A stretch of 64,000 nt of DNA from Candidatus Jorgensenbacteria bacterium GW2011_GWA1_48_11 (lineage in GTDB: Bacteria; Patescibacteriota; Minisyncoccia; UBA6257; GWB1-50-10), in NCBI GenBank assembly GCA_001003475.1, contig LCPF01000001.1, positions 234,571 to 298,570 on the forward strand. Reading direction: 5' to 3'. Under the pieces are notes generated by a model. That model was not told where the DNA came from, did no database searches, and saw only the letters and a program-made list of their open reading frames with translations. A program made the position numbers and the translations under genes. Below, in pieces: positions 1 through 64,000 of this stretch; within the stretch, counting starts at the first letter, position 1; each line of letters opens with the position of its first letter.

Positions 1-1087
1 CGCTCTCATTATGAACCCGAAAGTTTGGGAGGCTTCGGGTCATGTTTCCGGTTTTGCTGATGCTTTGGTTGAGTGCAAAAAATGCCATCACCGCTTTAAA
101 GCCGACGAAACGAAAGGAGACGAATGTCCTGATTGCGGCGGCAAACTTACCGGAGCCAAACAATTCAATTTGATGTTCAAAACCTTTGTTGGGGCGAGTG
201 AAGACAGTTCATCAGTTGCTTACTTGCGGCCCGAAACCGCCGGCGGCATTTTCGTGAATTTCAAGAACACGCTTTCTACAAACCGGCTCAAAATTCCTTT
301 TGGCATTGCCCAGATCGGTAAGGCTTTCCGGAACGAGATTAATCCCAAGGATTTTGTTTTTCGTACGCGGGAGTTCAAGCAAATGGAGCTGGAATATTTC
401 GTGAAGCCGGGCGAAGACGAAAAAATTTTTAACGAGTGGGTGGAAAGACGTTTTGCGTGGTATAAGACCATCGGCCTTGGGGACGTGCGAAAGCGCGAGC
501 AAACAAAAGAGGAGCGGGCGCATTATTCCAAAGCGACGACCGACATCGAGTACGAATTTCCTTTCGGCTGGCAGGAAATCGAGGGTATTGCGAACCGCGG
601 CAATTTCGACCTTAGTGCTCACGCCAAGGCTTCCGGTCAGGACTTTTCGTATCTCGACGAAGAAACAAAAGAACGCTTCATTCCTTACGTGATAGAGCCC
701 TCGGCCGGAGAAGAACGCATTGCGCTTGCGCTTCTCTGCGACGCTTATACGGAGGAAAAAGAGCGGGTGGTTTTGAAATTCCATCCCAAAATAGCACCCG
801 TTAAGGTGGCAATTTTTCCGCTTCTGGCAAATAAGCCCGAGCTCGTGAAACTTGCCCGTAAAATTTACGAAGAATTAAGGCTGGAATATACGGCGGTTTG
901 GGACGATAGGGGAAATATCGGCAAACGCTATTATGCTCAGGACGAGATCGGCACGCCCTACTGTATTACGGTTGATTTCGACAGTTTGGAAAAAAGCGAT
1001 GTTACGGTGCGCGATCGGGATTCGATGAAACAGGAAAGGATAAAGATGAAAGACTTGAAAGAGTATTTGAATGGAAAAATCGTTTGA
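1..1087 (+). CDS. glyQS: Glycyl-tRNA synthetase (dimeric class II GlyRS), C-terminal part; 5' end lies upstream of the window
   Basis: ORF 11..1087 is open to the window edge in the same frame. The C-terminal catalytic-core and anticodon-binding region of alpha2-type GlyRS is recognisable (…FRNEINPKDFVFRTREFKQMELEYF…, zinc-ribbon-like CxxC…CxxC insert). Confidence 0.75.
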   Translation, partial: ALIMNPKVWEASGHVSGFADALVECKKCHHRFKADETKGDECPDCGGKLTGAKQFNLMFKTFVGASEDSSSVAYLRPETAGGIFVNFKNTLSTNRLKIPFGIAQIGKAFRNEINPKDFVFRTREFKQMELEYFVKPGEDEKIFNEWVERRFAWYKTIGLGDVRKREQTKEERAHYSKATTDIEYEFPFGWQEIEGIANRGNFDLSAHAKASGQDFSYLDEETKERFIPYVIEPSAGEERIALALLCDAYTEEKERVVLKFHPKIAPVKVAIFPLLANKPELVKLARKIYEELRLEYTAVWDDRGNIGKRYYAQDEIGTPYCITVDFDSLEKSDVTVRDRDSMKQERIKMKDLKEYLNGKIV

Positions 1088-2342
1088 AAAGAAAGTGCTG
1101 GCGAACGGCCTGCGGGTGATCTTGGTGCCGGAATCGCAGAGTTTGGCGACGACCGCCCTGGTTTTGGTCGAGGCCGGCTCCAAATACGAAACTAAGGACA
1201 TCAACGGCCTCTCCCATTTCTTGGAGCACATATGTTTTAAAGGAACGAAAGCCCGGCCGCGGGCGATCGACATCGCGAGCGAACTCGACGGTTTGGGCGC
1301 GCAATACAACGCTTTCACTTCACAGGAATACACCGGTTATTACACCAAGGTTCGGAACGAAAAGATAGATAAGGCATTGGAGATAATCACCGATCTCTAC
1401 ATCGATCCGGTCTTCGACGAAAAAGAGATCGAAAAAGAAAAAGGCGTGATCATCGAAGAAATGAATTTGTACGAGGATACGCCCTACCGCAAGATCCAGG
1501 ACCTGTTTTTGGGTCTGGTTTACGGCGATCAGCCGGCTGGCTGGGCCGTGTTGGGCCGGAAAGAAGTGATTTTAAAATTGAAGCGCAGCGATTTTCTGGC
1601 TTACCGGCGCCGGCATTATTTGCCGCAGTCGACGGTCGTTATCGTGGCCGGCGGTTTTCAAAAAGAAAAAATGCTGGAACAAATCGAAGCGCATTTTTCA
1701 AAATTACCGGGCGGCGGAAAAGAAAAAAAGATCCCAGTCGCGGAATCCCAGTCGAAACCTGAAGAAATCATCAGGTTTAAAGAATCCGATCAAACGCATT
1801 TGGTTTTGGGCTTTCGGGCTTTCAGCGCTTTCGACGAGAGGAAGTACGCGCTTGAAGTCCTGGCCGACATTTTGGGCGGCGGCATGGGCTCGCGGCTTTT
1901 CCAGAAGATTCGGGAAGAAATGGGGGCGGCTTATTATGTCCGGGCTTCGACTGATCTTTCTACTGATCACGGCTTGATGACGGTTTCGGCCGGGGTCCAG
2001 CATCAGAAAGTGGAAGCCGTAATCCAGGTTATTTTGGAGGAGTTTAATCGTCTGGCCAAAGAGAGGGTTTTGCCCGCCGATCTTCAGAGGGCCAAGGAGC
2101 ATTTGGTGGGCAACCTGTTCTTGTCTTTGGAAACGTCAGACGAAACCAGCTCCTTTTACGGCGTTCAGGAAATAATGGGTTTGGAACCGATCTCGCCCCA
2201 AGCCGTAGCCCGGAAGATTCAGGCGGTGACGAGCGAGGAAATCCAGGCAGCGGCCAAATCCCTTTTTAATAACGAGAGCCTGAACTTGGCCTTGATCGGG
2301 CCCTTTAAAGAGAAAACCTTTATTGATATATTAAAGGTATGA
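1071..2342 (+). CDS. M16-family zinc metallopeptidase (insulinase/PqqL-like)
   Basis: An inverted zinc motif HxxEH (HFLEH) sits near the N-terminus with the Glu-rich region downstream; 423 aa; overlaps the glyQS end by 17 nt. Confidence 0.8.
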   Translation: MEKSFEKKVLANGLRVILVPESQSLATTALVLVEAGSKYETKDINGLSHFLEHICFKGTKARPRAIDIASELDGLGAQYNAFTSQEYTGYYTKVRNEKIDKALEIITDLYIDPVFDEKEIEKEKGVIIEEMNLYEDTPYRKIQDLFLGLVYGDQPAGWAVLGRKEVILKLKRSDFLAYRRRHYLPQSTVVIVAGGFQKEKMLEQIEAHFSKLPGGGKEKKIPVAESQSKPEEIIRFKESDQTHLVLGFRAFSAFDERKYALEVLADILGGGMGSRLFQKIREEMGAAYYVRASTDLSTDHGLMTVSAGVQHQKVEAVIQVILEEFNRLAKERVLPADLQRAKEHLVGNLFLSLETSDETSSFYGVQEIMGLEPISPQAVARKIQAVTSEEIQAAAKSLFNNESLNLALIGPFKEKTFIDILKV

Positions 2343-3355
2343 GCGAAAAATTCGAGATCGGCTGGCGGACCATTTTTCGGGTCATCTTTTTTCTGCTCCT
2401 TATTTATTTCATTTACGTGGCGCGGGAAGCCCTCGGCGTGCTTTTAACCGCAATGGTGATTGCTATGGGCATTGATCCGATAGTCAGTTTCTTGGAAACG
2501 AAAAGACTCAATCGTTTATTGGGAACAATCATCGTTTTTTTGACCGGTATTTTCCTTTTAAGCACGGCGGTTTATTTCGTGTTGCCCGTCCTTCTCTATG
2601 AGGCTGCGGGTTTCTTGGAGCACGTAAATCGGGCCGTCGCCAGCATAATCGGTTTGGGCTTGCCGCCGGTTTTGATCCAAAGCTTGAGTTCCAGTCTTGA
2701 CAAGGTGCTTGGCTTTTTCACGGGCGCCAATTTTTCTTTGACGGGCGCCATTTCGACGGTGGTGACCCGGGTAGTGCTCGTAATTTCCACCATTCTCGTT
2801 TCTTTTTATTTGTCCGTCGAGCAGAACGGCGTCGAGCGTTTACTCCGGGTGATTTTGCCGGATTTCTACGAAAAATCGGTTTTGTCGATTTTCGTCCGTT
2901 TCAAGGTTAGGATTCGGCGCTGGTTCGTGACGCAATTGGGTTTGAGTTTGCTGATCGGCGTGATTTACGGATTGGGCATGTGGCTTTTGGGCGTGGATTA
3001 CGCCCTGGTCTTGGGCATTATGGGCGCCATCTTCGAACTCGTGCCGGTTATCGGCCCGGTGCTTTCGGGGGCGGTTATGGTTTTGGTTGCGGTCTCCCAG
3101 TCTTTCTCCTTGGGTCTTTACGCCCTGCTTTTCGCTTTTATCGTCCAGCAGCTCGAGGGTCATATCCTGATCCCGATCATCATGGGTCGGGCCATGAAAG
3201 TTCATCCGGTTGTGGTCATTATTGCTCTTTTGGCGGGCGCCGAGATCGCCGGTTTCGTGGGCATCGTCCTTTCGGTGCCGATTGCGGTGATGGCTCAAGA
3301 AACCTTCAATTATTTTTCCGAGAAAAAGAGCAGCCGGACCAGTTTGGATATTTAG
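2339..3355 (+). CDS. AI-2E family transporter (UPF0118/PerM-like permease)
   Basis: 338-aa polytopic membrane protein with the family's typical topology and C-terminal motif; start overlaps the upstream stop (ATGA). Confidence 0.65.
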   Translation: MSEKFEIGWRTIFRVIFFLLLIYFIYVAREALGVLLTAMVIAMGIDPIVSFLETKRLNRLLGTIIVFLTGIFLLSTAVYFVLPVLLYEAAGFLEHVNRAVASIIGLGLPPVLIQSLSSSLDKVLGFFTGANFSLTGAISTVVTRVVLVISTILVSFYLSVEQNGVERLLRVILPDFYEKSVLSIFVRFKVRIRRWFVTQLGLSLLIGVIYGLGMWLLGVDYALVLGIMGAIFELVPVIGPVLSGAVMVLVAVSQSFSLGLYALLFAFIVQQLEGHILIPIIMGRAMKVHPVVVIIALLAGAEIAGFVGIVLSVPIAVMAQETFNYFSEKKSSRTSLDI

Positions 3356-3358
3356 GAA

Positions 3359-4189
3359 ATGTCGAAGTTTTTTGACGCGCATACGCATGCTCAGTTCGCG
3401 GCCTATGACGAAGACCGCGATTTTGTTATTAAGCGGGCTTTAGCCGCGGGTGTCGGCATGGTGAACGTGGGTACGACCCGGATGACATCCGAGGCCGCGG
3501 TTGGGCTGGCGCATCGATATTCCGGAATTTGTTTTGCGACTATCGGCGTCCATCCGAGTCACGCTTCGGTCTCGGAATACGTGGACCCGGATGAAATGGC
3601 CTCTGGCGGCGAAGAAAGATTGGAAATCGAATTGTACAAGAAACTGGCCGCGGACCCGGCCGTGGTCGCGATCGGAGAATGCGGTTTGGATTTTTTCCGC
3701 GTGACCGGCGAGGCGGTCCGGGAAAAGCAGAAAGCTCTTTTTGGCGAACACGTTGCTTTCGCGCACGACGTTAAAAAACCGCTGATGATCCATTGCCGGC
3801 AGGCGTTTCCGGAGCTTACCGCTATCCTGCAATCGCGCCGCTCCGAGCTTTTGAATCCGGCTGGCATTGTTCATTTTTTCACGGGCACGGAGGCGGAAGC
3901 GGAGGAACTTTTGAATCTGGGATTTTATTTTACCTTCGGTGGCGTTATCACTTTCGTCCGTGATTACGACCGGGTTATTAAAACGATCCCAATGGAGAGA
4001 ATTTTATCCGAAACCGATGCGCCCTACGTAACGCCAGTGCCCCATCGCGGTCGGCGCAACGAACCGGCTTATGTCACGGAAGTCGTGAAAAAGCTGGCCG
4101 AATTAAAAAACGTTTCGATCGAGGAGATGGCGGCGCAAATTTTGAAAAATGCGGAGCGAGTATTTGGTATTAACTTTTCCAGTCTTTGA
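3359..4189 (+). CDS. tatD: TatD-family metal-dependent hydrolase/DNase
   Basis: N-terminal FDAHTHAQF metal-binding motif and His/Glu/Asp ligands spread through a 276-aa TIM-barrel-sized protein. Confidence 0.8.
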   Translation: MSKFFDAHTHAQFAAYDEDRDFVIKRALAAGVGMVNVGTTRMTSEAAVGLAHRYSGICFATIGVHPSHASVSEYVDPDEMASGGEERLEIELYKKLAADPAVVAIGECGLDFFRVTGEAVREKQKALFGEHVAFAHDVKKPLMIHCRQAFPELTAILQSRRSELLNPAGIVHFFTGTEAEAEELLNLGFYFTFGGVITFVRDYDRVIKTIPMERILSETDAPYVTPVPHRGRRNEPAYVTEVVKKLAELKNVSIEEMAAQILKNAERVFGINFSSL

Positions 4190-4343
4190 TTACGATTTCT
4201 TTGCCGCGCTTTTCCACAACGACTTTCTGTGTTTCCTTCCAGCCGAATTCGCGGACAAGCTGAATCGGCAGGGTAATATAGTAACTCCTCTTTGATTTCT
4301 GGATATTTCTAATATTCTCATTAGCCAATTCTCTCCTTGTCAT
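4170..4343 (-). CDS. 57-aa AbrB/MazE/SpoVT-type (swapped-hairpin) DNA-binding mini-protein; not in the ORF track because it is under 60 aa
   Basis: Hand-translated minus-strand ORF: MTRRELANENIRNIQKSKRSYYITLPIQLVREFGWKETQKVVVEKRGKEIVIKDWKS. The '…ITLPIQLVREFGWKEGQ…VxVE…G..IVIK' pattern matches AbrB/MazE looped-hinge-helix proteins. An extended -10 TGATATAAT lies 7 nt upstream and the 32-bp palindrome 17 nt upstream. The ORF overlaps the tatD 3' end by 20 nt. Confidence 0.55.
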   Translation of the reverse strand: MTRRELANENIRNIQKSKRSYYITLPIQLVREFGWKETQKVVVEKRGKEIVIKDWKS

Positions 4344-4359
4344 AAAGATTATTATATCA

Positions 4360-4391
4360 CAGTTGCCCTAGGTTATAACCTAGGGCAACTG
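4360..4391. promoter_or_regulatory. 32-bp perfect palindrome CAGTTGCCCTAGGTTATAACCTAGGGCAACTG; candidate operator between divergent promoters
   Basis: The sequence is its own exact reverse complement over 32 bp. On the minus side it is followed by TGATATAAT and the AbrB-like ORF. On the plus side it is followed by TTGACA, about 100 bp, an AAGGAG Shine-Dalgarno site and the GC-rich ORF. Confidence 0.6.
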
Positions 4392-4499
4392 ATATTGACA
4401 TTGGGGAGTGGGAAGGTGGATTATTTAGGTACTTAGCCTCAATTCCGGGGCAGGGTCGGGATGGATAATCCCGGGCACCTTTACAACAAGGAGCAAGCC

Positions 4500-5123
4500 A
4501 TGAGTAGTCGTCGTCGTGGCCGGATAAGCCCCAAGCGTGCCCGAGAGATCATGGGTCAGAACTTCTTCGGCATCGAGGAAGCGATTTGGCATTTCGGGGT
4601 GAAGCCCACGCGCGCGGGGCTCTCGACTTTGGCCGAGACCTCATTCCGAGAAGTTATTCTTCGTGAATGCGGGAACACGCACGTTCTCGTTGCCATTCTT
4701 CCGCTCTCGATCCTCGGGATTCGGCGGAGAGTCGGACGCAAGCTCTTCCACAACCACCCGGGCGCCTGGTACGACAGCGAGTCTTTCGCGAAAGTGAAGG
4801 GCGAGGCTTGTTGGCAGCTCGTCCGGAAGACCCCGATCGACAAGAATTTCGGTTCGAAGACCAGGGATGAAGAACAGGCCCTTCTCGGCGAGGACGAAGG
4901 AGTCCCTTCGGCCCGGGTGTTGGTCTACACCACGATCGGCCACTACCTCGCGACTGGCGAGCGGCTCTTCGAACGGGCCTATGCCCGCTCGTCGGACGTG
5001 GATTCGGACGGCGACCATGTCGTCGTCGGCTTCTTCAACTCAGTTGGTCTCGACATAGACCGCTACTGGGACAGCGTCCGCGTCGACAATACCGGTCCTG
5101 CTTCCGCCTTGAAGTTGGACTGA
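4500..5123 (+). CDS. Hypothetical protein, unusually GC-rich (about 60% against about 50% for the flanks)
   Basis: ORF 4461..5123; the preferred start is ATG at 4500, 6 nt after AAGGAG. No recognisable motifs. Composition and codon usage are distinct from the neighbours. Confidence 0.45.
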   Translation: MSSRRRGRISPKRAREIMGQNFFGIEEAIWHFGVKPTRAGLSTLAETSFREVILRECGNTHVLVAILPLSILGIRRRVGRKLFHNHPGAWYDSESFAKVKGEACWQLVRKTPIDKNFGSKTRDEEQALLGEDEGVPSARVLVYTTIGHYLATGERLFERAYARSSDVDSDGDHVVVGFFNSVGLDIDRYWDSVRVDNTGPASALKLD

Positions 5124-5276
5124 ACCTCCGTCTGCCGACAGGCGGGCCGCAGTTCTTCCGTCTGGAGCGGAATGATCACCTTGAGCCTTCGGCGTATCCG
5201 CGATTTTTGCGGATTGCGCCGGAGGCTCTGTTTTTATTGAGAAAACGAAGAAATGCCGCTAGAATATTGAATATCA

Positions 5277-7703
5277 ATGCCAAAGTACGATTTCAGAAAG
5301 ATCGAGCCAAAATGGCAAAAGAAGTGGCTTTCCGAAAGGCTTTATGAGCCGGATCTGAAATCGGCTAAAAAGCCGTTCTATAACCTGATGATGTTCCCTT
5401 ATCCTTCGGCTGAGGGCCTGCACGTCGGGAACATGTACGCTTTCGTGGGTTCGGATATCTACGGCCGGATGAAACGGATGCAGGGCTACGACGTGTTTCA
5501 GCCGATCGGGCTCGACGGTTTCGGCATCCATTCGGAAAATTACGCTTTGAAGATCGGTACCCATCCAATGGATCAGTCAAAAATTTCCCAAGAGCGTTTT
5601 TACAAACAACTTGAAGAAATCGGCAATGGCTTTGCTTGGGACGAGAAACTCGAGACCTACGATCCGAAATATTACAAATGGACCCAGTGGATCTTTACGC
5701 AAATGTTCAAGAACGGTTTGGCTTATCGGAAACGTCAGGCCGTGAATTGGTGCCCGAAGGACCTCACGGTTTTGGCTGATGAGCAGGTTGTGGGTGGTAA
5801 GTGCGAGCGTTGCGGCGCCGAAGTCATAAAAAAGGATTTGGAGCAGTGGTTTTTCCGGATTACTAAATACGCGGATAAGCTCTTGGCGAATCTGGAGAAA
5901 ATCGATTGGTCGGAAAGAGTGAAGATCGCTCAAAAGAACTGGATCGGAAAATCTGAAGGAGCGTTAATAAAATTCAAAATTCAGAATTCAGAATTTGAAA
6001 TTGAGGTGTTTACGACCAGGCCGGACACCTTATTCGGCGCGACTTACATGGTTTTGTCACCGGAGCATGAACTTATCAAGAATCAAGAATCTAGAATTGA
6101 GAATTTAGAAGAAGTTAAAAAATACATTGTCACAGTCGGGAAAAAATCCGAAACGGAAAGAGTTGCCGAAGGCAAAGAAAAAACCGGCGTGGAACTAAAA
6201 GGCATTAAAGCCGTTAATCCGGCGAATAAGGAGGAAATTCCGATTTTCGTGGCCGATTATGTTCTTTCGTCTTACGGCACGGGCGCGATTATGGCTGTGC
6301 CGGCTCATGACGAACGGGATTTCGAGTTCGCGAAAAAATACAACTTACCGATAAAGATGGTTATCTGTCCAAATTATCCGGCGCCGGTTTGCCCCATCTT
6401 GGATGCCGCCTACGTTGATAGTGGTTATCTTGTCGGTTCCGGAGAGTTTGATGGTCTGCCGGCCGAAAAAGCCAAATGGGAAATCACGAAATTCGTTCAC
6501 GGCAAAAGGAAAGTTCAGTATCGTTTGCGCGACTGGCTTGTGTCTCGCCAGCGTTACTGGGGCGTCCCAATTCCGATGATCCATTGCGAGAAATGTGATT
6601 GGCAGCCGGTGCCGGAAAAAGATTTGCCCGTGGAGTTGCCGCATATCAAAAATTTTCGGCCGAAAGGCAAAGGCGAATCACCCCTGGCGAGCGACAAATC
6701 TTTTTACGAAACGAAATGCCCAAAGTGCGGCGGCAAAGCCCGGCGGGAAACGGACGTTTCCGACACGTTTCTTGACTCTGCGTGGTATTACATCAGATAT
6801 CCGTCGGTTAATGTGGAAAATTCAAGTTTGAAGATTGGAAATTCGAAATTGGAAATTCCGTGGAATTCAGAAATTACACGGCGGTGGTTGCCGGTCAGTC
6901 TTTATACCGGCGGGGCCGAGCATTCCGTGCTCCATCTTTTGTACGTCCGGTTCATGGCCATGGTTTTTCACGACTGGGGACTGCTGGATTTCGAAGAGCC
7001 TTTTCCGAAATTCCGCGCCCACGGCCTTTTGATAAAAGAAGGCGCCAAAATGTCCAAATCCAAGGGTAACATCGTTAATCCGGATTTTTACATCAAGGAA
7101 TTCGGCGCCGACACATTGCGAATGTATTTGATGTTTTTGGCGCCATTCGAGCAGGGCGGCGATTTCCGCGACGCCAGCATTTTGGGCATCTCGAGATTTT
7201 TGGAGAGAGTTTGGAAATTGGGCAATTCCGAATTCAAAAAATTTTCATCGGAACAGTTGCTTCATAAGACCATTAAAAAGATCACGGAGGATATCGAAAA
7301 TCTGCATTACAATACGGCCATTAGCGCTTTAATGATATTGTTGAATGCCTTTGAAAGCGATGGTGTAAGCCAAAAACAATTTGAAACTTTCTTGAAACTT
7401 TTGGCGCCTTTCGCGCCGCATGTAACCGAAGAAATGTGGCACGGCCTGGGCAACAAAACATCCGTTCATAAGGAAGGATGGCCGCAGCATGACAAAAAAT
7501 TAATTCAAGATGAAACAATTTTGTTCATTGTTCAAATAAACGGCAAACATCGGGCGACGATTGGCGCGGTTGCCGGACTTCCTCAAGAAGAAGCCGAAAC
7601 TTTGGTAAGGCAGGACGAAAAAGTCGGTAAATTATTGGCTAATCGGGAAATTAAGAAAATTATTTTCGTGCCCGACCGGCTCATTAATTTTGTATTAGAA
7701 TGA
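5277..7703 (+). CDS. leuS: Leucyl-tRNA synthetase
   Basis: 808 aa with N-terminal MPKYDF…WQKKW, an editing (CP1) domain and KMSKSKGN. It contains several AT-rich low-complexity in-frame inserts (KFKIQNSEFEIEV, VENSSLKIGNSKLEIPWNSEI). Confidence 0.9.
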   Translation: MPKYDFRKIEPKWQKKWLSERLYEPDLKSAKKPFYNLMMFPYPSAEGLHVGNMYAFVGSDIYGRMKRMQGYDVFQPIGLDGFGIHSENYALKIGTHPMDQSKISQERFYKQLEEIGNGFAWDEKLETYDPKYYKWTQWIFTQMFKNGLAYRKRQAVNWCPKDLTVLADEQVVGGKCERCGAEVIKKDLEQWFFRITKYADKLLANLEKIDWSERVKIAQKNWIGKSEGALIKFKIQNSEFEIEVFTTRPDTLFGATYMVLSPEHELIKNQESRIENLEEVKKYIVTVGKKSETERVAEGKEKTGVELKGIKAVNPANKEEIPIFVADYVLSSYGTGAIMAVPAHDERDFEFAKKYNLPIKMVICPNYPAPVCPILDAAYVDSGYLVGSGEFDGLPAEKAKWEITKFVHGKRKVQYRLRDWLVSRQRYWGVPIPMIHCEKCDWQPVPEKDLPVELPHIKNFRPKGKGESPLASDKSFYETKCPKCGGKARRETDVSDTFLDSAWYYIRYPSVNVENSSLKIGNSKLEIPWNSEITRRWLPVSLYTGGAEHSVLHLLYVRFMAMVFHDWGLLDFEEPFPKFRAHGLLIKEGAKMSKSKGNIVNPDFYIKEFGADTLRMYLMFLAPFEQGGDFRDASILGISRFLERVWKLGNSEFKKFSSEQLLHKTIKKITEDIENLHYNTAISALMILLNAFESDGVSQKQFETFLKLLAPFAPHVTEEMWHGLGNKTSVHKEGWPQHDKKLIQDETILFIVQINGKHRATIGAVAGLPQEEAETLVRQDEKVGKLLANREIKKIIFVPDRLINFVLE

Positions 7704-7707
7704 ACCC

Positions 7708-8646
7708 ATGACCAAATTTTTCGAAGTATTGATTTTCATTATTTTAATAATCGCCGCTTTTTTGATGATTTCCCATTTTGTGACGACCGTTAAGTTCGGC
7801 CAGTATCTTTATCTGGTGAAACCGAGATTTTCCCCCTCACCCCCCCAAGTCGTTACGCCGGCGCCGGTGCTCCAGCCAAGAACTTCGTTATCGTATACGT
7901 CGCCTTCGGTGCGGCCGACCCAACCGACTCAACCGATCCAGCCGGTGCGGCCGACCGTGATGCCGCCGCCGGGCTTCACATTGGGCGATCTCTCGCCTTT
8001 TTACGGCAAGGTTAGGATAGGTTACGTCACCACTTTTTCTTATCTCGGTTCGGGCAACCGGATAAATCTGGTGAGCGATTATTCTTTGGATACGAATTTG
8101 GATATCACGGGTTGGCGGTTCAGGAACAATAAAGGGCAGGAAGTCACGATTCCCCAGGCCGTCAATCTTTTCCCGCCGCATTTGGTTTCGTCCCTCGGCG
8201 ACATCATTCTGGGACGGAGCACCAATGTTTATTTTTTCAATTCTTCGAGTCACGGCCCCAGCCTCCATTTGAACAAATGCACCGGCTATTTGAACGGGAT
8301 TTACCGTTATGATCCGGTCCTGCCAAAAAACTGTCCCTATATTGACAGGAGCAGCATTTCCCATCTTTCGGGCCAGTGCCAGAATTTCATTTTGTCCCTG
8401 GGTTCTTGTGAAACGCCGGATTTGAACAAATTTTATTCTTCGGTCCGAAGCGACGATACGGCCTGCCGTTCCTATATAGATAATTTCAGTTACCGCGGCT
8501 GTTACGCGCGTTATTCAGGCGATTCGAATTTTATTTCCAATGAGTGGCGGATTTGGCTGGACGGCCAGCTGCCGCTCGATCCCAGTCACGACCGGGTGGA
8601 ACTTTTGGACAGGAATGGACTTTTGGTCAGCCTCTATTCTTACTAG
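7708..8646 (+). CDS. Membrane-anchored secreted protein with a Pro-rich linker and a Cys-containing C-terminal domain (possibly lamin-tail-domain-like)
   Basis: N-terminal TM helix, a PQVVTPAPVLQP…PTQPTQPIQPVRP linker, then a …DITGWRFRNNKGQEVTIP… segment resembling LTD beta-sandwich proteins; 10 Cys in the C-terminal half. Confidence 0.5.
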   Translation: MTKFFEVLIFIILIIAAFLMISHFVTTVKFGQYLYLVKPRFSPSPPQVVTPAPVLQPRTSLSYTSPSVRPTQPTQPIQPVRPTVMPPPGFTLGDLSPFYGKVRIGYVTTFSYLGSGNRINLVSDYSLDTNLDITGWRFRNNKGQEVTIPQAVNLFPPHLVSSLGDIILGRSTNVYFFNSSSHGPSLHLNKCTGYLNGIYRYDPVLPKNCPYIDRSSISHLSGQCQNFILSLGSCETPDLNKFYSSVRSDDTACRSYIDNFSYRGCYARYSGDSNFISNEWRIWLDGQLPLDPSHDRVELLDRNGLLVSLYSY

Positions 8647-8651
8647 ATTTT

Positions 8652-9710
8652 TTATTTCCTTTCCGTCAGGGTTACTCCAACGTTTAATTCTTTGCCGTCG
8701 CGCAAGATCTTGAGCGCGACTTTATCGTCTGGCGCGCAATCAGAGAGGAAGTCTTGAATGCTTTTTTCGGCCGTGATTTTTTTACCGTCCCAATCGGTTA
8801 TGATATCGCCTTCGCGCAGACCAGCGGCCGCAGCAGGACTGCCGGGGATGACCGCCTGATCCAGGGGGTGTTCCCTTACTACGTAGGCGCCGTAATCGCA
8901 GGCTAATTTCAATTTTTCTTGAATGTCTTTATTGAGCATCAGGTAGCGAAGGCCCAGGAGCGGTCTTTTGATTCGGCCGTATTTCTTGAGATCGGCCAAA
9001 TCTCTTTCGGCGGCTTGGATGGGGATCGCGAAGTTTATGTTTTGGGCGCCGAAAACAACGGCGGCATTAATGCCGATTGCTTGGCCGAAAATATCCACCA
9101 AGGGTCCGCCGGAGTTACCGGGGTTGATGGCGGCATCCGTTTGGATGAGCCCCCGCATTTCCTGGAAAGCGCTGCCGGGTTCGGCTTGGGCGCTGATCGC
9201 CCGGGAAAGGCCGGAAATGATGCCGGCCGAAACGGTGTTTTTGAAAATACCTAGGGCATTCCCGATGGCGAGCACGTTCTGGCCGAGCTCCAAATCGCGG
9301 GAATTGCCGAGCTTAACCACGGGCAGTTTTTTGTTGGGCTTGATTTTGAGGATGGCGACGTCGTTCACCGGGTCGCGGGCCAAGACCTCGGCGTCGTAGG
9401 TTTGATTGTCGTTCGTGATCACGGTGTAGCTGGCGTTCGGTTCGGCGATGACATGCTTATTGGTCAAAATAACGCCTTCTGCGTCAACGATAAAACCGCT
9501 GCCGCCGCCGACCTGCACCTGGCCTTGGGCGTTAATTTGCTCCGGCGGAATGCTCAACTCCGGCCGGCCCAAAGGCGCGTCCTTGAAATACTCGGGCATT
9601 TCCTTGGCCAGGTCTTTGATGTTTTTGGAAATCGTGATTGAAACCACGGCCGGCATCACTTTTTTCACGGTCTCGATTGTCTGGGATTTTTCGCGTTTAT
9701 CGAGGATCAT
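8652..9710 (-). CDS. htrA: HtrA/DegP-family serine protease with a C-terminal PDZ domain
   Basis: Trypsin-like catalytic triad including GNSGGPL, with a PDZ domain at the C-terminus. Confidence 0.85.
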   Translation of the reverse strand: MILDKREKSQTIETVKKVMPAVVSITISKNIKDLAKEMPEYFKDAPLGRPELSIPPEQINAQGQVQVGGGSGFIVDAEGVILTNKHVIAEPNASYTVITNDNQTYDAEVLARDPVNDVAILKIKPNKKLPVVKLGNSRDLELGQNVLAIGNALGIFKNTVSAGIISGLSRAISAQAEPGSAFQEMRGLIQTDAAINPGNSGGPLVDIFGQAIGINAAVVFGAQNINFAIPIQAAERDLADLKKYGRIKRPLLGLRYLMLNKDIQEKLKLACDYGAYVVREHPLDQAVIPGSPAAAAGLREGDIITDWDGKKITAEKSIQDFLSDCAPDDKVALKILRDGKELNVGVTLTERK

Positions 9711-9767
9711 TTTTGTAAAATATGAAGTTATTATAGTATAGTAAGGCCAATTCAGCCATTGATTTAT

Positions 9768-9853
9768 GTACCCCCCGCATAATAAAGATTATGGAATTAT
9801 TTTGAATTCGCCTGAAATCGGTCGGTTTGGTTTTTATTATGCGGGGGATGTAC
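9768..9853. promoter_or_regulatory. Near-perfect 19–21 bp inverted repeat (GTACCCCCCGCATAATAAA … TTTATTATGCGGGGGATGTAC) spanning the 5' end of the glycosyltransferase gene
   Basis: The arms at 9768-9786 and 9833-9853 are about 46 bp apart. The right arm covers the first three in-frame ATGs of ORF 9827. It lies in the divergent htrA/GT2 intergenic region. Confidence 0.45.
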
Positions 9854-11344
9854 AGGTTTTTTGAAATTCTGCCCGGCGCGGCCGTCTGGCTTTCCTTGAT
9901 CGTATTGGTTTTGCTTTCCTGGAAGCAGCCGTTTTTGGTTTCCATATTTTTCATCGTTTATTCTTTCTTTTGGCTGGTTCGGATTTTTTACCTCCATCTT
10001 CACCTTCGTTTCTCTTTCATGAAAATGCGGGAGTATTTGAAGATCGATTGGCTGGAAAAAGTCAAAACCTTGAGCGATCACGAAAAGAGCCAGGCCCTCG
10101 ATTGGTCGGATCTCCGCCACCTGATAGTCCTCCCGATGTACCATGAGCCTTTCGAGGTGGTGAACGAAACCTTTTTGAAGATCAAGGCGGCGAATTATCC
10201 CAAGGAAAAAATGATCGTGGTTTTGAGCGTGGAAGAAAAAGGCGGAGAAGCGGCCCTGGCGGTCGCGCATCGGGCCGAAGAGCAATTCGGCGATCTGTTC
10301 TTCAAATTCTTGATTACCCGGCATCCGGCTGGTCTCGCCGGCGAGATTCCGGGGAAGGGCTCGAACGAAACCTGGGCCGTTAAAGCCGTGAAGGAGAAAA
10401 TAATCGATCCTCTTGATGTCCCTTACGAAAACGTCGTTGTTTCGGTTTTTGACATCGATACCCAGCCTTTCCCGGAATATTTCGGTCGGCTCGCTTATTT
10501 GTTCCTCACCGTCCGCCGGCCCCAACGCTCCAGTTATCAGCCTATGCCGCTTTTTTTGAACAATATTTACGAGGCGCCTATTTTTTCCCGCATATCCTCC
10601 TTTTTTCCGACTTTCTGGCAGATGATGCAGCAGTCGCGGTCCGAGCAGCTCACCACTTTCACTTCGCAGGCCATGCCCTTAAAGGCCCTGATCGAGGTGG
10701 ATTATTGGGATAAGGACAGGGTTTCGGAGGACGCTTTGATTTTCTGGCGCTTTTATCTTCATTACGAGGGCGACTGGCGGGCCGTGCCGATGCATTATCC
10801 TGTTTCGATGGACGCCAATGCCGCCCCGACCTTATGGCAGACTGCCAAAAATTTGTACAAACAGCAGCGGCGTTGGGCTTGGGGCGTGGAAAATCTGCCT
10901 TATATGCTAACCGGCTTTATCAAACACAAAAAAATTCCTTTCCGGGAAAAATTCTTTTGGACTCTGATTTTCGCCGAAGGCTTTTATTCTTGGGCGACGG
11001 CGCCTTTCATTCTTTTTACCATGGGCTGGCTGCCGGTTTTTTTGGGCAGCGCTGCTTTCAATACGACGCTTTTGTCCTACAATCTGCCGAAAACGATCGG
11101 TTTCTTGATGAATTTTTCCGTTTTTGGCCTGGCGGCTTCGGCGATCTTAAGCGCCATGCTTTTGCCGCCAAAGCCGGACTGGTTCAAACGGCGGCATTAT
11201 CTGATTTATTTTTTGCAGTGGATTTTGACGCCGATCGTGATAATTTTCTGGAGCGGCGTGCCGGCAGTTGATGCCCAGACACGGATGATGATCGGCGGCA
11301 AATACCGGCTCGGTTTTTGGCTCACGCCCAAGAGCCGGCGCTGA
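9827..11344 (+). CDS. Integral-membrane family-2 glycosyltransferase, processive cellulose/chitin-synthase-like (QxxRW)
   Basis: Cytoplasmic GT-A domain flanked by TM helices, with the QQRRWAWG (QxxRW) motif characteristic of processive beta-glycosyltransferases. The start could be one of the downstream ATGs at 9839 or 9848. Confidence 0.6.
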   Translation: MVFIMRGMYRFFEILPGAAVWLSLIVLVLLSWKQPFLVSIFFIVYSFFWLVRIFYLHLHLRFSFMKMREYLKIDWLEKVKTLSDHEKSQALDWSDLRHLIVLPMYHEPFEVVNETFLKIKAANYPKEKMIVVLSVEEKGGEAALAVAHRAEEQFGDLFFKFLITRHPAGLAGEIPGKGSNETWAVKAVKEKIIDPLDVPYENVVVSVFDIDTQPFPEYFGRLAYLFLTVRRPQRSSYQPMPLFLNNIYEAPIFSRISSFFPTFWQMMQQSRSEQLTTFTSQAMPLKALIEVDYWDKDRVSEDALIFWRFYLHYEGDWRAVPMHYPVSMDANAAPTLWQTAKNLYKQQRRWAWGVENLPYMLTGFIKHKKIPFREKFFWTLIFAEGFYSWATAPFILFTMGWLPVFLGSAAFNTTLLSYNLPKTIGFLMNFSVFGLAASAILSAMLLPPKPDWFKRRHYLIYFLQWILTPIVIIFWSGVPAVDAQTRMMIGGKYRLGFWLTPKSRR

Positions 11345-11366
11345 TTTTTGGTGTATACTGAAATAA

Positions 11367-11987
11367 ATGTCCAGGAGGAAGACCAGCGGTTACGTTGATG
11401 TTGGCCGGAGGGAATTTTTGGCCAAGCTTGAACCGATTGTTTCGCCGCGGGAGCTCGAAACGATCGAAACCGCTTACGTGCTCGCCAAGTACGGCCACAA
11501 GGAGCAAATTCGGGAAGACGGCGAAACCCGCTATTTCGAACATCCGAAATCGGTGGCTTGGATCGCCGTCGACGAGCTGAAGGTAAATAATTGGCAGACG
11601 ATCGTGATGGCCCTGCTCCACGACGTGCTCGAGGATTCGCACATCCTTTCGCCTTACCGCATCGAGCTTAATTTCGGCAAAGAAGTGGTGGTCGGCCTGA
11701 AACTTCTCACTAAAAAACCGAAAACCGGTTATCTCCGCCGGCTGAAACTTTACGGCGATACGAAGATGATAACCGTGAAGCTTTGCGACCGGCTGCATAA
11801 TCTGCGGACGCTCGGCAGTTGCGCCAGGCCGAAACAGCGGCGCCAGATCAAGGAAACCAAAAAATATTATCTGCCGCTTTGCGATTTGCTAATAGAAAAA
11901 CTACCGCAACGTGACCGCTGGCGGGGCGAATATCTTAAAAATCAAATCGAGAAAATCTGCGTTCGCTACGATAAGAAATTAAGTTAA
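11367..11987 (+). CDS. Small HD-domain protein, SpoT/Mesh1-like (p)ppGpp hydrolase family
   Basis: HD-domain signature HDVLED, with …YFEHP…AVDEL… and …KLCDRLHNLRTL…, like the N-terminal hydrolase domain of RelA/SpoT; 206 aa and no synthetase domain. Confidence 0.65.
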   Translation: MSRRKTSGYVDVGRREFLAKLEPIVSPRELETIETAYVLAKYGHKEQIREDGETRYFEHPKSVAWIAVDELKVNNWQTIVMALLHDVLEDSHILSPYRIELNFGKEVVVGLKLLTKKPKTGYLRRLKLYGDTKMITVKLCDRLHNLRTLGSCARPKQRRQIKETKKYYLPLCDLLIEKLPQRDRWRGEYLKNQIEKICVRYDKKLS

Positions 11988-12147
11988 TTTTTAAACTGGC
12001 GGATTACATCTCGCCCTCGCTCTTATGAGCTTCGGCGACGCGGAGGCGGGGGCGAGTCCACTCTAACTAATCTTGAAAAGGTATTGAAAATCCTACTTTT
12101 TATCTTTAATTCCGGTTTGAATCCCGGACGGGTCGTAAAATTGCCGG

Positions 12148-12891
12148 CTACTTCTTTTCACACCACAGCAAAAACCTTTTTGTTGTGTAAGTGAGCTTTT
12201 CTCCGCGATCTAGCTTTTCCTGAAGGGATTCCAAATACTTTAAATGTGTATCTACTGAAAATCTCTCTACGGTCCAAGGAGTATTTATGAGTTGATACAC
12301 CAACGCTCCAACATCAAGGAAGGTAACTTTGCCAATCCAGTCTTCAGATTGCTTTACAACAAAGCCATGTGCAACAGCTCTTTTTGATACTCCTTCAAGA
12401 TTGTTCTCCGGCCACTTTGGCTTAGTGTCGAAAAATGTCTGAAGATCTTCCATGTTCCTACCGTCCACTTGCTGAGTCAGGAACTGACCGCTAGGCTTAA
12501 GTATTCTTGCAATTTCTTGAATAGTCAGTCCTCCGTGGCGATTAAGCACAAGATCAAATTCACCATCATGAAAAGGATATGAGCCGGTATCTTCAACCTC
12601 AAAAACCTGAACGCCTAACGGCTCAAGTTTTTCTTTAGCGACTTCAACATTCGGATGCCAGCCTTCGATCGCGACAGTGTGAGATGGAAAGGGGGCGAGA
12701 GCGGAGAACTTTTCTCCTCCGCCAGTAGCTATATCCAGGACCGACTTGGAGTTTTGAATCAGCCCTTTAGCTAGGGCCTGATAATCCCAAGACGGTTCCT
12801 CCCAAATAATCCTATCTTTGGTATATGAAAACTGCCAACCCTGAAAGGGTACGGCCTCATCCTTTTTCCACTGTTCATAGTGAGAGTTCAT
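12148..12891 (-). CDS. Class I SAM-dependent methyltransferase, low GC
   Basis: Motif I VLDIATGGGE and downstream acidic and aromatic motifs; 247 aa; about 40% GC. Confidence 0.6.
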   Translation of the reverse strand: MNSHYEQWKKDEAVPFQGWQFSYTKDRIIWEEPSWDYQALAKGLIQNSKSVLDIATGGGEKFSALAPFPSHTVAIEGWHPNVEVAKEKLEPLGVQVFEVEDTGSYPFHDGEFDLVLNRHGGLTIQEIARILKPSGQFLTQQVDGRNMEDLQTFFDTKPKWPENNLEGVSKRAVAHGFVVKQSEDWIGKVTFLDVGALVYQLINTPWTVERFSVDTHLKYLESLQEKLDRGEKLTYTTKRFLLWCEKK

Positions 12892-12988
12892 AATATTTTT
12901 TTCTTTCCACTATAGCAGATGCTCAGAGCAACGAATAATCAGCTGTGTGGTTCGCCACACAATCTCGGACGTATGATTGAATCAGATA

Positions 12989-13516
12989 CTATTTCCTTAA
13001 TAACTCAAGCAATTGCGCTACTGTTTCCTTTGGGGCATTATGAGTATTATCAATTTTGAATTCATTTTTTACTACTGGCCTTTTCATTAATGCTTGATTC
13101 CACTCTATAGCTTTTTGTATTCTTTTGTATCCGCTATCCCTTGGTTCCTCAAGTCTCCTTTTTAATTCTTCGTCCTTACTAACAAAAAGAGAAAAAATCA
13201 TATAGTTCAAATCAGATAAAACATCTGGAATTTGCAGGATTCTAAAATCCTGCAAATCGTTTAGTATGACATTTTTATGGCCGTGCTTTTTGTAGTTTTT
13301 AAGAATGAAAATCAAGTTCTCAAAAGCCATCTGTTCTTCTGCCTCGCTCCAATTAGACCAATCGTTATCTAAATGAATTTGGCGCAGAACACCAAAATCA
13401 AAAACAAAGGAATTGAGCTCCCGTGCTAAGAGATTGCTAATGGTGGTTTTCCCCGTTCCCGGTGCGCCAGCGATAACAATTAAGTCTTTCATAAGATTAA
13501 GTATATATAAAAACAC
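12989..13516 (-). CDS. Small P-loop NTPase/kinase-like protein (AAA_33-like), low GC
   Basis: Walker A GAPGTGKTT near the N-terminus; about 170 aa, the size of a nucleotide-kinase fold. The real start is probably the internal M at 13492. Confidence 0.5.
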   Translation of the reverse strand: MFLYILNLMKDLIVIAGAPGTGKTTISNLLARELNSFVFDFGVLRQIHLDNDWSNWSEAEEQMAFENLIFILKNYKKHGHKNVILNDLQDFRILQIPDVLSDLNYMIFSLFVSKDEELKRRLEEPRDSGYKRIQKAIEWNQALMKRPVVKNEFKIDNTHNAPKETVAQLLELLRK

Positions 13517-13640
13517 CTACTTTTATAGGTATATTTTTTATATCACCCTATTTATGGGAGTGTTATTCAAAAAATTTCGAATCTCATCCATCTGCTCATT
13601 TCTGCCGCCCCACAGGCTTTCAAAAAGTATTGGAAAATAC

Positions 13641-13670
13641 AGAGCGCTCGTTCGAGAGACCGAGCGCTCA
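13641..13670 (-). terminator. Hairpin (GAGCGCTCG…CGAGCGCTC) directly 3' of tRNA-Ser; possible terminator
   Basis: A 9-bp GC-rich stem is followed on the minus strand by a T-rich stretch. Confidence 0.3.
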
Positions 13671-13676
13671 ACCCTG

Positions 13677-13763
13677 CGGAGGGTGGAGGATTCGAACCCC
13701 CGAGGGGATTTCTCCCCAACCGCATTTCGAGTGCGGCGCATTAGACCGCTCTGCCAACCCTCC
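13677..13763 (-). tRNA. tRNA-Ser (anticodon CGA)
   Basis: Hand fold: acceptor GGAGGGT/ACCCTCC, anticodon loop CTCGAAA, long variable arm, T-loop TTCGAAT; CCA not encoded. Confidence 0.8.
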
Positions 13764-13772
13764 TTAACGCCG

Positions 13773-13844
13773 TGCCCCCAGAAAGAATCGAACTCTCATC
13801 TTTCCCTTAGGACGGGACTGCTCTATCCATTGAGCTATAGGGGC
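13773..13844 (-). tRNA. tRNA-Arg (anticodon CCT)
   Basis: Acceptor GCCCCTA/TGGGGGC, D-arm GCTC…GAGC, anticodon loop GTCCTAA, T-loop TTCGATT. There is one mismatch at 27:43. Confidence 0.7.
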
Positions 13845-13910
13845 GTGGTTTCACTATTTATAAACTAAGTTGCGGTTTTGGTAAAGTTTTGATATTTTAA
13901 TTAAACAGCC

Positions 13911-13982
13911 GCGCGATTAGCTCAGTGGTAGAGCGTCACATTGACATTGTGAAGGCCGCTGGTCCGATCCCAGCATCGCGCA
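13911..13982 (+). tRNA. tRNA-Val (anticodon GAC)
   Basis: Acceptor GCGCGAT/ATCGCGC, D-arm TAGCTCAGTGGTAGAGC, anticodon stem TCACA/TGTGA with loop TTGACAT. Confidence 0.8.
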
Positions 13983-14089
13983 CACAAAAATCTGACTCGG
14001 GTTTTTGTCGGCCTATATCAAAATATTATTTTGATATAGCCCCAGCGATCGGACGTAATAAAAGTAAGCTTTTATTCCGCTCCTCGCTT

Positions 14090-14163
14090 GGGCCTATAGT
14101 AAAATGGCATTACGCTTCCGTGGCACGGAAGAGGTCGGGGTTCGATTCCCCGTAGGTCCACCA
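14090..14163 (+). tRNA. tRNA-Ala (anticodon GGC), 3' CCA encoded
   Basis: Acceptor GGGCCTA/TAGGTCC with the G3·U70 Ala identity pair; anticodon loop GTGGCAC; T-loop TTCGATT; ends …ACCA. The uppS GTG start follows 1 nt later. Confidence 0.8.
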
Positions 14164-14164
14164 G

Positions 14165-14872
14165 GTGGAAAATTTACCAAAACACATCGTTATTATTCCG
14201 GATGGCAATCGGCGTTGGGCCAGGGCTAAGGGCCTCGCGGCTTTTTTGGGTCACGAAAAAGGCGCGGAAACGACCGAAAATATAATGGAGGTCGCCCTGG
14301 AACTGAAGATTCCCTATTTCACCTTTTGGGGTTCTTCTTTGGACAATATCGAAAAGCGGCCCAAGGCCGAGGTGGAGTTTTTGTTCAAGATCTTCGAAAA
14401 GGAATTCAAGAAACTTCTTACGAGCGACAAGGTTAGTGAAAACGGCGTCCGGGTGAATGTCCTCGGCCGCTGGCAGGAATTGTTTCCGAAAAGTTTGGTT
14501 GATTTGATGAAAGAAATAATCGCGAAAACGAAAGATTACAGCAATTACCACCTGACATTTTTAATGGCCTATAGCGGCCTTGACGAGATGAAAACGGCTG
14601 TTCAGAGGATTGCCGATAATAAAATCCAAGATTCCGATTTTAAAATAGACGGCGATTCGATTAAGGCCAATCTTTGGACCCGTGATTTGCCGCCGGTGGA
14701 CCTGGTCATTCGGACCGGGGGCGAACCCCATTGGTCAAACGGCTTAATGATGTGGGACGTTGCCGATGCCCAGCTTTATTTCACGGAAACCCTGTATCCG
14801 GACTTTTCGCCCGAGGAATTCAAGAAGGCGCTGATGGCTTACGGGAAAACGTCCCGCCGTTTCGGCGCCTGA
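14165..14872 (+). CDS. uppS: Undecaprenyl-diphosphate synthase (cis-isoprenyl transferase)
   Basis: Hallmark [13 protein letters not shown] near the N-terminus; 235 aa; GTG start directly after tRNA-Ala. Confidence 0.85.
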
Positions 14873-14933
14873 ACAAAACCCGATTATTTTTTTGCCTTTA
14901 TCATTGGAAAATGAGTATGATGTATTGAGTTCG

Positions 14934-15023
14934 GGAGGGGTGCCTGAGTGGTTGAAAGGGACGGTCTTGAAAACCGTTATACTGGAAACAGTATCGTGGG
15001 TTCGAATCCCACCCCCTCCGCCA
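14934..15023 (+). tRNA. tRNA-Ser (anticodon TGA), 3' CCA encoded
   Basis: Acceptor GGAGGGG/CCCCTCC, anticodon stem ACGGT/ACCGT with loop CTTGAAA, long variable arm, T-loop TTCGAAT, then GCCA. Confidence 0.8.
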
Positions 15024-15025
15024 AG

Positions 15026-15670
15026 ATGCAAGTCAAAAAATTACATCCGGCTTTTGATAGGCTGCAGAAACGATTTGGCGGTTCGTCCCTCAAGCCCGTT
15101 TACGGGGCGGGTTGCGTTAAAAATCCAAAAGCGATGCTGGTTTTCATGAACCCGACCGGCAAGAATGTTTCAGCCCATGCGGGTTGGGACGGATTGCGGG
15201 CGCCGTGGCTTGGGACAAAATCGATTTGGCCGATGTTCCATGAGTTGGGATATATTTCCGAAAAAAGCTTTGGAAAAACCCAAACCCTGAAATATAACGA
15301 GTGGTCAGCCGCGTTCGCGAAGGAGATTTACAAAGAGCTTCAAAGGAGCGGGATATACGTAACGAACTTGGCGAAATGCACCCAGGCAGATGCGCGACAC
15401 TTAAAAGATTCTACTTTCAAAAATTATGTCGATCTCCTGTTTCGGGAAATTTCGCTGATTTGTCCCCAAAAAGTCATTGCTTTCGGAAACCAAGTCAGCT
15501 CGATCATTTTAAACAAGCCCGTATCGGTGAACCGTTATAAAGGAATACAAAAAGAGGTTTTGAAGATAAGGAATAAAAGTTTTAACGTATACCCGGTTTA
15601 TTACCCGGTAGGACAGGGCAGGAGAAACATGCCGTTAGCCATGAGGCGGGTGCGGAAAGTGGTCAAGTGA
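15026..15670 (+). CDS. Uracil-DNA glycosylase superfamily protein (family 4/5-like)
   Basis: True start MQVKKL at 15026, since the ORF-track start overlaps the tRNA. Contains …[10 protein letters not shown]… and …[10 protein letters not shown]…, resembling the UDG family-4 motif (ITNxVKC). Confidence 0.5.
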
Positions 15671-15694
15671 TTTGAATTCTCCGTCTTCCGGCGC

Positions 15695-16720
15695 TCAAGA
15701 AACCAAATCCGGCTCTATCTCGAGTTCGATGCCGAATTTAGTGCGCACCGACTTGATGATTTCTTGGGCGGTTTCGATAACCGTCTGAAAAGTAGCCGAG
15801 CCGTCGTTTACCAGAACGAGGGCGTTTCTTTTGTCTACGTGGAGGTGATCGAAATCTTTTTCTTTCAGGCCGCAGGCGTCGATGAGCCAGCCCGCGGAAA
15901 CTTTTGCTTTACCGCCGCTAGCCGGGAAAATCGGCAGATTCGGGTAGTTGCGCTTCAGCTTTTCCGCTTGGGCCTGGGAAATTAACGGGTTTTCGAAAAA
16001 AGAACCGACATTGGGATATTTTCGGGGATCGGGGAGCTTTTCGGCGCGAGTCGCCAAAATAATTCTCCTTATATCTTGGAGGGAAGGTGAGCTTATTCCT
16101 TCTGAAGCGAGCTTTTCTTTTATGCCCGGATAAGCGGGTATGGCGGGCGGGAGAAGGGAGAGCCGGATCGTGACGCCGGTAATGATATAGCGGCCGCGCC
16201 CGGATTTTTTGAAAACACTTATCCGATAGCCGAATTCGCAATCTTTCGGGCGGAGAACAATAGGGGAAGACGATTCAATGTCGTAAGCACGGATTTCCAC
16301 TGCGACATTCGCGAATTCCTGGCCGTAAGCGCCGATGTTCTGGATGGGCGCGGCGCCGACCGTACCGGGAATGCCCGAAAGAGTTTCGATGCCCTGATAG
16401 CCGCGTTCGACCGACCAGGCGACGGCCTTATCCCAAGAAACGCCGGCCTCGATTTCTATAACAACCTCGGTTTGGTCTTTCCGAATTTCGCGGATGGCGT
16501 CGAAGCCGAGTTTTAAGAAGAATTTGTTGATGGCCGCATCGGAGAAAATCGTATTCGAGCCCTCGCCCAAAACGTGGATGGGCAGGTTCTTTTTTTGGGC
16601 GAAAGCAACGAGTTCGGGAATGGCGGCGGGGCTTCCGGCTTCGGCAAAATAACGGGCCAAGCCGCCCAGCCGGAAGGTGGAGTGGGGAGCCAGGGGAATG
16701 TTTTCCAGGATCGGGGTCAC
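15695..16720 (-). CDS. murB: UDP-N-acetylenolpyruvoylglucosamine reductase
   Basis: N-terminal FAD-binding PLAPHSTFRLGG… and a C-terminal MurB domain; 341 aa; divergent from murA. Confidence 0.8.
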   Translation of the reverse strand: MTPILENIPLAPHSTFRLGGLARYFAEAGSPAAIPELVAFAQKKNLPIHVLGEGSNTIFSDAAINKFFLKLGFDAIREIRKDQTEVVIEIEAGVSWDKAVAWSVERGYQGIETLSGIPGTVGAAPIQNIGAYGQEFANVAVEIRAYDIESSSPIVLRPKDCEFGYRISVFKKSGRGRYIITGVTIRLSLLPPAIPAYPGIKEKLASEGISSPSLQDIRRIILATRAEKLPDPRKYPNVGSFFENPLISQAQAEKLKRNYPNLPIFPASGGKAKVSAGWLIDACGLKEKDFDHLHVDKRNALVLVNDGSATFQTVIETAQEIIKSVRTKFGIELEIEPDLVS

Positions 16721-16739
16721 GGCATCAGTATATCACATA

Positions 16740-16748
16740 TGATATAAT
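16740..16748 (+). promoter_or_regulatory. Extended -10 element TGATATAAT upstream of murA
   Basis: An exact TGnTATAAT lies 16 nt before the murA ATG. Confidence 0.4.
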
Positions 16749-16763
16749 GGTAGTGTCAATAAA

Positions 16764-18272
16764 ATGTCGGAACAAAGAAAAATCGGTTCTTTCATCAAAT
16801 CTCTGCGCGAGGCGCGCGGTTTGACGCAGGAAGAATTTGCCAAAGCGCTCGGCACTTCGCAGAGCGCGGTGGCGCGGATGGAACGCGGCGGTCAGAATTT
16901 CACGACGCACGTCTTGGGAAAGATCGGCCGGACCCTGGAACATAAGATCGTCGCCTTGACGAACTCCGTTGACTTCAAGATCGAGGGCGGGCGCAAGCTG
17001 CACGGCGCGATTACGACGAATTCTTCCAAGAACGGCGCTTTGGGTTTGCTCGCCGCCTCATTGATAAACCGGGCGCCGACCACATTGCGCGGCATTCCGC
17101 GCATCGAGGAGGTGAACCGGTTCGTGGAAGTTTTGCAGAGCATCGGCGTAAAAGTGGAGTGGATAGATAAGAATAGCGTACTCGTTACGCCGCCCAAGAC
17201 ATTGCGATTGGGCGAAATGAACAATCTTTCGGCGGAGAAGATCCGTTCGATTCTGATGCTCATCGGCGGTCTTATCCATCGGGCCAAATTATTTTCCATT
17301 CCGCATGCGGGCGGCTGCAAGATGGGGAATCGGACGATTGCCGCCCATCGTTATGGCCTCGAGGCATTGGGAGTGAAGATCGCCACTCGCGATAAGAAAT
17401 ACGATATTAAGGTCGGCAAGCTGCAGCCAGCCGAAATCACGCTTTATGAAGCGAGCGATACGGCCACGGAAAATTTGCTGATTGCGGCGGCGGGCATTCC
17501 GGGCACGACCGTCATTTCTTTTGCCACCCCGAATTATCAAGTGCAGGAAGTTTGTTTTTTCTTGGAGGCATTGGGTATCCGTTTGGAGGGCATCGGTACC
17601 TCGACGCTTACGGTGCACGGCGTGGAAAAAATCGATACGCCCATAGAATACGAGAACAGCGAAGACCCGATCGAATCAATGATGTTTCTCTCGGCGGCAA
17701 TCACGACCAAATCGGAATTGACCGTGAAGCGCTGCCCGATAGATTTTTTAAAGTTGGAGCTTTTAAAATTGGAGAAGATGGGATTGCGGTACAAAAAAAC
17801 GCGAGAGTATCTTTCCCGGAACCGGCGGACAAAATTGGTGGACGTCACGGTCTATCCGTCACGGCTCACGGCCCTCGACGACAAAATTCATGCTCAGCCT
17901 TACCCCGGGATCAATACCGATAATTTGCCCTTTTTCGTGCCGATCGCGACGCAGGCCCTGGGTACCACCTTGATTCACGATTGGATGTGGGAGAATCGGG
18001 CAATTTATTTTACGGAACTCAATCGTTTGGGCGCGAAAGTCACCTTGGCCGATCCGCACCGCGCTTTTATCCAGGGGCCGACGCCGCTTAAGGCGACGCA
18101 AGTGGTTTGTCCGCCCGCTTTGCGGCCGGCAATGATCATTTTGATCGCGATGCTCGGCGCCAAAGGCGTTTCCATTTTGCGCAATGTTTATTCGATTAAC
18201 CGGGGCTATGAGGAGATCGCCCATCGTTTGAACAGCATCGGTGCCCGCATCTCGGTTTTGAGCGGGGTGTAG
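16764..18272 (+). CDS. murA: UDP-N-acetylglucosamine 1-carboxyvinyltransferase (MurA) with an N-terminal XRE-family helix-turn-helix domain
   Basis: Residues 1–65 form a Cro/C1-type HTH (…LREARGLTQEEFAKALGTSQSAVARMERG…). The rest is full-length MurA (KLHGAITTNSSKNGALGLLAASL…, catalytic Cys in IPHAGGCKMG). It is one continuous 502-aa ORF. Confidence 0.8.
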   Translation: MSEQRKIGSFIKSLREARGLTQEEFAKALGTSQSAVARMERGGQNFTTHVLGKIGRTLEHKIVALTNSVDFKIEGGRKLHGAITTNSSKNGALGLLAASLINRAPTTLRGIPRIEEVNRFVEVLQSIGVKVEWIDKNSVLVTPPKTLRLGEMNNLSAEKIRSILMLIGGLIHRAKLFSIPHAGGCKMGNRTIAAHRYGLEALGVKIATRDKKYDIKVGKLQPAEITLYEASDTATENLLIAAAGIPGTTVISFATPNYQVQEVCFFLEALGIRLEGIGTSTLTVHGVEKIDTPIEYENSEDPIESMMFLSAAITTKSELTVKRCPIDFLKLELLKLEKMGLRYKKTREYLSRNRRTKLVDVTVYPSRLTALDDKIHAQPYPGINTDNLPFFVPIATQALGTTLIHDWMWENRAIYFTELNRLGAKVTLADPHRAFIQGPTPLKATQVVCPPALRPAMIILIAMLGAKGVSILRNVYSINRGYEEIAHRLNSIGARISVLSGV

Positions 18273-18327
18273 CTTTTAATGAAAGCAAACACCCCGTTAA
18301 CATAGCGAGGCGTCGATTTTTATTTTG

Positions 18328-18398
18328 TGCGGGTAGGCGGAATCGAACCGCCGTCTCATCCTTGGCAAGGACGTGTTCTGCCACTAAACCATACCCGC
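18328..18398 (-). tRNA. tRNA-Gly (anticodon GCC)
   Basis: Acceptor GCGGGTA/TACCCGC, anticodon stem CGTCC/GGATG with loop TTGCCAA, T-stem GGCGG/CCGCC. Confidence 0.8.
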
Positions 18399-18473
18399 CT
18401 TCGCTCGCCTTGCGAGCTTCGGCGGGCAGGCCCGCCATAAAACTCGTGAAAACGAAAGCTATCTTATTTTAAA

Positions 18474-18659
18474 TTACTGCACCGGTGGCGGACCGCTGGG
18501 ACCTGTTATGTAAGGCGTACTCGTCGGTCCTTTGAAGGCCCGGTCCGGTGTCGCGGTCGGCGCCTCTGTTCTCGGCACGCCGAAAACCAGCGGCCAGACG
18601 ATCGATAAAACGATTAAGGCCAGCACGATAAGAAGAATTATCAATCCGACCCTGCTCAT
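18474..18659 (-). CDS. Small membrane protein (61 aa) with a Pro/Thr-rich tail
   Basis: One TM helix followed by PRTEAPTATPD…GPSGPPPVQ; located between two tRNAs. Confidence 0.35.
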   Translation of the reverse strand: MSRVGLIILLIVLALIVLSIVWPLVFGVPRTEAPTATPDRAFKGPTSTPYITGPSGPPPVQ

Positions 18660-18718
18660 TGAAATAATTTAAACCAAAAACGTTTTTAATTCAAATTGCG
18701 ACTTCATTATTTTTTTTG

Positions 18719-18790
18719 TGCCCTCGAGAGGAATCGAACCTCTATTACAAGATCCGCAATCTTGCGTCCTGTCCGTTGAACGACGAGGGC
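18719..18790 (-). tRNA. tRNA-Arg (anticodon GCG; unusual isoacceptor)
   Basis: Acceptor GCCCTCG/CGAGGGC, anticodon stem CAAGA/TCTTG with loop TTGCGGA (G34 C35 G36, G37), T-loop TTCGATT. Confidence 0.6.
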
Positions 18791-18875
18791 AAATGAGACG
18801 ATAAAATGTGCCTTTGTGTATATTATACCGCTGAATGCCGCCCTTGTTTTGCTTTTAGCAAAGCCGGGGGGGCGT

Positions 18876-19358
18876 TCAGAATCCCAGCCAATCCGCGAAA
18901 ACGTCGATTATCGATTCCTTGTGTTCGATTGCCGGCAGTTTTTCGCCGAGGAACGTTTGGGCTTCGGCCGCGGTTTTGGCGTCAATCGGGATCTTTACGT
19001 AGGGATTGAAAGCGGACTTTTTCTTCAAGATCATTTCATCCAGTCGGCCCGGCCGGTTATTGATCGTAAAGCCTTCCAAGGCCTCGTAATTATAAAATAT
19101 CTTGGGGCCGATCCCGACGCCTTCATCGGTCAGGCGGAAGTCCAATGTTTGGGATTTAGTCCGGCCGAAAGCGACAAGCACCACGAAGGCAAAAACAATG
19201 AAAATCCCAAAAAAGAAATTGCCGCTGGCGAGGGAAAAAACAACCAATAAGAAAGAGATGCCGCCCACCACGAGATACCAGATTGGCCCCCGGTCGAAAC
19301 TCTCATATTCGGCGGCCCGCCAACTCAAGCCTTTTTCTGAACCCGTTTTTTTTGACAT
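18876..19358 (-). CDS. Hypothetical membrane protein (two TM helices plus a soluble C-terminal domain)
   Basis: 160-aa ORF with two hydrophobic helices; no recognised motifs. Confidence 0.45.
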   Translation of the reverse strand: MSKKTGSEKGLSWRAAEYESFDRGPIWYLVVGGISFLLVVFSLASGNFFFGIFIVFAFVVLVAFGRTKSQTLDFRLTDEGVGIGPKIFYNYEALEGFTINNRPGRLDEMILKKKSAFNPYVKIPIDAKTAAEAQTFLGEKLPAIEHKESIIDVFADWLGF

Positions 19359-19375
19359 ATGTTATTTTTAAAACT

Positions 19376-19453
19376 TGGTAGCCCCGACGGGATTCGAACC
19401 CGTGTACCAGGCTTGAAAAGCCTGTGTCCTAGGCCAGACTAGACGACAGGGCC
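19376..19453 (-). tRNA. tRNA-Glu (anticodon TTC), CCA encoded
   Basis: Acceptor GGCCCTG/CGGGGCT with two G·U pairs; a GTCTAG…CTAGGAC D-arm like E. coli tRNA-Glu; anticodon loop TTTTCAA; T-loop TTCGAAT; ACCA at the end. Confidence 0.75.
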
Positions 19454-19454
19454 A

Positions 19455-19691
19455 TTACTTTAAGTGTCTTTTCATAAAAGCACGGCCTGAGCCGGACTTC
19501 AAGTATTTTTCAAACTTGAAAGCTGTATATTTATCAGCAAACACGAGATAACAATCTAATTTTACTGGTCTAATGTTTCTTGTCGCTGGGACATAACCTT
19601 TCTCATGTCTCTCAAGCCCATCTTTTAAGTCGTCAGTACAACCTGTATAAGATTTATCGTTTTTGCAATTCAGGATATAAACATACCACAT
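19455..19691 (-). CDS. GIY-YIG nuclease-superfamily small protein (UPF0213/YhbQ-like)
   Basis: MWYVYIL…YTGCTDDL…RHEKG…, a typical GIY-YIG core; 78 aa; sits between two tRNA genes. Confidence 0.7.
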   Translation of the reverse strand: MWYVYILNCKNDKSYTGCTDDLKDGLERHEKGYVPATRNIRPVKLDCYLVFADKYTAFKFEKYLKSGSGRAFMKRHLK

Positions 19692-19768
19692 AAAATTTCT
19701 TGGCGAATCCCGCCGTCGCGATCTTCTGGCGGACTGCGTCCGCCGAAGCCCGCTATGGCGGACGAAGG

Positions 19769-19857
19769 CGGAGGCGGAAGGATTCGAACCTTCGGTACGG
19801 TTTTACCCGTACAACGGTTTAGCAAACCGCTTCTTTAAGCCACTCAGACACGCCTCC
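19769..19857 (-). tRNA. tRNA-Ser (anticodon GCT)
   Basis: Acceptor GGAGGCG/CGCCTCC, anticodon stem GCGGT/ACCGT with loop TTGCTAA, long variable arm GTACGGG…CCGTAC, T-loop TTCGAAT. Confidence 0.75.
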
Positions 19858-19931
19858 AAAAAATCGCAAGACTGCTTGTTTTTATACCATTTATCTGCTA
19901 ATTTTACAAATACCAACAAGCTTTTACTACT

Positions 19932-21326
19932 ATGAAACGTCCTCCAATTGTGGTGGTCATGGGTCACGTTGACCACGGCAAAACCACCTTACTCGATTAT
20001 ATCCGCGAGACGACCGTTGCTTCGAGAGAAGCGGGCGGCATCACGCAGGCCATCGGCGCTTATGAGATCGAGCGCAACAATCGGAAGATAACTTTCATCG
20101 ATACGCCCGGCCATGAAGCTTTCCACAAAATGAGGGCGCACGGCGCGCGGATTGCCGACGTTGCCATTCTCGTCGTGGCGGCCGATGAGAGCGTGAAGCC
20201 CCAGACCAAAGACGCTCTCCAGAATATTTTGGAAGCGAAAATTCCCTATCTCGTGGCGATTAACAAAATCGATAAGCCTGGAGCGAATATCGAAAAAACC
20301 AAACAGGACCTGGCTCAAAATAACGTGTTCCTCGAGGGGTTCGGCGGCAACATTTCCTGGCAGGCAATCTCAGCGAAGACCGGCGAGGGCGTGCCCGAAC
20401 TTCTGGACTTGATCTTGCTTACGGCCGATATCGAAAACCTGGCTTACGACGAGAAAGCGCCAGCCTCGGGCGTCGTGATCACGAGTCATTTAGATCCTCG
20501 CCGCGGCAATATCGTCGGCCTAATTCTCGAGGACGGCGTTTTGAAAACCGGTTCCGAAATTTTCACGCCTGGAGCCAAGGGGAAGATAAAAAGCCTGGAA
20601 AATTTTAAGGGCGAAAAAGTGGAAAGCCTTGAGCCGAGCGCACCGGCTTTGATTTTGGGCTTTGAAAATATGCCGGCGGTCGGCGACCAATTCTCCACCG
20701 ATCCCGCCGCCCTGGAAAAAATCGCCAAAAAATCCGTGGTGGCTGAAGCGGCAGCGGAAAACGCTCTGGCTGTAATTTTGAAAGCCAACGAGATGGGTTC
20801 GCTTTCGGCTCTGGAGCACGTTATCGGACAAATCAACAAAGAATCTCCTTTATGGATAATTGACAAGAGCGTGGGCGATGTCTATGAAAACGACATCAAG
20901 CTTGCCCAGTCTACAAAAGCTTTGATTGCCGGCTTCAAGATTAAAGTCGATCGGGCCGCCTTGAATCTCGCCAAATCCCAGAGCATCGATATCATTACTT
21001 CGCCCGTGATCTACGATCTTGAAAAGCAGCTCAAAAAATACATCGGTTTCCATGCCGTGCGTCCGAAAAGAATTTTGGAGATTTTGGCGGTTTTCGGCAA
21101 GCGCAAAAATAACAAGCAGATCGTCGGCGGCCGGGTTGTTTTGGGGCCGATTAAAAATAAGGAAAATTTCGAGATCGAGGACAACGGTCAAATTGCGGGC
21201 AAGGGAAAAATCATCAATCTTCAATCGGGCAAGCAAGACGTGCTTGAAGCGGCCGCCGAGAGCGAGGCCGGCCTGCTGGTTGAGAGCGACGCGGAAATCA
21301 AGCCAGGCGTGAAACTTCTTTTTTAA
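19932..21326 (+). CDS. infB: Translation initiation factor IF-2, short form that starts at the G domain
   Basis: GHVDHGKTTLLD, DTPGHEAF and NKID GTPase motifs plus C-terminal IF-2 beta-barrel domains. At 464 aa it has no long N-terminal extension. Confidence 0.9.
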   Translation: MKRPPIVVVMGHVDHGKTTLLDYIRETTVASREAGGITQAIGAYEIERNNRKITFIDTPGHEAFHKMRAHGARIADVAILVVAADESVKPQTKDALQNILEAKIPYLVAINKIDKPGANIEKTKQDLAQNNVFLEGFGGNISWQAISAKTGEGVPELLDLILLTADIENLAYDEKAPASGVVITSHLDPRRGNIVGLILEDGVLKTGSEIFTPGAKGKIKSLENFKGEKVESLEPSAPALILGFENMPAVGDQFSTDPAALEKIAKKSVVAEAAAENALAVILKANEMGSLSALEHVIGQINKESPLWIIDKSVGDVYENDIKLAQSTKALIAGFKIKVDRAALNLAKSQSIDIITSPVIYDLEKQLKKYIGFHAVRPKRILEILAVFGKRKNNKQIVGGRVVLGPIKNKENFEIEDNGQIAGKGKIINLQSGKQDVLEAAAESEAGLLVESDAEIKPGVKLLF

Positions 21327-21327
21327 A

Positions 21328-21686
<359 letters not shown>

Positions 21687-21698
21687 CCCAGATGATTT

Positions 21699-21783
21699 GC
21701 CCGGGTGCTGAAATTGGTATACAGGAGGGACTTAAAATCCCTTGTCCCTAAAGGACGTGTGGGTTCGACCCCCACCCCGGGCA
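21699..21783 (+). tRNA. tRNA-Leu (anticodon TAA)
   Basis: Acceptor GCCCGGG/CCCGGGC, anticodon stem AGGGA/TCCCT with loop CTTAAAA, long variable arm, T-loop TTCGACC. Confidence 0.75.
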
Positions 21784-21824
21784 CCGAACAATATTAATCG
21801 TTGCAATAGAGGTTGCCTGGAGTT

Positions 21825-22640
21825 ATGGAATTAAAATTATTGACATTCAATATCTGGGACGTTCCACTTCACCTTTCCCTGAATCGCCACGAGCGCGCCC
21901 ATCGCATCGGCGGCTATCTCAAAAAATGGACGCCGGACATTATTTGCCTTCAAGAAGCCTTCGACGTCGAGCACCGGCGGCGGATAAGGGAGGATGTAGG
22001 TAACCACGATTACAACATTATTGAAGAGTACGACGAAACCCGTCGCACCCTTCTTTTCAAGCGTTTTGATTTGACCGGCGGCCTGGTAATTCTTTCGCGT
22101 TATCCCATTAAGGAGAGCTTGTTCACGCCCTTTAAGCGGCCGTTGCGCATGACCTTGCCCGAGCGCATCGGCCGGAAAGGATTTCTGAAAGCGCTAATCG
22201 AAACACCGGCCGGTCCGCTTTTGGTCGTGAATACTCATCTCTGCTCACCCGGCCTCTGGACGAACCATCGGATGCGGATTTTCCAAATTAAGCAGTTGCT
22301 TGAAGACCTGGGGGGATCAAACAACGTTCCAATTATCCTAGCCGGGGATTTAAACGAAGATCTTGCTTTGGGCGGGGAGGACTTTTTCCAGCTTATTAAA
22401 AACGCCGGTTTTGACGACGGCGCCGAATTTTTCGGCCAGGCGGAAAAACCGACCCGCCGCTCCGAAAACGTTTACGATGATAAATGGTACGGCAATGGCG
22501 ACGGTTCGCATCGGTTGGATTACATTCTTTTGAGAAATCCGAAAAATAATTTTAAGTTCAGCGATTATCGGGTTTTGTCTCAGCCTCGGGAAATTACCCT
22601 TTCGGATCACGAGCCGGTCCTGGCGACTCTTAGGGCCTGA
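21825..22640 (+). CDS. Endonuclease/exonuclease/phosphatase (EEP, DNase I-like) family protein
   Basis: …LLTFNIW… and …DIICLQEA… N-terminal motifs and a C-terminal …LSDHEPV… motif, as in the EEP fold. The start is taken at ATG 21825, 4 nt after GGAG. Confidence 0.7.
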   Translation: MELKLLTFNIWDVPLHLSLNRHERAHRIGGYLKKWTPDIICLQEAFDVEHRRRIREDVGNHDYNIIEEYDETRRTLLFKRFDLTGGLVILSRYPIKESLFTPFKRPLRMTLPERIGRKGFLKALIETPAGPLLVVNTHLCSPGLWTNHRMRIFQIKQLLEDLGGSNNVPIILAGDLNEDLALGGEDFFQLIKNAGFDDGAEFFGQAEKPTRRSENVYDDKWYGNGDGSHRLDYILLRNPKNNFKFSDYRVLSQPREITLSDHEPVLATLRA

Positions 22641-22652
22641 TTTTCGGGAAGA

Positions 22653-23798
22653 CTAGCCGACGATTTTCCAAAACCGGCGCTTGCCGATTTTGAGTACCTC
22701 CCTGCCTTTAAGGGAGATTTTTTCTTGGGCGTTTGTTTTGGTTTCCTCGTTGATTTTGACCGCTCCTTGGTCAATAAGTCGTCGGGCTTCGCTTTTACTT
22801 GGAATGCCGGCCTGGAGCAGTAGATCGATCAGGGCGATATTCTTGTTTTTTATTTTCAATTCCTCCAATTCTTCGGGCATTTCTTTCTTGGAAAATATTT
22901 TTACGAATTCTTCGCGGGCTTTTAGAGCCGTCTTTTCGCCGTGATACATCTCCACTAGCGTTTGGGCGAGGAGCATTTTCGCGGCATAAGGGCCGGTATT
23001 TTTCGGCTGGTCAACGTCGGTTAAAAGTGTGAAGTATTTTGGGATGAGATTATCGGGAATGGACATTGCCTTGCCGAACATTTCTTCGGGCTCGTCTTCC
23101 AAGCCGATATAATTGTCGTAACTTTTGGACATCTTGCGGACGCCGTCGGTGCCCTCGATCAGGGGCAGGATCATGATGTCTTGTTCCGGCAAACCAAAGT
23201 GTCTTTGAAGGCGCCGGCCCATCAGCAAATTCAGTTTTTGGTCGGTTCCGCCGAGTTCAACATCGGCCTTGATTACGACCGAATCGTATCCTTGAAGAAT
23301 GGCATAGAGAGATTCAAGGACCGTGACGTCGCCGCCGGCATTCAATCTTTTTTGAAAATCTTCCCTTTTCATAACCTGGCTTATGCTGACTGCTTTTGTC
23401 ATGGCAAGGAAATTTTTCAGTCCTTGTTTGTGCCACTCGCCGTTGTATCTGACCTCGGCTTTTTTGACGTTAATGACCTTGCCGGCCATTCGGATATAGT
23501 TTTTGAGATTATACTTCACCTCTTTTTCGGTAAGGGGCTGCCTTTCCGCGGATTGGCCGGAAGGGTCGCCGATCTGGGCCGTAAAATCGCCGATGATCAA
23601 AATGATTTTATGTCCGGCGTCCTGGAACTGCTTGAGTTTTCGCAAAATTACGGTGTGCCCCAGGTGAATGTCTGATTTCGTCGGGTCAATGCCGAGTTTC
23701 ACCCGGAGTTTTTTGCCGGACTTCAGGGCCGCTTCCAAATGAGGGCGCGTGATTATCTCTTCCACGCCCCGATTCAAGATAATTTCATTCATATCCAT
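22653..23798 (-). CDS. tyrS: Tyrosyl-tRNA synthetase
   Basis: HIGH-type IHLGH, KMSKS, and a C-terminal S4 domain (…KSEARRLIDQGAVKIN…). Confidence 0.9.
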   Translation of the reverse strand: MDMNEIILNRGVEEIITRPHLEAALKSGKKLRVKLGIDPTKSDIHLGHTVILRKLKQFQDAGHKIILIIGDFTAQIGDPSGQSAERQPLTEKEVKYNLKNYIRMAGKVINVKKAEVRYNGEWHKQGLKNFLAMTKAVSISQVMKREDFQKRLNAGGDVTVLESLYAILQGYDSVVIKADVELGGTDQKLNLLMGRRLQRHFGLPEQDIMILPLIEGTDGVRKMSKSYDNYIGLEDEPEEMFGKAMSIPDNLIPKYFTLLTDVDQPKNTGPYAAKMLLAQTLVEMYHGEKTALKAREEFVKIFSKKEMPEELEELKIKNKNIALIDLLLQAGIPSKSEARRLIDQGAVKINEETKTNAQEKISLKGREVLKIGKRRFWKIVG

Positions 23799-23810
23799 TG
23801 GGTTTATTAT

Positions 23811-24050
23811 AATTGGCAGCGAGGCGAAAATAAACAGGAAGGTTTATTTTCAACGAGCAAACCAATTAGTGAAGCGAAGCCTCACTTTAATTGGCAGCGA
23901 GGCGAAAATAAACAGGAAGGTTTATTTTCAACGAGCAAACCAATTAGTGAAGCGAAGCCTCGCTTTAATTGGCGGTGGGCAAAAAGCAAAAACGAAGCGG
24001 TTTTATTTCGGTCGAACGAGCCAATTATATCTGGCGAAACGAAGATATAG
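23811..24050. repeat. 78-bp tandem direct repeat: two copies differing at one base plus a degenerate third copy
   Basis: Units at 23811-23888 and 23889-23966 are identical except for a→g at position 75. The third unit, 23967-~24050, has diverged. Each unit contains an internal inverted motif (AATTGG…CCAATT). Unit length is a multiple of three. Confidence 0.9.
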
Positions 24051-24619
24051 TATGTCCAAAACATGAGGCCGTAGTCCTCGGCTTCCTGGGAAGTGAGGTA
24101 AAAATCCCGGTCCGTGTCCTTCTCTATTTTTTCGAGCTTCTGGCCGGTATGTTTGGCCAGGATGTGGTTGATCTTGTCTTTTATTTTCACGATTTGTCTC
24201 GCCGTGATTTCAATTTCAGTGGCTTGGCCTTCGGCGCCGCCCATCACTTGATGCAGGAGAATTTCGGAATTGGGCAAAGCGAACCTTTTGCCTTTCTGGC
24301 CGGCGGCGAGCAAAACCGCGCCCATTGAAGCGGCCATGCCCACGCAAATCGTCGAAACCGGCGCTTTGACGTGTTGCATCGTGTCGTAGACCGCAAGGCC
24401 GGCCGTGACCGAACCGCCGGGCGTATTCAAATAAAGCTTGATATCTTTTTTCTGGTCTTCGTGGTCGAGGAGCAAAAGTTGGGCGATGACGCTGTTCGCC
24501 ACCTGGTCGTTGATCGGGCCGCCTAGAAAAATGATCCGCTCTTTTAAAAGGCGGGAGTAAATATCGTAAGCCCGCTCGCCGTAAGCCGATTTTTCGATGA
24601 CTGTAGGAATTAAATTCAT
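23882..24619 (-). CDS. clpP: ATP-dependent Clp protease proteolytic subunit, with a C-terminal extension of about 55 aa encoded by the tandem repeat
   Basis: N-terminal [32 protein letters not shown] and the catalytic Ser in GMAASMGA. The conserved core ends near …AEDYGLM (about codon 190). The ORF then reads through repeat units 3 and 2 and stops at the single-base difference of unit 1. Confidence 0.85.
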
Positions 24620-24723
24620 CCCGTTAGAAATGGAATCACCTGCGACGTTTTATTCTGGCCGCAATATTTTCGAAAAATACTCAGTTTAGTAATAGTTAGA
24701 ATATTGGCGCCATTTCTAACGGG
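24620..24723 (-). repeat. Leader element copy 1: about 104-bp unit bounded by 14-bp inverted repeats (CCCGTTAGAAATGG … CCATTTCTAACGGG), abutting the clpP ATG
   Basis: Arms at 24620-24633 and 24710-24723. On the minus strand the 3' arm ends …TTCTAACGGG and is immediately followed by the clpP ATG. The interior is homologous to copy 2 (…GCGGCCAGAATAAAA… against …GCGGTCTGAATCAAA…). Confidence 0.7.
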
Positions 24724-24728
24724 ATTCA

Positions 24729-25211
24729 TTACGGATATTTTACCAGGCTGATTTCGGTGGCGTCAAATTTTTCGGCGTCCTTGATGTTCTCGGTGCTTGT
24801 TACAGTCACGGCATCGCCGACTTTAAGGTCGGAAAGTTTGAGGCCGGCTATCCTCGGTTGGCCGGTGGCGCTCAATTTACTGTAATCAATCAGGAAGAAT
24901 TTCGTGTCTTTCGTGACGAGGGCGAATCTGGTCTGGGTCGCCCGGGGCGTATTGTCGGTGTGGGGGAGATAGTCGTTGGGGTCAGGCACGAGGAGATTCA
25001 CGGTGCCGCCGTAGATGCCGGTAATCTTGCCGCTTAAGCTCTTAATGACGTCGGGCGGCTTCGGAAAAGCGTAATCCAGAAGCGGCGATAGTTTTTCCGT
25101 CGTTTCTTTCGCCCCTTGGTTTTTGCCGAGGTAAACACCCAAGGCCAGGACCAGGGCCAAAACAGCCAGGCCGACGAAGATGAAGACAATAGTTCTGCTT
25201 CTGGGGGTCAT
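24729..25211 (-). CDS. Hypothetical membrane-anchored protein
   Basis: N-terminal TM helix (IVFIFVGLAVLALVLALGVYL) and a 130-aa extracytoplasmic domain. Its stop lies 5 nt from leader element copy 1. Confidence 0.5.
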   Translation of the reverse strand: MTPRSRTIVFIFVGLAVLALVLALGVYLGKNQGAKETTEKLSPLLDYAFPKPPDVIKSLSGKITGIYGGTVNLLVPDPNDYLPHTDNTPRATQTRFALVTKDTKFFLIDYSKLSATGQPRIAGLKLSDLKVGDAVTVTSTENIKDAEKFDATEISLVKYP

Positions 25212-25344
25212 AATGCTTATATATAGTATAGCATTTTCGTTTCATAATTTTTAAAGCTAGGCTTGACTTTTTTATATAATATGCTATACTTATATAATCG
25301 AAGTTCATTGACAGTCTTATACAACCCTTTGCGAGGATACGACG

Positions 25345-26124
25345 GTGAAGCTCAAGCGCTTGTTCCACAGCGTGTGGGCGTTGGGCTTTGTCGCGTGTAG
25401 CGATAGCCCGATTGCTCCACCGCCACCGCCCCCGCCTCCCATCCCGCCTACTCTTTCGGTCACGACCAACGAGGTCGGTCCGGAGAGTGCGTTGGTCCAC
25501 GCCTCGGCAAACACAGCCGTAGCATGGCGCGTCTTCTGGGGTTCGACGCTTGCTTTCGGCGACACAACGCCGGAAACCAGTCCGTCGCCCGAGCTGAACC
25601 AAACCCTCCGGGGACTCCGAGCGCTCACCACCTATTACTATCAGGTGGAGGCGCGGCTGGATTCTCTGCGGGTGCGGCTCTCAGGCGAGTTCCGAACCCC
25701 CGACTACCCGGTTTGCGACAACCGGAACACGACTACGCCGACCGTGACAGTGACGATCACCTGGACTTCGCCGACGCCGCCGGTCATGGGAAACATTCCG
25801 GTTCTGGACAACGTCGATCTACGCGACTGCAACGGTAGGGTTCTGACCCAGAACGGTGATCAGTTTTTCAGCGGGAGTCCAGGCACGGTCCAGATGCGCG
25901 TGAACTATGGCTCCGGACCGCACTGGTTTGGAGGCATGGTTTTCACGAACGACATTTGGTTCGTGCGCTGGGTTGACGCTTCGGAATTCCGCGTGAACGG
26001 CGTTCGGCTCACCCAGCCTACGGATTCCATGCCGCCGACCTGGCCATGCCGGCCCGATGTCGGTTGCATCCCGGGGCCCCGCTGGAAGTTCTGGGTGGAC
26101 AGCCTGGGCGGTGTCCATTCCTAA
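25345..26124 (+). CDS. Putative lipoprotein with an FN3/PKD-like segment; high GC (about 62%)
   Basis: Signal peptide with the lipobox-like LGFVAC; a poly-Pro run (PPPPPPPPIPP); …TTYYYQVEA… beta-sandwich signature. Its GC content is clearly above the neighbours. Confidence 0.5.
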   Translation: MKLKRLFHSVWALGFVACSDSPIAPPPPPPPPIPPTLSVTTNEVGPESALVHASANTAVAWRVFWGSTLAFGDTTPETSPSPELNQTLRGLRALTTYYYQVEARLDSLRVRLSGEFRTPDYPVCDNRNTTTPTVTVTITWTSPTPPVMGNIPVLDNVDLRDCNGRVLTQNGDQFFSGSPGTVQMRVNYGSGPHWFGGMVFTNDIWFVRWVDASEFRVNGVRLTQPTDSMPPTWPCRPDVGCIPGPRWKFWVDSLGGVHS

Positions 26125-26137
26125 CCCTCGCTCCAAG

Positions 26138-26153
26138 AGCTCTCTAGAGAGCT
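26138..26153. repeat. 16-bp perfect palindrome AGCTCTCTAGAGAGCT
   Basis: Exactly self-complementary; 14 nt after the stop of the lipoprotein gene. Confidence 0.5.
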
Positions 26154-26163
26154 AATGCAATGT

Positions 26164-26207
26164 GGCCCTGTTGTCCCTCCCCGGGATAACAGGGCCATGC
26201 TTTTTTC
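26164..26207 (+). terminator. Rho-independent terminator
   Basis: Stem GGCCCTGTT…AACAGGGCC, followed by ATGCTTTTTT. Confidence 0.7.
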
Positions 26208-26242
26208 CAAAATATCGGTATGTTATAATATAGATAACTTGT

Positions 26243-26348
26243 CCCGTTAGAAGCGGCTCTAAATAACTATCAAAAATATTAATAAAATGACTTTCCTTAA
26301 TTTAAGCGGTCTGAATCAAATGCGGAGTTTTGTTCCGCTTCTAACGGG
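26243..26348 (+). repeat. Leader element copy 2: inverted-repeat-bounded unit (CCCGTTAGAAGCGG … CCGCTTCTAACGGG) abutting the ATG of ORF 26349
   Basis: Arms at 26243-26256 and 26335-26348; the ATG is at 26349. An extended -10 TGTTATAAT lies at 26217-26225, so the element would be a transcribed 5' leader. Confidence 0.7.
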
Positions 26349-27587
26349 ATGAAATTATTCAAAAACCCATTCTTTTATTTAAGTTTGGTTTTGGCAATTC
26401 TTTTGGGTTTTCAGGTCGGGGCGATTGTGCGTGGCGCCGACTGGGTGGGGCCCACTGATTCCAGGGGCTTTCCCTACGGCAATCCGGCAGCGCCGCTTTA
26501 TCAAAGCAATGCCATTCAGCAAGACCCAACATCCGGCGCTTTGGTTGCTCCGGTTGCGGCTGGTTCAACTAATGGCGTTACCTTAGGCAACGGCTTTGTC
26601 GGTTTTAGCGCGGATACTTCGATTCAAACTACTAATAATGGTTTGGCTTTCACGCCCTTAACTAGCGGTAATCTAACTCTTTTGTATTTTGGGTCAGCGG
26701 GATTCAGGTTAAACCAAATGGGCTCTGCGTTAGGCAATGCATTGACAATTAATGTGAGCACGCCAAGCGCAAGCTTGGACACGGGTTTTAATTTGGACTT
26801 CAACGGTTCCATTAACGCGAAAAGTTTTTATGTGAACGGCGTGCCGTTTGTCACCGATGCCGGCGGCCAGTGGACAATAAACGGCAATGACATCTATTAT
26901 AATCAGGGCGGCGTGGCCATCGGGGCAAATACGAATACCGCCGGTTTCAATTTTGAAGCCTACGCGCCAATGCGTCTTTATACCCCGAATGCCGACACGC
27001 ATACGCGGTCAATCAATGTTTGCGCCGACAACGACATAGGGATAATTTATACCCGATCTGGTTCGCTCGGCCAAATCTGGGTGGCCGGCACTGGCAATTC
27101 TGATGCCAGAGCATCGGTTGGCAGTTTCACCGACTGGGGCGTAAACTGCGCTAACAATGCTAAAGTTCAAGGAAATAATGTTTTTGATTTTGCGACCGAA
27201 GCCTATAAAATGTATGAATTTGATTGGAATTACGTTCCCGCTGGCGCCAGCCTTACGGCGACAGCCGGCGTAGGCGGCTCGGTCAGGCACGGACTGGCCG
27301 ATTCGGAGGGAAACAGTTTTGTCTATACCGAACCGTTCGCTATCCTTGACTGCTCTGCCACCTTCAAGGATTCAAATGATCAGATTATTGCGTTGACGCC
27401 CTCAATAAATCGCCCCTACAACTATAATGGCACAAGTTATCTTTTGGGTATCAGCAGAAATTGTACGGCGGCTGCCCTGGGCGGCGCCCAGATGGTGGCG
27501 GTGACTTTGAAGATAAACTGGAATGAAGCGAACGTTTTCCAGGATCCGCCGAACACTTTTTACATTCAAAACCAGCCTACTTTTTAG
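26349..27587 (+). CDS. Secreted protein, tail-fibre-like (…GQWTINGNDIYYNQGGVAIGANTNTAG…)
   Basis: N-terminal signal/TM segment. The Gly/Asn/Thr-rich beta-rich composition and the 'NDIYYNxGxVGIG' motif are common in phage tail fibres and intramolecular-chaperone-type surface proteins. Confidence 0.5.
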   Translation: MKLFKNPFFYLSLVLAILLGFQVGAIVRGADWVGPTDSRGFPYGNPAAPLYQSNAIQQDPTSGALVAPVAAGSTNGVTLGNGFVGFSADTSIQTTNNGLAFTPLTSGNLTLLYFGSAGFRLNQMGSALGNALTINVSTPSASLDTGFNLDFNGSINAKSFYVNGVPFVTDAGGQWTINGNDIYYNQGGVAIGANTNTAGFNFEAYAPMRLYTPNADTHTRSINVCADNDIGIIYTRSGSLGQIWVAGTGNSDARASVGSFTDWGVNCANNAKVQGNNVFDFATEAYKMYEFDWNYVPAGASLTATAGVGGSVRHGLADSEGNSFVYTEPFAILDCSATFKDSNDQIIALTPSINRPYNYNGTSYLLGISRNCTAAALGGAQMVAVTLKINWNEANVFQDPPNTFYIQNQPTF

Positions 27588-27601
27588 AAAGCTTTAAAAT
27601 C

Positions 27602-27626
27602 AAAAAACGCCCTAAGGCGTTTTTTG
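27602..27626. terminator. Bidirectional rho-independent terminator (AAAAAACGCC-CTAA-GGCGTTTTTT)
   Basis: Perfect 9-bp stem with an A-run on one side and a T-run on the other. Confidence 0.75.
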
Positions 27627-27648
27627 ATTATTTGCTATAATAAGATTA

Positions 27649-29824
27649 ATGGAGAAAGGCATTGCTTTTCGGTTTCTGTTTTTTGGTTTGGTCGCGACCG
27701 CGCTGGCGTTTTTCGGCGTTGTCTCTTATGTCCGGGCCGTGACCGCGCCGACGGGTGTCGGCGCGACCGCTCTTTCTGCCTGCGCCGCGAAAGTTACCTG
27801 GGTTCAAAATTCGCCGCCGGCGAATCCGCGCTATGACGCAGCTAGAAACGATTCGGGCACTTCGGTCGGCATAGTCTACCAGGGCGTGATCACGAGCGTG
27901 GAGGTAGCGGATCCACTTACCCTTTCTTTTACTGATCCTAATCCGCCCAATTCTTCGCCGCAGTATTGGTCAGGGCCCTTAAATCCGGGCACAACCCACA
28001 CTTATCATGTCCGGATTTTTGATCAGCAAAGCGGCGAACTTTCGGCCTGGGTTGGTCCGGCAACAGTGACGACCAATGCTTTGCCGCCGGCGCCGGGCGC
28101 GCCGTCTATTTCGGGCGTTGACACTGCTAATTTGGGAACGATCAATGTTTCGTGGAGCGCTAATACTGTTTCCAGTCTTTTCAATCAATACGGAAAGTTC
28201 GTGGTCAGAAGAGCGATCTCTGCGGACAACGGCGCAAGCTTCGGCTCTTTTTCTCAAGCCGGGCCTTTATTGCCTTCAAGCAATACTTTTTACAATGATA
28301 TGGTTTTTTCGAACGATGCCGGCGGTTACCTCACTAATTCCTATAAATACGAGGTTTATGCCCGGGAAGTGGGCGGCCAAGGCTGTGATCCGCAAAATGC
28401 CCAACAGACCATTGATTCGCCCCCGTCGCTTACGGTCGTCGTGCCCGTGCGGCCAGCCGGCCTTGCTGCCGCCTTCACGCCCGAGCCCGATCGGAAAATT
28501 TCCTTGGTCTGGCAGAATAGGGCGGTCAATGCGACGCGATTGGAAATTCGAAGATCGCTCGGAACGAGTTTTAACCCCGCGACCGCTTTTGTCGTGACGA
28601 ACGGCCTGCCCCCGGACGCCTCTTCTTATGACGATTCAAGCATTAATCCTGGCGTTCAGACCTATACTTATTCGATTCGCGCCTGCACGGCGACGGCTTG
28701 TTCTTTCTTTTCCGACGTGGCCTCTGTGATGACCGGCGTGGTCGTGCCCGCGAATGTGGCGGCCGGAATCATGAATATTAATTTGAATCCGGGAGCGGCC
28801 AACTACAATACGGCCGATGTTTATCTGACCTGGGAGGGCGATGTCATTTCCAAATATGTTTATACGATCCAGCGGGCCGCTGACGGCGGCGCTCCCGCTG
28901 ACATTGCGTCATTGACCGAGACGCAGTTTTTCAATTTAAACCATCTTTATAAAGACAGCGTTGCCTTGAATCACGGTTATTCTTACAGGATCAAGGCCCA
29001 GGCGCCGGACGGCTTAAGCGATTATTCGAATATGGCAACAATCAGCGTGGACATCCGTTACAAGATTACAGGCGTGGCTTGGAGCGCTTCGGCGCAAGCG
29101 GTGCCGCCACAGGATACGATTTCGCCAACGGTGGCCATTACGGCGCCAGCGGACGGCGCTACGGTGAGCGGCCTGGTCCAGATTTCCGTTGATGCTTCCG
29201 ATAACGTCGGCGTTACGGGCCTCCAGTTTAAAATAGGCGCTGTTAATCTTGGGTCGGCTATCGCGAATGAGCCGTATTCCGCAAATTGGGATACTAGCGG
29301 CGTTCCAAACGTCGGCCGTCGCTTCGGATGCCGCCCTAAATAGCGGCAGCGCCTCGCTTACGGTAAACGTCAATAATCCTCCGCCGCCGCAGCCGATTGC
29401 GGCACCTAATTCTCCCAGCAATCTCATCCCCGTATCAGTCAGCTCGACCCAGGCCACTATTTCTTGGAGCGATGATTCGACGGCTGAGGCACCGGCCAGG
29501 AATTTCAGTGTTTGGCGCAGGGATATTGGTCCTGCCCCCGATTCGCGTATTGCCGATCAGGCTTGGCTTGAAATCGCTCTCATAACGGCGCCAGCAACTT
29601 CTTATACCGATACGAATCTTACGCCGAATTATTTTTATGATTACAAAGTGCGGGCCTGCAACGAAGGCGGCTGCTCGGATTATTCCGATGTTCTTAGGGT
29701 GACAACTCCCCTCACGGACGGTGGCGGCGGGGGAGGCGCTTGCGTGACCGATGAGGACTGTTCTAATGACGATGTATGCTTGCCCGAGGGCTATTGCGGC
29801 CAGCCCACCGAATCCACGCAATAA
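27649..29824 (+). pseudogene. Large secreted FN3/bacterial-Ig (Big) surface protein with the frame interrupted near 29300-29330 (ORFs 27649..29343 and 29249..29824)
   Basis: Signal peptide, several FN3-like modules, then a Big/He_PIG-like module (ISPTVAITAPADGATVSG…YSANWDTSGVPN). This ends in frame A at …VGRRFGCRPK*, while frame B continues with the expected …AVASDAALNSGSASLTVNVNN…, further FN3 and a Cys-rich tail. This is consistent with a frameshift, either a real mutation or a sequencing error. Confidence 0.5.
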
Positions 29825-29838
29825 CATCAAACGGATTT

Positions 29839-31146
29839 ATGAATAAAATAAAAGATTATCAAAAAGGAATTTTAACGATAGCGGCGGCGGCCCTTGCCTT
29901 GTTTGTTTTTCTCACCGCTTCTTTCGTGATTTTTTATCTTCATAACGTGGAAGCGCAGACGTTTACGCCGGCCGCCGGTCCGGGCTGGATCAGGTTCAGC
30001 TCGGATAGCTACGGCGGCGCGTCAGCCGATGCCGTGCCTTACGGCGTTTTCGTGACGAGCGATGGAACGGTGGTGGGCGAGGCTTGGTCTGACAATTACG
30101 GCTGGCTTTCTTTCAATCAGGCGGATTTAACGAATTGCCCGCTCACCCCATGCCGGGCGGTTTTCAGCGCTTCAACCGGCCAATTGAGCGGCTGGGCCAA
30201 ATTCTTGGGCGCGGACAGCTGGGTCAGTTTGCGGGGGACGATTAACGTCGTTTCCCTGCCGACGCCGGTTTCAAGGACCGCTCTTTTTCTGAGAAAAACA
30301 GTGCCATTGGCGGCTTCTCTTTTTGACATATTGAATGTTCGGGCCGAGACTAATTACGGCGTGAATTTCGATCCGAGCTCGGGTAAAATCACCGGCGTTG
30401 CCTGGAGCGATAACGCGGGTTGGATAGTTTTCGGCGATCCAGCCACACCCTCGGCGGTCAGTGCTTGCGCGGACTGCCTGGTTATGGCCGAGCTTTTGAA
30501 TCAGCCGCCGACAGTGGTGGCCGGAAGCGTCACGGTGGATGAGCCGCCCGATTCTTGGTGCGCCGCTTCGCCTTTTTACGAAACTTCCTGGCAATACAAC
30601 GATCCGGAGCCCAACCCCACTGCTCAAGCATCGGCCAGAATAGATTTCATAAAAGTGGGCGATACGACGCCGACCCATACCGCGAACACGACCAGCAGTG
30701 ATTGGAGTTACACTTTTTTTGGTCCTTTAAGTCGTCTTGCGGCCGACACCGAATATCGGGCCTGGGTGACGGTTTCGGACGGCGCCGTCGAAAGCTTGGC
30801 GCCGGCCTCCTCGTCGATATTCCGGACGCCGCAATATTATTACCCGCTGGTTGATTTCAATTGGTCGCCCAGCCCGTTCAGCGCTCCGGCCCAAGTCACT
30901 TTCAACGGTAATGCTACCGATCGTTCAGGAGGAGCCCAACCGATTTCTTGGCAATGGGAGTTCTCGAATGCCGCTCCGGCCCGGTCCAGCGTGGCGCAGC
31001 CAACGATGATTAGGATTCAGCAATTGCCCGCTTGGGCCACCTCGACAGTGATTCAGGACTCCCACCAGTGTATTCTTGGCCAATCCTTGGGTATCAGCGG
31101 TTCTATCGGGCCGGGCATTAAAAGGAGGATTTTTAAGGAGCTTTAA
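29839..31146 (+). CDS. Secreted/membrane-anchored protein with repeated …AWSDN(Y/A)GW(L/I)xF… modules and a C-terminal PKD-like domain
   Basis: Preferred start MNKIKDY at 29839, with a TM/signal helix. Two copies of the 'GVxxxxDGxVxGxAWSDNxGWxxF' module are followed by YYYPLVDFNWSP…QVTFNGNATD (PKD-like). Confidence 0.5.
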   Translation: MNKIKDYQKGILTIAAAALALFVFLTASFVIFYLHNVEAQTFTPAAGPGWIRFSSDSYGGASADAVPYGVFVTSDGTVVGEAWSDNYGWLSFNQADLTNCPLTPCRAVFSASTGQLSGWAKFLGADSWVSLRGTINVVSLPTPVSRTALFLRKTVPLAASLFDILNVRAETNYGVNFDPSSGKITGVAWSDNAGWIVFGDPATPSAVSACADCLVMAELLNQPPTVVAGSVTVDEPPDSWCAASPFYETSWQYNDPEPNPTAQASARIDFIKVGDTTPTHTANTTSSDWSYTFFGPLSRLAADTEYRAWVTVSDGAVESLAPASSSIFRTPQYYYPLVDFNWSPSPFSAPAQVTFNGNATDRSGGAQPISWQWEFSNAAPARSSVAQPTMIRIQQLPAWATSTVIQDSHQCILGQSLGISGSIGPGIKRRIFKEL

Positions 31147-31236
31147 ACTTCCCGATAAAATAGACTGTTCGATTCGTCGCCTCAATTCCTTGCATATGCA
31201 AGGAATTGAGGCTATCGATTTGCTTGGATTTCTGTT

Positions 31237-31986
31237 TCAAGCTTTCGTCAAGACAAAGCCGATTATTTTATGGGCGCCCGCTTCCTTCAGGAGACGGGCC
31301 GCTTCGTTCATGGTCGCGCCGGAAGTGAAAACATCGTCCACGAGAAAAACGTCTTTTCCTTTTAAAGATCCCGGATTTTTGAGGCCGAAAGAGCCGGCAA
31401 TGTTTTTTGTTCTCGCTTTATAATCTTTGCAGTCGGTTTGCGAAGCCGTCGGTTTTATTTTGACAAGGCAATCGTTCCCGATTGAAAGCGGTTGCGGCCG
31501 TTCGAATTTTCCAGCCAAAATTGTGGCAATAACTTCGGCAATTAGACGACCCTGGTTAAAGCCCCTTTGTCTTTCCTTGTTTTTATAAATCGGTATGGGA
31601 ACGAGGACCGTATTCTTTGGATCCATGTTGAATGTCGGCAATTTTTCCAGATATTCTTTTATCAATCCCGGCCAAGGCTTCAGGGAGGGAGTAAGACCGC
31701 CGTATTTAAGGGTTTGAATGAGTTCGCGGACGGGTTTTATTTCGTAGCTCGTGACGGCCGCCAAAATGAATTCCGCCCGGGAATGGCAGGTTTTCTCGGC
31801 TTGATAAAGGCGGCCGCCGCAGGCCGGACAGTAAAAACCGTTGTTTACCCGGATTTGGCGGCGGCACAGCCTGCAGATAAAGGTCGATTTTTCCTCGGTT
31901 GTCTCTAGGCGTTTTTTGCAGGCCAAGCATACCGGCGGAAACAAAATATTCAGAACATTTTGTCCAAACTGATCCAGCTTCATCAA
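31237..31986 (-). CDS. comFC: ComF-family competence protein (ComFC; phosphoribosyltransferase domain plus N-terminal zinc finger)
   Basis: N-terminal CxxC…CxxC and a C-terminal PRTase motif (…DVFLVDDVFTSGATM…). Confidence 0.8.
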   Translation of the reverse strand: MMKLDQFGQNVLNILFPPVCLACKKRLETTEEKSTFICRLCRRQIRVNNGFYCPACGGRLYQAEKTCHSRAEFILAAVTSYEIKPVRELIQTLKYGGLTPSLKPWPGLIKEYLEKLPTFNMDPKNTVLVPIPIYKNKERQRGFNQGRLIAEVIATILAGKFERPQPLSIGNDCLVKIKPTASQTDCKDYKARTKNIAGSFGLKNPGSLKGKDVFLVDDVFTSGATMNEAARLLKEAGAHKIIGFVLTKA

Positions 31987-32203
31987 TTTTATTATACAGT
32001 TGCTGCTTCGGCCATCGGAAGAGGATCGGCCTTACCGTCATGTTCCGGAAATTTTATGCGCCGCCAAAGCTGTGTTAAAATTAGATGACAATCAACATCA
32101 ATTCGTCAGCATCGGCACAAACCAGAATTAATGGTTTTTCTTGGAACGAATTTGTTGCGCCGATTGATGCGGATTACGGCCGATTTACGCAGATGAATAA
32201 AAT

Positions 32204-33301
32204 ATGAAATTAGGCTTTTTGGATTTTTTCGGCGATATCGCCAATTTTTTGAGAGGCGGTTCGGTCTTGGGCGTCGATATCGGCACGAGCTCCATTAAAA
32301 TTGCGGAAATCTTGAAAAAAGGCGACAGCTTTCGGCTCGCCAATTACGGCATTCTGGAAACGAAAAGTTATCTGGAGCATCCGAATCAGGCTATTCAAAC
32401 CAGTTCCTTGCGGATCGTTGAAAAAGATGCGGCCGAACTTTTAAAAACCATGCTTAGGGAGATTAAGCCGAAGACGCGGACCGCGATCGCCTCAATACCG
32501 GCTTTCGTTTCTTTTGTGACGCCGATCGAGATGCCCCTCATGAAGCCCGACGAGACCTCGAAGGCCGTGGCTTTCGAAGCCAGGCAGTTGATCCCGCTGC
32601 CGCCCTCCGAGGTAACCTTGGATTGGCTGAAGATCGAAGAGTTTCAGGGATCGCGCGGCCAGAGCATGCAGCGCATTCTCTTGATGGGGGTGCCGAACGA
32701 GATCGTGAGGAAATACAAAACTATTTTTAAGACCGCCGACGTGAAGATCGCGGCTTTTGAAATCGAAAGCCTGGCTTTGGTGCGCGCTCTCGCCGGCGCC
32801 GATAACGTCCTGACCCTGTCTGTTGATATCGGCGCCGAAGCGACGAACATACTGGTCAGCGAAAACGGCGTATTGAAATATAACGGCGTCACCGACTACG
32901 GCGGCATTTACATCACCCAGGCCGTTGGCCGCAGTTTGGGCGTGAGTTCGATGCGGGCCGAGGAATTGAAACGCCGGCGGGGACTGACCGGCACCGGCGG
33001 TGAAATGGAGTTATCAACATTAATCGTGCCGTTTTTAGATGTTATAATACAGGAGTGCAGACACGTGGTTGATGTTTGCGAGCGGCGCTATGGCAAGCGA
33101 GCGGAAAAATTGATTTTGACCGGCGGGGGAGCGAATCTGCTGGGCATTGAAAAGTATTTCGTAAGCCAGTTGAATTTGCCGTTAGGTCAAGCTCCGCAGT
33201 TAAGCAACCTCGTTTACGAACCGGATCTGGAGCCAGCGCGGAAGGGGTTGGATAACGCTCTTTTGGTCGCCATCGGTTTAGCGAAAAGATATTTCAAATA
33301 A
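32204..33301 (+). CDS. pilM: Type IV pilus assembly protein PilM (actin-like ATPase)
   Basis: …VLGVDIGTSSIKIAE… N-terminal phosphate-1 motif and a …LTGGGANL… C-terminal motif. Confidence 0.8.
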   Translation: MKLGFLDFFGDIANFLRGGSVLGVDIGTSSIKIAEILKKGDSFRLANYGILETKSYLEHPNQAIQTSSLRIVEKDAAELLKTMLREIKPKTRTAIASIPAFVSFVTPIEMPLMKPDETSKAVAFEARQLIPLPPSEVTLDWLKIEEFQGSRGQSMQRILLMGVPNEIVRKYKTIFKTADVKIAAFEIESLALVRALAGADNVLTLSVDIGAEATNILVSENGVLKYNGVTDYGGIYITQAVGRSLGVSSMRAEELKRRRGLTGTGGEMELSTLIVPFLDVIIQECRHVVDVCERRYGKRAEKLILTGGGANLLGIEKYFVSQLNLPLGQAPQLSNLVYEPDLEPARKGLDNALLVAIGLAKRYFK

Positions 33302-33310
33302 TAAAATAAA

Positions 33311-33874
33311 ATGCCCGAGCCAACCACTCAAGCCAAATTGGAAGAACAGTTCACGACCGCGGCCATTCCGGTCGGTTTGCCGTGGCGGCTTTTGGTCTTC
33401 ACGATCATTATTTTCGCCTTCAGCATCGTGATTTATTTCGGTCTGCGCTTCGGTTACGAGAATTATTTGACTCAGCAGGGCGACAATCTGGATAAGCAGA
33501 TTGATCAGCTGACGAGCCAGGTCAATCAGACCGATCAGCAGAACTTCATTAATTTTTATTCCCAGCTTATCAATTTGAGAACGGTCCTGGGCAACCACGG
33601 TTTTTCCTCGAATGTTTTCGGTTTTCTCGAGAAAAACACGATCGGCTCCATTTATTACACCGAAGCCGATTTTTCCCGGGAAGGCAACGACTTGAATCTG
33701 GCCGGCGAAGCCGCTTCGGTTGACGCCCTGGTCCAGCAAATGAATATTTTCGACAAATCGCCGGCTTTGGCAAGCGTGAATTTGAATCAGCTCAATTTTG
33801 AATCCCGGGGTACCGTCGGCTTCAGCGTTCACTTGGTCTTTAATGAGGATTTCACGAGCAAACCGGCGCAATAA
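33311..33874 (+). CDS. pilN: PilN-like pilus assembly protein
   Basis: Single TM helix, coiled coil, periplasmic domain; position directly after pilM. Confidence 0.55.
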   Translation: MPEPTTQAKLEEQFTTAAIPVGLPWRLLVFTIIIFAFSIVIYFGLRFGYENYLTQQGDNLDKQIDQLTSQVNQTDQQNFINFYSQLINLRTVLGNHGFSSNVFGFLEKNTIGSIYYTEADFSREGNDLNLAGEAASVDALVQQMNIFDKSPALASVNLNQLNFESRGTVGFSVHLVFNEDFTSKPAQ

Positions 33875-34013
33875 CCCCTCACCTTTCAAAGATAAGAAGC
33901 TTAATCCGATCAATCTAACTATGTATAAAATGAAAACAACAAATTTTGCAAAAAAAGGGACGTTAATTTTTGAAGACCGCTTCCAAATAAGCGCAATCTT
34001 TGAAGGGTGAGGG
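33875..34013 (+). mobile_element. pil-junction element copy A: about 139-bp unit with 18-bp terminal inverted repeats (CCCCTCACCTTTCAAAGAT … ATCTTTGAAGGGTGAGGG) and a 29-codon mini-ORF (33921..34010)
   Basis: The left repeat starts immediately after the pilN TAA. The right repeat ends in GGG immediately before the pilO ATG. The mini-ORF MYKMKTTNFAKKGTLIFEDRFQISAIFEG stops at a TGA inside the right repeat, 3 nt before the pilO ATG. The interior is about 80% identical to copy C. Confidence 0.7.
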
Positions 34014-34580
34014 ATGAAGACTTCCACTAAAAGAATTTTGAGTATCGGCCTCGCGGGCCTGCTTTTGGTCGGCACGCTCGTGGTTTACGTAAGCTTCATT
34101 AAGCCGGAAATAGACGTTATCGCCCAGGAGCGGTCCTTGGCCGTTTCCAAGGCCAATTTGTTCAGCGATCAGAAAGCGGCCGTTCAGGGCGTCCAGAAAT
34201 TGATCGCTCAATTCCAGAGCATTACGTCCATTCAGCAGGACGTTAATCTGGAAATGCCGATCGGAGCCAATACGACCCAGGCCTTAAACCAAATCCAATC
34301 CGTTACTCGTTTGAACCAGGTGAATCTCAATTCCCTTTCGATCAAAGCCGAATCTTTTTTGCCCAGCCGTCAGCCTTTGGCCAAGCGACTGGGGACGCTG
34401 ACCGTGAACATGGCCGTGACCGGCGCCTATGACAATATCAAGGGATTTTTGCGGGCTTTGGAGACCAACGTCCGGGTAGCAAACACGAAAACTTTTACCA
34501 TCAGTCCGGTTAGTGGCCTGAACCAGAATAATTATTCCCTGACGCTTTCGGTCGAAATTTATTACCAGGAAGGTTCATAA
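34014..34580 (+). CDS. pilO: PilO-like pilus assembly protein
   Basis: N-terminal TM helix, coiled coil, C-terminal domain; gene order pilM-N-O. Confidence 0.55.
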   Translation: MKTSTKRILSIGLAGLLLVGTLVVYVSFIKPEIDVIAQERSLAVSKANLFSDQKAAVQGVQKLIAQFQSITSIQQDVNLEMPIGANTTQALNQIQSVTRLNQVNLNSLSIKAESFLPSRQPLAKRLGTLTVNMAVTGAYDNIKGFLRALETNVRVANTKTFTISPVSGLNQNNYSLTLSVEIYYQEGS

Positions 34581-34584
34581 AATC

Positions 34585-34875
34585 ATGGCTATTGAATTTG
34601 AAGAAGAGAAAAAACCGGTCAATTGGGTCGCGATTCTTACGGTCATCGTGATCGTGGCGGTGCTGTTTTTCGGCAGCTATTATTTGTTTTTCAAGCAGCC
34701 GCAACTCATCGAGGTGGTGGCGCCGAAGTCGCTCCAAACGATCGGCAGCCTTTCCAAGCTTTCTTTTGATCCGTCGACGGTGGTGAACGACCCGACGCGC
34801 AAACTGCTCCGTCAATACGGCACGAACGTTCAGCCGGTCACGCCCGGCCGCAGCAATCCCTTCCAGCCGTTTTAA
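34585..34875 (+). CDS. Small membrane protein (96 aa) ending …NPFQPF
   Basis: TM helix plus a short periplasmic tail. A paralogue-like protein at 53518..53805 ends …INPF. Confidence 0.4.
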   Translation: MAIEFEEEKKPVNWVAILTVIVIVAVLFFGSYYLFFKQPQLIEVVAPKSLQTIGSLSKLSFDPSTVVNDPTRKLLRQYGTNVQPVTPGRSNPFQPF

Positions 34876-34941
34876 ATATTCATCCCGATCCGCCTAAGTT
34901 TTGCGAAGCAAAATTTTGGCGGGGAGGTTAAGCAGATTTAA

Positions 34942-35054
34942 CCCCGCACCTTTATGGCAGAGACTAAAACCATGTATCAAAGTAGAGCCGCAGGCGAACC
35001 GCTTCGCTCTTATTTTAATTTGCAATTCAAATCTTTGCAGCAAAGGTGCGGGGT
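34942..35054 (+). mobile_element. pil-junction element copy D (divergent): CCCCGCACCTTT … AAAGGTGCGGGG inverted repeats enclosing a 39-codon ORF that starts ATGTATCAAAG…
   Basis: Same architecture and the same ATGTAT(A/C)AA mini-ORF start as copies A and C; it lies between the small-protein gene and pilB. Confidence 0.5.
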
Positions 35055-35113
35055 GCTTAATGTTGTAGCTAAATTTACTACGCATTGAGCTTGTAAATTT
35101 AGACAACATTGGC

Positions 35114-36844
35114 ATGACCGACCAAGAATTATTCAAGGAATTAACCAAACGGCAAATTTTAACGGCCGCTACCGCCAATAAAATTCTGAAAGAGGCCGAC
35201 CTTTCCGGTTCTTCGGCTGAGAACATGCTTTACGAGCAGCGTCTGGTCGACGACGTGGCGGTTGCCAAAGTGAAGAGCGAGCTTATCGGCGCGCCTTACA
35301 AGAAAATCGAGCCGTCTTCCATTTCCGACGATCTTTTAAAAGTTATTCCTCGGGAGGTTTCCCAAAATTACAAAGTGGTTCCGATCGAACGAAGCCGGGA
35401 TTTGCTCGTGGTGGGAATGCTGCGTCCGGACGATCAACGAGCGCAGGAGACGCTGAAATTCATTGCCAAGCAATTACGGGTTTCTTTGGGCGTTTACATC
35501 GTGACGCCGTCGGATTTAGCCGCCGTTTGGCGCCGATACGCCCCTTATTCGAGCGAAATTGAAGCGGCCGTGAAGGAAATGGGGGCGGTCGTGAACCGCG
35601 AAGAAGGCATTGTTTCCCTCGAAGAGGGCGCGGCGAGCGCCGAAGACGCGCCGATCATAAAAATCGTGGCTACGACCCTGCGGCAGGCTGTTGAGATTTT
35701 AGCTTCCGATATTCACATCGAGCCGCAAAGAAAAAGATTACGCATTCGTTTCCGGGTTGACGGCAAACTCGAGGAAGCGGTTTCGCTTCCGACGGCTTTG
35801 AGTCAGCCGGTCCTTTCGCGGGTCAAGGTTTTGGCGAAATTGCGCCTTGATGAGACGAGGATTCCCCAGGACGGCCGTTTTCGAACGATCATTGCCGGCC
35901 GGGACATCGATTATCGGGTTTCCACCTTCCCGACGCCTAACGGCGAAAAAGTTGCCATTCGGGTTTTGGATCCCACAACCGGCCTTAAGGGTTTGAAGGA
36001 AATCGGTTTAAGCGATTACAATTTCCGGATTTTGAACGAAGCCGTCGAGGCGCCTTACGGCATGGTTTTGATCACCGGCCCGACCGGTTCCGGTAAAAGT
36101 ACGACCCTTTATGCCATCATGCAGAAAATAAATTTGCCGGACGAGAATATCGTAAGTTTGGAAGATCCGGTCGAGTATTTCATGGAGGGCATCAATCAGT
36201 CCCAAGTGCGGCCGGAGATCGGTTACGATTTCGCCTCCGGTTTGCGGGAGATTTTGCGGCAGGACCCGGACGTGATCATGGTGGGCGAGATCCGCGACGC
36301 CGAGACCGCCGGTTTGGCCGTAAACGCGGCCTTGACCGGCCACATGATGCTCTCGACGCTCCATACCAATAATGCCCTGGGGGTCGTGCCCCGCTTAATC
36401 GATTTGGGCGTGCCCGGTTTCCTTTTGACCTCTTCCCTGAATCTGATGCTGGCTCAAAGATTGGTGGCCCGGCTGTGTCCCAACTGCAAAAAACCGGCGG
36501 TTGCTTCAGCCGAAGCCCAGAAGGTGATCGGCGAGACGCTCGAGAATCTGCCGGTCGAACTCAAGAAGGAAATCAAAGTCAAGCCGCCTTACCAGATTTA
36601 CCACGCCGAACCAGACCCGAATTGCAAGATTTGCAAAGGCAAAGGCGTGGTCGGCCGAATCGCGCTTTTCGAAATATTCAAAATGACCAAGGAATTGGGC
36701 GAGATCATCTCCTCCGGCTTTACGGAAAGCAAATTGGCGGTCGAAGCCCGACGCCAGGGCATGGTCACTTTGCGGGAAGACGGCATTTTGAAGGTGCTCG
36801 AAGGCACGGTATTATTAGAAGAGGTGATTAAAGAAACGGAATAA
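35114..36844 (+). CDS. pilB: Type IV pilus assembly ATPase PilB (GspE family)
   Basis: N-terminal GSPII_E_N domain, Walker A GPTGSGKSTTLYA, Asp and His boxes, tetracysteine CPNC…CKIC. Confidence 0.9.
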   Translation: MTDQELFKELTKRQILTAATANKILKEADLSGSSAENMLYEQRLVDDVAVAKVKSELIGAPYKKIEPSSISDDLLKVIPREVSQNYKVVPIERSRDLLVVGMLRPDDQRAQETLKFIAKQLRVSLGVYIVTPSDLAAVWRRYAPYSSEIEAAVKEMGAVVNREEGIVSLEEGAASAEDAPIIKIVATTLRQAVEILASDIHIEPQRKRLRIRFRVDGKLEEAVSLPTALSQPVLSRVKVLAKLRLDETRIPQDGRFRTIIAGRDIDYRVSTFPTPNGEKVAIRVLDPTTGLKGLKEIGLSDYNFRILNEAVEAPYGMVLITGPTGSGKSTTLYAIMQKINLPDENIVSLEDPVEYFMEGINQSQVRPEIGYDFASGLREILRQDPDVIMVGEIRDAETAGLAVNAALTGHMMLSTLHTNNALGVVPRLIDLGVPGFLLTSSLNLMLAQRLVARLCPNCKKPAVASAEAQKVIGETLENLPVELKKEIKVKPPYQIYHAEPDPNCKICKGKGVVGRIALFEIFKMTKELGEIISSGFTESKLAVEARRQGMVTLREDGILKVLEGTVLLEEVIKETE

Positions 36845-36948
36845 TCCCTTACCCTTCAAAAATTATGAAATTTATTTTAAGAGCAAAATTAGGCATTCAG
36901 GAAAAAGCTTCTTTGTCGGGAAGCGAATTTATATTTAAAGGGTGAGAG
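36845..36948 (+). mobile_element. pil-junction element copy B: TCCCTTACCCTTCAAAAAT … ATTTAAAGGGTGAGAG with a 26-codon mini-ORF (36865..36945)
   Basis: Starts right after the pilB TAA and ends immediately before the pilT ATG. The mini-ORF MKFILRAKLGIQEKASLSGSEFIFKG ends in a TGA 3 nt before the ATG. Confidence 0.6.
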
Positions 36949-38022
36949 ATGACGGACTACAAGGCTAAGTTGGACGAGCTCTTGATGACGACGGCGAAAC
37001 AGAACGCTTCGGATTTGCATTTGGCGGTCGGCCGCCGGCCGACGATCAGGGTGGACAGCGTTCTTATCCCCATTGCCAAGGAAGCGATCTTGACCAAGGA
37101 AGACGCCGAGGGTCTCGCGATGGCGCTTTTGAACGATGCCCAGAAGAAAGAATTTTTGGAAAAACGGGAGCTCGACCTTTCCTATAATTTTGAAGATAAG
37201 GCCCGGTTCCGGGTGAATGTTTATTTCCAGCGCGGATTTATGGCTGCCGCCCTGCGTTTGATTCCGGCCCAGATCAAGACAATTGAGGAGTTGAATCTGC
37301 CGCCGCTTTTGCATGATTTCACCAGGTTGAAGCAGGGATTCATTTTAATGACCGGCCCGGCCGGCCACGGCAAGTCCACCACTCTGGCGGCTCTCTTGGA
37401 TGAGATCAATCACAAGCGGACTGACCACATCATTACGATTGAAGACCCGATTGAATATTTGTTTTCCCAGGATCGTTGCATCATTTCCCAACGGGAAGTG
37501 GGGTTGGACACTTTTTCTTTTCAAGACGGCCTTCGTTCGATTTTGCGGCAGGATCCGGACGTGATCATGTTGGGCGAAATCCGCGACCCGGAGACGATGG
37601 CGACAGCGATGACGGCTGCCGAAACCGGCCATTTGGTTTTTTCGACCATGCATACCAATTCCGCTTCCCAGACCATTGATCGAATGATCGACAGCTTCCC
37701 GCCGAACCAGCAGGGTCAGATCATTTCCCAACTCGCTTCGACTCTGATCGCCGTGGTTTCGGAACGTTTGGTGCCGCGTTTGGGCGGCGGCCGAGTGCCA
37801 GCGGCCGAAATCATGATCGCGAACGCCGCCATCCGCAATTTGATCCGCGAAAAGAAGATTTACCAGATCGATTTGGTGATCGAAACCTCGATTCAGGAAG
37901 GAATGATGTCTTTAAATCGTTCACTCGTGAGCCTCGTCAGGAAAAAAGAGATTTCTTTGGAACAAGCCGAAGGTTATTCCTTGAACCCGGCCGAACTCAG
38001 GATATTATTAGAAAGAGCCTAA
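36949..38022 (+). CDS. pilT: Twitching-motility ATPase PilT
   Basis: Walker A GPAGHGKSTTLAA and the PilT-type Asp and His boxes; 357 aa. Confidence 0.85.
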   Translation: MTDYKAKLDELLMTTAKQNASDLHLAVGRRPTIRVDSVLIPIAKEAILTKEDAEGLAMALLNDAQKKEFLEKRELDLSYNFEDKARFRVNVYFQRGFMAAALRLIPAQIKTIEELNLPPLLHDFTRLKQGFILMTGPAGHGKSTTLAALLDEINHKRTDHIITIEDPIEYLFSQDRCIISQREVGLDTFSFQDGLRSILRQDPDVIMLGEIRDPETMATAMTAAETGHLVFSTMHTNSASQTIDRMIDSFPPNQQGQIISQLASTLIAVVSERLVPRLGGGRVPAAEIMIANAAIRNLIREKKIYQIDLVIETSIQEGMMSLNRSLVSLVRKKEISLEQAEGYSLNPAELRILLERA

Positions 38023-38159
38023 TCCCTCACCCTTCAAAGATATGAAGCTTAATCCAATCAATAAAATAATGTTTATGAATAAAACAGGCCGATTTCATAA
38101 AGGGTCGTTAATCATCAAAGACCGCTTCGAGAAGAAGCGTAATCTTTGAAGGATGAGGG
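38023..38159 (+). mobile_element. pil-junction element copy C: TCCCTCACCCTTCAAAGATA … TAATCTTTGAAGGATGAGGGA with a 26-codon mini-ORF (38069..38149)
   Basis: Starts right after the pilT TAA and ends 1 nt before the pilC ATG. The mini-ORF MFMNKTGRFHKGSLIIKDRFEKKRNL is close to copy A's (…KGTLIFEDRF…). Confidence 0.7.
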
Positions 38160-39365
38160 ATGAAATTCGGTTATAAAGCGAGGACGAAAGAAGGGGAATT
38201 GCAGGTGGGGAACGTCGACGCCTCGAATCGCGACAGTGCCCTCTCGATCCTTTTGAGTCACGGGCTTTACGTCCTTACGATCGAGCCGGTCATTGAGGAA
38301 AGATGGTACGACCGGATATTGAGTTTTTTCAAGAAGGTCAAAGCCGACGACATCATGATCTTTACGCGGCAGTTTGCGACGCTTTTGGCCTCGCAGGTGC
38401 CCTTATCCGACAGCTTGGCCAATCTTTACAAACAAGTTACCAATCCGACCCTGAAGGAGGCGGTTGCGGAGATCGCCTCGGACATTGATGCCGGCTTTTC
38501 CCTGTCTCAAGCCCTGGAGCGGCATACCGCCATTTTTTCCGCTTTTTACATCAACATGGTGAAATCGGCCGAAGTCACCGGCCGATTGGCCGAAGTGCTG
38601 GACTTCTTGGCCGACTATCTGGAGAAGCAGGCGACTTTGGTCGCGAAAGTGAAGAACGCCCTCATTTACCCGGTGATCGTGATCGCGCTTTTCCTCGTTG
38701 TCGTCGTCATTATGGTGACCGTGGTTTTGCCGCAAATCACGCCGGTCTTCAAGGAAACCAACGTTAAATTGCCGTTCTTTACCGAGGTTTTGCTTACGGT
38801 CGGCACTTTTGTCGCCGATTGGTGGTGGGCACTCGGCATAATTTTGATAATTCTTTTTTTGATGGTCGTTGATTATTTCCAATCGAAGGAAGGGAAAGTG
38901 GTTTTCGACGAGCTCTCCTTGCGACTGCCCGTCGTGGGGCCGATGTTCCAGAAACTTTTCATCGCCCGTTTCGCCGAGTCGAGCCGGGTCCTGATCAAAG
39001 GCGGGCTCACCATTCCCCAAGCGATCGAAATTTCCTCGCGTACCATCAGCAACGCGGTCTATCAGGATTTGCTCCACGAAGCGGCGATCCAGATCAGGAA
39101 GGGCCAGCTTTTATCGAAGACCTTGGCGCAAATGCCCGAGTTTCCGCCCCTGGTTTCCCAGCTCGTTTCGGTCGGCGAGTCCACTGGCCGACTGGAACAG
39201 CTTTTGGAGAAAATAAACGATTTTTACACGCGTCAAGTGGAAGACGTGGTCAATAACCTGGTAAGTTTGATCCAGCCGATCTTAATGGTGGTGATCGGCG
39301 TGATGATCGCTATTTTATTCGCTTCCATTCTTTTGCCGCTTTACGATTTGGCGCGGACCTTCTGA
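38160..39365 (+). CDS. pilC: Type IV pilus platform protein PilC (GspF family)
   Basis: Two GspF repeats and three TM segments; 401 aa. Confidence 0.85.
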   Translation: MKFGYKARTKEGELQVGNVDASNRDSALSILLSHGLYVLTIEPVIEERWYDRILSFFKKVKADDIMIFTRQFATLLASQVPLSDSLANLYKQVTNPTLKEAVAEIASDIDAGFSLSQALERHTAIFSAFYINMVKSAEVTGRLAEVLDFLADYLEKQATLVAKVKNALIYPVIVIALFLVVVVIMVTVVLPQITPVFKETNVKLPFFTEVLLTVGTFVADWWWALGIILIILFLMVVDYFQSKEGKVVFDELSLRLPVVGPMFQKLFIARFAESSRVLIKGGLTIPQAIEISSRTISNAVYQDLLHEAAIQIRKGQLLSKTLAQMPEFPPLVSQLVSVGESTGRLEQLLEKINDFYTRQVEDVVNNLVSLIQPILMVVIGVMIAILFASILLPLYDLARTF

Positions 39366-39378
39366 ACTTTTTTCGATA

Positions 39379-39387
39379 TGTTATAAT
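39379..39387 (+). promoter_or_regulatory. Extended -10 TGTTATAAT upstream of the major pilin gene
   Basis: An exact TGnTATAAT lies about 47 nt upstream of the pilin ATG. Confidence 0.4.
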
Positions 39388-39433
39388 TAGAACAATCTTT
39401 CAAGGTCGACAGTTTAATCAAAAATAAACAAAA

Positions 39434-39829
39434 ATGAGAAATAACAGAAAAGGCTTCACCTTAATCGAGATGTTGGTCGTAATTGCGGTCATCGGCATTT
39501 TGTCGGCGGCGGTCCTCACGGCTTTGGGTCCGTCAAGGGCGAAAGCTAAGGACACGAGGATAATTTCCGGCTTAAACCAGGTGCGGGCTTTGGCAGAAAC
39601 GCTTTATGACGGCGATTACGATGCCGTTGTGGTGACCCAGACCGACATTGCCAAGGTGGCAACCGATATCACCAATAATCAGGGTACGCTCACGATCAAT
39701 GTCGCGACAGACAAATTGAGCTATGCTGCTTATTCCAATCTGGTGAGTGGTGGGTTTTACTGCGTGGATAGCGCCGGCACTGCCAAGACTGAAGCAGCGA
39801 CTCCGGGAATCGGAGCGGTCTGCCCGTAA
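39434..39829 (+). CDS. pilA: Type IV pilin (class III signal peptide)
   Basis: Prepilin motif KGFTLIEMLVVIAVIGIL, where G|F is the cleavage and N-methylation site; C-terminal Cys pair. Confidence 0.85.
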   Translation: MRNNRKGFTLIEMLVVIAVIGILSAAVLTALGPSRAKAKDTRIISGLNQVRALAETLYDGDYDAVVVTQTDIAKVATDITNNQGTLTINVATDKLSYAAYSNLVSGGFYCVDSAGTAKTEAATPGIGAVCP

Positions 39830-39856
39830 TTCAGGGGTTGTTAAGCGAAAAAGTTT

Positions 39857-40300
39857 ATGAAGAAACAAGAAGGCTTCACTTTAATTGAAATGCTCGTGGT
39901 CGTGGCCGTAATCGGCATCCTGTCCTCGGTTGTTTTGAACGCCCTTGGGCCAGCCAAGGAAAAGGCCAAAGACTCGCGGATCATCCAGGAGATAAATCAG
40001 GTGCGGTCTTTGGCCGAAACCATGTACAACGGTAATTACGGCACTCTCGAAACCCTGCCCAAAGAAACGATCAACAATTCGGATTTAAGGGCTTTGGCGG
40101 ACGATATCACCTTGCAGGGCGGCGAGTTGGTCATTCAGAAAGCTACCCCACCGACGAATTACATCGCCTATTCGAAATTGAATACGCTGGTCGGGGCGAG
40201 TGATAACCCGAAAATTAATTATTATTGCATTGATTCGAGCGGCCGTTCCGGGTTCACGACCGCCGATTTGACCGGCAAAATTCAATGTCCTTTTGAGTAG
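39857..40300 (+). CDS. Second type IV pilin paralogue
   Basis: EGFTLIEMLVVVAVIGIL prepilin motif and a C-terminal disulfide pair; about 50% identical to the first pilin. Confidence 0.85.
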   Translation: MKKQEGFTLIEMLVVVAVIGILSSVVLNALGPAKEKAKDSRIIQEINQVRSLAETMYNGNYGTLETLPKETINNSDLRALADDITLQGGELVIQKATPPTNYIAYSKLNTLVGASDNPKINYYCIDSSGRSGFTTADLTGKIQCPFE

Positions 40301-40315
40301 GGTTTTTACCTGAAT

Positions 40316-41218
40316 GTGGCTTACGTCTTTTACTTGATTCTTTTTGTTTTAGGTTTGGGCTTCGGCAGTTTCCTGAATGTCCTTGCGATGCGCTACGATC
40401 CGAATCGTAGCGTTTTTGCGCCCGAAAGCCTGGGCGGCCGTTCTTATTGCCCGCATTGCCATAAAATTTTACGGGAATTCGAATTGATCCCGATTTTAAG
40501 TTTCCTGTTTCAGAGGGGCCGTTGCCGCTCCTGCCGCCACAAATTATCCCCGCAATACCCGATCGTCGAAATCTTGAGCGGTTTGATTTTCGTTTCCATT
40601 CCTCTATTCCTGAATTCTTTTTATCAGATCTCGAATTCGGCTTTTATCAATTTCAGTGCTCCGCGGGCGCATTACAGCATTATTTTTATTTGGCTCGTTG
40701 CCTTTTGGGTTTGGCTTTTGATCGCCGCAATCGACCTGAAGCATTATTTGATTCCCAACGAGTTAAGCCTGGTTTTTATCATTTTGGCGGCGATTTTGGT
40801 TATGGTCTTGATTTTCGGCCGTAGCTGGTTGCCGCCTTTCCACGATTCTTTTCTGCGGCACTATTCTCTTGTCTTTTCGCCGACCCAAAACGTAATTTTG
40901 AACCATTTGCTGGGCGGCATTTTCGGCGCCCTTTTCTTTTATTTTTTGTATTTTTTGAGCCGCGGCAAAGCCGTTGGTCTTGGGGACGCAAAATTGGCCG
41001 GCGCTTCCGGCCTCCTCATGGGTTGGCCGGATATCGTCTTGGCCACGGCTTTGGCTTTCGTCTTGGGCGGCATTTTCGGCGCCGTTCTTCTTATCGAAAA
41101 AAAGAAAACCTTGAGTAGCCGGTTGCCTTTCGCGCCGTTTTTGGTGGCCGGCTTTGCCTTGGTTTTTTTCTTCGGTTACTCGATCGTGGGCGGTTATTTC
41201 GGCTTGTTTAATTTGTAA
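40316..41218 (+). CDS. pilD: Prepilin peptidase (A24 family) PilD
   Basis: N-terminal CxxC…CxxC zinc-binding tetrad plus a polytopic membrane domain with the two catalytic Asp; GTG start. Confidence 0.8.
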   Translation: MAYVFYLILFVLGLGFGSFLNVLAMRYDPNRSVFAPESLGGRSYCPHCHKILREFELIPILSFLFQRGRCRSCRHKLSPQYPIVEILSGLIFVSIPLFLNSFYQISNSAFINFSAPRAHYSIIFIWLVAFWVWLLIAAIDLKHYLIPNELSLVFIILAAILVMVLIFGRSWLPPFHDSFLRHYSLVFSPTQNVILNHLLGGIFGALFFYFLYFLSRGKAVGLGDAKLAGASGLLMGWPDIVLATALAFVLGGIFGAVLLIEKKKTLSSRLPFAPFLVAGFALVFFFGYSIVGGYFGLFNL

Positions 41219-41255
41219 TTTTCGCCGTTCGAAAGCTGTTGTATAATGAGAGAGC

Positions 41256-41807
41256 ATGAAGGAATTTTCTTCCGCTTCAGCCCGCGCCGGCTTTACGCTT
41301 ATGGAATTGATCATAGTGATTGGGGTCACAATGGTCCTTTCGGCGGTGGTCTTGGGCTACAGCCGTTCGAGCGAAAACCAAATCGCTCTATATAAGGATC
41401 AGGCGGCGATTGTGGGGTTTTTAAACGAAGCTAAATCTTTGGCCATTCAGAAATACAATCAACCGGGAACCACAGGTTACATCGCCTGCGCTTTCGGCGT
41501 TCATTTCGAAACAGCGAACACATTCGTTATCTTTCAGGATTTGGAACCGGGCGATGTTTGCCCCAGGAGCAGGACCTACGCTTATAATGCCGGCGCCGAC
41601 CCGACCGAACTCATTAAAAGCGCGACGCTCGATTCGGGCATAAGTTTTTCCGATTTATCGGGCGGCAGCAGTTTGGATATCGAATTCATCGCTCCGGAAG
41701 TGACCGTGACGTCGACCGTCGTGAATCCGAGCGTCACCTTGCGGACAGTGAGCGGCATTTCCGCCAGGATTGAGGTCGGCTCGGGCGGCCAAATAGTCAC
41801 CCAATAA
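41256..41807 (+). CDS. Minor pilin / pseudopilin
   Basis: AGFTLMELIIVIGV prepilin signal. Confidence 0.7.
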   Translation: MKEFSSASARAGFTLMELIIVIGVTMVLSAVVLGYSRSSENQIALYKDQAAIVGFLNEAKSLAIQKYNQPGTTGYIACAFGVHFETANTFVIFQDLEPGDVCPRSRTYAYNAGADPTELIKSATLDSGISFSDLSGGSSLDIEFIAPEVTVTSTVVNPSVTLRTVSGISARIEVGSGGQIVTQ

Positions 41808-41812
41808 ACCTC

Positions 41813-42340
41813 ATGGCTACTAATAACCGTACCGGCAGCTTGATGATCGAATCCCTGGTTGCGATCAGTATCACCCTCGTCAGTCTTTTGGGGATTTTCG
41901 CTCTTCTGTCGCAAAGCATCGCTTTAAACAAGAACGCCAGCCAAAAATTTGTCGCCGTTTATTTGGCGGCGGAAGGCATTGAGATCGCGAGGAGCATTGT
42001 TGACGCCAATTATACGGCCTCGACTTACCCGAGCTCGACGAGTTGGAACAGTGGCATTAATAACGGCAGTTTTGAATTGGGTTATGACAGCGACGTTTCA
42101 GCCCTGGATTTATCCAAGGATTTGGGCGGTTTGAGCGCGACGCCTCTTAATATCGATGCCGGGAGCGGCATTTACGGCTATGGCGCCGGCCAACCGACGC
42201 CTTTCATGCGGACCGTGATCATTTCCACCCCTAACGCCTCCGACCACGAGATAAAAGTCGTCTCCCTGGTCCAGTGGCCGGAAAGAGGCGCGCTGCAGAG
42301 CGTTTCCTTGGAGGATCATTTTTTCAATTGGCGACCATGA
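41813..42340 (+). CDS. Minor pilin (PilV/GspI-like)
   Basis: GSLMIESLVAISI N-terminal prepilin-like helix. Confidence 0.6.
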   Translation: MATNNRTGSLMIESLVAISITLVSLLGIFALLSQSIALNKNASQKFVAVYLAAEGIEIARSIVDANYTASTYPSSTSWNSGINNGSFELGYDSDVSALDLSKDLGGLSATPLNIDAGSGIYGYGAGQPTPFMRTVIISTPNASDHEIKVVSLVQWPERGALQSVSLEDHFFNWRP

Positions 42341-42952
42341 GAAAATTAACCGATAACAAACAACTTATAACTAATAACAAGCGTTATCGGTTATCATTTA
42401 TAAGTTATAGGTCGAGAGCCGGTTTTACGATCGTCGAGCTCATCGTGGCCATGGGGGTGTTTTTAATCGCCATCACTTTGGCAATCGGGGTTTTTGTCCA
42501 GGCGTTGAAAACTCAGCGGATCGTCAATTATTTAATGTCCGTGAACAGCAACGCCTCAATCGCTTTGGAGGGTTTGGCCAGGGAACTCAGAACGGGTTAC
42601 GCCTTTAGTTTGAGCGAACTTGATCCGCCGCCGCCGAACCCCTGCCTTAATCCCCAATTCGACAGAATTTCTTTCAAGAATTCCAACAGCAAGCTCGTGA
42701 CATACGATATTGAGAACGGCGTTCTGGCACGGCAAGAATGCGACAGCGCCGGTTGCGCCGGAGCAGAACCGTTTATGGCCATAACCGCTTCCAATATTTT
42801 GGTGAGCCGCCTTTGTTTTACGAAGACCCAGCCAACATCGAATGATCCTTGGCGGATCTCCATTTTTTTGACGGTCGGTTCGCCCAACCCCGATTTAGCC
42901 ACAAACGTGCTCAATTTGGAGACAACAGTCAGTTCGAGAATTTTACCCCAAG

Positions 42953-42963
<11 letters not shown>
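42337..42963 (+). CDS. Minor pilin (PilW/GspJ-like)
   Basis: Start taken at MRKLTDN…, which has ATGA overlap with the upstream gene; AGFTIVELIVAMGV prepilin motif. Confidence 0.6.
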
Positions 42964-45396
<2,433 letters not shown>

Positions 45397-45422
45397 TCGG
45401 TTCGTCGCGGTATAATTCTTTC

Positions 45423-45740
45423 ATGCTTTCCAAAAAAGATTTGGAAAACTTGGCGGCTTTGGCCAGGCTCCGGATTGATGCGAAAAACGAAAAGAAATTG
45501 ATCCAAGATCTAGAAAAGATCCTGGGGCACTTTAACGAGCTGAAAAACGTCGATACGCAGAACGTGGAACCAATGACCGGCGGCACGGCGTTCACGAATA
45601 TCTTCCGGGAAGACGACGCCATTGGCGGCGGTTTGGATAAAACCTCGGCTCTGGAGCAATTTCCGGAAAAAAAGGACGGTTTTTTGAAAATCCCGCCGGT
45701 TTTTTCCGACAAAGGCGGATTCGTCTTGGACGAAGAATAA
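45423..45740 (+). CDS. gatC: Glu-tRNA(Gln)/Asp-tRNA(Asn) amidotransferase subunit C
   Basis: 105-aa GatC-like protein located directly upstream of gatA. Confidence 0.75.
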   Translation: MLSKKDLENLAALARLRIDAKNEKKLIQDLEKILGHFNELKNVDTQNVEPMTGGTAFTNIFREDDAIGGGLDKTSALEQFPEKKDGFLKIPPVFSDKGGFVLDEE

Positions 45741-45741
45741 T

Positions 45742-47199
45742 ATGGCTCATCTGCACGATCTCACCCTCAAAAGTTTTCACGCCGGGCTTTTAAGAAAAGA
45801 TTTTTCCGCTTTGGAAATCGCCCGGGATTTTTTCGATTATATCGATTTGCACGACAAAAAAATTCACGCCTATCTGAGCTTGTTGAAAGACGAAGCGGTA
45901 AAACAAGCAAGCGAAGTTGACGTGGCTTTGGCCAAAGAAGGGGAATTGGGTTTTTTGGCCGGCGCCCCCTTGGCCATAAAAGACAATATGCTGATTGACG
46001 GTACCCAAACCACGGCGGCTTCGAAAATTTTGGAAAATTACACGGCGGCTTATGATGCCGCCGTGATTGGGAAATTGAAAGCGGAAAAGGCGGTTTTTCT
46101 CGGCAAAACCAATTTGGATGAATTTGCCATGGGCTCTTCGACCGAAAACTCGGCATATGGCGCGACCATAAATCCTTATGACGAATCCCGCGTGCCGGGC
46201 GGTTCATCCGGCGGTTCGGCGGCGGCCGTGGCGGCGAATATGGCCTTGGCGGCTTTGGGCTCGGATACGGGCGGTTCGGTCCGTCAGCCGGCGGCCTTTT
46301 GCGGCGTGGTCGGCCTGAAGCCGACCTATGGCGCGGTTTCGCGACATGGCCTTATTGCCATGGCTTCGAGTTTGGACCAAATCGGGCCGATCACGAAAAC
46401 TGTGGAAGATGCCGCAATTTTATTCCAGGCCATCCGGGGTAAGGATGAATTTGACAGCACGAGCGTGAACAACGCTTATGAGGATATTTTGGAACCGCCG
46501 GAATTGGAAAAAATCCGAAAATTGAAAATCGGCATTCCCAAAGAATATTTCACCAACGATCTGGAAAGCGGGGTGGCCGAGGCCGTGGAGCAGGCGATCA
46601 GAAATTTTAAATCCCTGAAAATAGAATTCAAAGAAGTCAGCTTGCCGCACACGAAATATGCGCTTTCAGTCTATTACATCATTATGCCGGCCGAAGTTTC
46701 CACGAATTTGGCGAGATTCGACGGCATAAGGTATGCGCGGCTTAAGGAAGCGGAGAAAGCCAAAAACCTTCTCGAAATTTATCTGGAACAAAAAAGTCGG
46801 GGTTTTGGCGCCGAATCAAAGCGGCGGATTCTACTCGGCACTTTCGTGCTTTCCGCCGGCTATTACGACGCTTATTACGGTAAGGCTCAGCGGGTGCGCC
46901 GCTTGATCAAGAATGATTTTGACAGCGCTTTCAAGGAGGTGGACGTGATCTTGGCGCCGACGACGCCGGACGCGGCTTTCAAGCTCGGCGAAAAGACCGC
47001 CGATCCGCTTCAGATGTACCTTTCGGATATTTTTACGATTCCGGCGAGCTTAACCGGCCTGCCCGCCATCTCCATCCCGGTCAAAAAATATTCTTTGGCC
47101 GACAGGGAATTGCCCGTCGGCTTCCAGCTGATCGGCCGGCCTTTCCGCGAAAAAGACATTTTGGACCTGGGTCAATTCTACGAAAAGATCGGTTCCTAA
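45742..47199 (+). CDS. gatA: Glu-tRNA(Gln) amidotransferase subunit A (amidase signature family)
   Basis: Amidase signature GGSSGGSAAAVAA with Ser-cisSer-Lys triad context; 485 aa. Confidence 0.9.
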   Translation: MAHLHDLTLKSFHAGLLRKDFSALEIARDFFDYIDLHDKKIHAYLSLLKDEAVKQASEVDVALAKEGELGFLAGAPLAIKDNMLIDGTQTTAASKILENYTAAYDAAVIGKLKAEKAVFLGKTNLDEFAMGSSTENSAYGATINPYDESRVPGGSSGGSAAAVAANMALAALGSDTGGSVRQPAAFCGVVGLKPTYGAVSRHGLIAMASSLDQIGPITKTVEDAAILFQAIRGKDEFDSTSVNNAYEDILEPPELEKIRKLKIGIPKEYFTNDLESGVAEAVEQAIRNFKSLKIEFKEVSLPHTKYALSVYYIIMPAEVSTNLARFDGIRYARLKEAEKAKNLLEIYLEQKSRGFGAESKRRILLGTFVLSAGYYDAYYGKAQRVRRLIKNDFDSAFKEVDVILAPTTPDAAFKLGEKTADPLQMYLSDIFTIPASLTGLPAISIPVKKYSLADRELPVGFQLIGRPFREKDILDLGQFYEKIGS

Positions 47200-47208
47200 G
47201 ATTTTTTG

Positions 47209-47283
47209 CGCAGCCGACGGGATTCGAACCCGTGATCTTCTCCGTGACAGGGAGACGTGTTAACCAGGCTACACTACGGCTGC
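47209..47283 (-). tRNA. tRNA-Asp (anticodon GTC)
   Basis: Acceptor GCAGCCG/CGGCTGC, anticodon stem TCTCC/GGAGA with loop CTGTCAC, T-loop TTCGAAT. Confidence 0.8.
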
Positions 47284-47344
47284 ATCAATGCCACTTTATC
47301 AAGATTTGGGAAAAATGACAATAATCCCTTCCCATTTTTTGGTA

Positions 47345-47785
47345 TTAGTAGTGTTTAATAGTGATTATTGGCGTACAGGCTTTTATAAATTCTTCTAGAG
47401 TTGATTCCATAACTCCCCCTTGCTCTATAATCGGTTTTTCGTTTGTTCTTTTGGAAGCGGCGTGGATGATTGCGTCGTTGCCGACATAAACGCCGACATG
47501 GCCGATGCCTTGCGGAAAACGGGGATTGTAATGGCCGTGCGTGCCGTGGGCGAAAATAAGGTCACCGACCTCCAGATTTTCCAAGTTCGTTTCTCGGCCT
47601 TCGGCCGCTTGCTCGATCGTGCTTCGTGGGATGGCGATCCCTATTTGCTTCAAAATATATTGCGTGAATGAAGAGCAGTCAAAAAAATCCGGCGCCTCCT
47701 CCTCCTTGGCGCCATATTTGTAGGGTTTACCGATCAGGCTTTTGGCCAAAGCCACGATTTTTTCTTTTTGTGTTTCGGTCGTCAT
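47345..47785 (-). CDS. NlpC/P60 (C40) family cell-wall peptidase
   Basis: Catalytic Cys in FDCSSF and His in GHVGVYVG. Confidence 0.75.
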   Translation of the reverse strand: MTTETQKEKIVALAKSLIGKPYKYGAKEEEAPDFFDCSSFTQYILKQIGIAIPRSTIEQAAEGRETNLENLEVGDLIFAHGTHGHYNPRFPQGIGHVGVYVGNDAIIHAASKRTNEKPIIEQGGVMESTLEEFIKACTPIITIKHY

Positions 47786-47789
47786 TCTG

Positions 47790-47861
47790 TGCCGGCAGCA
47801 GGGATTGAACCTGCGACCTAGGGCTTATGAGTCCCTCGCTCTGCCACTGAGCTATGCCGGC
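47790..47861 (-). tRNA. tRNA with anticodon CAT (elongator Met or lysidine-modified Ile2; not initiator, since 1:72 is G-C)
   Basis: Acceptor GCCGGCA/TGCCGGC, anticodon loop CTCATAA, T-loop TTCAATC; A31·G39 mismatch. Confidence 0.7.
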
Positions 47862-48013
47862 AAAATATTGTTGCGGGAATTGGAACTGCCCCAACTTAAA
47901 CAAGGTTATGAGCCTTGCGAGATACTAATACCTCCCTCCCGCACCATTAAGATATAACGATTTTCCAAATTTGGCAAATTTGGATATAATGGATTTAAAA
48001 TAAACCTTGATTT

Positions 48014-49165
48014 ATGGCGGGATTGAATGAAAGAAAGACGATAGAAGATCCGGCGGTCCGGGCCGTGCTTGATCGCTTGGAAAAAAAAGAAGACATCAAA
48101 AGCTTGCGCATTAAGCGGCTTTTGGCCGCGCCCGACCTCACTCGAACCGCAGGCTCGCCCTTGAAGATGATCATTGATGCGATTATCGCGATGCCGCGTT
48201 TCCGTGATTTTGACCTTCTCCAAGTGCCGGAAATCGTGAGCGTCAAGAATAATTTTGATCTGTTGAATACGCCCTTGGACCACCCGAGTCGGCGGGAAAC
48301 GGATACTTATTATCCGGAAAAAGAATGGGTTTTGCGGACGCATACGACCGTGATGTGGCCCTATCATTTGTCGGATGAAGTCAGGAATAAATTGGAAGAA
48401 AAAAACGAAGTCGGCGCTCTTTGCTACGGCAAGGTTTACCGAAAGGATGAGATCGACCGTTCCCATTATCCCGTTTTCCATCAGATTGACGGCTGGTATC
48501 TTTGTCGCAAGGACAAAAAAATAATCGGCATCCCGGAGCTCGAGGAGGTCTTGCTCGATATCGCGAAGAATATTTACGGGCCGGCGGTGAATTACAAATT
48601 TTCGGAAGACACTTTTCCGTTTACGGATCCGAGTATTGAAATGGCCATTGAATCGAACGGCAATTGGTTCGAAATTCTCGGCGCGGGCGTGGTTCATACC
48701 GAAGTTTTGAGAAAGTTGGGGATTGATCCGAACGTCTGGAACGGCTGGGCCTTCGGCTTCGGCCTGGAACGTCTCGTGATGGCCAAAATGAACGTCCCGG
48801 ACATCCGCATTTTCTGGTCCAAAGACCCGCGGATCACGAGCCAGTTCAGGAATTTAGAGAGCGTTTATCGCGAGGTGAGCAAATATCCGATGACCTACCG
48901 CGATATCTCGTTTGTCATCGGCAATGGCGTCGATTTGAAAAACTATTACGAGATGGTGAGGGATTGCGCTCAAGACTTGGTTGAAGAGGTGAAATTGCTC
49001 GATACCTATGAGAACGAAGAGAAGTTCGGCAGGGACAAAAAAAGTTACACCTTTCGCATTGTCTATCGCTCGCCGGAAAGAACGCTTACGAACGAAGAGG
49101 TGGACAAGATCCAAAAAGAAATAGAAACCCGCACGAAAGAAGAATTCGGCGCTGCGGTTCGGTAA
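48014..49165 (+). CDS. pheS: Phenylalanyl-tRNA synthetase alpha subunit
   Basis: Class II motifs, including …FPFTDPSIEMAI… and …GAGVVHTEVL…. No pheT follows; recG is next, on the opposite strand. Confidence 0.85.
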   Translation: MAGLNERKTIEDPAVRAVLDRLEKKEDIKSLRIKRLLAAPDLTRTAGSPLKMIIDAIIAMPRFRDFDLLQVPEIVSVKNNFDLLNTPLDHPSRRETDTYYPEKEWVLRTHTTVMWPYHLSDEVRNKLEEKNEVGALCYGKVYRKDEIDRSHYPVFHQIDGWYLCRKDKKIIGIPELEEVLLDIAKNIYGPAVNYKFSEDTFPFTDPSIEMAIESNGNWFEILGAGVVHTEVLRKLGIDPNVWNGWAFGFGLERLVMAKMNVPDIRIFWSKDPRITSQFRNLESVYREVSKYPMTYRDISFVIGNGVDLKNYYEMVRDCAQDLVEEVKLLDTYENEEKFGRDKKSYTFRIVYRSPERTLTNEEVDKIQKEIETRTKEEFGAAVR

Positions 49166-49235
49166 GTTTTTGAATTTTTAGATTTACCGTCATAACACGC
49201 GATCGCAAGTTATGTTGGTAATGTTTCTAAAATTT

Positions 49236-51350
49236 TCACTCCCAATGGACTTCTTTTTGGAATTGATTTAACCGTTCCGAAAGGCTCGGGTGGTTTTTGA
49301 GCGCCGGGTCGCTTTTGAGGATTTTGACCGCGGCTTCACGGGCGACTTTGACCAGTTCCGGATTTTGAATGGCGGTCATAGCGATGTCCGGCAGGCCTGT
49401 TTGGCTTTGGCCTAGGAATTCGCCCGGCCCCCGGAGTTTAAGGTCTTTTTCCGCCAATTCAAAGCCGTTTTTCGCTTCAACGATGGATTTTAGTCTCTCG
49501 CGGGTGGCGCTCGAAGCAGAATCGGTGAATAAAAAGCAAAAAGATTGATGTTCGCCCCGGCCGACGCGGCCGCGGAATTGATAAAGCTGGGCCAGGCCGA
49601 ACCTGTCTGCTCCCTCAATCATCATCACCGTGGCGTTCGGGATATCGATGCCGACCTCAACGACCGAAGTTGAAACCAGGATATCGGCCCGTTTCTCATA
49701 AAAATCCTTTATAACTTTTTCTTTTTCGGCTGGTTTCATTTTCCCGTGGAGCATGACGATTTTGAGATCGGGAAATATTTTTTTTGAAAGTTTTTCGTAT
49801 TCTTCCTTGACCGATTTCACTTCTAATTTCTGCCATTCGTTCCAATCATTACCTTCGCTCACTTCCTGTTTTTCGATCCGGGGGCAGATGACGAAGGCTT
49901 GGCGGTCGCGTTTGATCTGGCCGCGGATGAAAGAGTAGGCCTTGGCGCGGTCGGCGGCCGCGACCGCCCTCGTAATTATCGGCTTGCGGTTCTTGGGCAT
50001 TTCCGTAATGAGCGATATGTCGAGGTCGCCGAAGATCGTAAGGCTTAAGGTTCGGGGAATGGGCGTGGCTGACATCGAGAGAAAATGCGGCACCAGTTTC
50101 TTGTTTTTCGTGAGGTGGGCGCGCTGTTCTACGCCAAAACGGTGTTGTTCGTCCACGATGACCAGGGCCAGATTCTGAAAACCGATCTTTTTCTGGATCA
50201 GGGCATGGGTGCCGACCACGATCTTTACCCTGCCGGCCGCAATTTCTTTCACGAGTTTGGTTTTTTCTTTTCTGGCTTCCAAACCGGCGCCGTAAAAAAT
50301 CTTGGCGTCGTTTGCGGTTAAGAGCGCCAGGCCGCCTTCATGGGCCGGGAAAAATTGGGTCATGGTTTTAAAATGCTGTTGGGCCAGTATTTCCGTGGGA
50401 GCCATGAAAGCGCTTTGGCAATTGTCCTCGGCGGTTAAAATGGCCGCGATCGCGGCAATGATGGTTTTGCCCGAACCGACGTCGCCTTGAAGCAGCCGGT
50501 TCATGGGGTGGGTTTTACCGAGGTCCTGAACGATTTCCCAGAGAGATTTTTTTTGGGAAGGCATCAGTTCGAAGGGCAGGGCGGCGAGCAATTTCTTGAT
50601 GTCTTTGATCCCGGTTTTCACGGCCGTGGTTTTTTCCCGGGCCAGCCTCAATTTTTGCTTGAGGTTCTGCATTTGGAGCAGGAATATGTCCTCGAAAGCG
50701 AAACGTTTCTTGGCAGCCAAGGCGTCCTCGAGGCTGTTCGGGAAATGGATGTCGCGGATGGCCCGGTTTATTTCCGGCAATTTCTGGCCCTGGAGGATTT
50801 CTTTCGGGACGATTTCGTCGATTTTTTCGATTTGGTCAATAATCGGTTTCACGAGGTAGCGCAAGCCCTTCGAGGTCAGGCCTTTGGTTTCCGGGTAAAC
50901 CGGCACGATTCGGCCGGTATGTCTGGTTTCGCGATAGGGATCGCTTACCAGTTCATAGACCGGATTTGAAAGATAGATTTCTTCGCTATTGGCGACGACC
51001 TTGCCGGAAAAGTTGGCAATCCGGCCTGGCCGCAGAACATTCTTGATGTAGGGCTGGTTGAACCAGACGATCCGGATCGAGCCGGAATCGTCCGAGACCA
51101 AGGCTTCAACCAGGAACAGGTGGCGGCGCCAGGTGCGCCGGCCGCCGATTTCCTTGATTTCGCCCTGGATCGTCGCTTCCTGGTTGGGCTCAAGATCGGC
51201 GATCCGGTAGATTTGGGAAAAATCCTCGTAGCGGGTCGGGAAGTGGTAAAGGATTTCCCGGACCGTTTCGATTTTCAGTTTCTTGAGTTTGGTTAAAAAT
51301 TTGAGGCCGATGCCGTGGACCTCGGCGAGCGGTGTGGCTGGTTCCAACAT
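49236..51350 (-). CDS. recG: ATP-dependent DNA helicase RecG
   Basis: Wedge domain plus SF2 helicase motifs (GDVGSGKT, DEQHRFG) and a C-terminal domain; 704 aa. Confidence 0.9.
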   Translation of the reverse strand: MLEPATPLAEVHGIGLKFLTKLKKLKIETVREILYHFPTRYEDFSQIYRIADLEPNQEATIQGEIKEIGGRRTWRRHLFLVEALVSDDSGSIRIVWFNQPYIKNVLRPGRIANFSGKVVANSEEIYLSNPVYELVSDPYRETRHTGRIVPVYPETKGLTSKGLRYLVKPIIDQIEKIDEIVPKEILQGQKLPEINRAIRDIHFPNSLEDALAAKKRFAFEDIFLLQMQNLKQKLRLAREKTTAVKTGIKDIKKLLAALPFELMPSQKKSLWEIVQDLGKTHPMNRLLQGDVGSGKTIIAAIAAILTAEDNCQSAFMAPTEILAQQHFKTMTQFFPAHEGGLALLTANDAKIFYGAGLEARKEKTKLVKEIAAGRVKIVVGTHALIQKKIGFQNLALVIVDEQHRFGVEQRAHLTKNKKLVPHFLSMSATPIPRTLSLTIFGDLDISLITEMPKNRKPIITRAVAAADRAKAYSFIRGQIKRDRQAFVICPRIEKQEVSEGNDWNEWQKLEVKSVKEEYEKLSKKIFPDLKIVMLHGKMKPAEKEKVIKDFYEKRADILVSTSVVEVGIDIPNATVMMIEGADRFGLAQLYQFRGRVGRGEHQSFCFLFTDSASSATRERLKSIVEAKNGFELAEKDLKLRGPGEFLGQSQTGLPDIAMTAIQNPELVKVAREAAVKILKSDPALKNHPSLSERLNQFQKEVHWE

Positions 51351-51387
51351 GCCGCCTATTTTAGCATATTTTCCGGCGATCGGGAAT

Positions 51388-52251
51388 CTAAACGCCGAAA
51401 CTTTTTCGCCAGCGTTGGATATAGTCTTGAATGCTGAAAAAAACCGGGTCGGTCTTCAATTCGTCGTCACTGATTTCTTTGCGGAAAGCGGCCTTGCCAG
51501 CTAAAATCGCTTTAACGATTTCCAGAGCCTCCCGATATCTGTTGGCTACGTCTGTTTTGCCGTTTTTGAGAGCGTACGCTTTAAAGGCTTCCAGCTGAAT
51601 TTTGATTTCCTCAAGGATCATGAATTGGATTTTGTGTCTGGCTAGCTCTTTATTGTCGCGTTCCATCCAAACAGGAATTAATTCTTGGATGGTCTTGCGG
51701 CTGGCGCCGATAATGACAGCTGGTACGTTTCTTAATTCGCCGCGGATATGCAAACGTTCCGATGAAAAATATTTGATTCGCGGCAGGCGGCCAGCCTTGA
51801 TCTGATCCGTAATCCTGCCGAATTTTTTTGAAGTGTCGGCGGTGAAAGTGACGTCTATGCCCAAACCCAAATGGGTCGCTTCCTGCGGTTTTTCGAATTC
51901 AACTATGGCGTCAATGCCGTTTTCGTAATCGTCATAGCGAGAAGTTTTCCTCGTGAAAGCATTGGGTCCAAACCAGTCATTTAATTCGCCCTGCTCAATG
52001 ACAATTGCTTCGAAGACGTCGGCTAGCATTTTCATTTCCCGGGATTCCGGTGCCTGATTGGCCCGAAAACCGGCCTCCCGTGAGTTCGCGTTATCGATAT
52101 CGTGCTTGATCCTTGCCGCGTCATAAAGATCGGTAAAATCAGTTTCTCTGATGGCGGCCGCGGCGAGAACGCCTCGCGCTTTTTTGAGGGCGATTTCTAG
52201 GTCGGCACGTTCCAATGCGTCTTCAAATGGTTGTTCGTAAGGATGGCTCAT
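51388..52251 (-). CDS. Hypothetical protein (about 286 aa)
   Basis: Start taken at MSHPYEQ (52251), because the longer ORF would overlap tRNA-Lys. No recognisable motif. Confidence 0.45.
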   Translation of the reverse strand: MSHPYEQPFEDALERADLEIALKKARGVLAAAAIRETDFTDLYDAARIKHDIDNANSREAGFRANQAPESREMKMLADVFEAIVIEQGELNDWFGPNAFTRKTSRYDDYENGIDAIVEFEKPQEATHLGLGIDVTFTADTSKKFGRITDQIKAGRLPRIKYFSSERLHIRGELRNVPAVIIGASRKTIQELIPVWMERDNKELARHKIQFMILEEIKIQLEAFKAYALKNGKTDVANRYREALEIVKAILAGKAAFRKEISDDELKTDPVFFSIQDYIQRWRKSFGV

Positions 52252-52259
52252 GGTTTTAG

Positions 52260-52330
52260 TCCCCCCACTAGGAATCGAACCTAGATACACGGTTTAAGAG
52301 ACCGGTGCTTTACCATTAAGCTATGAGGGG
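52260..52330 (-). tRNA. tRNA-Lys (anticodon CTT); unusual C1-G72 start
   Basis: Acceptor CCCCTCA/TGGGGGG, D-arm GCTT…AAGC, anticodon loop CTCTTAA with a C27·U43 mismatch, T-loop TTCGATT. Confidence 0.65.
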
Positions 52331-52332
52331 AT

Positions 52333-53067
52333 TTATAAATTTACTGGAGGTCTTTGCGTAACTGTTAAACCTGACCATTTTCTCTGTTTTGATTTTATTT
52401 TAGGAACGATATCTTGTAAAGCCGCTTTTATCCATCCAAAAATTCTATGTTTCATATCAGTCCCTTTGGGTACGCGCACTTTTATGGTTCCGTAATATAA
52501 ATTATTTTTCTTATAACCTTTATTAGGAGGTTTTATAAAGCTTTTGCCGAATCTATTTAACGGTATTCCTGTAATATCAGACCAAAATCTTTTGATTTGT
52601 ATTTCATTCTGTTGCGGATAAATATTCAGATGAGCTTTCATTGTTTTGGGTGAAACGTGAAAAATATCTTCAAACCATTTAGTCGCGAAGGCAATGAGGC
52701 CGGGATCGGAATTTGTGATTTCGAAGTTTTTTGTCTTGCTTCCTTCGGCCCAGTATAAGGCAGCGCCGAAAAGTTTATAAGTTTCGTGCGACAGGGGGGT
52801 TTTAATTTCTTTTATTGCTTTTTCAATTATTTCTTCGATTTCCCGTTCTCTCCTTTCTTTTTGGCTTTTTGGCCCTTTCGTAAGTATTTGAATTTGCTTG
52901 GTGTAGAGTCGTTGGTGATGCTCTGGTTTCAAGGGTATTTCCTTAAGCCAGAGACTTAAAGTACTTTTAGCAATGGAGTTTTTAAGTTGTTTCCTGATTT
53001 CGTTATAACTCAAGCCTTTTTTGCGGAGGAGGACCGCATTAATTCTAAGCGATGGATCGCTTTTCAT
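52333..53067 (-). CDS. LAGLIDADG-type homing-endonuclease-like protein with an N-terminal HTH; low GC (about 38%)
   Basis: N-terminal …KGLSYNEIRKQL…STLSLWLK… (HTH). The central LFGAALYWAEGSK matches the LAGLIDADG (LxGxxDGDGS-like) helix, followed by the beta-strand pattern of that fold. A strong SD AGGAGGT lies 6 nt upstream. The gene directly abuts a truncated tRNA. Confidence 0.55.
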   Translation of the reverse strand: MKSDPSLRINAVLLRKKGLSYNEIRKQLKNSIAKSTLSLWLKEIPLKPEHHQRLYTKQIQILTKGPKSQKERREREIEEIIEKAIKEIKTPLSHETYKLFGAALYWAEGSKTKNFEITNSDPGLIAFATKWFEDIFHVSPKTMKAHLNIYPQQNEIQIKRFWSDITGIPLNRFGKSFIKPPNKGYKKNNLYYGTIKVRVPKGTDMKHRIFGWIKAALQDIVPKIKSKQRKWSGLTVTQRPPVNL

Positions 53068-53088
53068 ACCTCCAATTGTATCATATAT

Positions 53089-53121
53089 GGCAACTGCTCT
53101 ACCAGTTGAGCTATGGGCGGC
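53089..53121 (-). pseudogene. Truncated tRNA: 5' half only (acceptor strand, D-arm and 5' anticodon stem; Lys-TTT-like), broken in the anticodon loop
   Basis: Minus-strand GCCGCCCATAGCTCAACTGGTAGAGCAGTTGCC has a perfect D-arm (GCTC/GAGC with AACTGGTA loop) and resembles bacterial tRNA-Lys up to position about 32. It then runs straight into the SD and ATG of the LAGLIDADG-like gene. No matching 3' half was found nearby. Confidence 0.5.
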
Positions 53122-53236
53122 TTTTATGATTCCTATTCTACCTGATTGATTTTTATTTTTGAAGCTTTAGAATATTTGGCAGTCCCCAATGTTCGCGGTT
53201 TCCGCTAGACGCATCCCTTCAGAACGGGGAGGAGAG

Positions 53237-53419
53237 ATGATTTGCAATTACGGCCGTCACCCGCATTACGGCGAGGAATCGGGGAGGTGTTCGGGGCATC
53301 CCGAGGAAGAACTGGTTTGCGGACCGGCAGTCCACGCCGTCTGCCTCAAGTGTCATCCCCGAATGGCCGAAGAGTGCCCCAACTGCCGCAAGCCCGCTTA
53401 TATTTGTCCTTGCCCATGA
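53237..53419 (+). CDS. Cys/His-rich 60-aa miniprotein (putative zinc-ribbon); GC-rich
   Basis: MICNYGRHPHYGEESGRCSGHPEEELVCGPAVHAVCLKCHPRMAEECPNCRKPAYICPCP: 9 Cys arranged in CxxC-like pairs, with GGAGG 5 nt upstream. The local GC content is well above the flanks. Confidence 0.35.
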   Translation: MICNYGRHPHYGEESGRCSGHPEEELVCGPAVHAVCLKCHPRMAEECPNCRKPAYICPCP

Positions 53420-53517
53420 GCGGCGGTGCCCAAAGCACCGCCGCGTCCATTTTTGTTTGGCGCCAACCCGCCGTTTACCGGAAGATTAAAAACCGATTTT
53501 GTTATAATTAAGTCAAG

Positions 53518-53805
53518 ATGGCGGCAATCGGCGAACCTTCGCAATCCCAGAAAAAAACGGTCATAACCATCGCCTTGGCGATTTTGGTAGTGGTTTTAAT
53601 AGCCGTCGTTTATTGGCGGTTCGGGCTCAAGAGCGCGGCGACGCCGGCGGAACAGGCGGCCGATTCTTTCCAAAAAGCGGTTGATTCCGCCGCCGGTATC
53701 CTGCCGGAAATAGATCCCGCTTCCAATCCCTTGGAGCAAATGCCGGACATAAACGCGGTTGAAAGATCTAATCCTTTCACGGATATCAAAATCAATCCAT
53801 TTTAG
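53518..53805 (+). CDS. Small membrane protein (95 aa) ending …IKINPF
   Basis: One TM helix; its C-terminus resembles that of the 34585..34875 protein. Confidence 0.4.
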   Translation: MAAIGEPSQSQKKTVITIALAILVVVLIAVVYWRFGLKSAATPAEQAADSFQKAVDSAAGILPEIDPASNPLEQMPDINAVERSNPFTDIKINPF

Positions 53806-53813
53806 CGGGAATC

Positions 53814-55355
53814 ATGAGGACAAAATATTTGCTTAGCGGGATTATTTTAAGCGCGGGTATCGTTACTGCCGTTTTTTTGATAACGAATGTTTTTGCCCAG
53901 ACCGCGTCCGCGCCGGCGGGCAATACCGCGAACGTCCAATTTCCCGTGCCGGAGTTGGGCAATTGCCGGAGCGAAACAGATTGCCGTTCTTTTTGCGATA
54001 AACCGGAAAACAGTCAGGCTTGTCTGAGTTTCGCGGAGAAAAACAATTTGATGTCGGCGGAAGAAATTGCCGCCGCCAAAAAGTTTTTGGCAGTCGGCAA
54101 GGGCCCGGGCGGCTGCACCACCAAAGATTCTTGTGAGAATTATTGCAACAGCACGGATCATATTAATGAATGCGTGGCTTTTGCGGAGAAAACCGGCATT
54201 TTGCCGCCGCAAGATCTAGCTGAAGCGAAGAAGGTTCAAGCGGCCTTGGCGCGGGGCCTTACGCCGCCCGGCAACTGCAAGAGCAAGCAGGATTGTGACA
54301 ATTATTGTTCGGATCCCGGCCATATGGAAGAATGCGTTACTTTTGCGGAAAAAGCCGGCTTCATGCCGGAGAATGAAATAGCTGAAGCCCATAAAGTTTT
54401 GGCGGCGATCAAAAAAGGCGCGAAGCCGCCGCCCTGCCGCGGCAAGGCGGAATGCGACGCTTATTGCGCCGAGCCGGTCAATTTCGAGCAGTGCATCTCC
54501 TTTGCCGAAGCGGCCGGATTCATGACGCCGGACGAGGCAGTGATGGCGCGGAAGACCGGCGGCAAGGGCCCGGGGGATTGTAAAAGCAAAGAACAATGCG
54601 AAGTGTTTTGCGAGGATCCGGCCAATCAGGAAATTTGTTTCAATTTCGCTAAAGAGCACGGCCTGATTTCTCAAGCCGACCTCCAAAAAATGGAAGAAGG
54701 TCGGGGGCAGATGATGCGGGGGTTTACCCAAGCGCCACCCGAAGTAATGGAGTGTCTTACGGGCGCTCTTGGCAGTGAAACAATCGAAAAGTTGAAAACC
54801 GGCACGGCAATGCCGAGCCGCGATATAGGAGATAAAATGCGCGAATGTTTTGAAAGAATTGGGCCGCCCGGTTTTGAGGGCGGAGGAGCGCCAGGGGGAT
54901 TTAGCGGTCCGGGCGGTTGCAGCTCGCCTGAAGAATGCATGAAATTCTGTGAGAGCAATCCCGAAGCCTGCCAAAATTTCAAGCCGTCGTCCATCATGCC
55001 GCCCGTTAATTTTGAACCCAATAATCAGCCGCCGGGCGATTTCAGGCCGCCGGAAAACATGCAGCCGCTAGAAGGCGGCACGCCTAGCGGGCCGATGCCG
55101 GGCATGATGTCGCCGCAGGGCTTATTGCCAGGTCAGGAATTTAATCCGCTACAAACCTTCTCGCCGGGTAGTATGCCGCCACCCGGCTCATTGGGAGGCG
55201 CTGACATAATGCAGCCGCCGTCAGCGGAACAAATCCAACAAATGATGCAGCAGGGAATCCAGCAATTCCAGCAAATGGCGCCGCCGCCGGAATCGGCGCC
55301 GCCGCCCAGCGGAGGAAATCTTTGGCAGGCCGTTAAGGACTTTTTTAGCCGATAA
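53814..55355 (+). CDS. Secreted protein made of six tandem four-cysteine repeats of about 45 aa, plus a Pro/Gln/Met-rich low-complexity tail
   Basis: Signal peptide, then repeats of the form G(N/G/D)C(K/R)S(K/E)x(D/E)CxxYCxxPxxxxxC(V/I)xFAEKxG(F/I)(M/L)xxxExxEAxKVxAAxxxG, repeated six times with the last copy partial. The Cys spacing is C-x5/6-C-x3-C-x8/9-C. A C-terminal segment of about 130 aa is rich in P/Q/M/G. Confidence 0.7.
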   Translation: MRTKYLLSGIILSAGIVTAVFLITNVFAQTASAPAGNTANVQFPVPELGNCRSETDCRSFCDKPENSQACLSFAEKNNLMSAEEIAAAKKFLAVGKGPGGCTTKDSCENYCNSTDHINECVAFAEKTGILPPQDLAEAKKVQAALARGLTPPGNCKSKQDCDNYCSDPGHMEECVTFAEKAGFMPENEIAEAHKVLAAIKKGAKPPPCRGKAECDAYCAEPVNFEQCISFAEAAGFMTPDEAVMARKTGGKGPGDCKSKEQCEVFCEDPANQEICFNFAKEHGLISQADLQKMEEGRGQMMRGFTQAPPEVMECLTGALGSETIEKLKTGTAMPSRDIGDKMRECFERIGPPGFEGGGAPGGFSGPGGCSSPEECMKFCESNPEACQNFKPSSIMPPVNFEPNNQPPGDFRPPENMQPLEGGTPSGPMPGMMSPQGLLPGQEFNPLQTFSPGSMPPPGSLGGADIMQPPSAEQIQQMMQQGIQQFQQMAPPPESAPPPSGGNLWQAVKDFFSR

Positions 55356-55389
55356 ATCAACCCGCCTCAGCCGGGTTGGTTTGTTGTTG

Positions 55390-55461
55390 TGCCCCCGCCA
55401 GGAATTGAACCTGGATTTCATGGTTCGAAGCCATGCGTGATATCCGTTTCACTACAGGGGC
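55390..55461 (-). tRNA. tRNA-Arg (anticodon TCG)
   Basis: Acceptor GCCCCTG/CGGGGGC, D-arm GTGA…TCAC, anticodon stem CATGG/CCATG with loop CTTCGAA, T-loop TTCAATT. Confidence 0.7.
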
Positions 55462-55504
55462 GCTTTATATTTTTTCGTTTCCAAAGTTCAGTGTACAATT
55501 AGAA

Positions 55505-57001
55505 ATGATGAAGTTCAACGTTCCCAAGGAAATCAAAAATATCTCCGAAAAATTAGCGGGCGCCGGCTTTGAGGCTTATTTCGTCGGCGGCTGCGTGCGG
55601 GATTTGATGTTGAAACGGGAACCCAAAGATTGGGACGTTACGACGAATGCCAAGCCCGAAGAAATCCAGGGAATCTTTCCGGAAAGCGTTTACGAAAATA
55701 AGTTCGGCACGGTCGGCGTGAAGATCTCTGGGTCGCTTCAGGCGACCGGGACCCCGGCTGAAGGCCCAGGGGCTGACCCTGCAACAGACATCGTGGAGGT
55801 GACAACCTATCGGATAGAAGGCAAGTATACCGACAAGCGTCATCCCGACGACATAAAATCCGCCAAAACGATTAAGGAGGATCTGTCGCGCCGCGATTTT
55901 ACGGTCAATGCCTTGGCCATGGACCTGGCTGGCAAGATAATCGATCCTTACGGCGGCGTGAAAGATCTCAAGGCAAAGTTGGTGCGGACCGTCGGCGAGC
56001 CGCGGGCCCGTTTTGAAGAGGACGCTCTCCGGCTCCTGCGGGCCGTTCGTTTTGCCTGCGAGTTGGGATTTGAGATCGAGGTTGGAACCGGTGAGGCGAT
56101 CCGGCATCACGCCGGCCTTCTCGAAGCTGTCGCTAAAGAAAGAATCCGGGACGAATTTCAGAAAATGATCATGACGCCGCGGGCGGCCGAAGGCGTCATA
56201 CTGCTCGAAGATTACGGCTTGCTGCAGTACGTGATGCCGGAACTTCGGGAAGGAATCGGCTGCGGGCAGAATAAGCATCATATTTATACGGTTTTCGAGC
56301 ACAATGTCCGGGCTTTGAATTATACGGCCGAGAAGAATTATTCTTTGGTCGTCCGCTTGGCGGCTCTGCTCCATGACGTCGGAAAGCCGAGGACGAAAAG
56401 AGGCGAAGGGCCGGATTCCACTTTTTATAACCACGAAACCGTGGGCGCGAAAATGGCGGTTAAAATAATGGATCGGCTGCGGTTTCCGAAGGAAATAGTC
56501 GAAGGCGTCGGCCATCTGGTCCGCTATCATCTTTTTTATTACAATGTCGGCGAAGTGACCGAGGCCGGCGTGCGCCGGTTTTTGTCCCGGGTCGGGCCGG
56601 AGAACGTGGACGATTTCATCAGGGTGCGGGAAGCGGACCGGATCGGTTCGGGCGTGCCCAAAGCCGTACCTTATAAAATCCGTCACCTGCTCTTCATGAT
56701 CGAAAAAGTGAAGCATGATCCGATCCATCCCAAAATGCTTAAGATCAAAGGCGACGACGTGATGAAGATTTTGGGAATCGAACCCGGGCCCAAAGTCGGC
56801 CAAATTCTTTCGATTCTTCTCGAGGAGGTTTTGGACGAGCCGAAGAAAAATGAAGTCGAATATCTCACGGCCCAAGTTAAAAAATTAGGCGTTTATTCCG
56901 ACAAGGATTTGCATCAGCTTTCGGGGAAGGCCCGGGAAAAGAAAGACGAGTTCGAGACCGGGGTTGAAGCCGAGATGAAGAAGAAGTACTATGTGAAGTA
57001 G
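55505..57001 (+). CDS. cca: CCA-adding enzyme / tRNA nucleotidyltransferase (Pol-beta-like head plus HD domain)
   Basis: …AYFVGGCVRDLML…DWDVTT… nucleotidyltransferase motif and a central HD motif (…LLHDVGKP…). Start taken at MMKFN (55505), since the ORF-track start overlaps the tRNA. Confidence 0.8.
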   Translation: MMKFNVPKEIKNISEKLAGAGFEAYFVGGCVRDLMLKREPKDWDVTTNAKPEEIQGIFPESVYENKFGTVGVKISGSLQATGTPAEGPGADPATDIVEVTTYRIEGKYTDKRHPDDIKSAKTIKEDLSRRDFTVNALAMDLAGKIIDPYGGVKDLKAKLVRTVGEPRARFEEDALRLLRAVRFACELGFEIEVGTGEAIRHHAGLLEAVAKERIRDEFQKMIMTPRAAEGVILLEDYGLLQYVMPELREGIGCGQNKHHIYTVFEHNVRALNYTAEKNYSLVVRLAALLHDVGKPRTKRGEGPDSTFYNHETVGAKMAVKIMDRLRFPKEIVEGVGHLVRYHLFYYNVGEVTEAGVRRFLSRVGPENVDDFIRVREADRIGSGVPKAVPYKIRHLLFMIEKVKHDPIHPKMLKIKGDDVMKILGIEPGPKVGQILSILLEEVLDEPKKNEVEYLTAQVKKLGVYSDKDLHQLSGKAREKKDEFETGVEAEMKKKYYVK

Positions 57002-57011
57002 AAAAATTATC

Positions 57012-57440
57012 ATGAAACTGGTCAGATTTTTCGACAAATTAGAAGATAGGGTCCGAGGCTGGTTGAGTCATTGGCCGATTATCTACGGTTTTTTCGGCGG
57101 CGTCGGCGTCGTTCTTTTCTGGCGCGGCGTCTGGTATACGGCCGACGTCGTTTATTCTTTGGTGGCGCCGACACCCGAGAAGCAATTTCTAATGAGCACG
57201 TCCCAGATTTGGGACGGGCCGATTTCGATTGTGGCCGGAGCGATCCTGCTTTTGATGTCCGGCCTTTTCGTTTCCAATTTCATCGGTAACGAAATCATCA
57301 TTTCCGGTTTGCGGGGCGAGAAAAAATTGACCGAAAAGACCGAGGTTGAAGTGAGAACCGAGACGGGAGCAATCGCCGAGATAAAAGAAAAATTGGACGA
57401 AATCTCGGCGCGTCTTGAAGAATTAGAGAAAAAACGATAG
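57012..57440 (+). CDS. Hypothetical membrane protein with a C-terminal coiled coil
   Basis: Two hydrophobic helices and a charged helical tail (…EIKEKLDEISARLEELEKKR). Confidence 0.45.
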   Translation: MKLVRFFDKLEDRVRGWLSHWPIIYGFFGGVGVVLFWRGVWYTADVVYSLVAPTPEKQFLMSTSQIWDGPISIVAGAILLLMSGLFVSNFIGNEIIISGLRGEKKLTEKTEVEVRTETGAIAEIKEKLDEISARLEELEKKR

Positions 57441-57451
57441 GATTTTTTTAC

Positions 57452-57522
57452 CGGGGAGGAGTATGCCGGTAGTACGCACGCTTCGGGTGCGTGTAGACCG
57501 GGTTCGATTCCCGGCTCCCCGA
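57452..57522 (+). tRNA. tRNA-Pro (anticodon CGG)
   Basis: C1-G72 acceptor (CGGGGAG/CTCCCCG), as in bacterial tRNA-Pro; anticodon stem CACGC/GCGTG with loop TTCGGGT; T-loop TTCGATT; discriminator A. Confidence 0.7.
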
Positions 57523-57533
57523 CAATTTCAGGC

Positions 57534-58220
57534 ATGAAAGTATTAATTTACGGCCGCAAACAGAATGAAGCCGAGCCGCTGGCCAAAAAAATCGGCTTTG
57601 ATTTGGTCCGTCAGAACCCCGATTTCGTGTTGAGTTACGGCGGCGACGGTACTTTAATGAAAGCGGAACATTCTTTCCCGGGCGTGCCCAAAGTGATTTT
57701 GAGAGGCGGTTCGGTCGGCAAGAAAGCTTCTTATTTATCCAACGAACAAGTTCTGGCCCTTTTCAAAAAAGGCGATTATAAGATAAAAGAATTCCTGAAG
57801 TTGTCGGTGACGGCGAAAAACAAGGAAATGACGGCCTTGAACGACGTCACGGTTCATAATCAGGATCCCCGGCACGCCATTCGTTACCGGATTTGGACCG
57901 ACGATAACCCGATTGAACACGAAATTATCGGCGATGGCATTGTCGTCGCGACGCCTTTCGGCTCAACCGGCTATTATCGCTCGATTACCGGCAGTTTTTT
58001 TGACTTAGGCTTGGGTTTGGCTTTTAATAATTCCACCGAGCCGGTTGACCACATGATTTTGGCCGAAAGTGGCGAAATTAAAATAAGAATTACGCGCGGG
58101 CCGGCCGCCGTTTACGCCGACAATCAGGAAGAGTATATTTTACTGAACGACGGCGAGGAAACGATAGTGAAAAAATCCGCCGGAAAAGCTAAAATTTTAG
58201 TGTTTGAGCAGGGCCCATAG
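57534..58220 (+). CDS. nadK: NAD+ kinase
   Basis: GGDGT(L) motif and NE/D short motif; 228 aa. Its last codons overlap a tRNA-Ala 5'-half-like sequence. Confidence 0.8.
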   Translation: MKVLIYGRKQNEAEPLAKKIGFDLVRQNPDFVLSYGGDGTLMKAEHSFPGVPKVILRGGSVGKKASYLSNEQVLALFKKGDYKIKEFLKLSVTAKNKEMTALNDVTVHNQDPRHAIRYRIWTDDNPIEHEIIGDGIVVATPFGSTGYYRSITGSFFDLGLGLAFNNSTEPVDHMILAESGEIKIRITRGPAAVYADNQEEYILLNDGEETIVKKSAGKAKILVFEQGP

Positions 58221-58239
58221 TAAAGTGGTATTACGCGGC
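58211..58239 (+). pseudogene. Duplicate of the tRNA-Ala(CGC) 5' half (29 bp, 2 mismatches)
   Basis: GGGCCCATAGTAAAGTGGTATTACGCGGC compared with GGGCCTGTAGTAAAGTGGTATTACGCGGC of the intact gene 118 bp downstream. No anticodon or T-arm follows. Confidence 0.6.
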
Positions 58240-58329
58240 CCCGCCCATACTTCGTGTGATGGGATTGCGATTTATAGATAAAAATCATAAGATTTTTATA
58301 CAAATCGGTAACATTCGTTCTTCACCCTT

Positions 58330-58400
58330 GGGCCTGTAGTAAAGTGGTATTACGCGGCATTCGCATTGCCGAGGCAGGGGTCCGATTCCCCTCGGGTCCA
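58330..58400 (+). tRNA. tRNA-Ala (anticodon CGC)
   Basis: Acceptor GGGCCTG/CGGGTCC with G3·U70, anticodon stem CGGCA/TGCCG with loop TTCGCAT, T-loop TCCGATT. Confidence 0.75.
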
Positions 58401-58547
58401 CAACAAAAAACAAGCCTTTATGGTTGGTGTTTTTTGTTTTATGACGGGGGAATCGGACAGGGAAAAGGGTCGGGAAAACGGGAGTTTTCCCGTGGCGGAA
58501 GTATTGAAACCGCAAGGTGTCAAAAAATTTCGTGGATACGGAATTTT

Positions 58548-58640
58548 GTCCGCTTCCCCTCAGGTCCACGGGTCTAAGGGTGAAGAACGGAGAGCCCGAC
58601 TTGTGGTGAGCAGGGCCGAACCATTCTCGCTGGGTCCACA
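58548..58640 (+). repeat. Two degenerate tRNA-Ala 3'-end-like fragments (58548-58569 …TCCCCTCAGGTCCAC; 58625-58640 …TCGCTGGGTCCACA)
   Basis: Both resemble the T-arm and acceptor 3' strand …TCCCCTCGGGTCCACA of the intact tRNA-Ala(CGC). The ORF-track ORFs in this stretch are probably spurious. Confidence 0.45.
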
Positions 58641-58675
58641 AAAAAAACGCCGGTCTTTATGACCGGCGTTTTTGT
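58641..58675. terminator. Bidirectional rho-independent terminator (AAAAAAA-CGCCGGTC-TTTA-TGACCGGCG-TTTTT)
   Basis: 8–9-bp GC stem flanked by A- and T-runs. It serves the plus-strand tRNA region and the minus-strand PHP gene. Confidence 0.75.
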
Positions 58676-59364
58676 CTGACGAGATATTTCTGTCGGTATT
58701 TTCTCGCGTCGCCCCAGAGAGTGGAGATTATCATTTCGCTCCAAAACTTGCTCGGCTCCGAGAAATTTTCAAAGTTTTTCAGGCGGATAGCTTCGAAGAC
58801 CGCGGCCGCGGTCTTTTCCTCGGCATCGATTACGGCGTAAGCCTTGGTCAGTATTTTCAATTCGTGCGTGTCCGAGGTGGCGAGATACGGCAGGTTTCGC
58901 TTTTTAGCTAGGGTTTCCGCTTTCGAATTGAGGTTTACTCGTTTGGAATAAAACCAGGAATGTTCGATCGCGTCGAAAATGCCGATGTGCTCCTCTAATT
59001 TTTCGCCGAGACAGTAAGGCGTCGGGAAATAAGGATGAGGCGCCAACACAAAGGCGGCGGGCCGACTTTTTTTGTAGGCTGCAAGTCCGGCGAAAGTATC
59101 GATTTTTTCTATATCCTTGTCGGCGTTCAAAATCACCACGTGCCGCCGTTCGATGTTCTTTTCGATGCCGGGAATGAAAAGAATGTTGTTTTTGGCGGCA
59201 TGGGCCGCATATTCGGGGAGATCAATGAACCGGTTATGGCAAGTCAAGGCGATTACTTCAAAACCGAGCCGGGCGGCCTCGTCGATCCCTTCTTGGAAAG
59301 AATAATCAATAACGTCATGAGGATCGTCCTTGGAGTGGAAATGCAGATTGGCTTTTAATTTCAT
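58657..59364 (-). CDS. PHP-domain (polymerase/histidinol-phosphatase-like) phosphoesterase
   Basis: N-terminal NLHFHSKDDPHD metal-binding motif and further His/Asp ligands; 235 aa. Confidence 0.65.
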   Translation of the reverse strand: MKLKANLHFHSKDDPHDVIDYSFQEGIDEAARLGFEVIALTCHNRFIDLPEYAAHAAKNNILFIPGIEKNIERRHVVILNADKDIEKIDTFAGLAAYKKSRPAAFVLAPHPYFPTPYCLGEKLEEHIGIFDAIEHSWFYSKRVNLNSKAETLAKKRNLPYLATSDTHELKILTKAYAVIDAEEKTAAAVFEAIRLKNFENFSEPSKFWSEMIISTLWGDARKYRQKYLVRQKRRS

Positions 59365-59579
59365 CCCTTTGGAAACAGAACAAATGTCCGTGTTTGGTCC
59401 AGACTTTCTGGATTGTGGTAAATCATACGATGGCTGTTTTTTTGTCTTTTATTAAAGCTGTTTCTAAAGGGATGAATGTGGATAGATTAGATTTGGCGGA
59501 TTGGTCTTATGTTATAATTAATTCAGTTAATATCAAAGGTCGAACTTACTAGTCAATTTATTATTCAGAACAGCAAATT

Positions 59580-60260
59580 ATGGTTATTCAAGATTGGGCA
59601 GCTTTGATTGTCGGATCGCTTCAGAATTTATGGATCGGCGTGATTGCCACGATTGGCGACATCATCGGCGCCTTGGTCGTTCTTTTAATCGGGCTTTTGG
59701 TGGCCTCCGGGCTTGCCGCGCTCGTGGAACGGATCGTCGCGATGATCAAGCTTGATAGCGTTTTAGCCAAGCTGGGGATTGAAGAATACTTTGAACGCGC
59801 CGGCCTTAAATTGAACAGTGCTCTATTCTTTGGTCGGATAGTTTATTGGTTCTTCGTTGTCGTCTTCCTTTTGGCCGCTACCGACATTCTGAAGTTTTAT
59901 TCGCTTTCTAATTTCTTGAGCGATGTCCTTTTGTATGTCCCAAATGTGATCGTCGGGGTGCTTATCATGCTCGCCGCCGTAGTCGTCGCCAATTTCCTGA
60001 GGAAATTGGTTTGGGCTTCGGTTAAAAGCGCGCGTTTGCACAGCGCCGGTTTCTTGGGCTCGCTTACCTGGTGGGCGGTGATCCTTTTCGGATTTTTTGC
60101 GGCCTTGACCCAATTGGGCGTGGCCGTGAGTTTGATCAATTCGTTGGTCACCGGTTTCGTGGCGATGCTCGCTATCGCTGGCGGCATTGCGTTCGGTTTG
60201 GGCGGTAAAGATTACGCCTCCTCCTTAATCAACAAATTAAGGGAGCACACCGAAAGGTAG
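59580..60260 (+). CDS. Polytopic membrane protein with repeated 'conserved TM helix' units (MscS-N-terminal-like)
   Basis: Four similar hydrophobic helix units (…IIGALVVLLIGLLVA…, …VIVGVLIMLAAVVVA…); 226 aa. Confidence 0.45.
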   Translation: MVIQDWAALIVGSLQNLWIGVIATIGDIIGALVVLLIGLLVASGLAALVERIVAMIKLDSVLAKLGIEEYFERAGLKLNSALFFGRIVYWFFVVVFLLAATDILKFYSLSNFLSDVLLYVPNVIVGVLIMLAAVVVANFLRKLVWASVKSARLHSAGFLGSLTWWAVILFGFFAALTQLGVAVSLINSLVTGFVAMLAIAGGIAFGLGGKDYASSLINKLREHTER

Positions 60261-60282
60261 GGCAAATAAAATTTTGTGAAAC

Positions 60283-60316
60283 TTGCAGCCCCCGCGACGG
60301 GGGTTGCAAGTTTTTT
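60283..60316 (+). terminator. Rho-independent terminator
   Basis: CTTGCAGCCCCCG-CGA-CGGGGGTTGCAAG followed by TTTTTT. Confidence 0.75.
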
Positions 60317-60375
60317 AAGGGCTTTATTCAAAAATCAGAATTAAAGATGAATTATTTTTGAAGATAAAACCCTAC

Positions 60376-60477
60376 CCCGTTAGATAGCGGTTAAAACCAT
60401 TGAATTGAATTAAAATAAAATAAAAATCAGAAAAATAGTCGGATTACCTCGGACAGCGCTGGAGCCGCATCTAATGG
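60376..60477 (+). repeat. Leader element copy 3 (divergent): CCCCGTTAGATAGCGG … CCGCATCTAATGGGG followed by GTG; lies in the 5' region of the rplU operon
   Basis: Arms at 60376-60391 and 60463-60477, with the same CCCGTTAGA…TCTAA(C/T)GGG core as copies 1 and 2. The 3' arm is followed by GTG, opening a 33-codon ORF, about 200 bp upstream of rplU. Confidence 0.45.
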
Positions 60478-60684
60478 GGTGAGCGATTTTGTTTTAAAGC
60501 TTGCCCCGCACCGAGCCGAGCACTGCAGCGTCCAGTCGTTTTCCTCGTTAAGATATTTTCGTTCGCAAATCAGGGAATAATATCGAAAAACATAATCTGT
60601 TGCAAAACGCTATAGAAAACGTAGTGCTCGATCTGGTGACGGGACTTGACTTCGCTTCGCTCATCGGCTTTAATTAAAATCGTT

Positions 60685-60990
60685 ATGTTTGCGGTTATTG
60701 AGACCGGCGGCAAACAGTATTTTGTGAAGCCGGGCCAGAAAATTAAGATTGAAAAAATAGAAGCGGATGCGAAAAAGCATCCGGTTTTCGACAAGGTCTT
60801 GCTCAAAAAGGGCAAAACAGAAGTCGAAATCGGTCTGCCCTACATTAAAGGCGCGAAGGTGGAAGCGAAATTTCTGAATCAGGGCCGCAGCGAGCGGAAA
60901 ATAGTTTTCCGGTATCATTCGAAAACCCGTTACCGCAAATTCAAAACCCACCGCCAGCCGTTTACCGAGATAGAGATTACGAGTATCTAG
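60685..60990 (+). CDS. rplU: 50S ribosomal protein L21
   Basis: MFAVIETGGKQYFVKPGQKIKIEK…; the internal Met at 60685 is taken as the true start. Confidence 0.85.
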   Translation: MFAVIETGGKQYFVKPGQKIKIEKIEADAKKHPVFDKVLLKKGKTEVEIGLPYIKGAKVEAKFLNQGRSERKIVFRYHSKTRYRKFKTHRQPFTEIEITSI

Positions 60991-61011
60991 AATTTAGAAT
61001 CTAGAGTAATT

Positions 61012-61353
61012 ATGAGCAAGTCTTTTAGGGATTTAATTGTTTGGCAAAAATCTCGGGATTTAACCATCGTTATTTACAAAATAACCAATAATTTCCCCCA
61101 ATCAGAACTTTATGGCTTGACGAGTCAAATGAGGCGAGCGGCTATTTCTATTTCTTCAAATATAGCCGAGAGTTACAACAGATTTCATAATAAAGAAAAG
61201 AAACAGTTTTTGGCCGTTGCTTTCGGCTCCGGCTCCGAATTAGAGAGTCAATTAGAGATTGCCAAAATTTTGTTTTCAAAAATAGATTACGAAGAGGCTG
61301 GAGATTTATTGGAAGAAGTAATGAAAATTCTAAACAGTTTTCTTAATAAATAA
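61012..61353 (+). CDS. Four-helix-bundle protein of the 23S rRNA intervening-sequence (IVS) protein family
   Basis: …LIVWQKSRDL…IYKITNNFP…ELYGLTSQMRRAAISISSNIAE…FL…AFGSGSELESQL… matches the IVS/four-helix-bundle family pattern. It occupies the position where rpmA (L27) would normally follow rplU. Low GC. Confidence 0.65.
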   Translation: MSKSFRDLIVWQKSRDLTIVIYKITNNFPQSELYGLTSQMRRAAISISSNIAESYNRFHNKEKKQFLAVAFGSGSELESQLEIAKILFSKIDYEEAGDLLEEVMKILNSFLNK

Positions 61354-61392
61354 GGAATTAATTGCGCATTTCCAGATTTTAGATACTAAATT

Positions 61393-62025
61393 CTAGTTTC
61401 TTCGCGCTAGGGCCTGGCCTAAGGTTTCTTCGTCGGCAAATTCTATTTCACCGCCGGTGGGTATCCCCCGGCCGAGGCGGGTAATTTTTTCCGCCAGGCT
61501 TTCAAATTCTTTCTTAATCATTTGGGCCGTGAAATCGCCGGCACCCGTGGGGTTCAAGGCGATAATAATTTCCTTGATTTTACCGCCCAGTTCTTTCTGG
61601 ATCCTTGATTTGAGGTGTTCCAGCCGGAGTTTTTGGCTACTCTCGAGCGATCCTCTTCCTGGCAGTTCGCCCAAGAGGAGATAATGGCCTTGAAACTGGC
61701 CGGTTTTTTCGAGCGAGATCAAATCGGTTTCTTTTTCGACGATTGCAATCACCGTTTTGTCCCGTTTCGGATTGGCGCAAATGGCGCAAAGATTGCCGCC
61801 GCCTTTCAAAAAGAAGCACTGCTTGCAGCGGCTCAAGTGCCGTAAATCGCCCAGGGAAGATTCAAGGTTTTTCAGGTCGTTTTTGTCGAGACCAATTAGG
61901 TAAAAAGCAAGTCGGGTCGCAAGACGGGGCCCCAAAGAAGGCAGGCGCGAAAAATTATCGATGAATTTTTGAATTTGTTCCGGGATCATAGTTACGAAAA
62001 TTTCCAATTTCCAATCAAATTCCAA
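61393..62025 (-). CDS. recR: Recombination protein RecR
   Basis: HhH N-terminus, C4 zinc finger (CxxC…CxxC) and Toprim domain; 210 aa. Confidence 0.85.
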   Translation of the reverse strand: MEFDWKLEIFVTMIPEQIQKFIDNFSRLPSLGPRLATRLAFYLIGLDKNDLKNLESSLGDLRHLSRCKQCFFLKGGGNLCAICANPKRDKTVIAIVEKETDLISLEKTGQFQGHYLLLGELPGRGSLESSQKLRLEHLKSRIQKELGGKIKEIIIALNPTGAGDFTAQMIKKEFESLAEKITRLGRGIPTGGEIEFADEETLGQALARRN

Positions 62026-62044
62026 TAAAACAATTATTCAAACC

Positions 62045-62091
62045 TGAAAATTAAAACATTGAAAATTCAATGAAAATTGATAATTGAAAAT
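62045..62091. repeat. Four TGAAAATT direct repeats spaced 11–15 bp apart, with TTCCAAT triplets upstream, in the dnaB/recR intergenic region
   Basis: The octamer occurs at 62045, 62060, 62071 and 62084. ATTTCCAATTTCCAATCAAATTCCAAT lies at 61990-62016. Confidence 0.6.
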
Positions 62092-63443
62092 TATTCTTCG
62101 GGTGCCTGATGGGTGGTATCAATGTTCCTGAAACTGACTTTTTCCTGATCGAATTTCAGCTGGACGCTGCCCAAAGGGCCGTTGCGGTGTTTGGCGATGA
62201 TGACCTCCACCAGATTTTTTTCATCTTCGGTCGCGTCCATTCTGTCCCGGTCTTTGCGGTAAAGAAGCATCACGACGTCGGCATCCTGTTCTAGAGAGCC
62301 TGACTCGCGCAGGTCCGAAAGGCGGGGAATTTTAATTTCTCTTTGATCAACGGCGCGGGAAAGCTGGGAAATGGCCAGAACCGGAATGTTCAATTCTTTG
62401 GCCAGGCCCTTCAGGCCGCGGGAAACCTCAGTGATCTGCTGGACCATGTTGTCGCTGCCGGTGCGGGGTTGGACCAATTGCAGGTAGTCCACTATCAAAA
62501 GGTCCAGGCCGCGCTCAAGCTGGAGGCGCCTGGCCATGGAACGCATTTGGAGAATGTTGGGCGAAGGCGAGTCGTCGATGAAGAGCGGGTTTTTGGAAAG
62601 GTCGTCCAGGGCCTGCCGGACAAAGCCGAACTCCGTATCGCCCGCAAGGCGGCCGGTGCGGAGACGCCACAATGGGATTTGGGCCTGGCTCGCGATGATC
62701 CGATCGATGACTTGTTCTCGGGACATTTCGAGCGAAAAGATGCCGACCACGTGGCCTTTTAGCGACGCTTCCCGGGCGATGTCCAGGGCAAGCGCGGTCT
62801 TGCCGAATGACGGCCGGGCTCCCACGATGATCAGGTCCGATTTTTGGAGACCGGAGAGGAGATTGTCAATACCCGTAAAGCTCGTCGCGACGCCCCGCAG
62901 AGCGCCTTCGCCGCGGTGGAGTTTCTCGAGCCGTTCGTAGGCCGCCGGCAAATCGTCTTTGAGATGGACGAATTTCTGGATGCGGGAACGGCCAGCGATG
63001 TCGAAAACTTTTTGTTCCACTTGGTCCAGAAGCGTTTCGAAATCGTCGTGTTCGAAGGCCTTTTCGTGGATTTCCGAAGAGACGTTGATTAAATCGCGCC
63101 GCACCCGTTTTTCGCGGACCGCGTTCGAGTAGTGTTCGATGTGGGCCGAAGTCGGCACGCTTTCTATTAAAGTCGTGAGATATTTTTCGCCGCCAACCTC
63201 TTTCAAGAGCTTTTTTTCTTTTAATTTGGAAGCGACCGTCAAAAGGTCGATCGGCTGACTCTTGGCGAAAAGATTGATGATCGTTTCGTATATTTTCTGG
63301 TGGCGGGGGTCGTAAAAATCCGCCGGCTTCAGCGTGTCGGCGATTTTCACGATGGCGTTCTTGTCGAGCATCAAGGCGCCCAAGACCGACATTTCGGCAT
63401 CGAGGTCTTGGGGCGGAACTTTTAAGGGATTGGTTTTAGCCAT
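62091..63443 (-). CDS. dnaB: Replicative DNA helicase DnaB
   Basis: N-terminal DnaB domain (…LDAEMSVLGALMLD…), Walker A GARPSFGKTALAL and RecA-like C-terminal motifs; 450 aa. Confidence 0.9.
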   Translation of the reverse strand: MAKTNPLKVPPQDLDAEMSVLGALMLDKNAIVKIADTLKPADFYDPRHQKIYETIINLFAKSQPIDLLTVASKLKEKKLLKEVGGEKYLTTLIESVPTSAHIEHYSNAVREKRVRRDLINVSSEIHEKAFEHDDFETLLDQVEQKVFDIAGRSRIQKFVHLKDDLPAAYERLEKLHRGEGALRGVATSFTGIDNLLSGLQKSDLIIVGARPSFGKTALALDIAREASLKGHVVGIFSLEMSREQVIDRIIASQAQIPLWRLRTGRLAGDTEFGFVRQALDDLSKNPLFIDDSPSPNILQMRSMARRLQLERGLDLLIVDYLQLVQPRTGSDNMVQQITEVSRGLKGLAKELNIPVLAISQLSRAVDQREIKIPRLSDLRESGSLEQDADVVMLLYRKDRDRMDATEDEKNLVEVIIAKHRNGPLGSVQLKFDQEKVSFRNIDTTHQAPEE

Positions 63444-64000
63444 GGTCCGAGGGGCGTGTCCTGTACCTCATATCCTAATCCAATCATCCTTTTTCTCAAG
63501 GCATCGGCTTGAACAAACTGTTTATTGATTCTGTATAATTCGCGTTTTTCCGCCAGTTTGATTACCGCTCTGGGAATTTTTGTCTGTTTGACGGCGGCCT
63601 TAAACCCCAAGCCGAGCACCTCGTCGTATTTGAAAGCGAGCGAGAGCTTTGTTCTTGGGGCAAGCAGCGGGTTTTTAAGCGTGTTCCAAAGGATCGAAAG
63701 GGCTTTGGGGGTATTCAAATCATCGTTGATCGCTGTTTGAAATCGGCGGAGGAATCCAGCGGCCATTCCTTTTTGCTTTTTGCCCGCCCCCCTCGCTTTC
63801 GAAGCAGGCGAAGCAAGCCAATTAAGGTCGTTGTAAAGTTTACGAAGGGTATTGGCCGCACCCTCAAGGCCATCCCACGAAAAGTTTAATTTTTTGCGGT
63901 AATGGGCGCTGAGGACGAAATAACGATAGGCGATGGGTTTAAATCTCTTCTTTTTTAGATTTTCAAGCGTGATGAAATTGCCTTTTGATTTTCCCATTCT
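63422..64000 (-). CDS. cysS: Cysteinyl-tRNA synthetase, C-terminal part; the gene continues past the window end
   Basis: KMSKS-type motif (M)GKSKGNF at the start of the visible part and a DALR-like anticodon-binding region. The ORF is open to position 64000. Confidence 0.7.
   Translation of the reverse strand, partial: RMGKSKGNFITLENLKKKRFKPIAYRYFVLSAHYRKKLNFSWDGLEGAANTLRKLYNDLNWLASPASKARGAGKKQKGMAAGFLRRFQTAINDDLNTPKALSILWNTLKNPLLAPRTKLSLAFKYDEVLGLGFKAAVKQTKIPRAVIKLAEKRELYRINKQFVQADALRKRMIGLGYEVQDTPLGPWLKPIP

What the first reader, a model, noticed from the sequence alone, without database searches (positions are those of the whole stretch)
4170..5276. High-GC 1.1 kb insert between tatD and leuS: AbrB/MazE-like mini-regulator, a 32-bp perfect palindrome, and a divergent unknown gene
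The intergenic stretch between two housekeeping genes has about 60% GC against about 50% for its flanks. It holds a 57-aa swapped-hairpin (AbrB/MazE/SpoVT-type) DNA-binding ORF that the ORF track missed. That ORF sits behind an exact extended -10 (TGATATAAT) with essentially no leader.

A 32-bp perfect palindrome, CAGTTGCCCTAGGTTATAACCTAGGGCAACTG, lies where the -35 would be. It is also upstream of a divergent TTGACA promoter and an AAGGAG site driving an unknown 207-aa GC-rich protein. The layout is a regulator/antitoxin-like protein plus a palindromic operator plus a cargo gene of foreign composition. It may be a small horizontally acquired regulatory or addiction-like module. The AbrB-like ORF overlaps the tatD stop by 20 nt.
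Basis: partly seen in the sequence, partly recalled or inferred. Interest (0 to 1): 0.6.

Follow-up and report, generated by a model that had tools for sequence, protein, structure and literature searches.

The report
Orphan DGR variable-protein gene beside AbrB autoregulator
The "unknown GC-rich gene" is a leftover target gene of a diversity-generating retroelement that has lost its reverse transcriptase, and it sits next to a small native AbrB-type DNA-binding protein whose conserved palindromic binding site repeatedly lies beside such retroelements in related bacteria.

Summary
The interpretation needs splitting.

(1) The 57-aa ORF (4170-4343, minus strand) is a true AbrB/MazE-fold protein. 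It belongs to a Patescibacteria-wide family of stand-alone regulators. In nearly every member a long perfect palindrome abuts an extended -10, and the ATG follows 6-7 nt later. The palindrome sequence changes as the protein diverges. This module is native: it sits between tatD and leuS in relatives that carry no insert. It is not an antitoxin, because there is no toxin gene and no C-terminal tail.

(2) The 207-aa gene (4500-5123) belongs to a family of more than 500 C-type-lectin-fold variable proteins of diversity-generating retroelements (DGRs). In homologous loci the template and variable repeats differ almost only at template adenines (15/15, 16/16, 21/21). The window copy lacks the N-terminal ~50 aa. 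It has no template repeat, Avd or reverse transcriptase within 64 kb, and it is the most divergent of the 72 family members aligned. It is most likely an orphaned relic that is no longer diversified.

(3) High GC is a trait of this gene family everywhere, so it does not prove recent transfer.

(4) DGR targets of at least four sequence-unrelated families sit divergently next to this AbrB-palindrome module elsewhere. That recurrence appears to be undescribed.

The parts
3359..4189 (+). tatD (TatD-family hydrolase). Left flank; its 3' end overlaps the AbrB ORF by 20 nt.
   Evidence: Pfam PF01026, E=1e-74. ORF table.
4170..4343 (-). 57-aa AbrB/MazE/SpoVT-fold DNA-binding protein. It is a stand-alone regulator, probably a dimer, and is translated from a leaderless mRNA.
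   Evidence: PF04014, E=1e-7, above the cut-off. The family profile hits PDB 5itm/5itj/2l66, 'AbrB family transcriptional regulator', E~3e-3. The AF2 model has beta-beta-alpha-beta-beta topology. The top Foldseek hits are AbrB, MazE, SpoVT and VapB N-domains. The database search found 49 proteins including the window's own (58-95% identity among the others), almost all 57 aa.
4351..4359 (-). Extended -10 (TGATATAAT) of the AbrB gene. 7 nt separate it from the ATG, so the transcript is leaderless.
   Evidence: Read from the sequence. The same layout, palindrome then TGnTATAAT then 6-7 nt then ATG, recurs in most family members.
4360..4391 (.). 32-bp perfect palindrome, the inferred operator of the AbrB-like protein. 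It holds two CCTAGG hexamers (4367-4372 and 4379-4384) 12 bp apart, flanked by GTTGC/GCAAC arms.
   Evidence: perfect, unique in the window. The outer arms AGTTGCCCTAG...CTAGGGCAACT are conserved upstream of nearly all homologs of at least 65% identity, and of 58-62% homologs in other operons. More distant homologs have a different palindrome at the same position, and one arm change is compensated in L115.
4395..4424 (+). Promoter-like site for the variable-protein gene: TTGACA, 18 nt, GATTAT. The -35 starts 3 nt after the palindrome.
   Evidence: 10 of 12 matches. This is a consensus match only.
4488..4493 (+). Shine-Dalgarno AAGGAG, 6 nt before the ATG at 4500.
   Evidence: Read from the sequence. 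JGI and ENA gene calls use this start, giving 207 aa.
4500..5123 (+). Orphan DGR variable-protein (target) gene, 207 aa, C-type-lectin/FGE-like fold. It lacks the N-terminal ~50 aa present in most family members.
4996..5115 (+). Region equivalent to the variable repeat (VR). Where the TRs of homologous DGRs have AAC/AAT codons, this gene has GAC, GAC, GTC, TTC, GAC, GAC, CGC, TAC, GTC, GTC.
   Evidence: My codon-by-codon reading of this stretch against the TR sequences of L004 and L009 printed. No second copy of this stretch exists in the window.
5128..5145 (+). Small hairpin CCGTCTG-CCGA-CAGGCGG starting 5 nt after the stop codon. It occupies the position where family members carry a small hairpin within CTTGA-type repeats.
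   Evidence: Sequence and comparison with the stereotyped 3' flanks. The pairing was read by eye and not tested by folding; its function is inferred.
5177..5236 (+). Conserved 3' element of the cassette: CACCTTGAGCC, a long hairpin (GAGCCTTCGGCG...CGCCGGAGGCTC, 5183-5228) and a T-run. It is probably the terminator. This is the last stretch homologous to DGR cassettes.
   Evidence: blastn matches to the 3' flanks of L085, L027, L017 and L004. Sequences shown.
5237..5265 (+). leuS promoter-like site: TTGAGA, 17 nt, TAGAAT. The native right flank starts here.
   Evidence: The region is homologous to the leuS upstream sequence in L096 and L134.
5277..7703 (+). leuS (leucyl-tRNA synthetase). Right flank.
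   Evidence: ORF table. Pfam families on record for the same gene in L001.

Best explanation
The region is a composite of a native regulator module and a decayed retroelement target gene.

(A) AbrB module. The 57-aa protein is a stand-alone AbrB-fold DNA-binding protein. As a dimer, or a pair of dimers, it most likely binds the 32-bp palindrome, which holds two CCTAGG half-sites 12 bp apart. The palindrome covers the -35/spacer region of the protein's own extended-10 promoter, and the mRNA is leaderless. The protein should therefore repress its own transcription. This module is native to the tatD-leuS junction in part of the Parcubacteria. Ancestrally the palindrome lay in the short divergent promoter region shared by the AbrB gene and leuS.

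(B) DGR target gene. A DGR target gene was inserted between the palindrome and the leuS promoter, roughly 4392-5236. This 207-aa gene encodes a C-type-lectin-fold variable protein. Its C-terminal variable repeat still shows the NNC codon pattern left by adenine-directed mutagenesis. The template repeat, Avd and reverse transcriptase are absent, the N-terminal ~50 aa are missing, and conserved positions have drifted. It is therefore most likely an orphaned relic with a frozen sequence that is no longer diversified. It may still be transcribed from a TTGACA promoter that starts 3 nt from the operator, which would put it under AbrB control.

Shown: the fold and family of both proteins; the DGR nature of the gene family; the absence of DGR machinery in 64 kb; the conservation and co-variation of the palindrome; and the synteny with and without inserts.

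Inferred: DNA binding and autorepression; loss of diversification; any expression of the relic.
For: AbrB module:
- PF04014 hit, PDB profile hits to AbrB-family regulators, and a beta-beta-alpha-beta-beta model that matches AbrB, MazE, SpoVT and VapB.
- The palindrome is conserved upstream of homologs in several different gene neighbourhoods.
- The layout palindrome / TGnTATAAT / 6-7 nt / ATG is family-wide, and the palindrome sequence tracks protein divergence.
- L107, L115 and L122 have tatD-AbrB-palindrome-leuS with no insert.

Target gene:
- 523 homologs. Of 79 genomic loci, 43 show the order target-TR-Avd-RT.
- TR/VR mismatches at TR adenines: 15/15 in L004; 16/17, 16/17 and 16/16 in L009.
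- C-type-lectin/FGE fold.
- The window's VR-equivalent has NNC codons where the foreign TRs have AAC (my reading against the TRs).

Orphan and relic status:
- No RT or Avd by tblastn, and no repeat of the gene's 3' end in the window.
- It is the most deviant of 72 aligned members: 15 of 94 columns that are at least 90% conserved differ, against a mean of 4.5% (sd 2.7). The changes include W122R, S117F and R204L.
- The N-terminal ~50 aa are missing.
- An allele with a 25-aa in-frame deletion removes near-invariant residues.
- Only the last unit of the stereotyped 3' flank is retained.
- Decayed cassettes are common in this family. L019, L038 and L081 keep only 3' fragments of the RT next to the target.
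- L108 has the same layout, AbrB-palindrome-orphan target-like gene-terminator-trpS.
Against: - Only 64 kb of a 635-kb contig could be examined, so a DGR elsewhere in the genome could still act on this gene as a remote target.
- The ORF is intact and has a good Shine-Dalgarno site, a promoter-like site and a terminator.
- A small 4-nt-loop hairpin sits just after the stop codon, where DGR targets carry a recognition hairpin.
- The identical VR in three other assemblies is weak evidence, because those contigs are 100% identical to the window throughout this region.
- The alignment used for the deviance test was selected by similarity to the query, which may inflate the query's outlier status.
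- The closest relatives by TatD identity (64-68%; L014-L016) lack AbrB at the junction. 'Native' therefore holds for a patchy clade, and the AbrB module may itself move over long time scales.
- DNA binding by the AbrB-like protein has not been tested.
Confidence: 0.7

Rival explanations
1. The 207-aa gene is still an active remote target of a DGR (RT, Avd and TR) located elsewhere in the 635-kb genome, and its VR is still being rewritten.
For: The ORF is intact, with a Shine-Dalgarno site, a promoter-like site and a terminator. The VR has the typical NNC codon pattern (my reading against the TRs). A hairpin with a 4-nt loop starts 5 nt after the stop codon. Remote targets are documented for DGRs and are missed by contig-based surveys (PMC8144416). 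The closest relative by TatD identity carries a complete DGR-type RT and Avd only ~4 kb from its own tatD-leuS junction (L014).
Against: There is no TR, RT or Avd in 64 kb. By my own comparison of the printed sequences, the GC-rich 3' end of the VR, which is conserved in the family (GTCCGCCCGG), is degraded here (TTCCGCCTTG); this includes loss of the near-invariant Arg204. The gene is the most divergent family member at conserved scaffold positions. A deletion allele exists. The VR is identical in every assembly recovered.
Confidence: 0.17
2. The AbrB-palindrome module is functionally coupled to DGRs. The AbrB-like protein is a dedicated transcriptional regulator of the divergent variable-protein/TR/RT unit, and the window preserves that regulator-target pair after the RT was lost.
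For: Targets lie divergently across the palindrome from AbrB homologs in several loci. Three carry a confirmed TR/VR pair: L096 (24/30 mismatches at A), L097=L116 (21/21) and L169 (23/23), whose AbrB is only 56% identical and has a different palindrome. In L106 the pair is less clean (14/21). L127 and L124 are assigned by homology to these targets. L108 and L113 rest on a C-terminal motif only. In L105 an RT abuts the AbrB 3' end. At least four of these target families show no sequence similarity to one another. Under strict criteria (RT/Avd hit, or a TR/VR pair with at least 75% of mismatches at A), 3 of the 39 distinct AbrB loci with at least 1.2 kb of upstream sequence qualify. I estimate, from general knowledge and not from any measurement here, that about 0.15 would be expected if DGRs were placed at random. 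In the window, the -35 of the target promoter starts 3 nt from the operator. The literature searches found no description of this pairing.
Against: None of about 90 loci of the window's own target family (L004-L095) has an AbrB-family ORF within 6 kb. Most AbrB-palindrome modules are next to housekeeping genes such as leuS, trpS, rtcB, a beta-CASP RNase gene and prfB. In L096 and L097 the target promoters lie 50-60 bp from the palindrome. AbrB proteins with and without DGR neighbours are intermixed by sequence. That fits repeated insertion next to a pre-existing module as well as it fits co-selection.
Confidence: 0.3
3. The long perfect palindrome is a recombination-prone insertion hot spot, a landing pad. 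DGR targets and other cassettes accumulate next to it for that reason, independently of AbrB function.
For: At the same spot, between the palindrome and the leuS promoter, different genomes hold different inserts. These are a family-A relic (window), a decayed DGR with an unrelated target (L096), a GC-rich ~150-aa ORF with its own terminator (L134) and ~330 nt of non-coding DNA (L125). L107 has nothing there. The same pattern is seen upstream of trpS, comparing L108 with L109/L110. In L096 two identical 42-bp copies of the slightly asymmetric palindrome, in direct orientation, flank the whole target-TR-Avd-RT insert. That is the product expected if a circle carrying one copy integrated at the site.
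Against: No recombinase gene lies next to the module in the loci whose called genes were listed (L096-L102). Only L096 has the duplication. The palindrome is explained well enough as an operator, since it abuts the -10 in every member and co-varies with the protein.
Confidence: 0.3
4. The region is a type II toxin-antitoxin or addiction module, with the AbrB/MazE-like protein as antitoxin and the 207-aa protein as toxin or cargo.
For: The Pfam family is named MazE_antitoxin. There is a palindromic operator at the promoter. Some sources label homologs as antitoxin components.
Against: No gene is co-transcribed with the AbrB ORF, whose 3' end runs into the tatD 3' end. At 57 aa the protein is only the DNA-binding domain (residues 14-53 match the profile) and has no toxin-binding tail. 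The neighbour is divergent and is a C-type-lectin-fold DGR target. Family members occur alone or as the first gene of rtcB or beta-CASP operons. The closest sequence matches in the PDB are stand-alone AbrB-family regulators.
Confidence: 0.03

Closest known systems
DGR variable (target) proteins with the C-type-lectin fold: Mtd (Bordetella phage BPP-1), TvpA (Treponema denticola), TaqVP (Thermus aquaticus), and in particular the small domain-less targets of the Patescibacteria-restricted DGR clade 2 (Roux et al. 2021, PMC8144416)
   Same: Homologs carry C-terminal VRs paired with TRs whose mismatches fall at adenines. The predicted fold matches FGE, TvpA, Mtd and TaqVP. There is no transmembrane or other recognisable domain, as reported for CPR clade 2 targets. 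The VR-equivalent has NNC codons at the family's AAC positions.
   Different: There is no TR, Avd or RT within 64 kb. The N-terminal ~50 aa are missing. Conserved scaffold residues and the GC-rich VR 3' end have drifted. Only part of the family's stereotyped 3' flank is kept.
Remote or orphan DGR targets, meaning VRs not adjacent to an RT (mentioned for cyanobacteria in Vallota-Eastman et al. 2020, as cited in PMC8144416)
   Same: A target-type gene stands alone, far from any RT.
   Different: Known remote targets have a matching TR elsewhere in the same genome. Here none could be found or excluded, and the sequence shows signs of decay.
AbrB/SpoVT-family stand-alone DNA-binding proteins (B. 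subtilis AbrB N-domain; Sulfolobus Sso7c4, PDB 2l66/5itj/5itm)
   Same: Swapped-hairpin beta-beta-alpha-beta-beta domain. The family profile hits 5itm/5itj/2l66. The protein consists of the domain alone, ~50-57 aa.
   Different: AbrB and Sso7c4 bind DNA with loose sequence specificity (general knowledge). This family has a long, perfect, co-varying palindrome fixed at its own promoter, which points to a specific operator. DNA binding was not tested.
MazE/VapB/PrlF-type antitoxins that autoregulate through palindromic operators
   Same: The same DNA-binding fold, and a palindrome overlapping the protein's own promoter.
   Different: There is no downstream toxin gene and no C-terminal toxin-binding extension. 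Family members head rtcB or beta-CASP operons or stand alone.

Membership tests
DGR variable (target) protein | Sequence homology to proteins whose C-terminal VR is paired with a TR that differs at TR adenines | tested here: met
   55-61% identity to more than 500 proteins. Mismatches at A: L004 15/15; L009 16/17, 16/17 and 16/16. Of 79 genomic loci, 43 carry Avd and RT in a fixed order.
DGR variable (target) protein | C-type-lectin (CLec/FGE-like) fold carrying the VR | tested here: met
DGR variable (target) protein | Its own VR is matched by a cognate TR with adenine-specific mismatches | tested here: not met
   No repeat of 4461-5276 anywhere in the 64-kb window. The rest of the 635-kb genome was not available. 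Pattern scans of public collections did not even recover the VR itself, so they say nothing.
DGR variable (target) protein | VR codon usage shaped by A-mutagenesis (NNC/NNY codons at TR AAC positions) | tested here: met
   GAC, GAC, GTC, TTC, GAC, GAC, CGC, TAC, GTC, GTC at the positions of AAC/AAT codons in the L004 and L009 TRs. This is my reading against the TR sequences.
DGR variable (target) protein | GC-rich IMH-like 3' end of the VR and a downstream hairpin for target recognition | tested here: inconclusive
   By my comparison of the printed sequences, the family consensus GTCCGCCCGG reads TTCCGCCTTG here, which includes R204L. A different 7-bp/4-nt-loop hairpin, read by eye, lies at 5128-5145. 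The CTTGA-type repeats of the family flank are mostly lost.
Complete diversity-generating retroelement | Reverse transcriptase, Avd and TR next to the target | tested here: not met
   tblastn with a DGR RT and Avd against the window gave no hit better than E=0.3. There is no TR. The cassette ends at its terminator, 5236, directly before the leuS promoter.
AbrB/MazE/SpoVT swapped-hairpin DNA-binding domain | Profile match above the curated threshold | tested here: met
   PF04014, 32.3 bits against a cut-off of 24.7, E=1e-7. TIGR01439 is below its cut-off (16.4 against 28.3).
AbrB/MazE/SpoVT swapped-hairpin DNA-binding domain | beta-beta-alpha-beta-beta topology and structural similarity to solved members | tested here: met
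   Model strands at 14-17, 20-23, 41-46 and 49-54, helix at 27-33, pLDDT 77. Foldseek top hits are AbrB, MazE, SpoVT and VapB, with TM 0.5-0.72. The E-values are weak, as expected for 57 aa.
AbrB/MazE/SpoVT swapped-hairpin DNA-binding domain | Dimerisation and sequence-specific binding to the palindrome | not testable with these tools
   Only comparative support is available: the palindrome is conserved, positioned at the promoter and co-varies with the protein.
Type II toxin-antitoxin system (MazEF/VapBC/PrlF-YhaV type) | Toxin gene co-transcribed with, and adjacent to, the antitoxin | tested here: not met
   The AbrB ORF ends inside the 3' end of the convergent tatD gene. No ORF follows it on its strand.
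Type II toxin-antitoxin system (MazEF/VapBC/PrlF-YhaV type) | Antitoxin has a C-terminal toxin-binding region beyond the DNA-binding domain | tested here: not met
   The protein is 57 aa and the Pfam domain covers residues 14-53. The family is almost uniformly 57 aa.

The most novel reading that the evidence does not exclude
A family of 57-aa AbrB-fold proteins, each with its own perfect-palindrome operator, forms a platform in Patescibacteria next to which DGR target genes of at least four unrelated families are repeatedly placed divergently. Either the AbrB protein is a previously unrecognised transcriptional regulator of DGR targets and cassettes, or the palindrome is a recombination landing pad that mobilises DGR cassettes. 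The second reading is supported by the identical 42-bp palindrome copies that flank the DGR in L096. The window would then be the decayed end-state of such a regulator-DGR pairing.
Probability: 0.3. Interest if true: 0.65.

Novelty: new member of a known kind. Interest (0 to 1): 0.45.

Why it matters
On its own the locus is ordinary. It holds a small autoregulator and a decayed copy of a known kind of gene. Three points have wider value.

First, it gives a clean example of how DGR cassettes decay in streamlined CPR genomes, where the target outlives the reverse transcriptase. It also shows that high GC is intrinsic to this target family, so composition-based calls of horizontal transfer would mislead here.

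Second, it defines a compact regulator-operator family: a palindrome, then TGnTATAAT, then a leaderless 57-aa AbrB-fold gene. The operators co-vary with the proteins, which makes the family easy to test by EMSA.

Third, I know of no described regulator of DGR expression or mechanism of cassette spread, and the literature searches here found none. The recurrent placement of unrelated DGR targets next to this module, together with the palindrome copies flanking a DGR in L096, offers a concrete and testable lead on both questions.

Tried and rejected
- Search for a cognate TR in public collections. I used a degenerate VR pattern, GTGGATTCGNNCGGCNNCCATGTCNNCGTCGGCNNCTTC, on genome contigs and metagenome contigs. 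It gave zero hits and did not recover the VR itself, so the scans say nothing either way.
- The idea that the target families next to AbrB are homologous to the window's family. hhalign of the family-A profile against the targets of L108, L096 and L097 found no significant similarity (E 0.07-0.24). They are treated as separate families. For L108 and L113 the 'target-like' label rests only on a C-terminal motif and high GC.
- AbrB as a general component of family-A DGR cassettes. This is rejected: an HMM of the AbrB family found no hit within 6 kb of about 90 family-A loci.
- Known RNA families in 4100-5350 and in the conserved 400-nt tatD-leuS gap of relatives. None was found, even at E<=1.
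- Extra palindrome matches found with a loose regular expression in some loci. By my estimate these are about what chance would give; only the L096 duplicate is an exact 42-bp copy.
- Toxin-antitoxin reading: rejected on gene order and protein length.
- The reading of the whole 1.1 kb as one foreign island: rejected, because AbrB plus the palindrome occurs at the same junction without cargo and the AbrB ORF has low GC.
- Literature. No paper in the held library links DGRs with AbrB, MazE or SpoVT regulators. Paul et al. 2017, the CPR DGR survey, could not be read.


Full report
**1. What is in the sequence**

The window comes from Candidatus Jorgensenbacteria bacterium GW2011_GWA1_48_11, a member of the Parcubacteria/CPR. 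Both small proteins of the region are found in that genome's records, on a 635,647-bp contig.

- tatD is 3359-4189 (+). A 57-aa ORF is 4170-4343 (-), and the two overlap by 20 nt.
- A perfect 32-bp palindrome lies at 4360-4391. It is unique in the window, and none of 100 shuffles produced a match.
- An extended -10, TGATATAAT (reverse complement of 4351-4359), abuts the palindrome. 7 nt separate it from the ATG.
- On the other strand, TTGACA is at 4395-4400, AAGGAG at 4488-4493, and a 207-aa ORF at 4500-5123.
- leuS starts at 5277.

The GC claim needs narrowing. The 207-aa gene has GC 0.60 (GC3 0.74), which is in the top 1% of 624-nt windows. The AbrB ORF has GC 0.40. The compositionally odd part is therefore about 0.85 kb, not 1.1 kb.

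**2. The 57-aa protein and the palindrome**

The ORF matches Pfam PF04014 above threshold (E=1e-7). A database search found 49 proteins including the window's own; the others are 58-95% identical to it, almost all are exactly 57 aa, and all that carry a taxon label are from Patescibacteria.

A profile of this family hits the PDB entries 5itm, 5itj and 2l66, 'AbrB family transcriptional regulator'. An AlphaFold model has the beta-beta-alpha-beta-beta swapped-hairpin topology. Its best structural matches are the AbrB, MazE, SpoVT and VapB N-domains.

I fetched 87 loci that encode family members, representing 77 distinct sequences, and found a family-wide layout. A long perfect or near-perfect palindrome of 24-54 bp, with an AT-rich centre (TTTAAA, TTATAA or TTAA), is followed directly by TGnTATAAT. 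The ATG comes 6-7 nt later, so the mRNA is leaderless.

In the clade close to the window (at least 65% identity) the outer arms are AGTTGCCCTAG...CTAGGGCAACT. Many members have three CCTAGG hexamers; the window has two, 12 bp apart. More distant members have quite different palindromes at the same position, for example:
- ATCCCTAGGATTAATCCTAGGGAT in L144, L146 and L147
- AACGACGTCATTAATGACGTCGTT in L160
- GCTCCTGAATTAATTCATGAATTAATTCAGGAGC in L154

One arm change is compensated symmetrically in L115 (GCTCTAG/CTAGAGC).

A cis element that stays fixed at the -35/spacer of the gene's own promoter, keeps its symmetry and changes with the protein is what a cognate operator looks like. I infer negative autoregulation; this has not been shown.

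The protein cannot be a classical antitoxin. Nothing is co-transcribed with it. It consists only of the DNA-binding domain. Family members stand alone or head operons such as archease-[palindrome]-AbrB-rtcB or [palindrome]-AbrB-beta-CASP RNase.

**3. The module is native to this junction**

In L107, L115 and L122 the order is tatD, then AbrB on the opposite strand, then the palindrome, then leuS. No gene is inserted: leuS starts ~45 nt after the palindrome in L107 and ~100-150 nt after it in L122 and L115. The same module also lies in front of trpS in L109 and L110.

The closest relatives by TatD identity (64-68%; L014-L016) have tatD followed directly by leuS, with neither AbrB nor a target gene. 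Presence of the module is therefore patchy across the group.

Between the palindrome and the leuS promoter, different genomes hold different inserts:
- nothing (L107)
- about 330 nt of non-coding DNA (L125)
- a GC-rich ORF of about 150 aa with its own terminator (L134)
- a decayed DGR (L096)
- the 207-aa gene (the window)

In the window the foreign segment runs from just after the palindrome (about 4392) to the T-run of the cassette terminator (5236). The leuS promoter-like site, TTGAGA-17-TAGAAT at 5237-5265, follows immediately.

**4. The 207-aa protein is a DGR variable protein**

It has no Pfam or NCBIfam match, but it has 523 homologs at 55-61% identity, mostly about 255 aa. The window copy lacks their N-terminal ~50 residues.

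Gene neighbourhoods of the homologs show bAvd and RVT_1 genes. Of 79 loci from species-representative genomes, 43 have the fixed order target, TR, Avd (reverse strand), RT.

The TR/VR pairs are textbook cases. In L004 all 15 mismatches fall at TR adenines. In L009 the three VRs show 16/17, 16/17 and 16/16.

**5. The window copy is orphaned and probably decaying**

- The window has no RT or Avd and no second copy of the gene's 3' end. The cassette stops at its terminator.
- The VR-equivalent (about 4996-5115) still has NNC codons exactly where foreign TRs have AAC/AAT, which is a footprint of past adenine mutagenesis (my reading against the TRs).
- The copy is the most deviant of 72 aligned members at conserved columns: 15 of 94, against a mean of 4.5% (sd 2.7). 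The changes include W122R, S117F and R204L. R204L lies in the normally GC-rich 3' end of the VR.
- The family's stereotyped 3' flank is stop-ACCTTGAA..CTTGAG..CTCTTGA..TCCTTGAGCCTTCGGCG-loop-CGGAGGCTC-TTTT. The motif C[CT]TTG[AG] occurs 1.32 times per 90 nt there, against a background of 0.14. The window keeps only the last unit and the terminator.
- An allele with a 25-aa in-frame deletion that removes near-invariant residues exists in another sample.
- Decay is common in this family. L019, L038 and L081 keep only RT 3' fragments next to the target. L096 has a truncated RT and Avd, and 6 of its 30 TR/VR mismatches are not at adenines.

Caveats:
- Only 10% of the genome was visible.
- The ORF is intact.
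- A small hairpin follows the stop codon.
- The recovered contigs are 100% identical to the window throughout this region, so an invariant VR carries little weight.

I put 'relic, no longer diversified' at about two in three, and 'active remote target' at about one in six.

**6. High GC is a family trait**

Across the 79 loci the target gene averages GC 0.558 and its flanks 0.419. The target is higher in 77 of 79 loci. The RT of the same cassettes averages 0.39. The other target-like genes next to AbrB are also GC-rich: 0.60-0.65 against 0.42-0.52 for the rest of their contigs. The comparative synteny does show that the gene is an insertion.

**7. An unexpected recurrence**

From the AbrB side, DGR targets sit divergently across the palindrome in several unrelated settings.
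- L096: the same tatD-leuS junction, but a target with no sequence similarity to the window's, plus a TR and a truncated Avd and RT.
- L097=L116: a different neighbourhood, a third target family, and 21/21 mismatches at A.
- L106: 14/21 mismatches at A.
- L169/L170: the AbrB is only 56% identical and has a different palindrome; the target is 138 aa, with 23/23 mismatches at A.
- L105: an RT abuts the AbrB 3' end.
- L127 and L124: assigned by homology to the targets above.
- L108 and L113: assigned by a C-terminal motif only.

L108 reproduces the window's layout: AbrB, palindrome, orphan 207-aa GC-rich gene, terminator, trpS.

Under strict criteria (an RT/Avd hit, or a TR/VR pair with at least 75% of mismatches at A), 3 of the 39 distinct AbrB loci with at least 1.2 kb of upstream sequence qualify. 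This is well above my rough expectation of about 0.15 if DGRs were placed at random; that expectation is an estimate from general knowledge, not a measurement.

AbrB proteins with and without DGR neighbours are intermixed by sequence, so gain or loss has happened repeatedly.

Against a dedicated DGR role, none of about 90 loci of the window's own target family has an AbrB-family ORF within 6 kb, and most modules flank housekeeping genes.

In L096 two identical 42-bp copies of the slightly asymmetric palindrome, in direct orientation, bracket the whole DGR. That is what integration of a circle at the palindrome would produce.

Two explanations remain open, each at about 0.3, and they do not exclude each other. 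Either the AbrB protein controls the divergent target, or the palindrome is a recombination-prone landing site. I found no paper linking DGRs with AbrB-type regulators.

**8. Verdict**

The locus is a new member of known kinds: an AbrB-type autoregulator and an orphaned DGR target. It also yields a moderately interesting comparative lead on where DGR cassettes sit and how they might be controlled in CPR bacteria.

Noticed in passing
L017-L095 (79 loci of the target family); window 4500-5123: Target genes of this DGR family average 14 GC points above their flanks (0.558 against 0.419; higher in 77 of 79 loci). The RT gene of the same cassette averages 0.39. The cause is unknown. AT skew shows no coding-strand adenine depletion across the window gene, so it is not simply that.
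   Followed up: partly
90 nt after the target stop codon in L004, L009 and L017-L095; window 5124-5236: The 3' flank is highly stereotyped: ACCTTGAA..CTTGAG(small hairpin)..CTCTTGA..TCCTTGAGCCTTCGGCG-loop-CGGAGGCTC-TTTT. Similar CCTTGG/CTTGA repeats follow the unrelated targets of L096, L097 and L108, but were not seen after the TRs examined (L004, L009). This could be a target-side recognition element of Patescibacteria DGRs.
   Followed up: partly
L096 705-742 and 2933-2970 (GCA_035573955.1, DATLZO010000014.1): Two identical 42-bp copies of the AbrB palindrome, in direct orientation, flank the whole target-TR-Avd-RT insert between AbrB and leuS.
   Followed up: partly
L014 1-1300 (GCA_043799565.1), upstream of the peptidase M16 gene: The closest relative by TatD identity (68%) has a full-length DGR-type RT (67% identical to the RT of L097) with a divergent Avd, about 4 kb from its tatD-leuS junction. 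Its target and TR lie beyond the fetched stretch.
   Followed up: partly
L014 5826-6223 and L016 5922-6320: The ~400-nt tatD-leuS gap is 76% identical between two relatives. It has no ORF and no Rfam match even at E<=1, and it ends in a terminator-like hairpin just before the leuS promoter. It may be an unknown non-coding RNA or a decayed insert.
   Followed up: partly
L098-L102, L140, L149, L150, L158: More distant members of the AbrB family (56-69% identity), with the same kind of palindrome, are the first gene of operons with rtcB (preceded by archease) or with a beta-CASP/metallo-beta-lactamase RNase gene. This points to a link with RNA repair or processing genes. Other members are adjacent to aaRS genes (leuS, trpS).
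   Followed up: no
L108 ~1020-1130 and L124 ~590-700; L097, L106 and L127 upstream of the target start: Two types of conserved, hairpin-containing 5' leader precede target genes of different families. One is GAGGTCTTCACATCTTAGG...TTAAGGTGTGGAGGCCTCAT-AGGAGG. The other is ACTGGCAGA.CCTT.GATT...GAATGAGGG. They may be regulatory leaders of DGR targets.
   Followed up: no
P0122 (JGI contig of 7,341 nt); window residues 37-61 of the 207-aa protein: A natural allele carries a 25-aa in-frame deletion but an identical VR.
   Followed up: partly
window 31179-31212: A second long perfect palindrome (34 bp, GCCTCAATTCCTTGCATATGCAAGGAATTGAGGC) lies between two convergent genes. No AbrB-family gene is nearby, and it looks like a bidirectional terminator-type hairpin.
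   Followed up: partly
window 25345-26124: A 259-aa ORF with the highest GC in the window (0.62) has an N-terminus that looks lipoprotein-like by eye and a proline run. The HMM built from the DGR target family (A2) does not hit it. Its origin was not examined.
   Followed up: no
L003 position 1 = window 4362: One public assembly contig starts exactly inside the palindrome. This suggests that assemblers break at this hairpin-forming repeat.
   Followed up: no
L134 ~4260-4740 (reverse strand): A GC-rich ORF of about 150 aa, with a hydrophobic N-terminal stretch that may be a transmembrane helix (judged by eye) and its own terminator, occupies the same palindrome-to-leuS slot in another genome. 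It resembles no DGR target found here.
   Followed up: no

What the first reader, a model, noticed from the sequence alone, without database searches (positions are those of the whole stretch)
16764..18272. MurA is fused to an N-terminal XRE-type helix-turn-helix domain
The first 65 aa are a canonical Cro/C1-type HTH. They are joined in one continuous frame to a complete MurA with its catalytic Cys present. An enzyme–HTH fusion on the committed step of peptidoglycan synthesis suggests direct autoregulation of the divergent murB–murA promoter. That promoter carries TGATATAAT and a CACATATG-centred inverted motif.

It may be a lineage-specific fusion, but it is not the textbook MurA architecture.
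Basis: partly seen in the sequence, partly recalled or inferred. Interest (0 to 1): 0.55.

Follow-up and report, generated by a model that had tools for sequence, protein, structure and literature searches.

The report
MurA enzyme fused to its own repressor
The first enzyme of cell-wall (peptidoglycan) synthesis is fused here to a DNA-binding domain, and an 18-bp palindrome that accompanies this gene from ultra-small CPR bacteria to Streptomyces sits on its promoter, so the enzyme very probably switches off its own gene and its neighbour murB.

Summary
ORF 16764-18272(+) is one 502-aa frame: an XRE/Cro-C1 HTH (aa 1-58), an 11-aa flexible linker, and a full MurA with every catalytic residue, including Cys185.

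It is not an assembly artefact or a narrow oddity. The same architecture occurs in over 500 species-level genomes of Patescibacteria (several classes) and in cultured Actinomycetota (Nonomuraea, Streptomyces).

- It lies upstream of the fusion gene in 72 of 74 related loci whose flanks are otherwise unconserved.
- It is kept where no divergent gene exists.
- It recurs as ATCTCAtatgTGAGAT in 70% GC actinomycete DNA.
- It also sits in front of murC, of catalytically dead HTH-MurA-like paralogues next to an unfused murA, and of Gp49/HigB-XRE toxin-antitoxin operons with a closely similar recognition helix.

Its arms double as extended -10 elements for murA and murB. The best reading is a bifunctional enzyme and autorepressor (a "trigger enzyme") controlling the committed steps of peptidoglycan precursor synthesis. 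DNA binding and ligand control are inferred, not shown. I found no published description. It is a new variant of a known kind, and testable in Streptomyces.

The parts
16764..18272 (+). HTH-MurA fusion gene (502 aa plus stop)
   Evidence: It is a single ORF. A 100% identical protein, P0001, comes from a Candidatus Jorgensenbacteria MAG on a 635-kb contig.
16764..16937 (+). XRE/Cro-C1 helix-turn-helix domain (aa 1-58; four helices at 2-17, 22-29, 33-40 and 48-58)
   Evidence: Pfam HTH_3 matches with E 1.4e-12. The AlphaFold2 model has pLDDT 77-88 here. Mean pairwise identity over 75 orthologues is 66%, against 69% for the MurA domain.
16854..16898 (+). Recognition helix and following turn, TSQSAVARMERGGQN (aa 31-45)
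   Evidence: T31, Q33, S34, R38, E40, G42, Q44 and N45 are invariant, and S32 is the same in 74 of 75 orthologues. T31, S32, Q33, S34, A35, R38, E40, G42, Q44 and N45 are also invariant in an alignment that spans catalytic, degenerate and actinomycete members with only 28-45% overall identity.
16938..16970 (+). Linker (aa 59-69)
   Evidence: pLDDT falls below 50 at aa 64-67. Linker length is almost invariant across orthologues, with only rare 1-residue indels, and no Met is conserved at the junction, which argues against an internal start.
16971..18269 (+). MurA (UDP-GlcNAc 1-carboxyvinyltransferase) domain, aa 70-502
   Evidence: NF006873 scores 331 bits, above its cut-off of 297. PDB MurA chains match with E down to 7e-50. 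Foldseek gives TM-scores of 0.86-0.93 to solved MurA structures. Model pLDDT is mostly above 90.
17316..17318 (+). Codon of the catalytic Cys185 (equivalent to E. coli Cys115) on the flexible loop
   Evidence: The loop has low pLDDT (aa 185-187), as expected for the mobile MurA loop.
16729..16746 (.). 18-bp palindromic operator candidate TATATCA-CATA-TGATATA
   Evidence: It is unique in the window. It is conserved upstream of the fusion gene in 72 of 74 loci. It is also found in other CPR classes, in actinomycetes, next to pseudoenzyme paralogues and at toxin-antitoxin operons.
16740..16748 (+). Extended -10 element TGATATAAT for murA. It overlaps the right arm and lies 15 nt before the ATG.
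   Evidence: The sequence was read directly. TGNTATAAT occurs 8 times in the window, which suggests it is the usual promoter form in this organism. No transcription start site has been mapped.
16727..16735 (-). Extended -10-like element TGATATACT for murB. It overlaps the left arm and ends 6 nt before the murB GTG start.
   Evidence: The sequence was read directly. In 32 of 74 loci the left arm plus its flank reads TGATATAAT on the minus strand. Its function is inferred.
15695..16720 (-). murB (UDP-N-acetylenolpyruvoylglucosamine reductase), the divergent neighbour and probable co-regulated gene
   Evidence: NCBIfam NF000755 scores 334 bits, above its cut-off of 277. The divergent murB arrangement is kept in roughly 50 of the related loci.

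Best explanation
HTH-MurA is a bifunctional protein, a 'trigger enzyme'. Its C-terminal 433 residues are a working MurA that catalyses the committed step of peptidoglycan precursor synthesis. Its N-terminal four-helix XRE domain is tethered by a roughly 11-residue flexible linker.

I propose that two copies of the protein bind the two 7-bp arms of the palindrome TATATCA-N4-TGATATA. The arm centres are 11 bp apart, about one helical turn. In this window each arm is also the TGnTATAnT extended -10 element of one of two back-to-back promoters, murA to the right and murB to the left. An occupied operator would therefore exclude RNA polymerase from both.

The result would be negative autoregulation. 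The amount of MurA protein sets the transcription of murA and murB, and in some relatives of murC. That would hold the entry flux into peptidoglycan synthesis steady in an organism with very few regulators.

What is shown and what is inferred:
- Shown: the fusion itself, its intact catalytic and DNA-reading residues, the deep conservation of the palindrome, and the exclusive linkage of the palindrome to this HTH subfamily.
- Inferred: that this HTH binds this palindrome, and that binding represses.
- Speculative: that the ligand state of the MurA domain (UDP-GlcNAc, PEP or UDP-MurNAc, and open versus closed form) tunes DNA binding.
For: 1. The fusion is real and under selection. All of the best 120 homologues and the best 80 of 510 species-level genome hits carry both domains in one frame. 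The HTH is as conserved as the enzyme (66% against 69% mean identity), and the recognition helix is 82% identical.
2. The operator is a footprint. A palindrome lies within -3 to 175 nt upstream of the start codon in 72 of 74 loci. Its information content is 1.80 bits per position, against 0.29 and 0.32 in the flanks. This includes the 4 central bases, which were not used to find it.
3. It is not merely a bidirectional promoter. Both arms are intact in at least 10 loci where the upstream gene is co-directional. Its position relative to -35 and -10 elements differs between lineages.
4. It crosses phyla. Kerfeldbacteria and Abawacabacteria keep it. Saccharimonadia have TATACCA/TGGTATA variants. 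Nonomuraea (two species) and Streptomyces iranensis have ATCTCAtatgTGAGAT 12-14 nt before the start codon, in DNA of 70-71% GC.
5. Regulator-only paralogues exist. These are catalytically degenerate HTH-MurA-like proteins with no Cys loop, scoring 213-235 bits against the NF006873 cut-off of 297. They keep the invariant recognition helix. They lie divergently next to mur gene clusters that contain an unfused catalytic murA (directly adjacent to it in L202), with the same palindrome between them.
6. The regulon makes sense. Second copies of the palindrome sit directly upstream of murC in L024 and L071.
7. There is independent evidence that the HTH and the palindrome belong together. The same palindrome sits at the promoters of Gp49/HigB-like toxin plus XRE antitoxin operons. 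Their recognition helix (GTKQSNIARMETGQQNF) resembles that of HTH-MurA (GTSQSAVARMEKGEQNF). Overall, 45 of 125 metagenomic sites have a subfamily HTH gene within 1.2 kb, against 0 in 354 kb of the same contigs farther away.
8. The nearest solved HTHs are autoregulatory dimers that bind palindromes: PezA, HipB, restriction-modification controller proteins and 434 repressor.
Against: - No binding, transcription-start or expression data exist for any member.
- MurA enzymes are generally treated as monomers (my own knowledge), and the HTH lacks the usual fifth dimerisation helix. How two copies would assemble on the palindrome is unknown.
- Covariation between recognition helix and operator is only partial. 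TGAGATA arms occur with both SQSS[IV]PRME and SQSAVARME helices. My prediction that the Ala37-to-Asn helix would go with TATACCA arms failed in actinomycetes, which pair the Asn helix with ATCTCA arms.
- The palindrome arms are themselves -10-like, so part of their conservation could reflect promoter function.
- Only 64 kb of this genome could be scanned, so I do not know the size of the regulon or whether a second murA exists.
Confidence: 0.75

Rival explanations
1. The fused HTH does bind the palindrome, but it acts as an activator or as a ligand-switched dual regulator rather than a simple autorepressor.
For: The position of the palindrome relative to promoter elements varies. It abuts a TTGACA -35 box in L202 and in the toxin-antitoxin operons, and it lies 30-175 nt from the ATG in some loci. 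No transcription start site is mapped.
Against: In most loci the palindrome overlaps the -10 region or the start codon. The modal gaps to the ATG are 8 and 11 nt, and in 6 loci it touches the ATG. That is the classical position for steric repression. The nearest relatives (toxin-antitoxin antitoxins, controller proteins, 434 repressor) repress from such sites (plus established knowledge).
Confidence: 0.1
2. The palindrome is read by another protein, for example a free-standing XRE or HigA-like antitoxin. The HTH fused to MurA would then serve a non-transcriptional role, such as a protein-protein contact like the XRE-type HTH of RodZ that binds MreB, or nucleoid tethering.
For: The same palindrome is used by free-standing XRE antitoxin operons, so other proteins able to read it exist in nature. 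RodZ shows that an XRE fold can be used for protein contacts in cell-wall synthesis (established knowledge).
Against: The palindrome follows the fusion gene itself across two phyla and through changing neighbours. No free-standing subfamily HTH gene was seen in the 81 fusion loci or in the 64-kb window. The residues that read DNA in XRE proteins are the most conserved part of the whole family. There is no transmembrane or RodZ-like region.
Confidence: 0.07
3. The palindrome is only a compact bidirectional promoter (two back-to-back extended -10 boxes) or a DNA/RNA hairpin, and the HTH is an evolutionary passenger with no specific site here.
For: Each arm plus 2 nt matches TGnTATAnT. In 32 of 74 loci the left arm reads TGATATAAT towards murB. 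The intergenic RNA can fold at -9.5 kcal/mol, z-score -2.4.
Against: Both arms persist where there is no divergent gene. The actinomycete version ATCTCAtatgTGAGAT lies in 70% GC DNA, and its arms do not read TGnTATAnT. The 4 central bases are also conserved. The palindrome co-occurs exclusively with this HTH subfamily (45 sites against 0). The predicted transcription starts lie downstream of the palindrome, so most of it would not be in the mRNA.
Confidence: 0.05
4. The fusion is an assembly or frameshift artefact that joins a small regulator gene to murA.
For: None was found.
Against: The identical architecture, with an almost invariant linker length, occurs in more than 500 independently assembled genomes, including finished chromosomes of cultured Nonomuraea and Streptomyces.
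Confidence: 0.01

Closest known systems
Trigger enzymes that carry their own DNA-binding domain: BirA (biotin ligase/bio repressor), PutA (proline dehydrogenase/put repressor), NadR (NMN adenylyltransferase/repressor)
   Same: One polypeptide combines an active metabolic enzyme with a DNA-binding domain. An operator lies on the promoter of its own pathway genes. The logic is that enzyme abundance or ligand state feeds back on transcription.
   Different: The enzyme fold (MurA/EPSP-synthase fold), the DNA-binding domain (XRE/Cro-C1) and the pathway (committed step of peptidoglycan synthesis) are all different. In BirA, PutA and NadR the ligand dependence of DNA binding has been demonstrated. 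Here it is only conjecture.
BzdR of Azoarcus (XRE HTH fused to a shikimate-kinase-like sensor domain; NCBIfam NF006015 family)
   Same: An N-terminal XRE HTH is joined by a linker to an enzyme-derived domain. The rare degenerate HTH-MurA-like paralogues (P0143, P0156 and others) look like this: a dead enzyme fold kept as the effector domain of a repressor. NF006015 is a weak hit of the HTH.
   Different: In the window protein the enzyme domain is intact and is probably the cell's MurA. The C-terminal fold is different. No ligand has been identified.
Type II toxin-antitoxin antitoxins of the XRE family (HigA partnered with Gp49/HigB-like toxins; also HipB, PezA)
   Same: The HTH is homologous (31-48% identity, shared motif GTxQSxxARxExGxQNF). 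Literally the same palindrome sits on the promoter. The nearest solved structures are PezA, HipB and restriction-modification controller proteins.
   Different: There is no toxin gene next to the fusion. The partner domain is an essential biosynthetic enzyme, not a toxin-neutralising segment. The protein is therefore not a member of a toxin-antitoxin module, although its HTH and operator were probably recruited from one.
Known MurA control mechanisms: ClpCP proteolysis via ReoM/ReoY/PrkA in Firmicutes, CwlM activation in mycobacteria, and UDP-MurNAc feedback ('dormant complex')
   Same: The target and purpose are the same, namely throttling the committed step of peptidoglycan synthesis. MurA-UDP-MurNAc-PEP complexes have been solved (3su9, 3swd, 8d84 and others, listed), which shows that the fold can sense a downstream product.
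   Different: All of these act on the protein after translation. A DNA-binding domain built into MurA, acting on transcription, was not found in the literature I searched.
RodZ (XRE-type HTH in a cell-wall morphogenesis protein)
   Same: It is an XRE fold attached to a peptidoglycan-synthesis protein.
   Different: The HTH of RodZ contacts MreB, not DNA, and RodZ is a membrane protein. HTH-MurA has no membrane segment, and it has a conserved palindrome beside its gene.

Membership tests
MurA, UDP-N-acetylglucosamine 1-carboxyvinyltransferase (EC 2.5.1.7) | Sequence membership by curated models | tested here: met
   The NF006873 subfamily model scores 331.1 bits, above its cut-off of 297. The stricter equivalog TIGR01072 scores 321.3, below its cut-off of 392.7, so this is a divergent MurA. 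The best PDB hits are all MurA, with E down to 7e-50.
MurA, UDP-N-acetylglucosamine 1-carboxyvinyltransferase (EC 2.5.1.7) | Two-lobed inside-out alpha/beta barrel fold | tested here: met
   The AlphaFold2 model has mean pLDDT 88.5, and the MurA part is mostly above 90. Foldseek TM-scores (target-normalised) to MurA crystal structures are 0.86-0.93.
MurA, UDP-N-acetylglucosamine 1-carboxyvinyltransferase (EC 2.5.1.7) | Catalytic and substrate residues: Cys115 (or Asp) on the mobile loop, plus Lys22, Asn23, Arg91, Arg120, Asp305, Arg371 and Arg397 | tested here: met
   The equivalents are C185, K89, N90, R161, R190, D386, R412 and R480. All are invariant in 52 homologues.
MurA, UDP-N-acetylglucosamine 1-carboxyvinyltransferase (EC 2.5.1.7) | Enolpyruvyl transfer activity; sole or essential MurA of the cell | not testable with these tools
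   No second MurA-like gene lies in the 64-kb window, but the rest of the genome was not available.
XRE / Cro-C1 helix-turn-helix DNA-binding domain (PF01381) | Profile match above the curated threshold and a helical-bundle fold | tested here: met
   HTH_3 scores 47.9 bits (cut-off 23) and HTH_31 scores 44.3 (cut-off 27). The model shows four helices at 2-17, 22-29, 33-40 and 48-58.
XRE / Cro-C1 helix-turn-helix DNA-binding domain (PF01381) | A palindromic operator with roughly one helical turn between half-sites, located at the regulated promoter | tested here: met
   The operator has 7-bp arms, a 4-bp spacer and 11 bp between arm centres. It overlaps the -10 elements and is conserved in 72 of 74 loci and across phyla.
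XRE / Cro-C1 helix-turn-helix DNA-binding domain (PF01381) | Sequence-specific DNA binding as a dimer | not testable with these tools
   This is inferred only. The tool predicts single chains, so no dimer or DNA-complex model was possible.
Trigger enzymes with a DNA-binding domain (BirA, PutA, NadR type) | A catalytically competent enzyme and a DNA-binding domain in one chain | tested here: met
   
Trigger enzymes with a DNA-binding domain (BirA, PutA, NadR type) | Regulates genes of its own pathway through an operator | tested here: inconclusive
   The comparative evidence is strong. The palindrome is found at murA, murB, murC and next to unfused murA in the paralogue loci. No experiment has been done.
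Trigger enzymes with a DNA-binding domain (BirA, PutA, NadR type) | DNA binding switched by the enzyme's substrate or product | not testable with these tools
   This is conjecture. The only support is that MurA is known to bind UDP-MurNAc (structures listed).
Type II toxin-antitoxin antitoxin (HigA-like, partner of Gp49/HigB) | An adjacent cognate toxin gene in the same operon | tested here: not met
   The neighbours are murB and a tRNA. No Gp49-like ORF lies near any of the 81 fusion loci. Gp49 (PF05973) was found only at the separate toxin-antitoxin loci.
Type II toxin-antitoxin antitoxin (HigA-like, partner of Gp49/HigB) | A homologous HTH and a shared operator sequence | tested here: met
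   Identity is 31-48%, the recognition-helix motif is shared, and the palindrome is identical.
RodZ-type XRE domain (protein-protein use) | A transmembrane segment and a periplasmic domain following the HTH | tested here: not met
   The HTH is followed directly by MurA.

The most novel reading that the evidence does not exclude
The MurA domain is not only an enzyme but also the sensor of a one-protein feedback loop. Binding of UDP-GlcNAc, PEP or the downstream product UDP-MurNAc, with the large open-to-closed movement it causes, would change how two tethered HTH domains sit on the palindrome. On this reading the cell reads its peptidoglycan-precursor pool directly at the murA/murB/murC promoters.

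The catalytically dead paralogues next to unfused murA would then be dedicated sensors derived from the enzyme. Because HigB/Gp49-XRE toxin-antitoxin modules use the same operator, antitoxin levels could cross-regulate entry into cell-wall synthesis.
Probability: 0.3. Interest if true: 0.85.

Novelty: new variant of a known kind. Interest (0 to 1): 0.68.

Why it matters
MurA is the committed and antibiotic-targeted (fosfomycin) step of cell-wall synthesis. Every known way of controlling it acts on the protein after it is made. Here the enzyme appears to carry its own transcriptional switch.

This arrangement is the norm across several classes of the Candidate Phyla Radiation. Those organisms have tiny genomes, few regulators and almost no experimental genetics.

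The 18-bp operator gives a concrete, searchable handle on a regulon (murA, murB and sometimes murC) in bacteria that cannot be grown.

The same architecture and operator also exist in cultured, genetically tractable Streptomyces and Nonomuraea. The hypothesis can therefore be tested directly with EMSA, ChIP-seq and operator mutants.

The dead-enzyme paralogues and the operator shared with toxin-antitoxin modules give a rare view of how an enzyme-regulator is assembled from a toxin-antitoxin HTH plus its operator, and then split again into an enzyme and a pseudoenzyme regulator.

Tried and rejected
1. **Frameshift or assembly join:** rejected.
2. **Consensus sigma-70 scan of 16300-17100:** it found no promoter, because it requires a -35 box. 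The promoters here appear to be of the extended -10 type. The minus-strand TTGACA at 16759..16754 is 21 nt from the murB -10 hexamer, so I do not count it as a -35 box.
3. **Rfam over the whole window:** it gave only 16 tRNAs and no riboswitch or leader near murA.
4. **Helix-operator covariation:**
   - The SQSS[IV]PRME helix goes with TGAGATA arms in 11 loci, but 4 loci have those arms with the standard helix.
   - The Saccharimonadia Asn37 helix goes with TATACCA/TGGTATA arms.
   - My prediction that actinomycete Asn37 proteins would have the same arms failed. They have ATCTCA/TGAGAT.
   - Covariation is therefore suggestive at best, and it is confounded by phylogeny.
5. **RNA hairpin reading:** the fold is -9.5 kcal/mol with z-score -2.4. 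That is expected for any palindrome, and the palindrome lies mostly upstream of the likely transcription starts.
6. **Literature:** seven full-text searches and three paper look-ups found no description of an HTH-MurA fusion. The apparent hits were reference-list false matches.
   - S. venezuelae murA2, a BldM-WhiI target (PMC4125116, PMC11005364), may or may not be the fused paralogue. I could not check this.
8. **Dimer or DNA-complex modelling:** not possible with the single-chain predictor.
9. **About 80 of the 125 metagenomic palindrome hits** have no subfamily HTH gene nearby. I take them for chance matches in AT-rich DNA or truncated contigs, and did not follow them up.
Full report
**1.

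The window contains a single uninterrupted ORF at 16764-18272 on the plus strand, 502 aa long. An in-frame TGA lies 21 nt upstream of its ATG, so the frame cannot extend further.

Pfam places an XRE/Cro-C1 HTH (HTH_3) at aa 11-58, with E 1.4e-12. It places the EPSP-synthase/MurA fold at aa 74-488, with E 1.3e-45. The NCBIfam MurA subfamily model NF006873 scores 331 bits, above its cut-off of 297. The stricter equivalog TIGR01072 scores 321, below its cut-off of 392.7, so this is a divergent MurA.

Alignment to solved MurA chains shows the catalytic Cys as C185, together with K89, N90, R161, R190, D386, R412 and R480. These are the E. coli positions 115, 22, 23, 91, 120, 305, 371 and 397. All of them are invariant in 52 homologues.

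An AlphaFold2 model built on that alignment has mean pLDDT 88.5 and pTM 0.81. It shows:
- a four-helix HTH (helices 2-17, 22-29, 33-40 and 48-58);
- a disordered linker (aa 59-69, with pLDDT below 50 at 64-67);
- a confident MurA body that superposes on MurA crystal structures with target TM-scores of 0.86-0.93.

None of the MurA structures matched in that search (chains of about 410-440 residues) carries an HTH.

murB (15695-16720, minus strand; NF000755 scores 334 bits, above 277) is divergent, and the intergenic region is only 43 nt.

**2. It is not an artefact and it is not narrow**

The protein is 100% identical to one from a Candidatus Jorgensenbacteria MAG, on a 635-kb contig. All of the best 120 database relatives (66-78% identity, 501-518 aa with one 579-aa outlier) carry both Pfam domains.

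A scan of one genome per species found 510 stretches encoding a relative. The 80 best, at 65-77% identity, nearly all begin within the first seven residues of the HTH. The linker length is almost fixed, with only rare 1-residue indels, and no Met is conserved at the junction. A hidden internal start or a frameshift is therefore unlikely.

Names attached to more distant members include Zambryski-, Nomura-, Uhr-, Lipton-, Kerfeld- and Abawacabacteria, and Saccharimonadales.

Unexpectedly, a 509-aa version is also common in cultured Actinomycetota. These include Nonomuraea, many Streptomyces, Actinacidiphila, Streptacidiphilus, Peterkaempfera, Marinactinospora and Thermoactinospora. Identity across these genera is 86-96%, and the annotation pipelines name the protein either MurA or 'helix-turn-helix domain-containing protein'.

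In the N. gerenzanensis chromosome record it is one of three MurA-like places. There it is presumably an extra paralogue.

**3. The palindrome**

It has 7-bp arms and a 4-bp centre, and 8 of its 9 symmetric pairs match. It is the only match in the 64-kb window at up to two mismatches, against a chance expectation of 0.03.

I aligned the upstream regions of the 80 related loci at the start codon. That showed the same 18-mer in sequence that is otherwise not conserved.
- With the arm pattern at up to two mismatches, 72 of 74 loci with enough upstream DNA have a site between -3 and 175 nt from the ATG.
- About ten weaker sites occur anywhere else in 538 kb.
- Information content is 1.80 bits per position across the 18-mer, against 0.29 and 0.32 in the 20-nt flanks.
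- The four central bases, which played no part in finding the sites, carry 1.3-1.8 bits.

In the window the right arm plus two bases reads TGATATAAT, a perfect extended -10 box, at 16740-16748 and 15 nt before the ATG. The left arm read on the other strand gives TGATATACT (16735 down to 16727), which ends 6 nt before the murB GTG start. TGNTATAAT occurs eight times in the window, so it looks like the usual promoter form here.

The commonest gaps between the palindrome and the ATG are 8 and 11 nt. That would give leaderless or nearly leaderless transcripts. This is an inference; no transcription start is mapped.

**4. Why I read it as an operator of the fused HTH and not just a promoter**

(a) In at least ten loci the upstream gene runs in the same direction, so no divergent promoter is needed. 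Both arms are nevertheless intact.

(b) The palindrome sits differently relative to promoter boxes in different lineages.
- In many loci the right arm is the -10 box.
- In L013, L016 and L037 the arrangement is TTGACx-N17-TATCAT, which places the -10 box in the left arm.
- In L202 and in the toxin-antitoxin operons, TTGACA abuts the palindrome.

(c) It persists in other CPR classes.
- Kerfeldbacteria have a perfect copy 50 nt upstream.
- Abawacabacteria have TATATCGTATGTGATATA 25 nt upstream.
- Saccharimonadia-type proteins have TATACCAggtgTGGTATA and hybrid forms of it.

(d) In three actinomycete genomes of 70-71% GC, the sequence gcATCTCATATGTGAGATa lies 12-14 nt before the start codon. It is an AT-rich island of the same family, and the TATCTCA/TGAGATA variant is also seen in CPR loci L065 and L066.

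(e) A dozen rare relatives have lost the Cys loop and other catalytic residues. Their NF006873 scores are 213-235, below the cut-off of 297. They keep an invariant recognition helix, TSQSA..R.E.G.QN. In the two loci I could read, such a gene lies divergently next to a mur gene cluster. The cluster contains an unfused, catalytically intact 438-aa murA (325 bits, above 297), directly adjacent in L202, together with murB, Mur ligases or ddl. The same palindrome sits in the shared intergenic region. That looks like a split of the two functions into an enzyme and a pseudoenzyme regulator.

(f) Second copies of the palindrome sit directly upstream of murC in L024 and L071. TIGR01082 scores 403 and 409 for these neighbours, above its cut-off of 335.

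(g) An exact-match scan of metagenome contigs for the palindrome was unbiased with respect to genes. It returned 125 sites.
- 45 of them have an ORF matching an HMM of this HTH subfamily within 1.2 kb.
- No such ORF occurs in the 354 kb of the same contigs lying more than 2 kb from a site.
- About 24 of the 45 are HTH-MurA genes.
- The other 21 are short XRE proteins, many of them the second gene of Gp49/HigB-like toxin operons (PF05973, E down to 1e-24). Their promoters carry the palindrome.
- These short XRE proteins are 31-48% identical to the window HTH, and they share the motif GTxQSxxARxExGxQNF.

By established knowledge, type II antitoxins repress their own operons by binding palindromes at the promoter. 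So the pairing of this helix type with this palindrome has independent support, and the HTH and its operator were probably recruited together from such a module.

**5. The HTH is under selection as a DNA reader**

Mean pairwise identity over 75 orthologues is 66% for the HTH and 69% for MurA. It is 82% for the recognition helix and the following turn. T31, Q33, S34, R38, E40, G42, Q44 and N45 are invariant, and S32 is the same in 74 of 75.

T31, S32, Q33, S34, A35, R38, E40, G42, Q44 and N45 stay invariant in an alignment that spans catalytic, degenerate and actinomycete members at only 28-45% overall identity.

The nearest solved HTHs are PezA, HipB, the restriction-modification controller proteins C.BclI, C.AhdI and C.Esp1396I, 434 repressor and HigA. 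All of these are dimers that bind palindromes and regulate their own genes.

**6. Most likely mechanism**

Shown:
- one chain with an intact enzyme and an intact DNA-reading domain;
- a deeply conserved palindrome overlapping the core promoters of murA and murB;
- exclusive linkage of the palindrome with this HTH subfamily.

Inferred:
- two copies of the protein occupy the two arms, whose centres are 11 bp apart;
- this blocks RNA polymerase at both back-to-back promoters, so that MurA abundance limits its own synthesis and that of MurB (and of MurC in some lineages).

Speculative:
- the ligand state of the MurA domain modulates binding. MurA closes on UDP-GlcNAc, and it forms stable complexes with UDP-MurNAc and Cys-bound PEP (see the PDB entries listed). 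A product-sensing repressor is therefore conceivable.

The main gap is dimerisation. The HTH lacks a fifth helix, and MurA is usually treated as a monomer (my own knowledge).

**7. Rivals**
- Activator or dual regulator (0.10). The overlap of the palindrome with the -10 box and the start codon speaks against it.
- Another protein reads the site, and the HTH has a RodZ-like protein-contact role (0.07). The gene-linked conservation across phyla, and the absence of any free HTH gene in the fusion loci, speak against it.
- A pure bidirectional promoter or a hairpin (0.05). Points (a) to (g) in section 4 speak against it, although the arms clearly do double as -10 boxes. The RNA fold of -9.5 kcal/mol is what any palindrome would give.
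- An artefact (0.01). This is refuted.

**8. Comparison with what is known**

In how it works, this is closest to trigger enzymes that carry a DNA-binding domain (BirA, PutA, NadR). For the degenerate paralogues the closest analogue is BzdR, an XRE HTH fused to an enzyme-derived sensor domain.

In ancestry, the HTH belongs with XRE antitoxins. However, the gene is not part of a toxin-antitoxin module, because no toxin gene lies next to it.

Known MurA control mechanisms are all post-translational: ClpCP with ReoM and PrkA, CwlM, and UDP-MurNAc feedback.

Seven full-text searches and three paper look-ups found no description of an HTH-MurA fusion or of its operator. The architecture is visible in public annotation, but it appears to be uncharacterised. 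I therefore rate it a new variant of a known kind.

**9. Limits**
- No experiment supports binding or repression.
- Helix-operator covariation is only partial, and one explicit prediction of mine failed.
- Only 64 kb of this genome could be searched, so I do not know the regulon or whether this is the only murA.
- About 80 of the 125 metagenomic palindrome matches have no HTH gene nearby and were not followed up.

Noticed in passing
window 14012-14040: A perfect palindrome with 13-bp arms, CTATATCAAAATA-T-TATTTTGATATAG. Its outer arms (TATATCA / TGATATA) equal the murA operator arms, but they are 15 nt apart instead of 4. It lies between two tRNA genes (13911-13982 and 14090-14160), upstream of uppS (14165-14872). 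The spacing does not fit the same dimer geometry, and its function is unknown.
   Followed up: no
L024 1607-1624 and L071 1748-1765 (related loci): A second copy of the palindrome sits 8-9 nt upstream of murC (TIGR01082 scores 403 and 409 bits). It lies in a divergent intergenic region shared with a small conserved ORF of 83-95 aa that has no Pfam match (L024 1583-1870, L071 1788-2039, L080 513-767). This suggests that the regulon extends to murC and to an unknown small protein in some lineages.
   Followed up: partly
L106, L136, L149, L152, L161, L167, L169, L170, L189, L192 and others (metagenome loci): Gp49/HigB-like toxin plus XRE antitoxin operons carry exactly the same 18-bp palindrome at their promoters. 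In several the toxin ORF can be read from the ATG inside the palindrome, giving the N-terminus MIYN. The shared operator raises the possibility of cross-talk between these toxin-antitoxin modules and murA/murB control, if both occur in one cell.
   Followed up: partly
L201 3498-5003 and L202 6001-7503 (contigs of P0143 and P0156): These are catalytically degenerate HTH-MurA-like paralogues, with no Cys loop and with R120 and R397 lost. Each lies divergently next to a mur gene cluster that contains an unfused 438-aa murA, and is followed by Mur ligase or ddl genes. The palindrome sits in the intergenic region. About a dozen such protein clusters were seen.
   Followed up: yes
L211 4972-4987, L212 4973-4988, L213 3972-3987 (Nonomuraea sp. 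NEAU-A123, Streptomyces iranensis, N. gerenzanensis): Actinomycete HTH-MurA genes (86-96% identical across genera) are preceded by ATCTCATATGTGAGAT in DNA of about 70% GC. Their gene neighbourhoods differ and include no mur genes, and one has a phage-type integrase next to it. The very high identity across genera hints at horizontal spread. Whether S. venezuelae murA2 (a BldM-WhiI target; PMC4125116) is this paralogue is unknown.
   Followed up: partly
L009 551-568 and L019 1061-1078: A one-mismatch copy of the palindrome lies inside homologous ORFs of about 305 aa with a hydrophobic N-terminus, at the same offset of roughly 380 nt in both loci. It may be a conserved coding sequence or an internal site. 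This is unexplained.
   Followed up: no
window 13677-14160, 18328-19857 and 21615-21783: The murB-murA pair is embedded in a dense tRNA neighbourhood. Of the 16 tRNA genes in the window, 12 lie within about 3.5 kb on either side. A small ORF between tRNAs at 19455-19691 (minus strand, 78 aa, MWYVYILNCKNDKSYTGCT...) looks to me like a GIY-YIG nuclease. That is from my own knowledge and was not tested.
   Followed up: no
L204, L207, L208, L209, L210 (Saccharimonadia-type loci): In these loci the gene divergent from HTH-murA is glyA (serine hydroxymethyltransferase), with murB one or two genes further away. The recognition helix has Asn in place of Ala37, and the operator arms are TATACCA/TGGTATA or hybrids of these with the standard arms.
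   Followed up: partly
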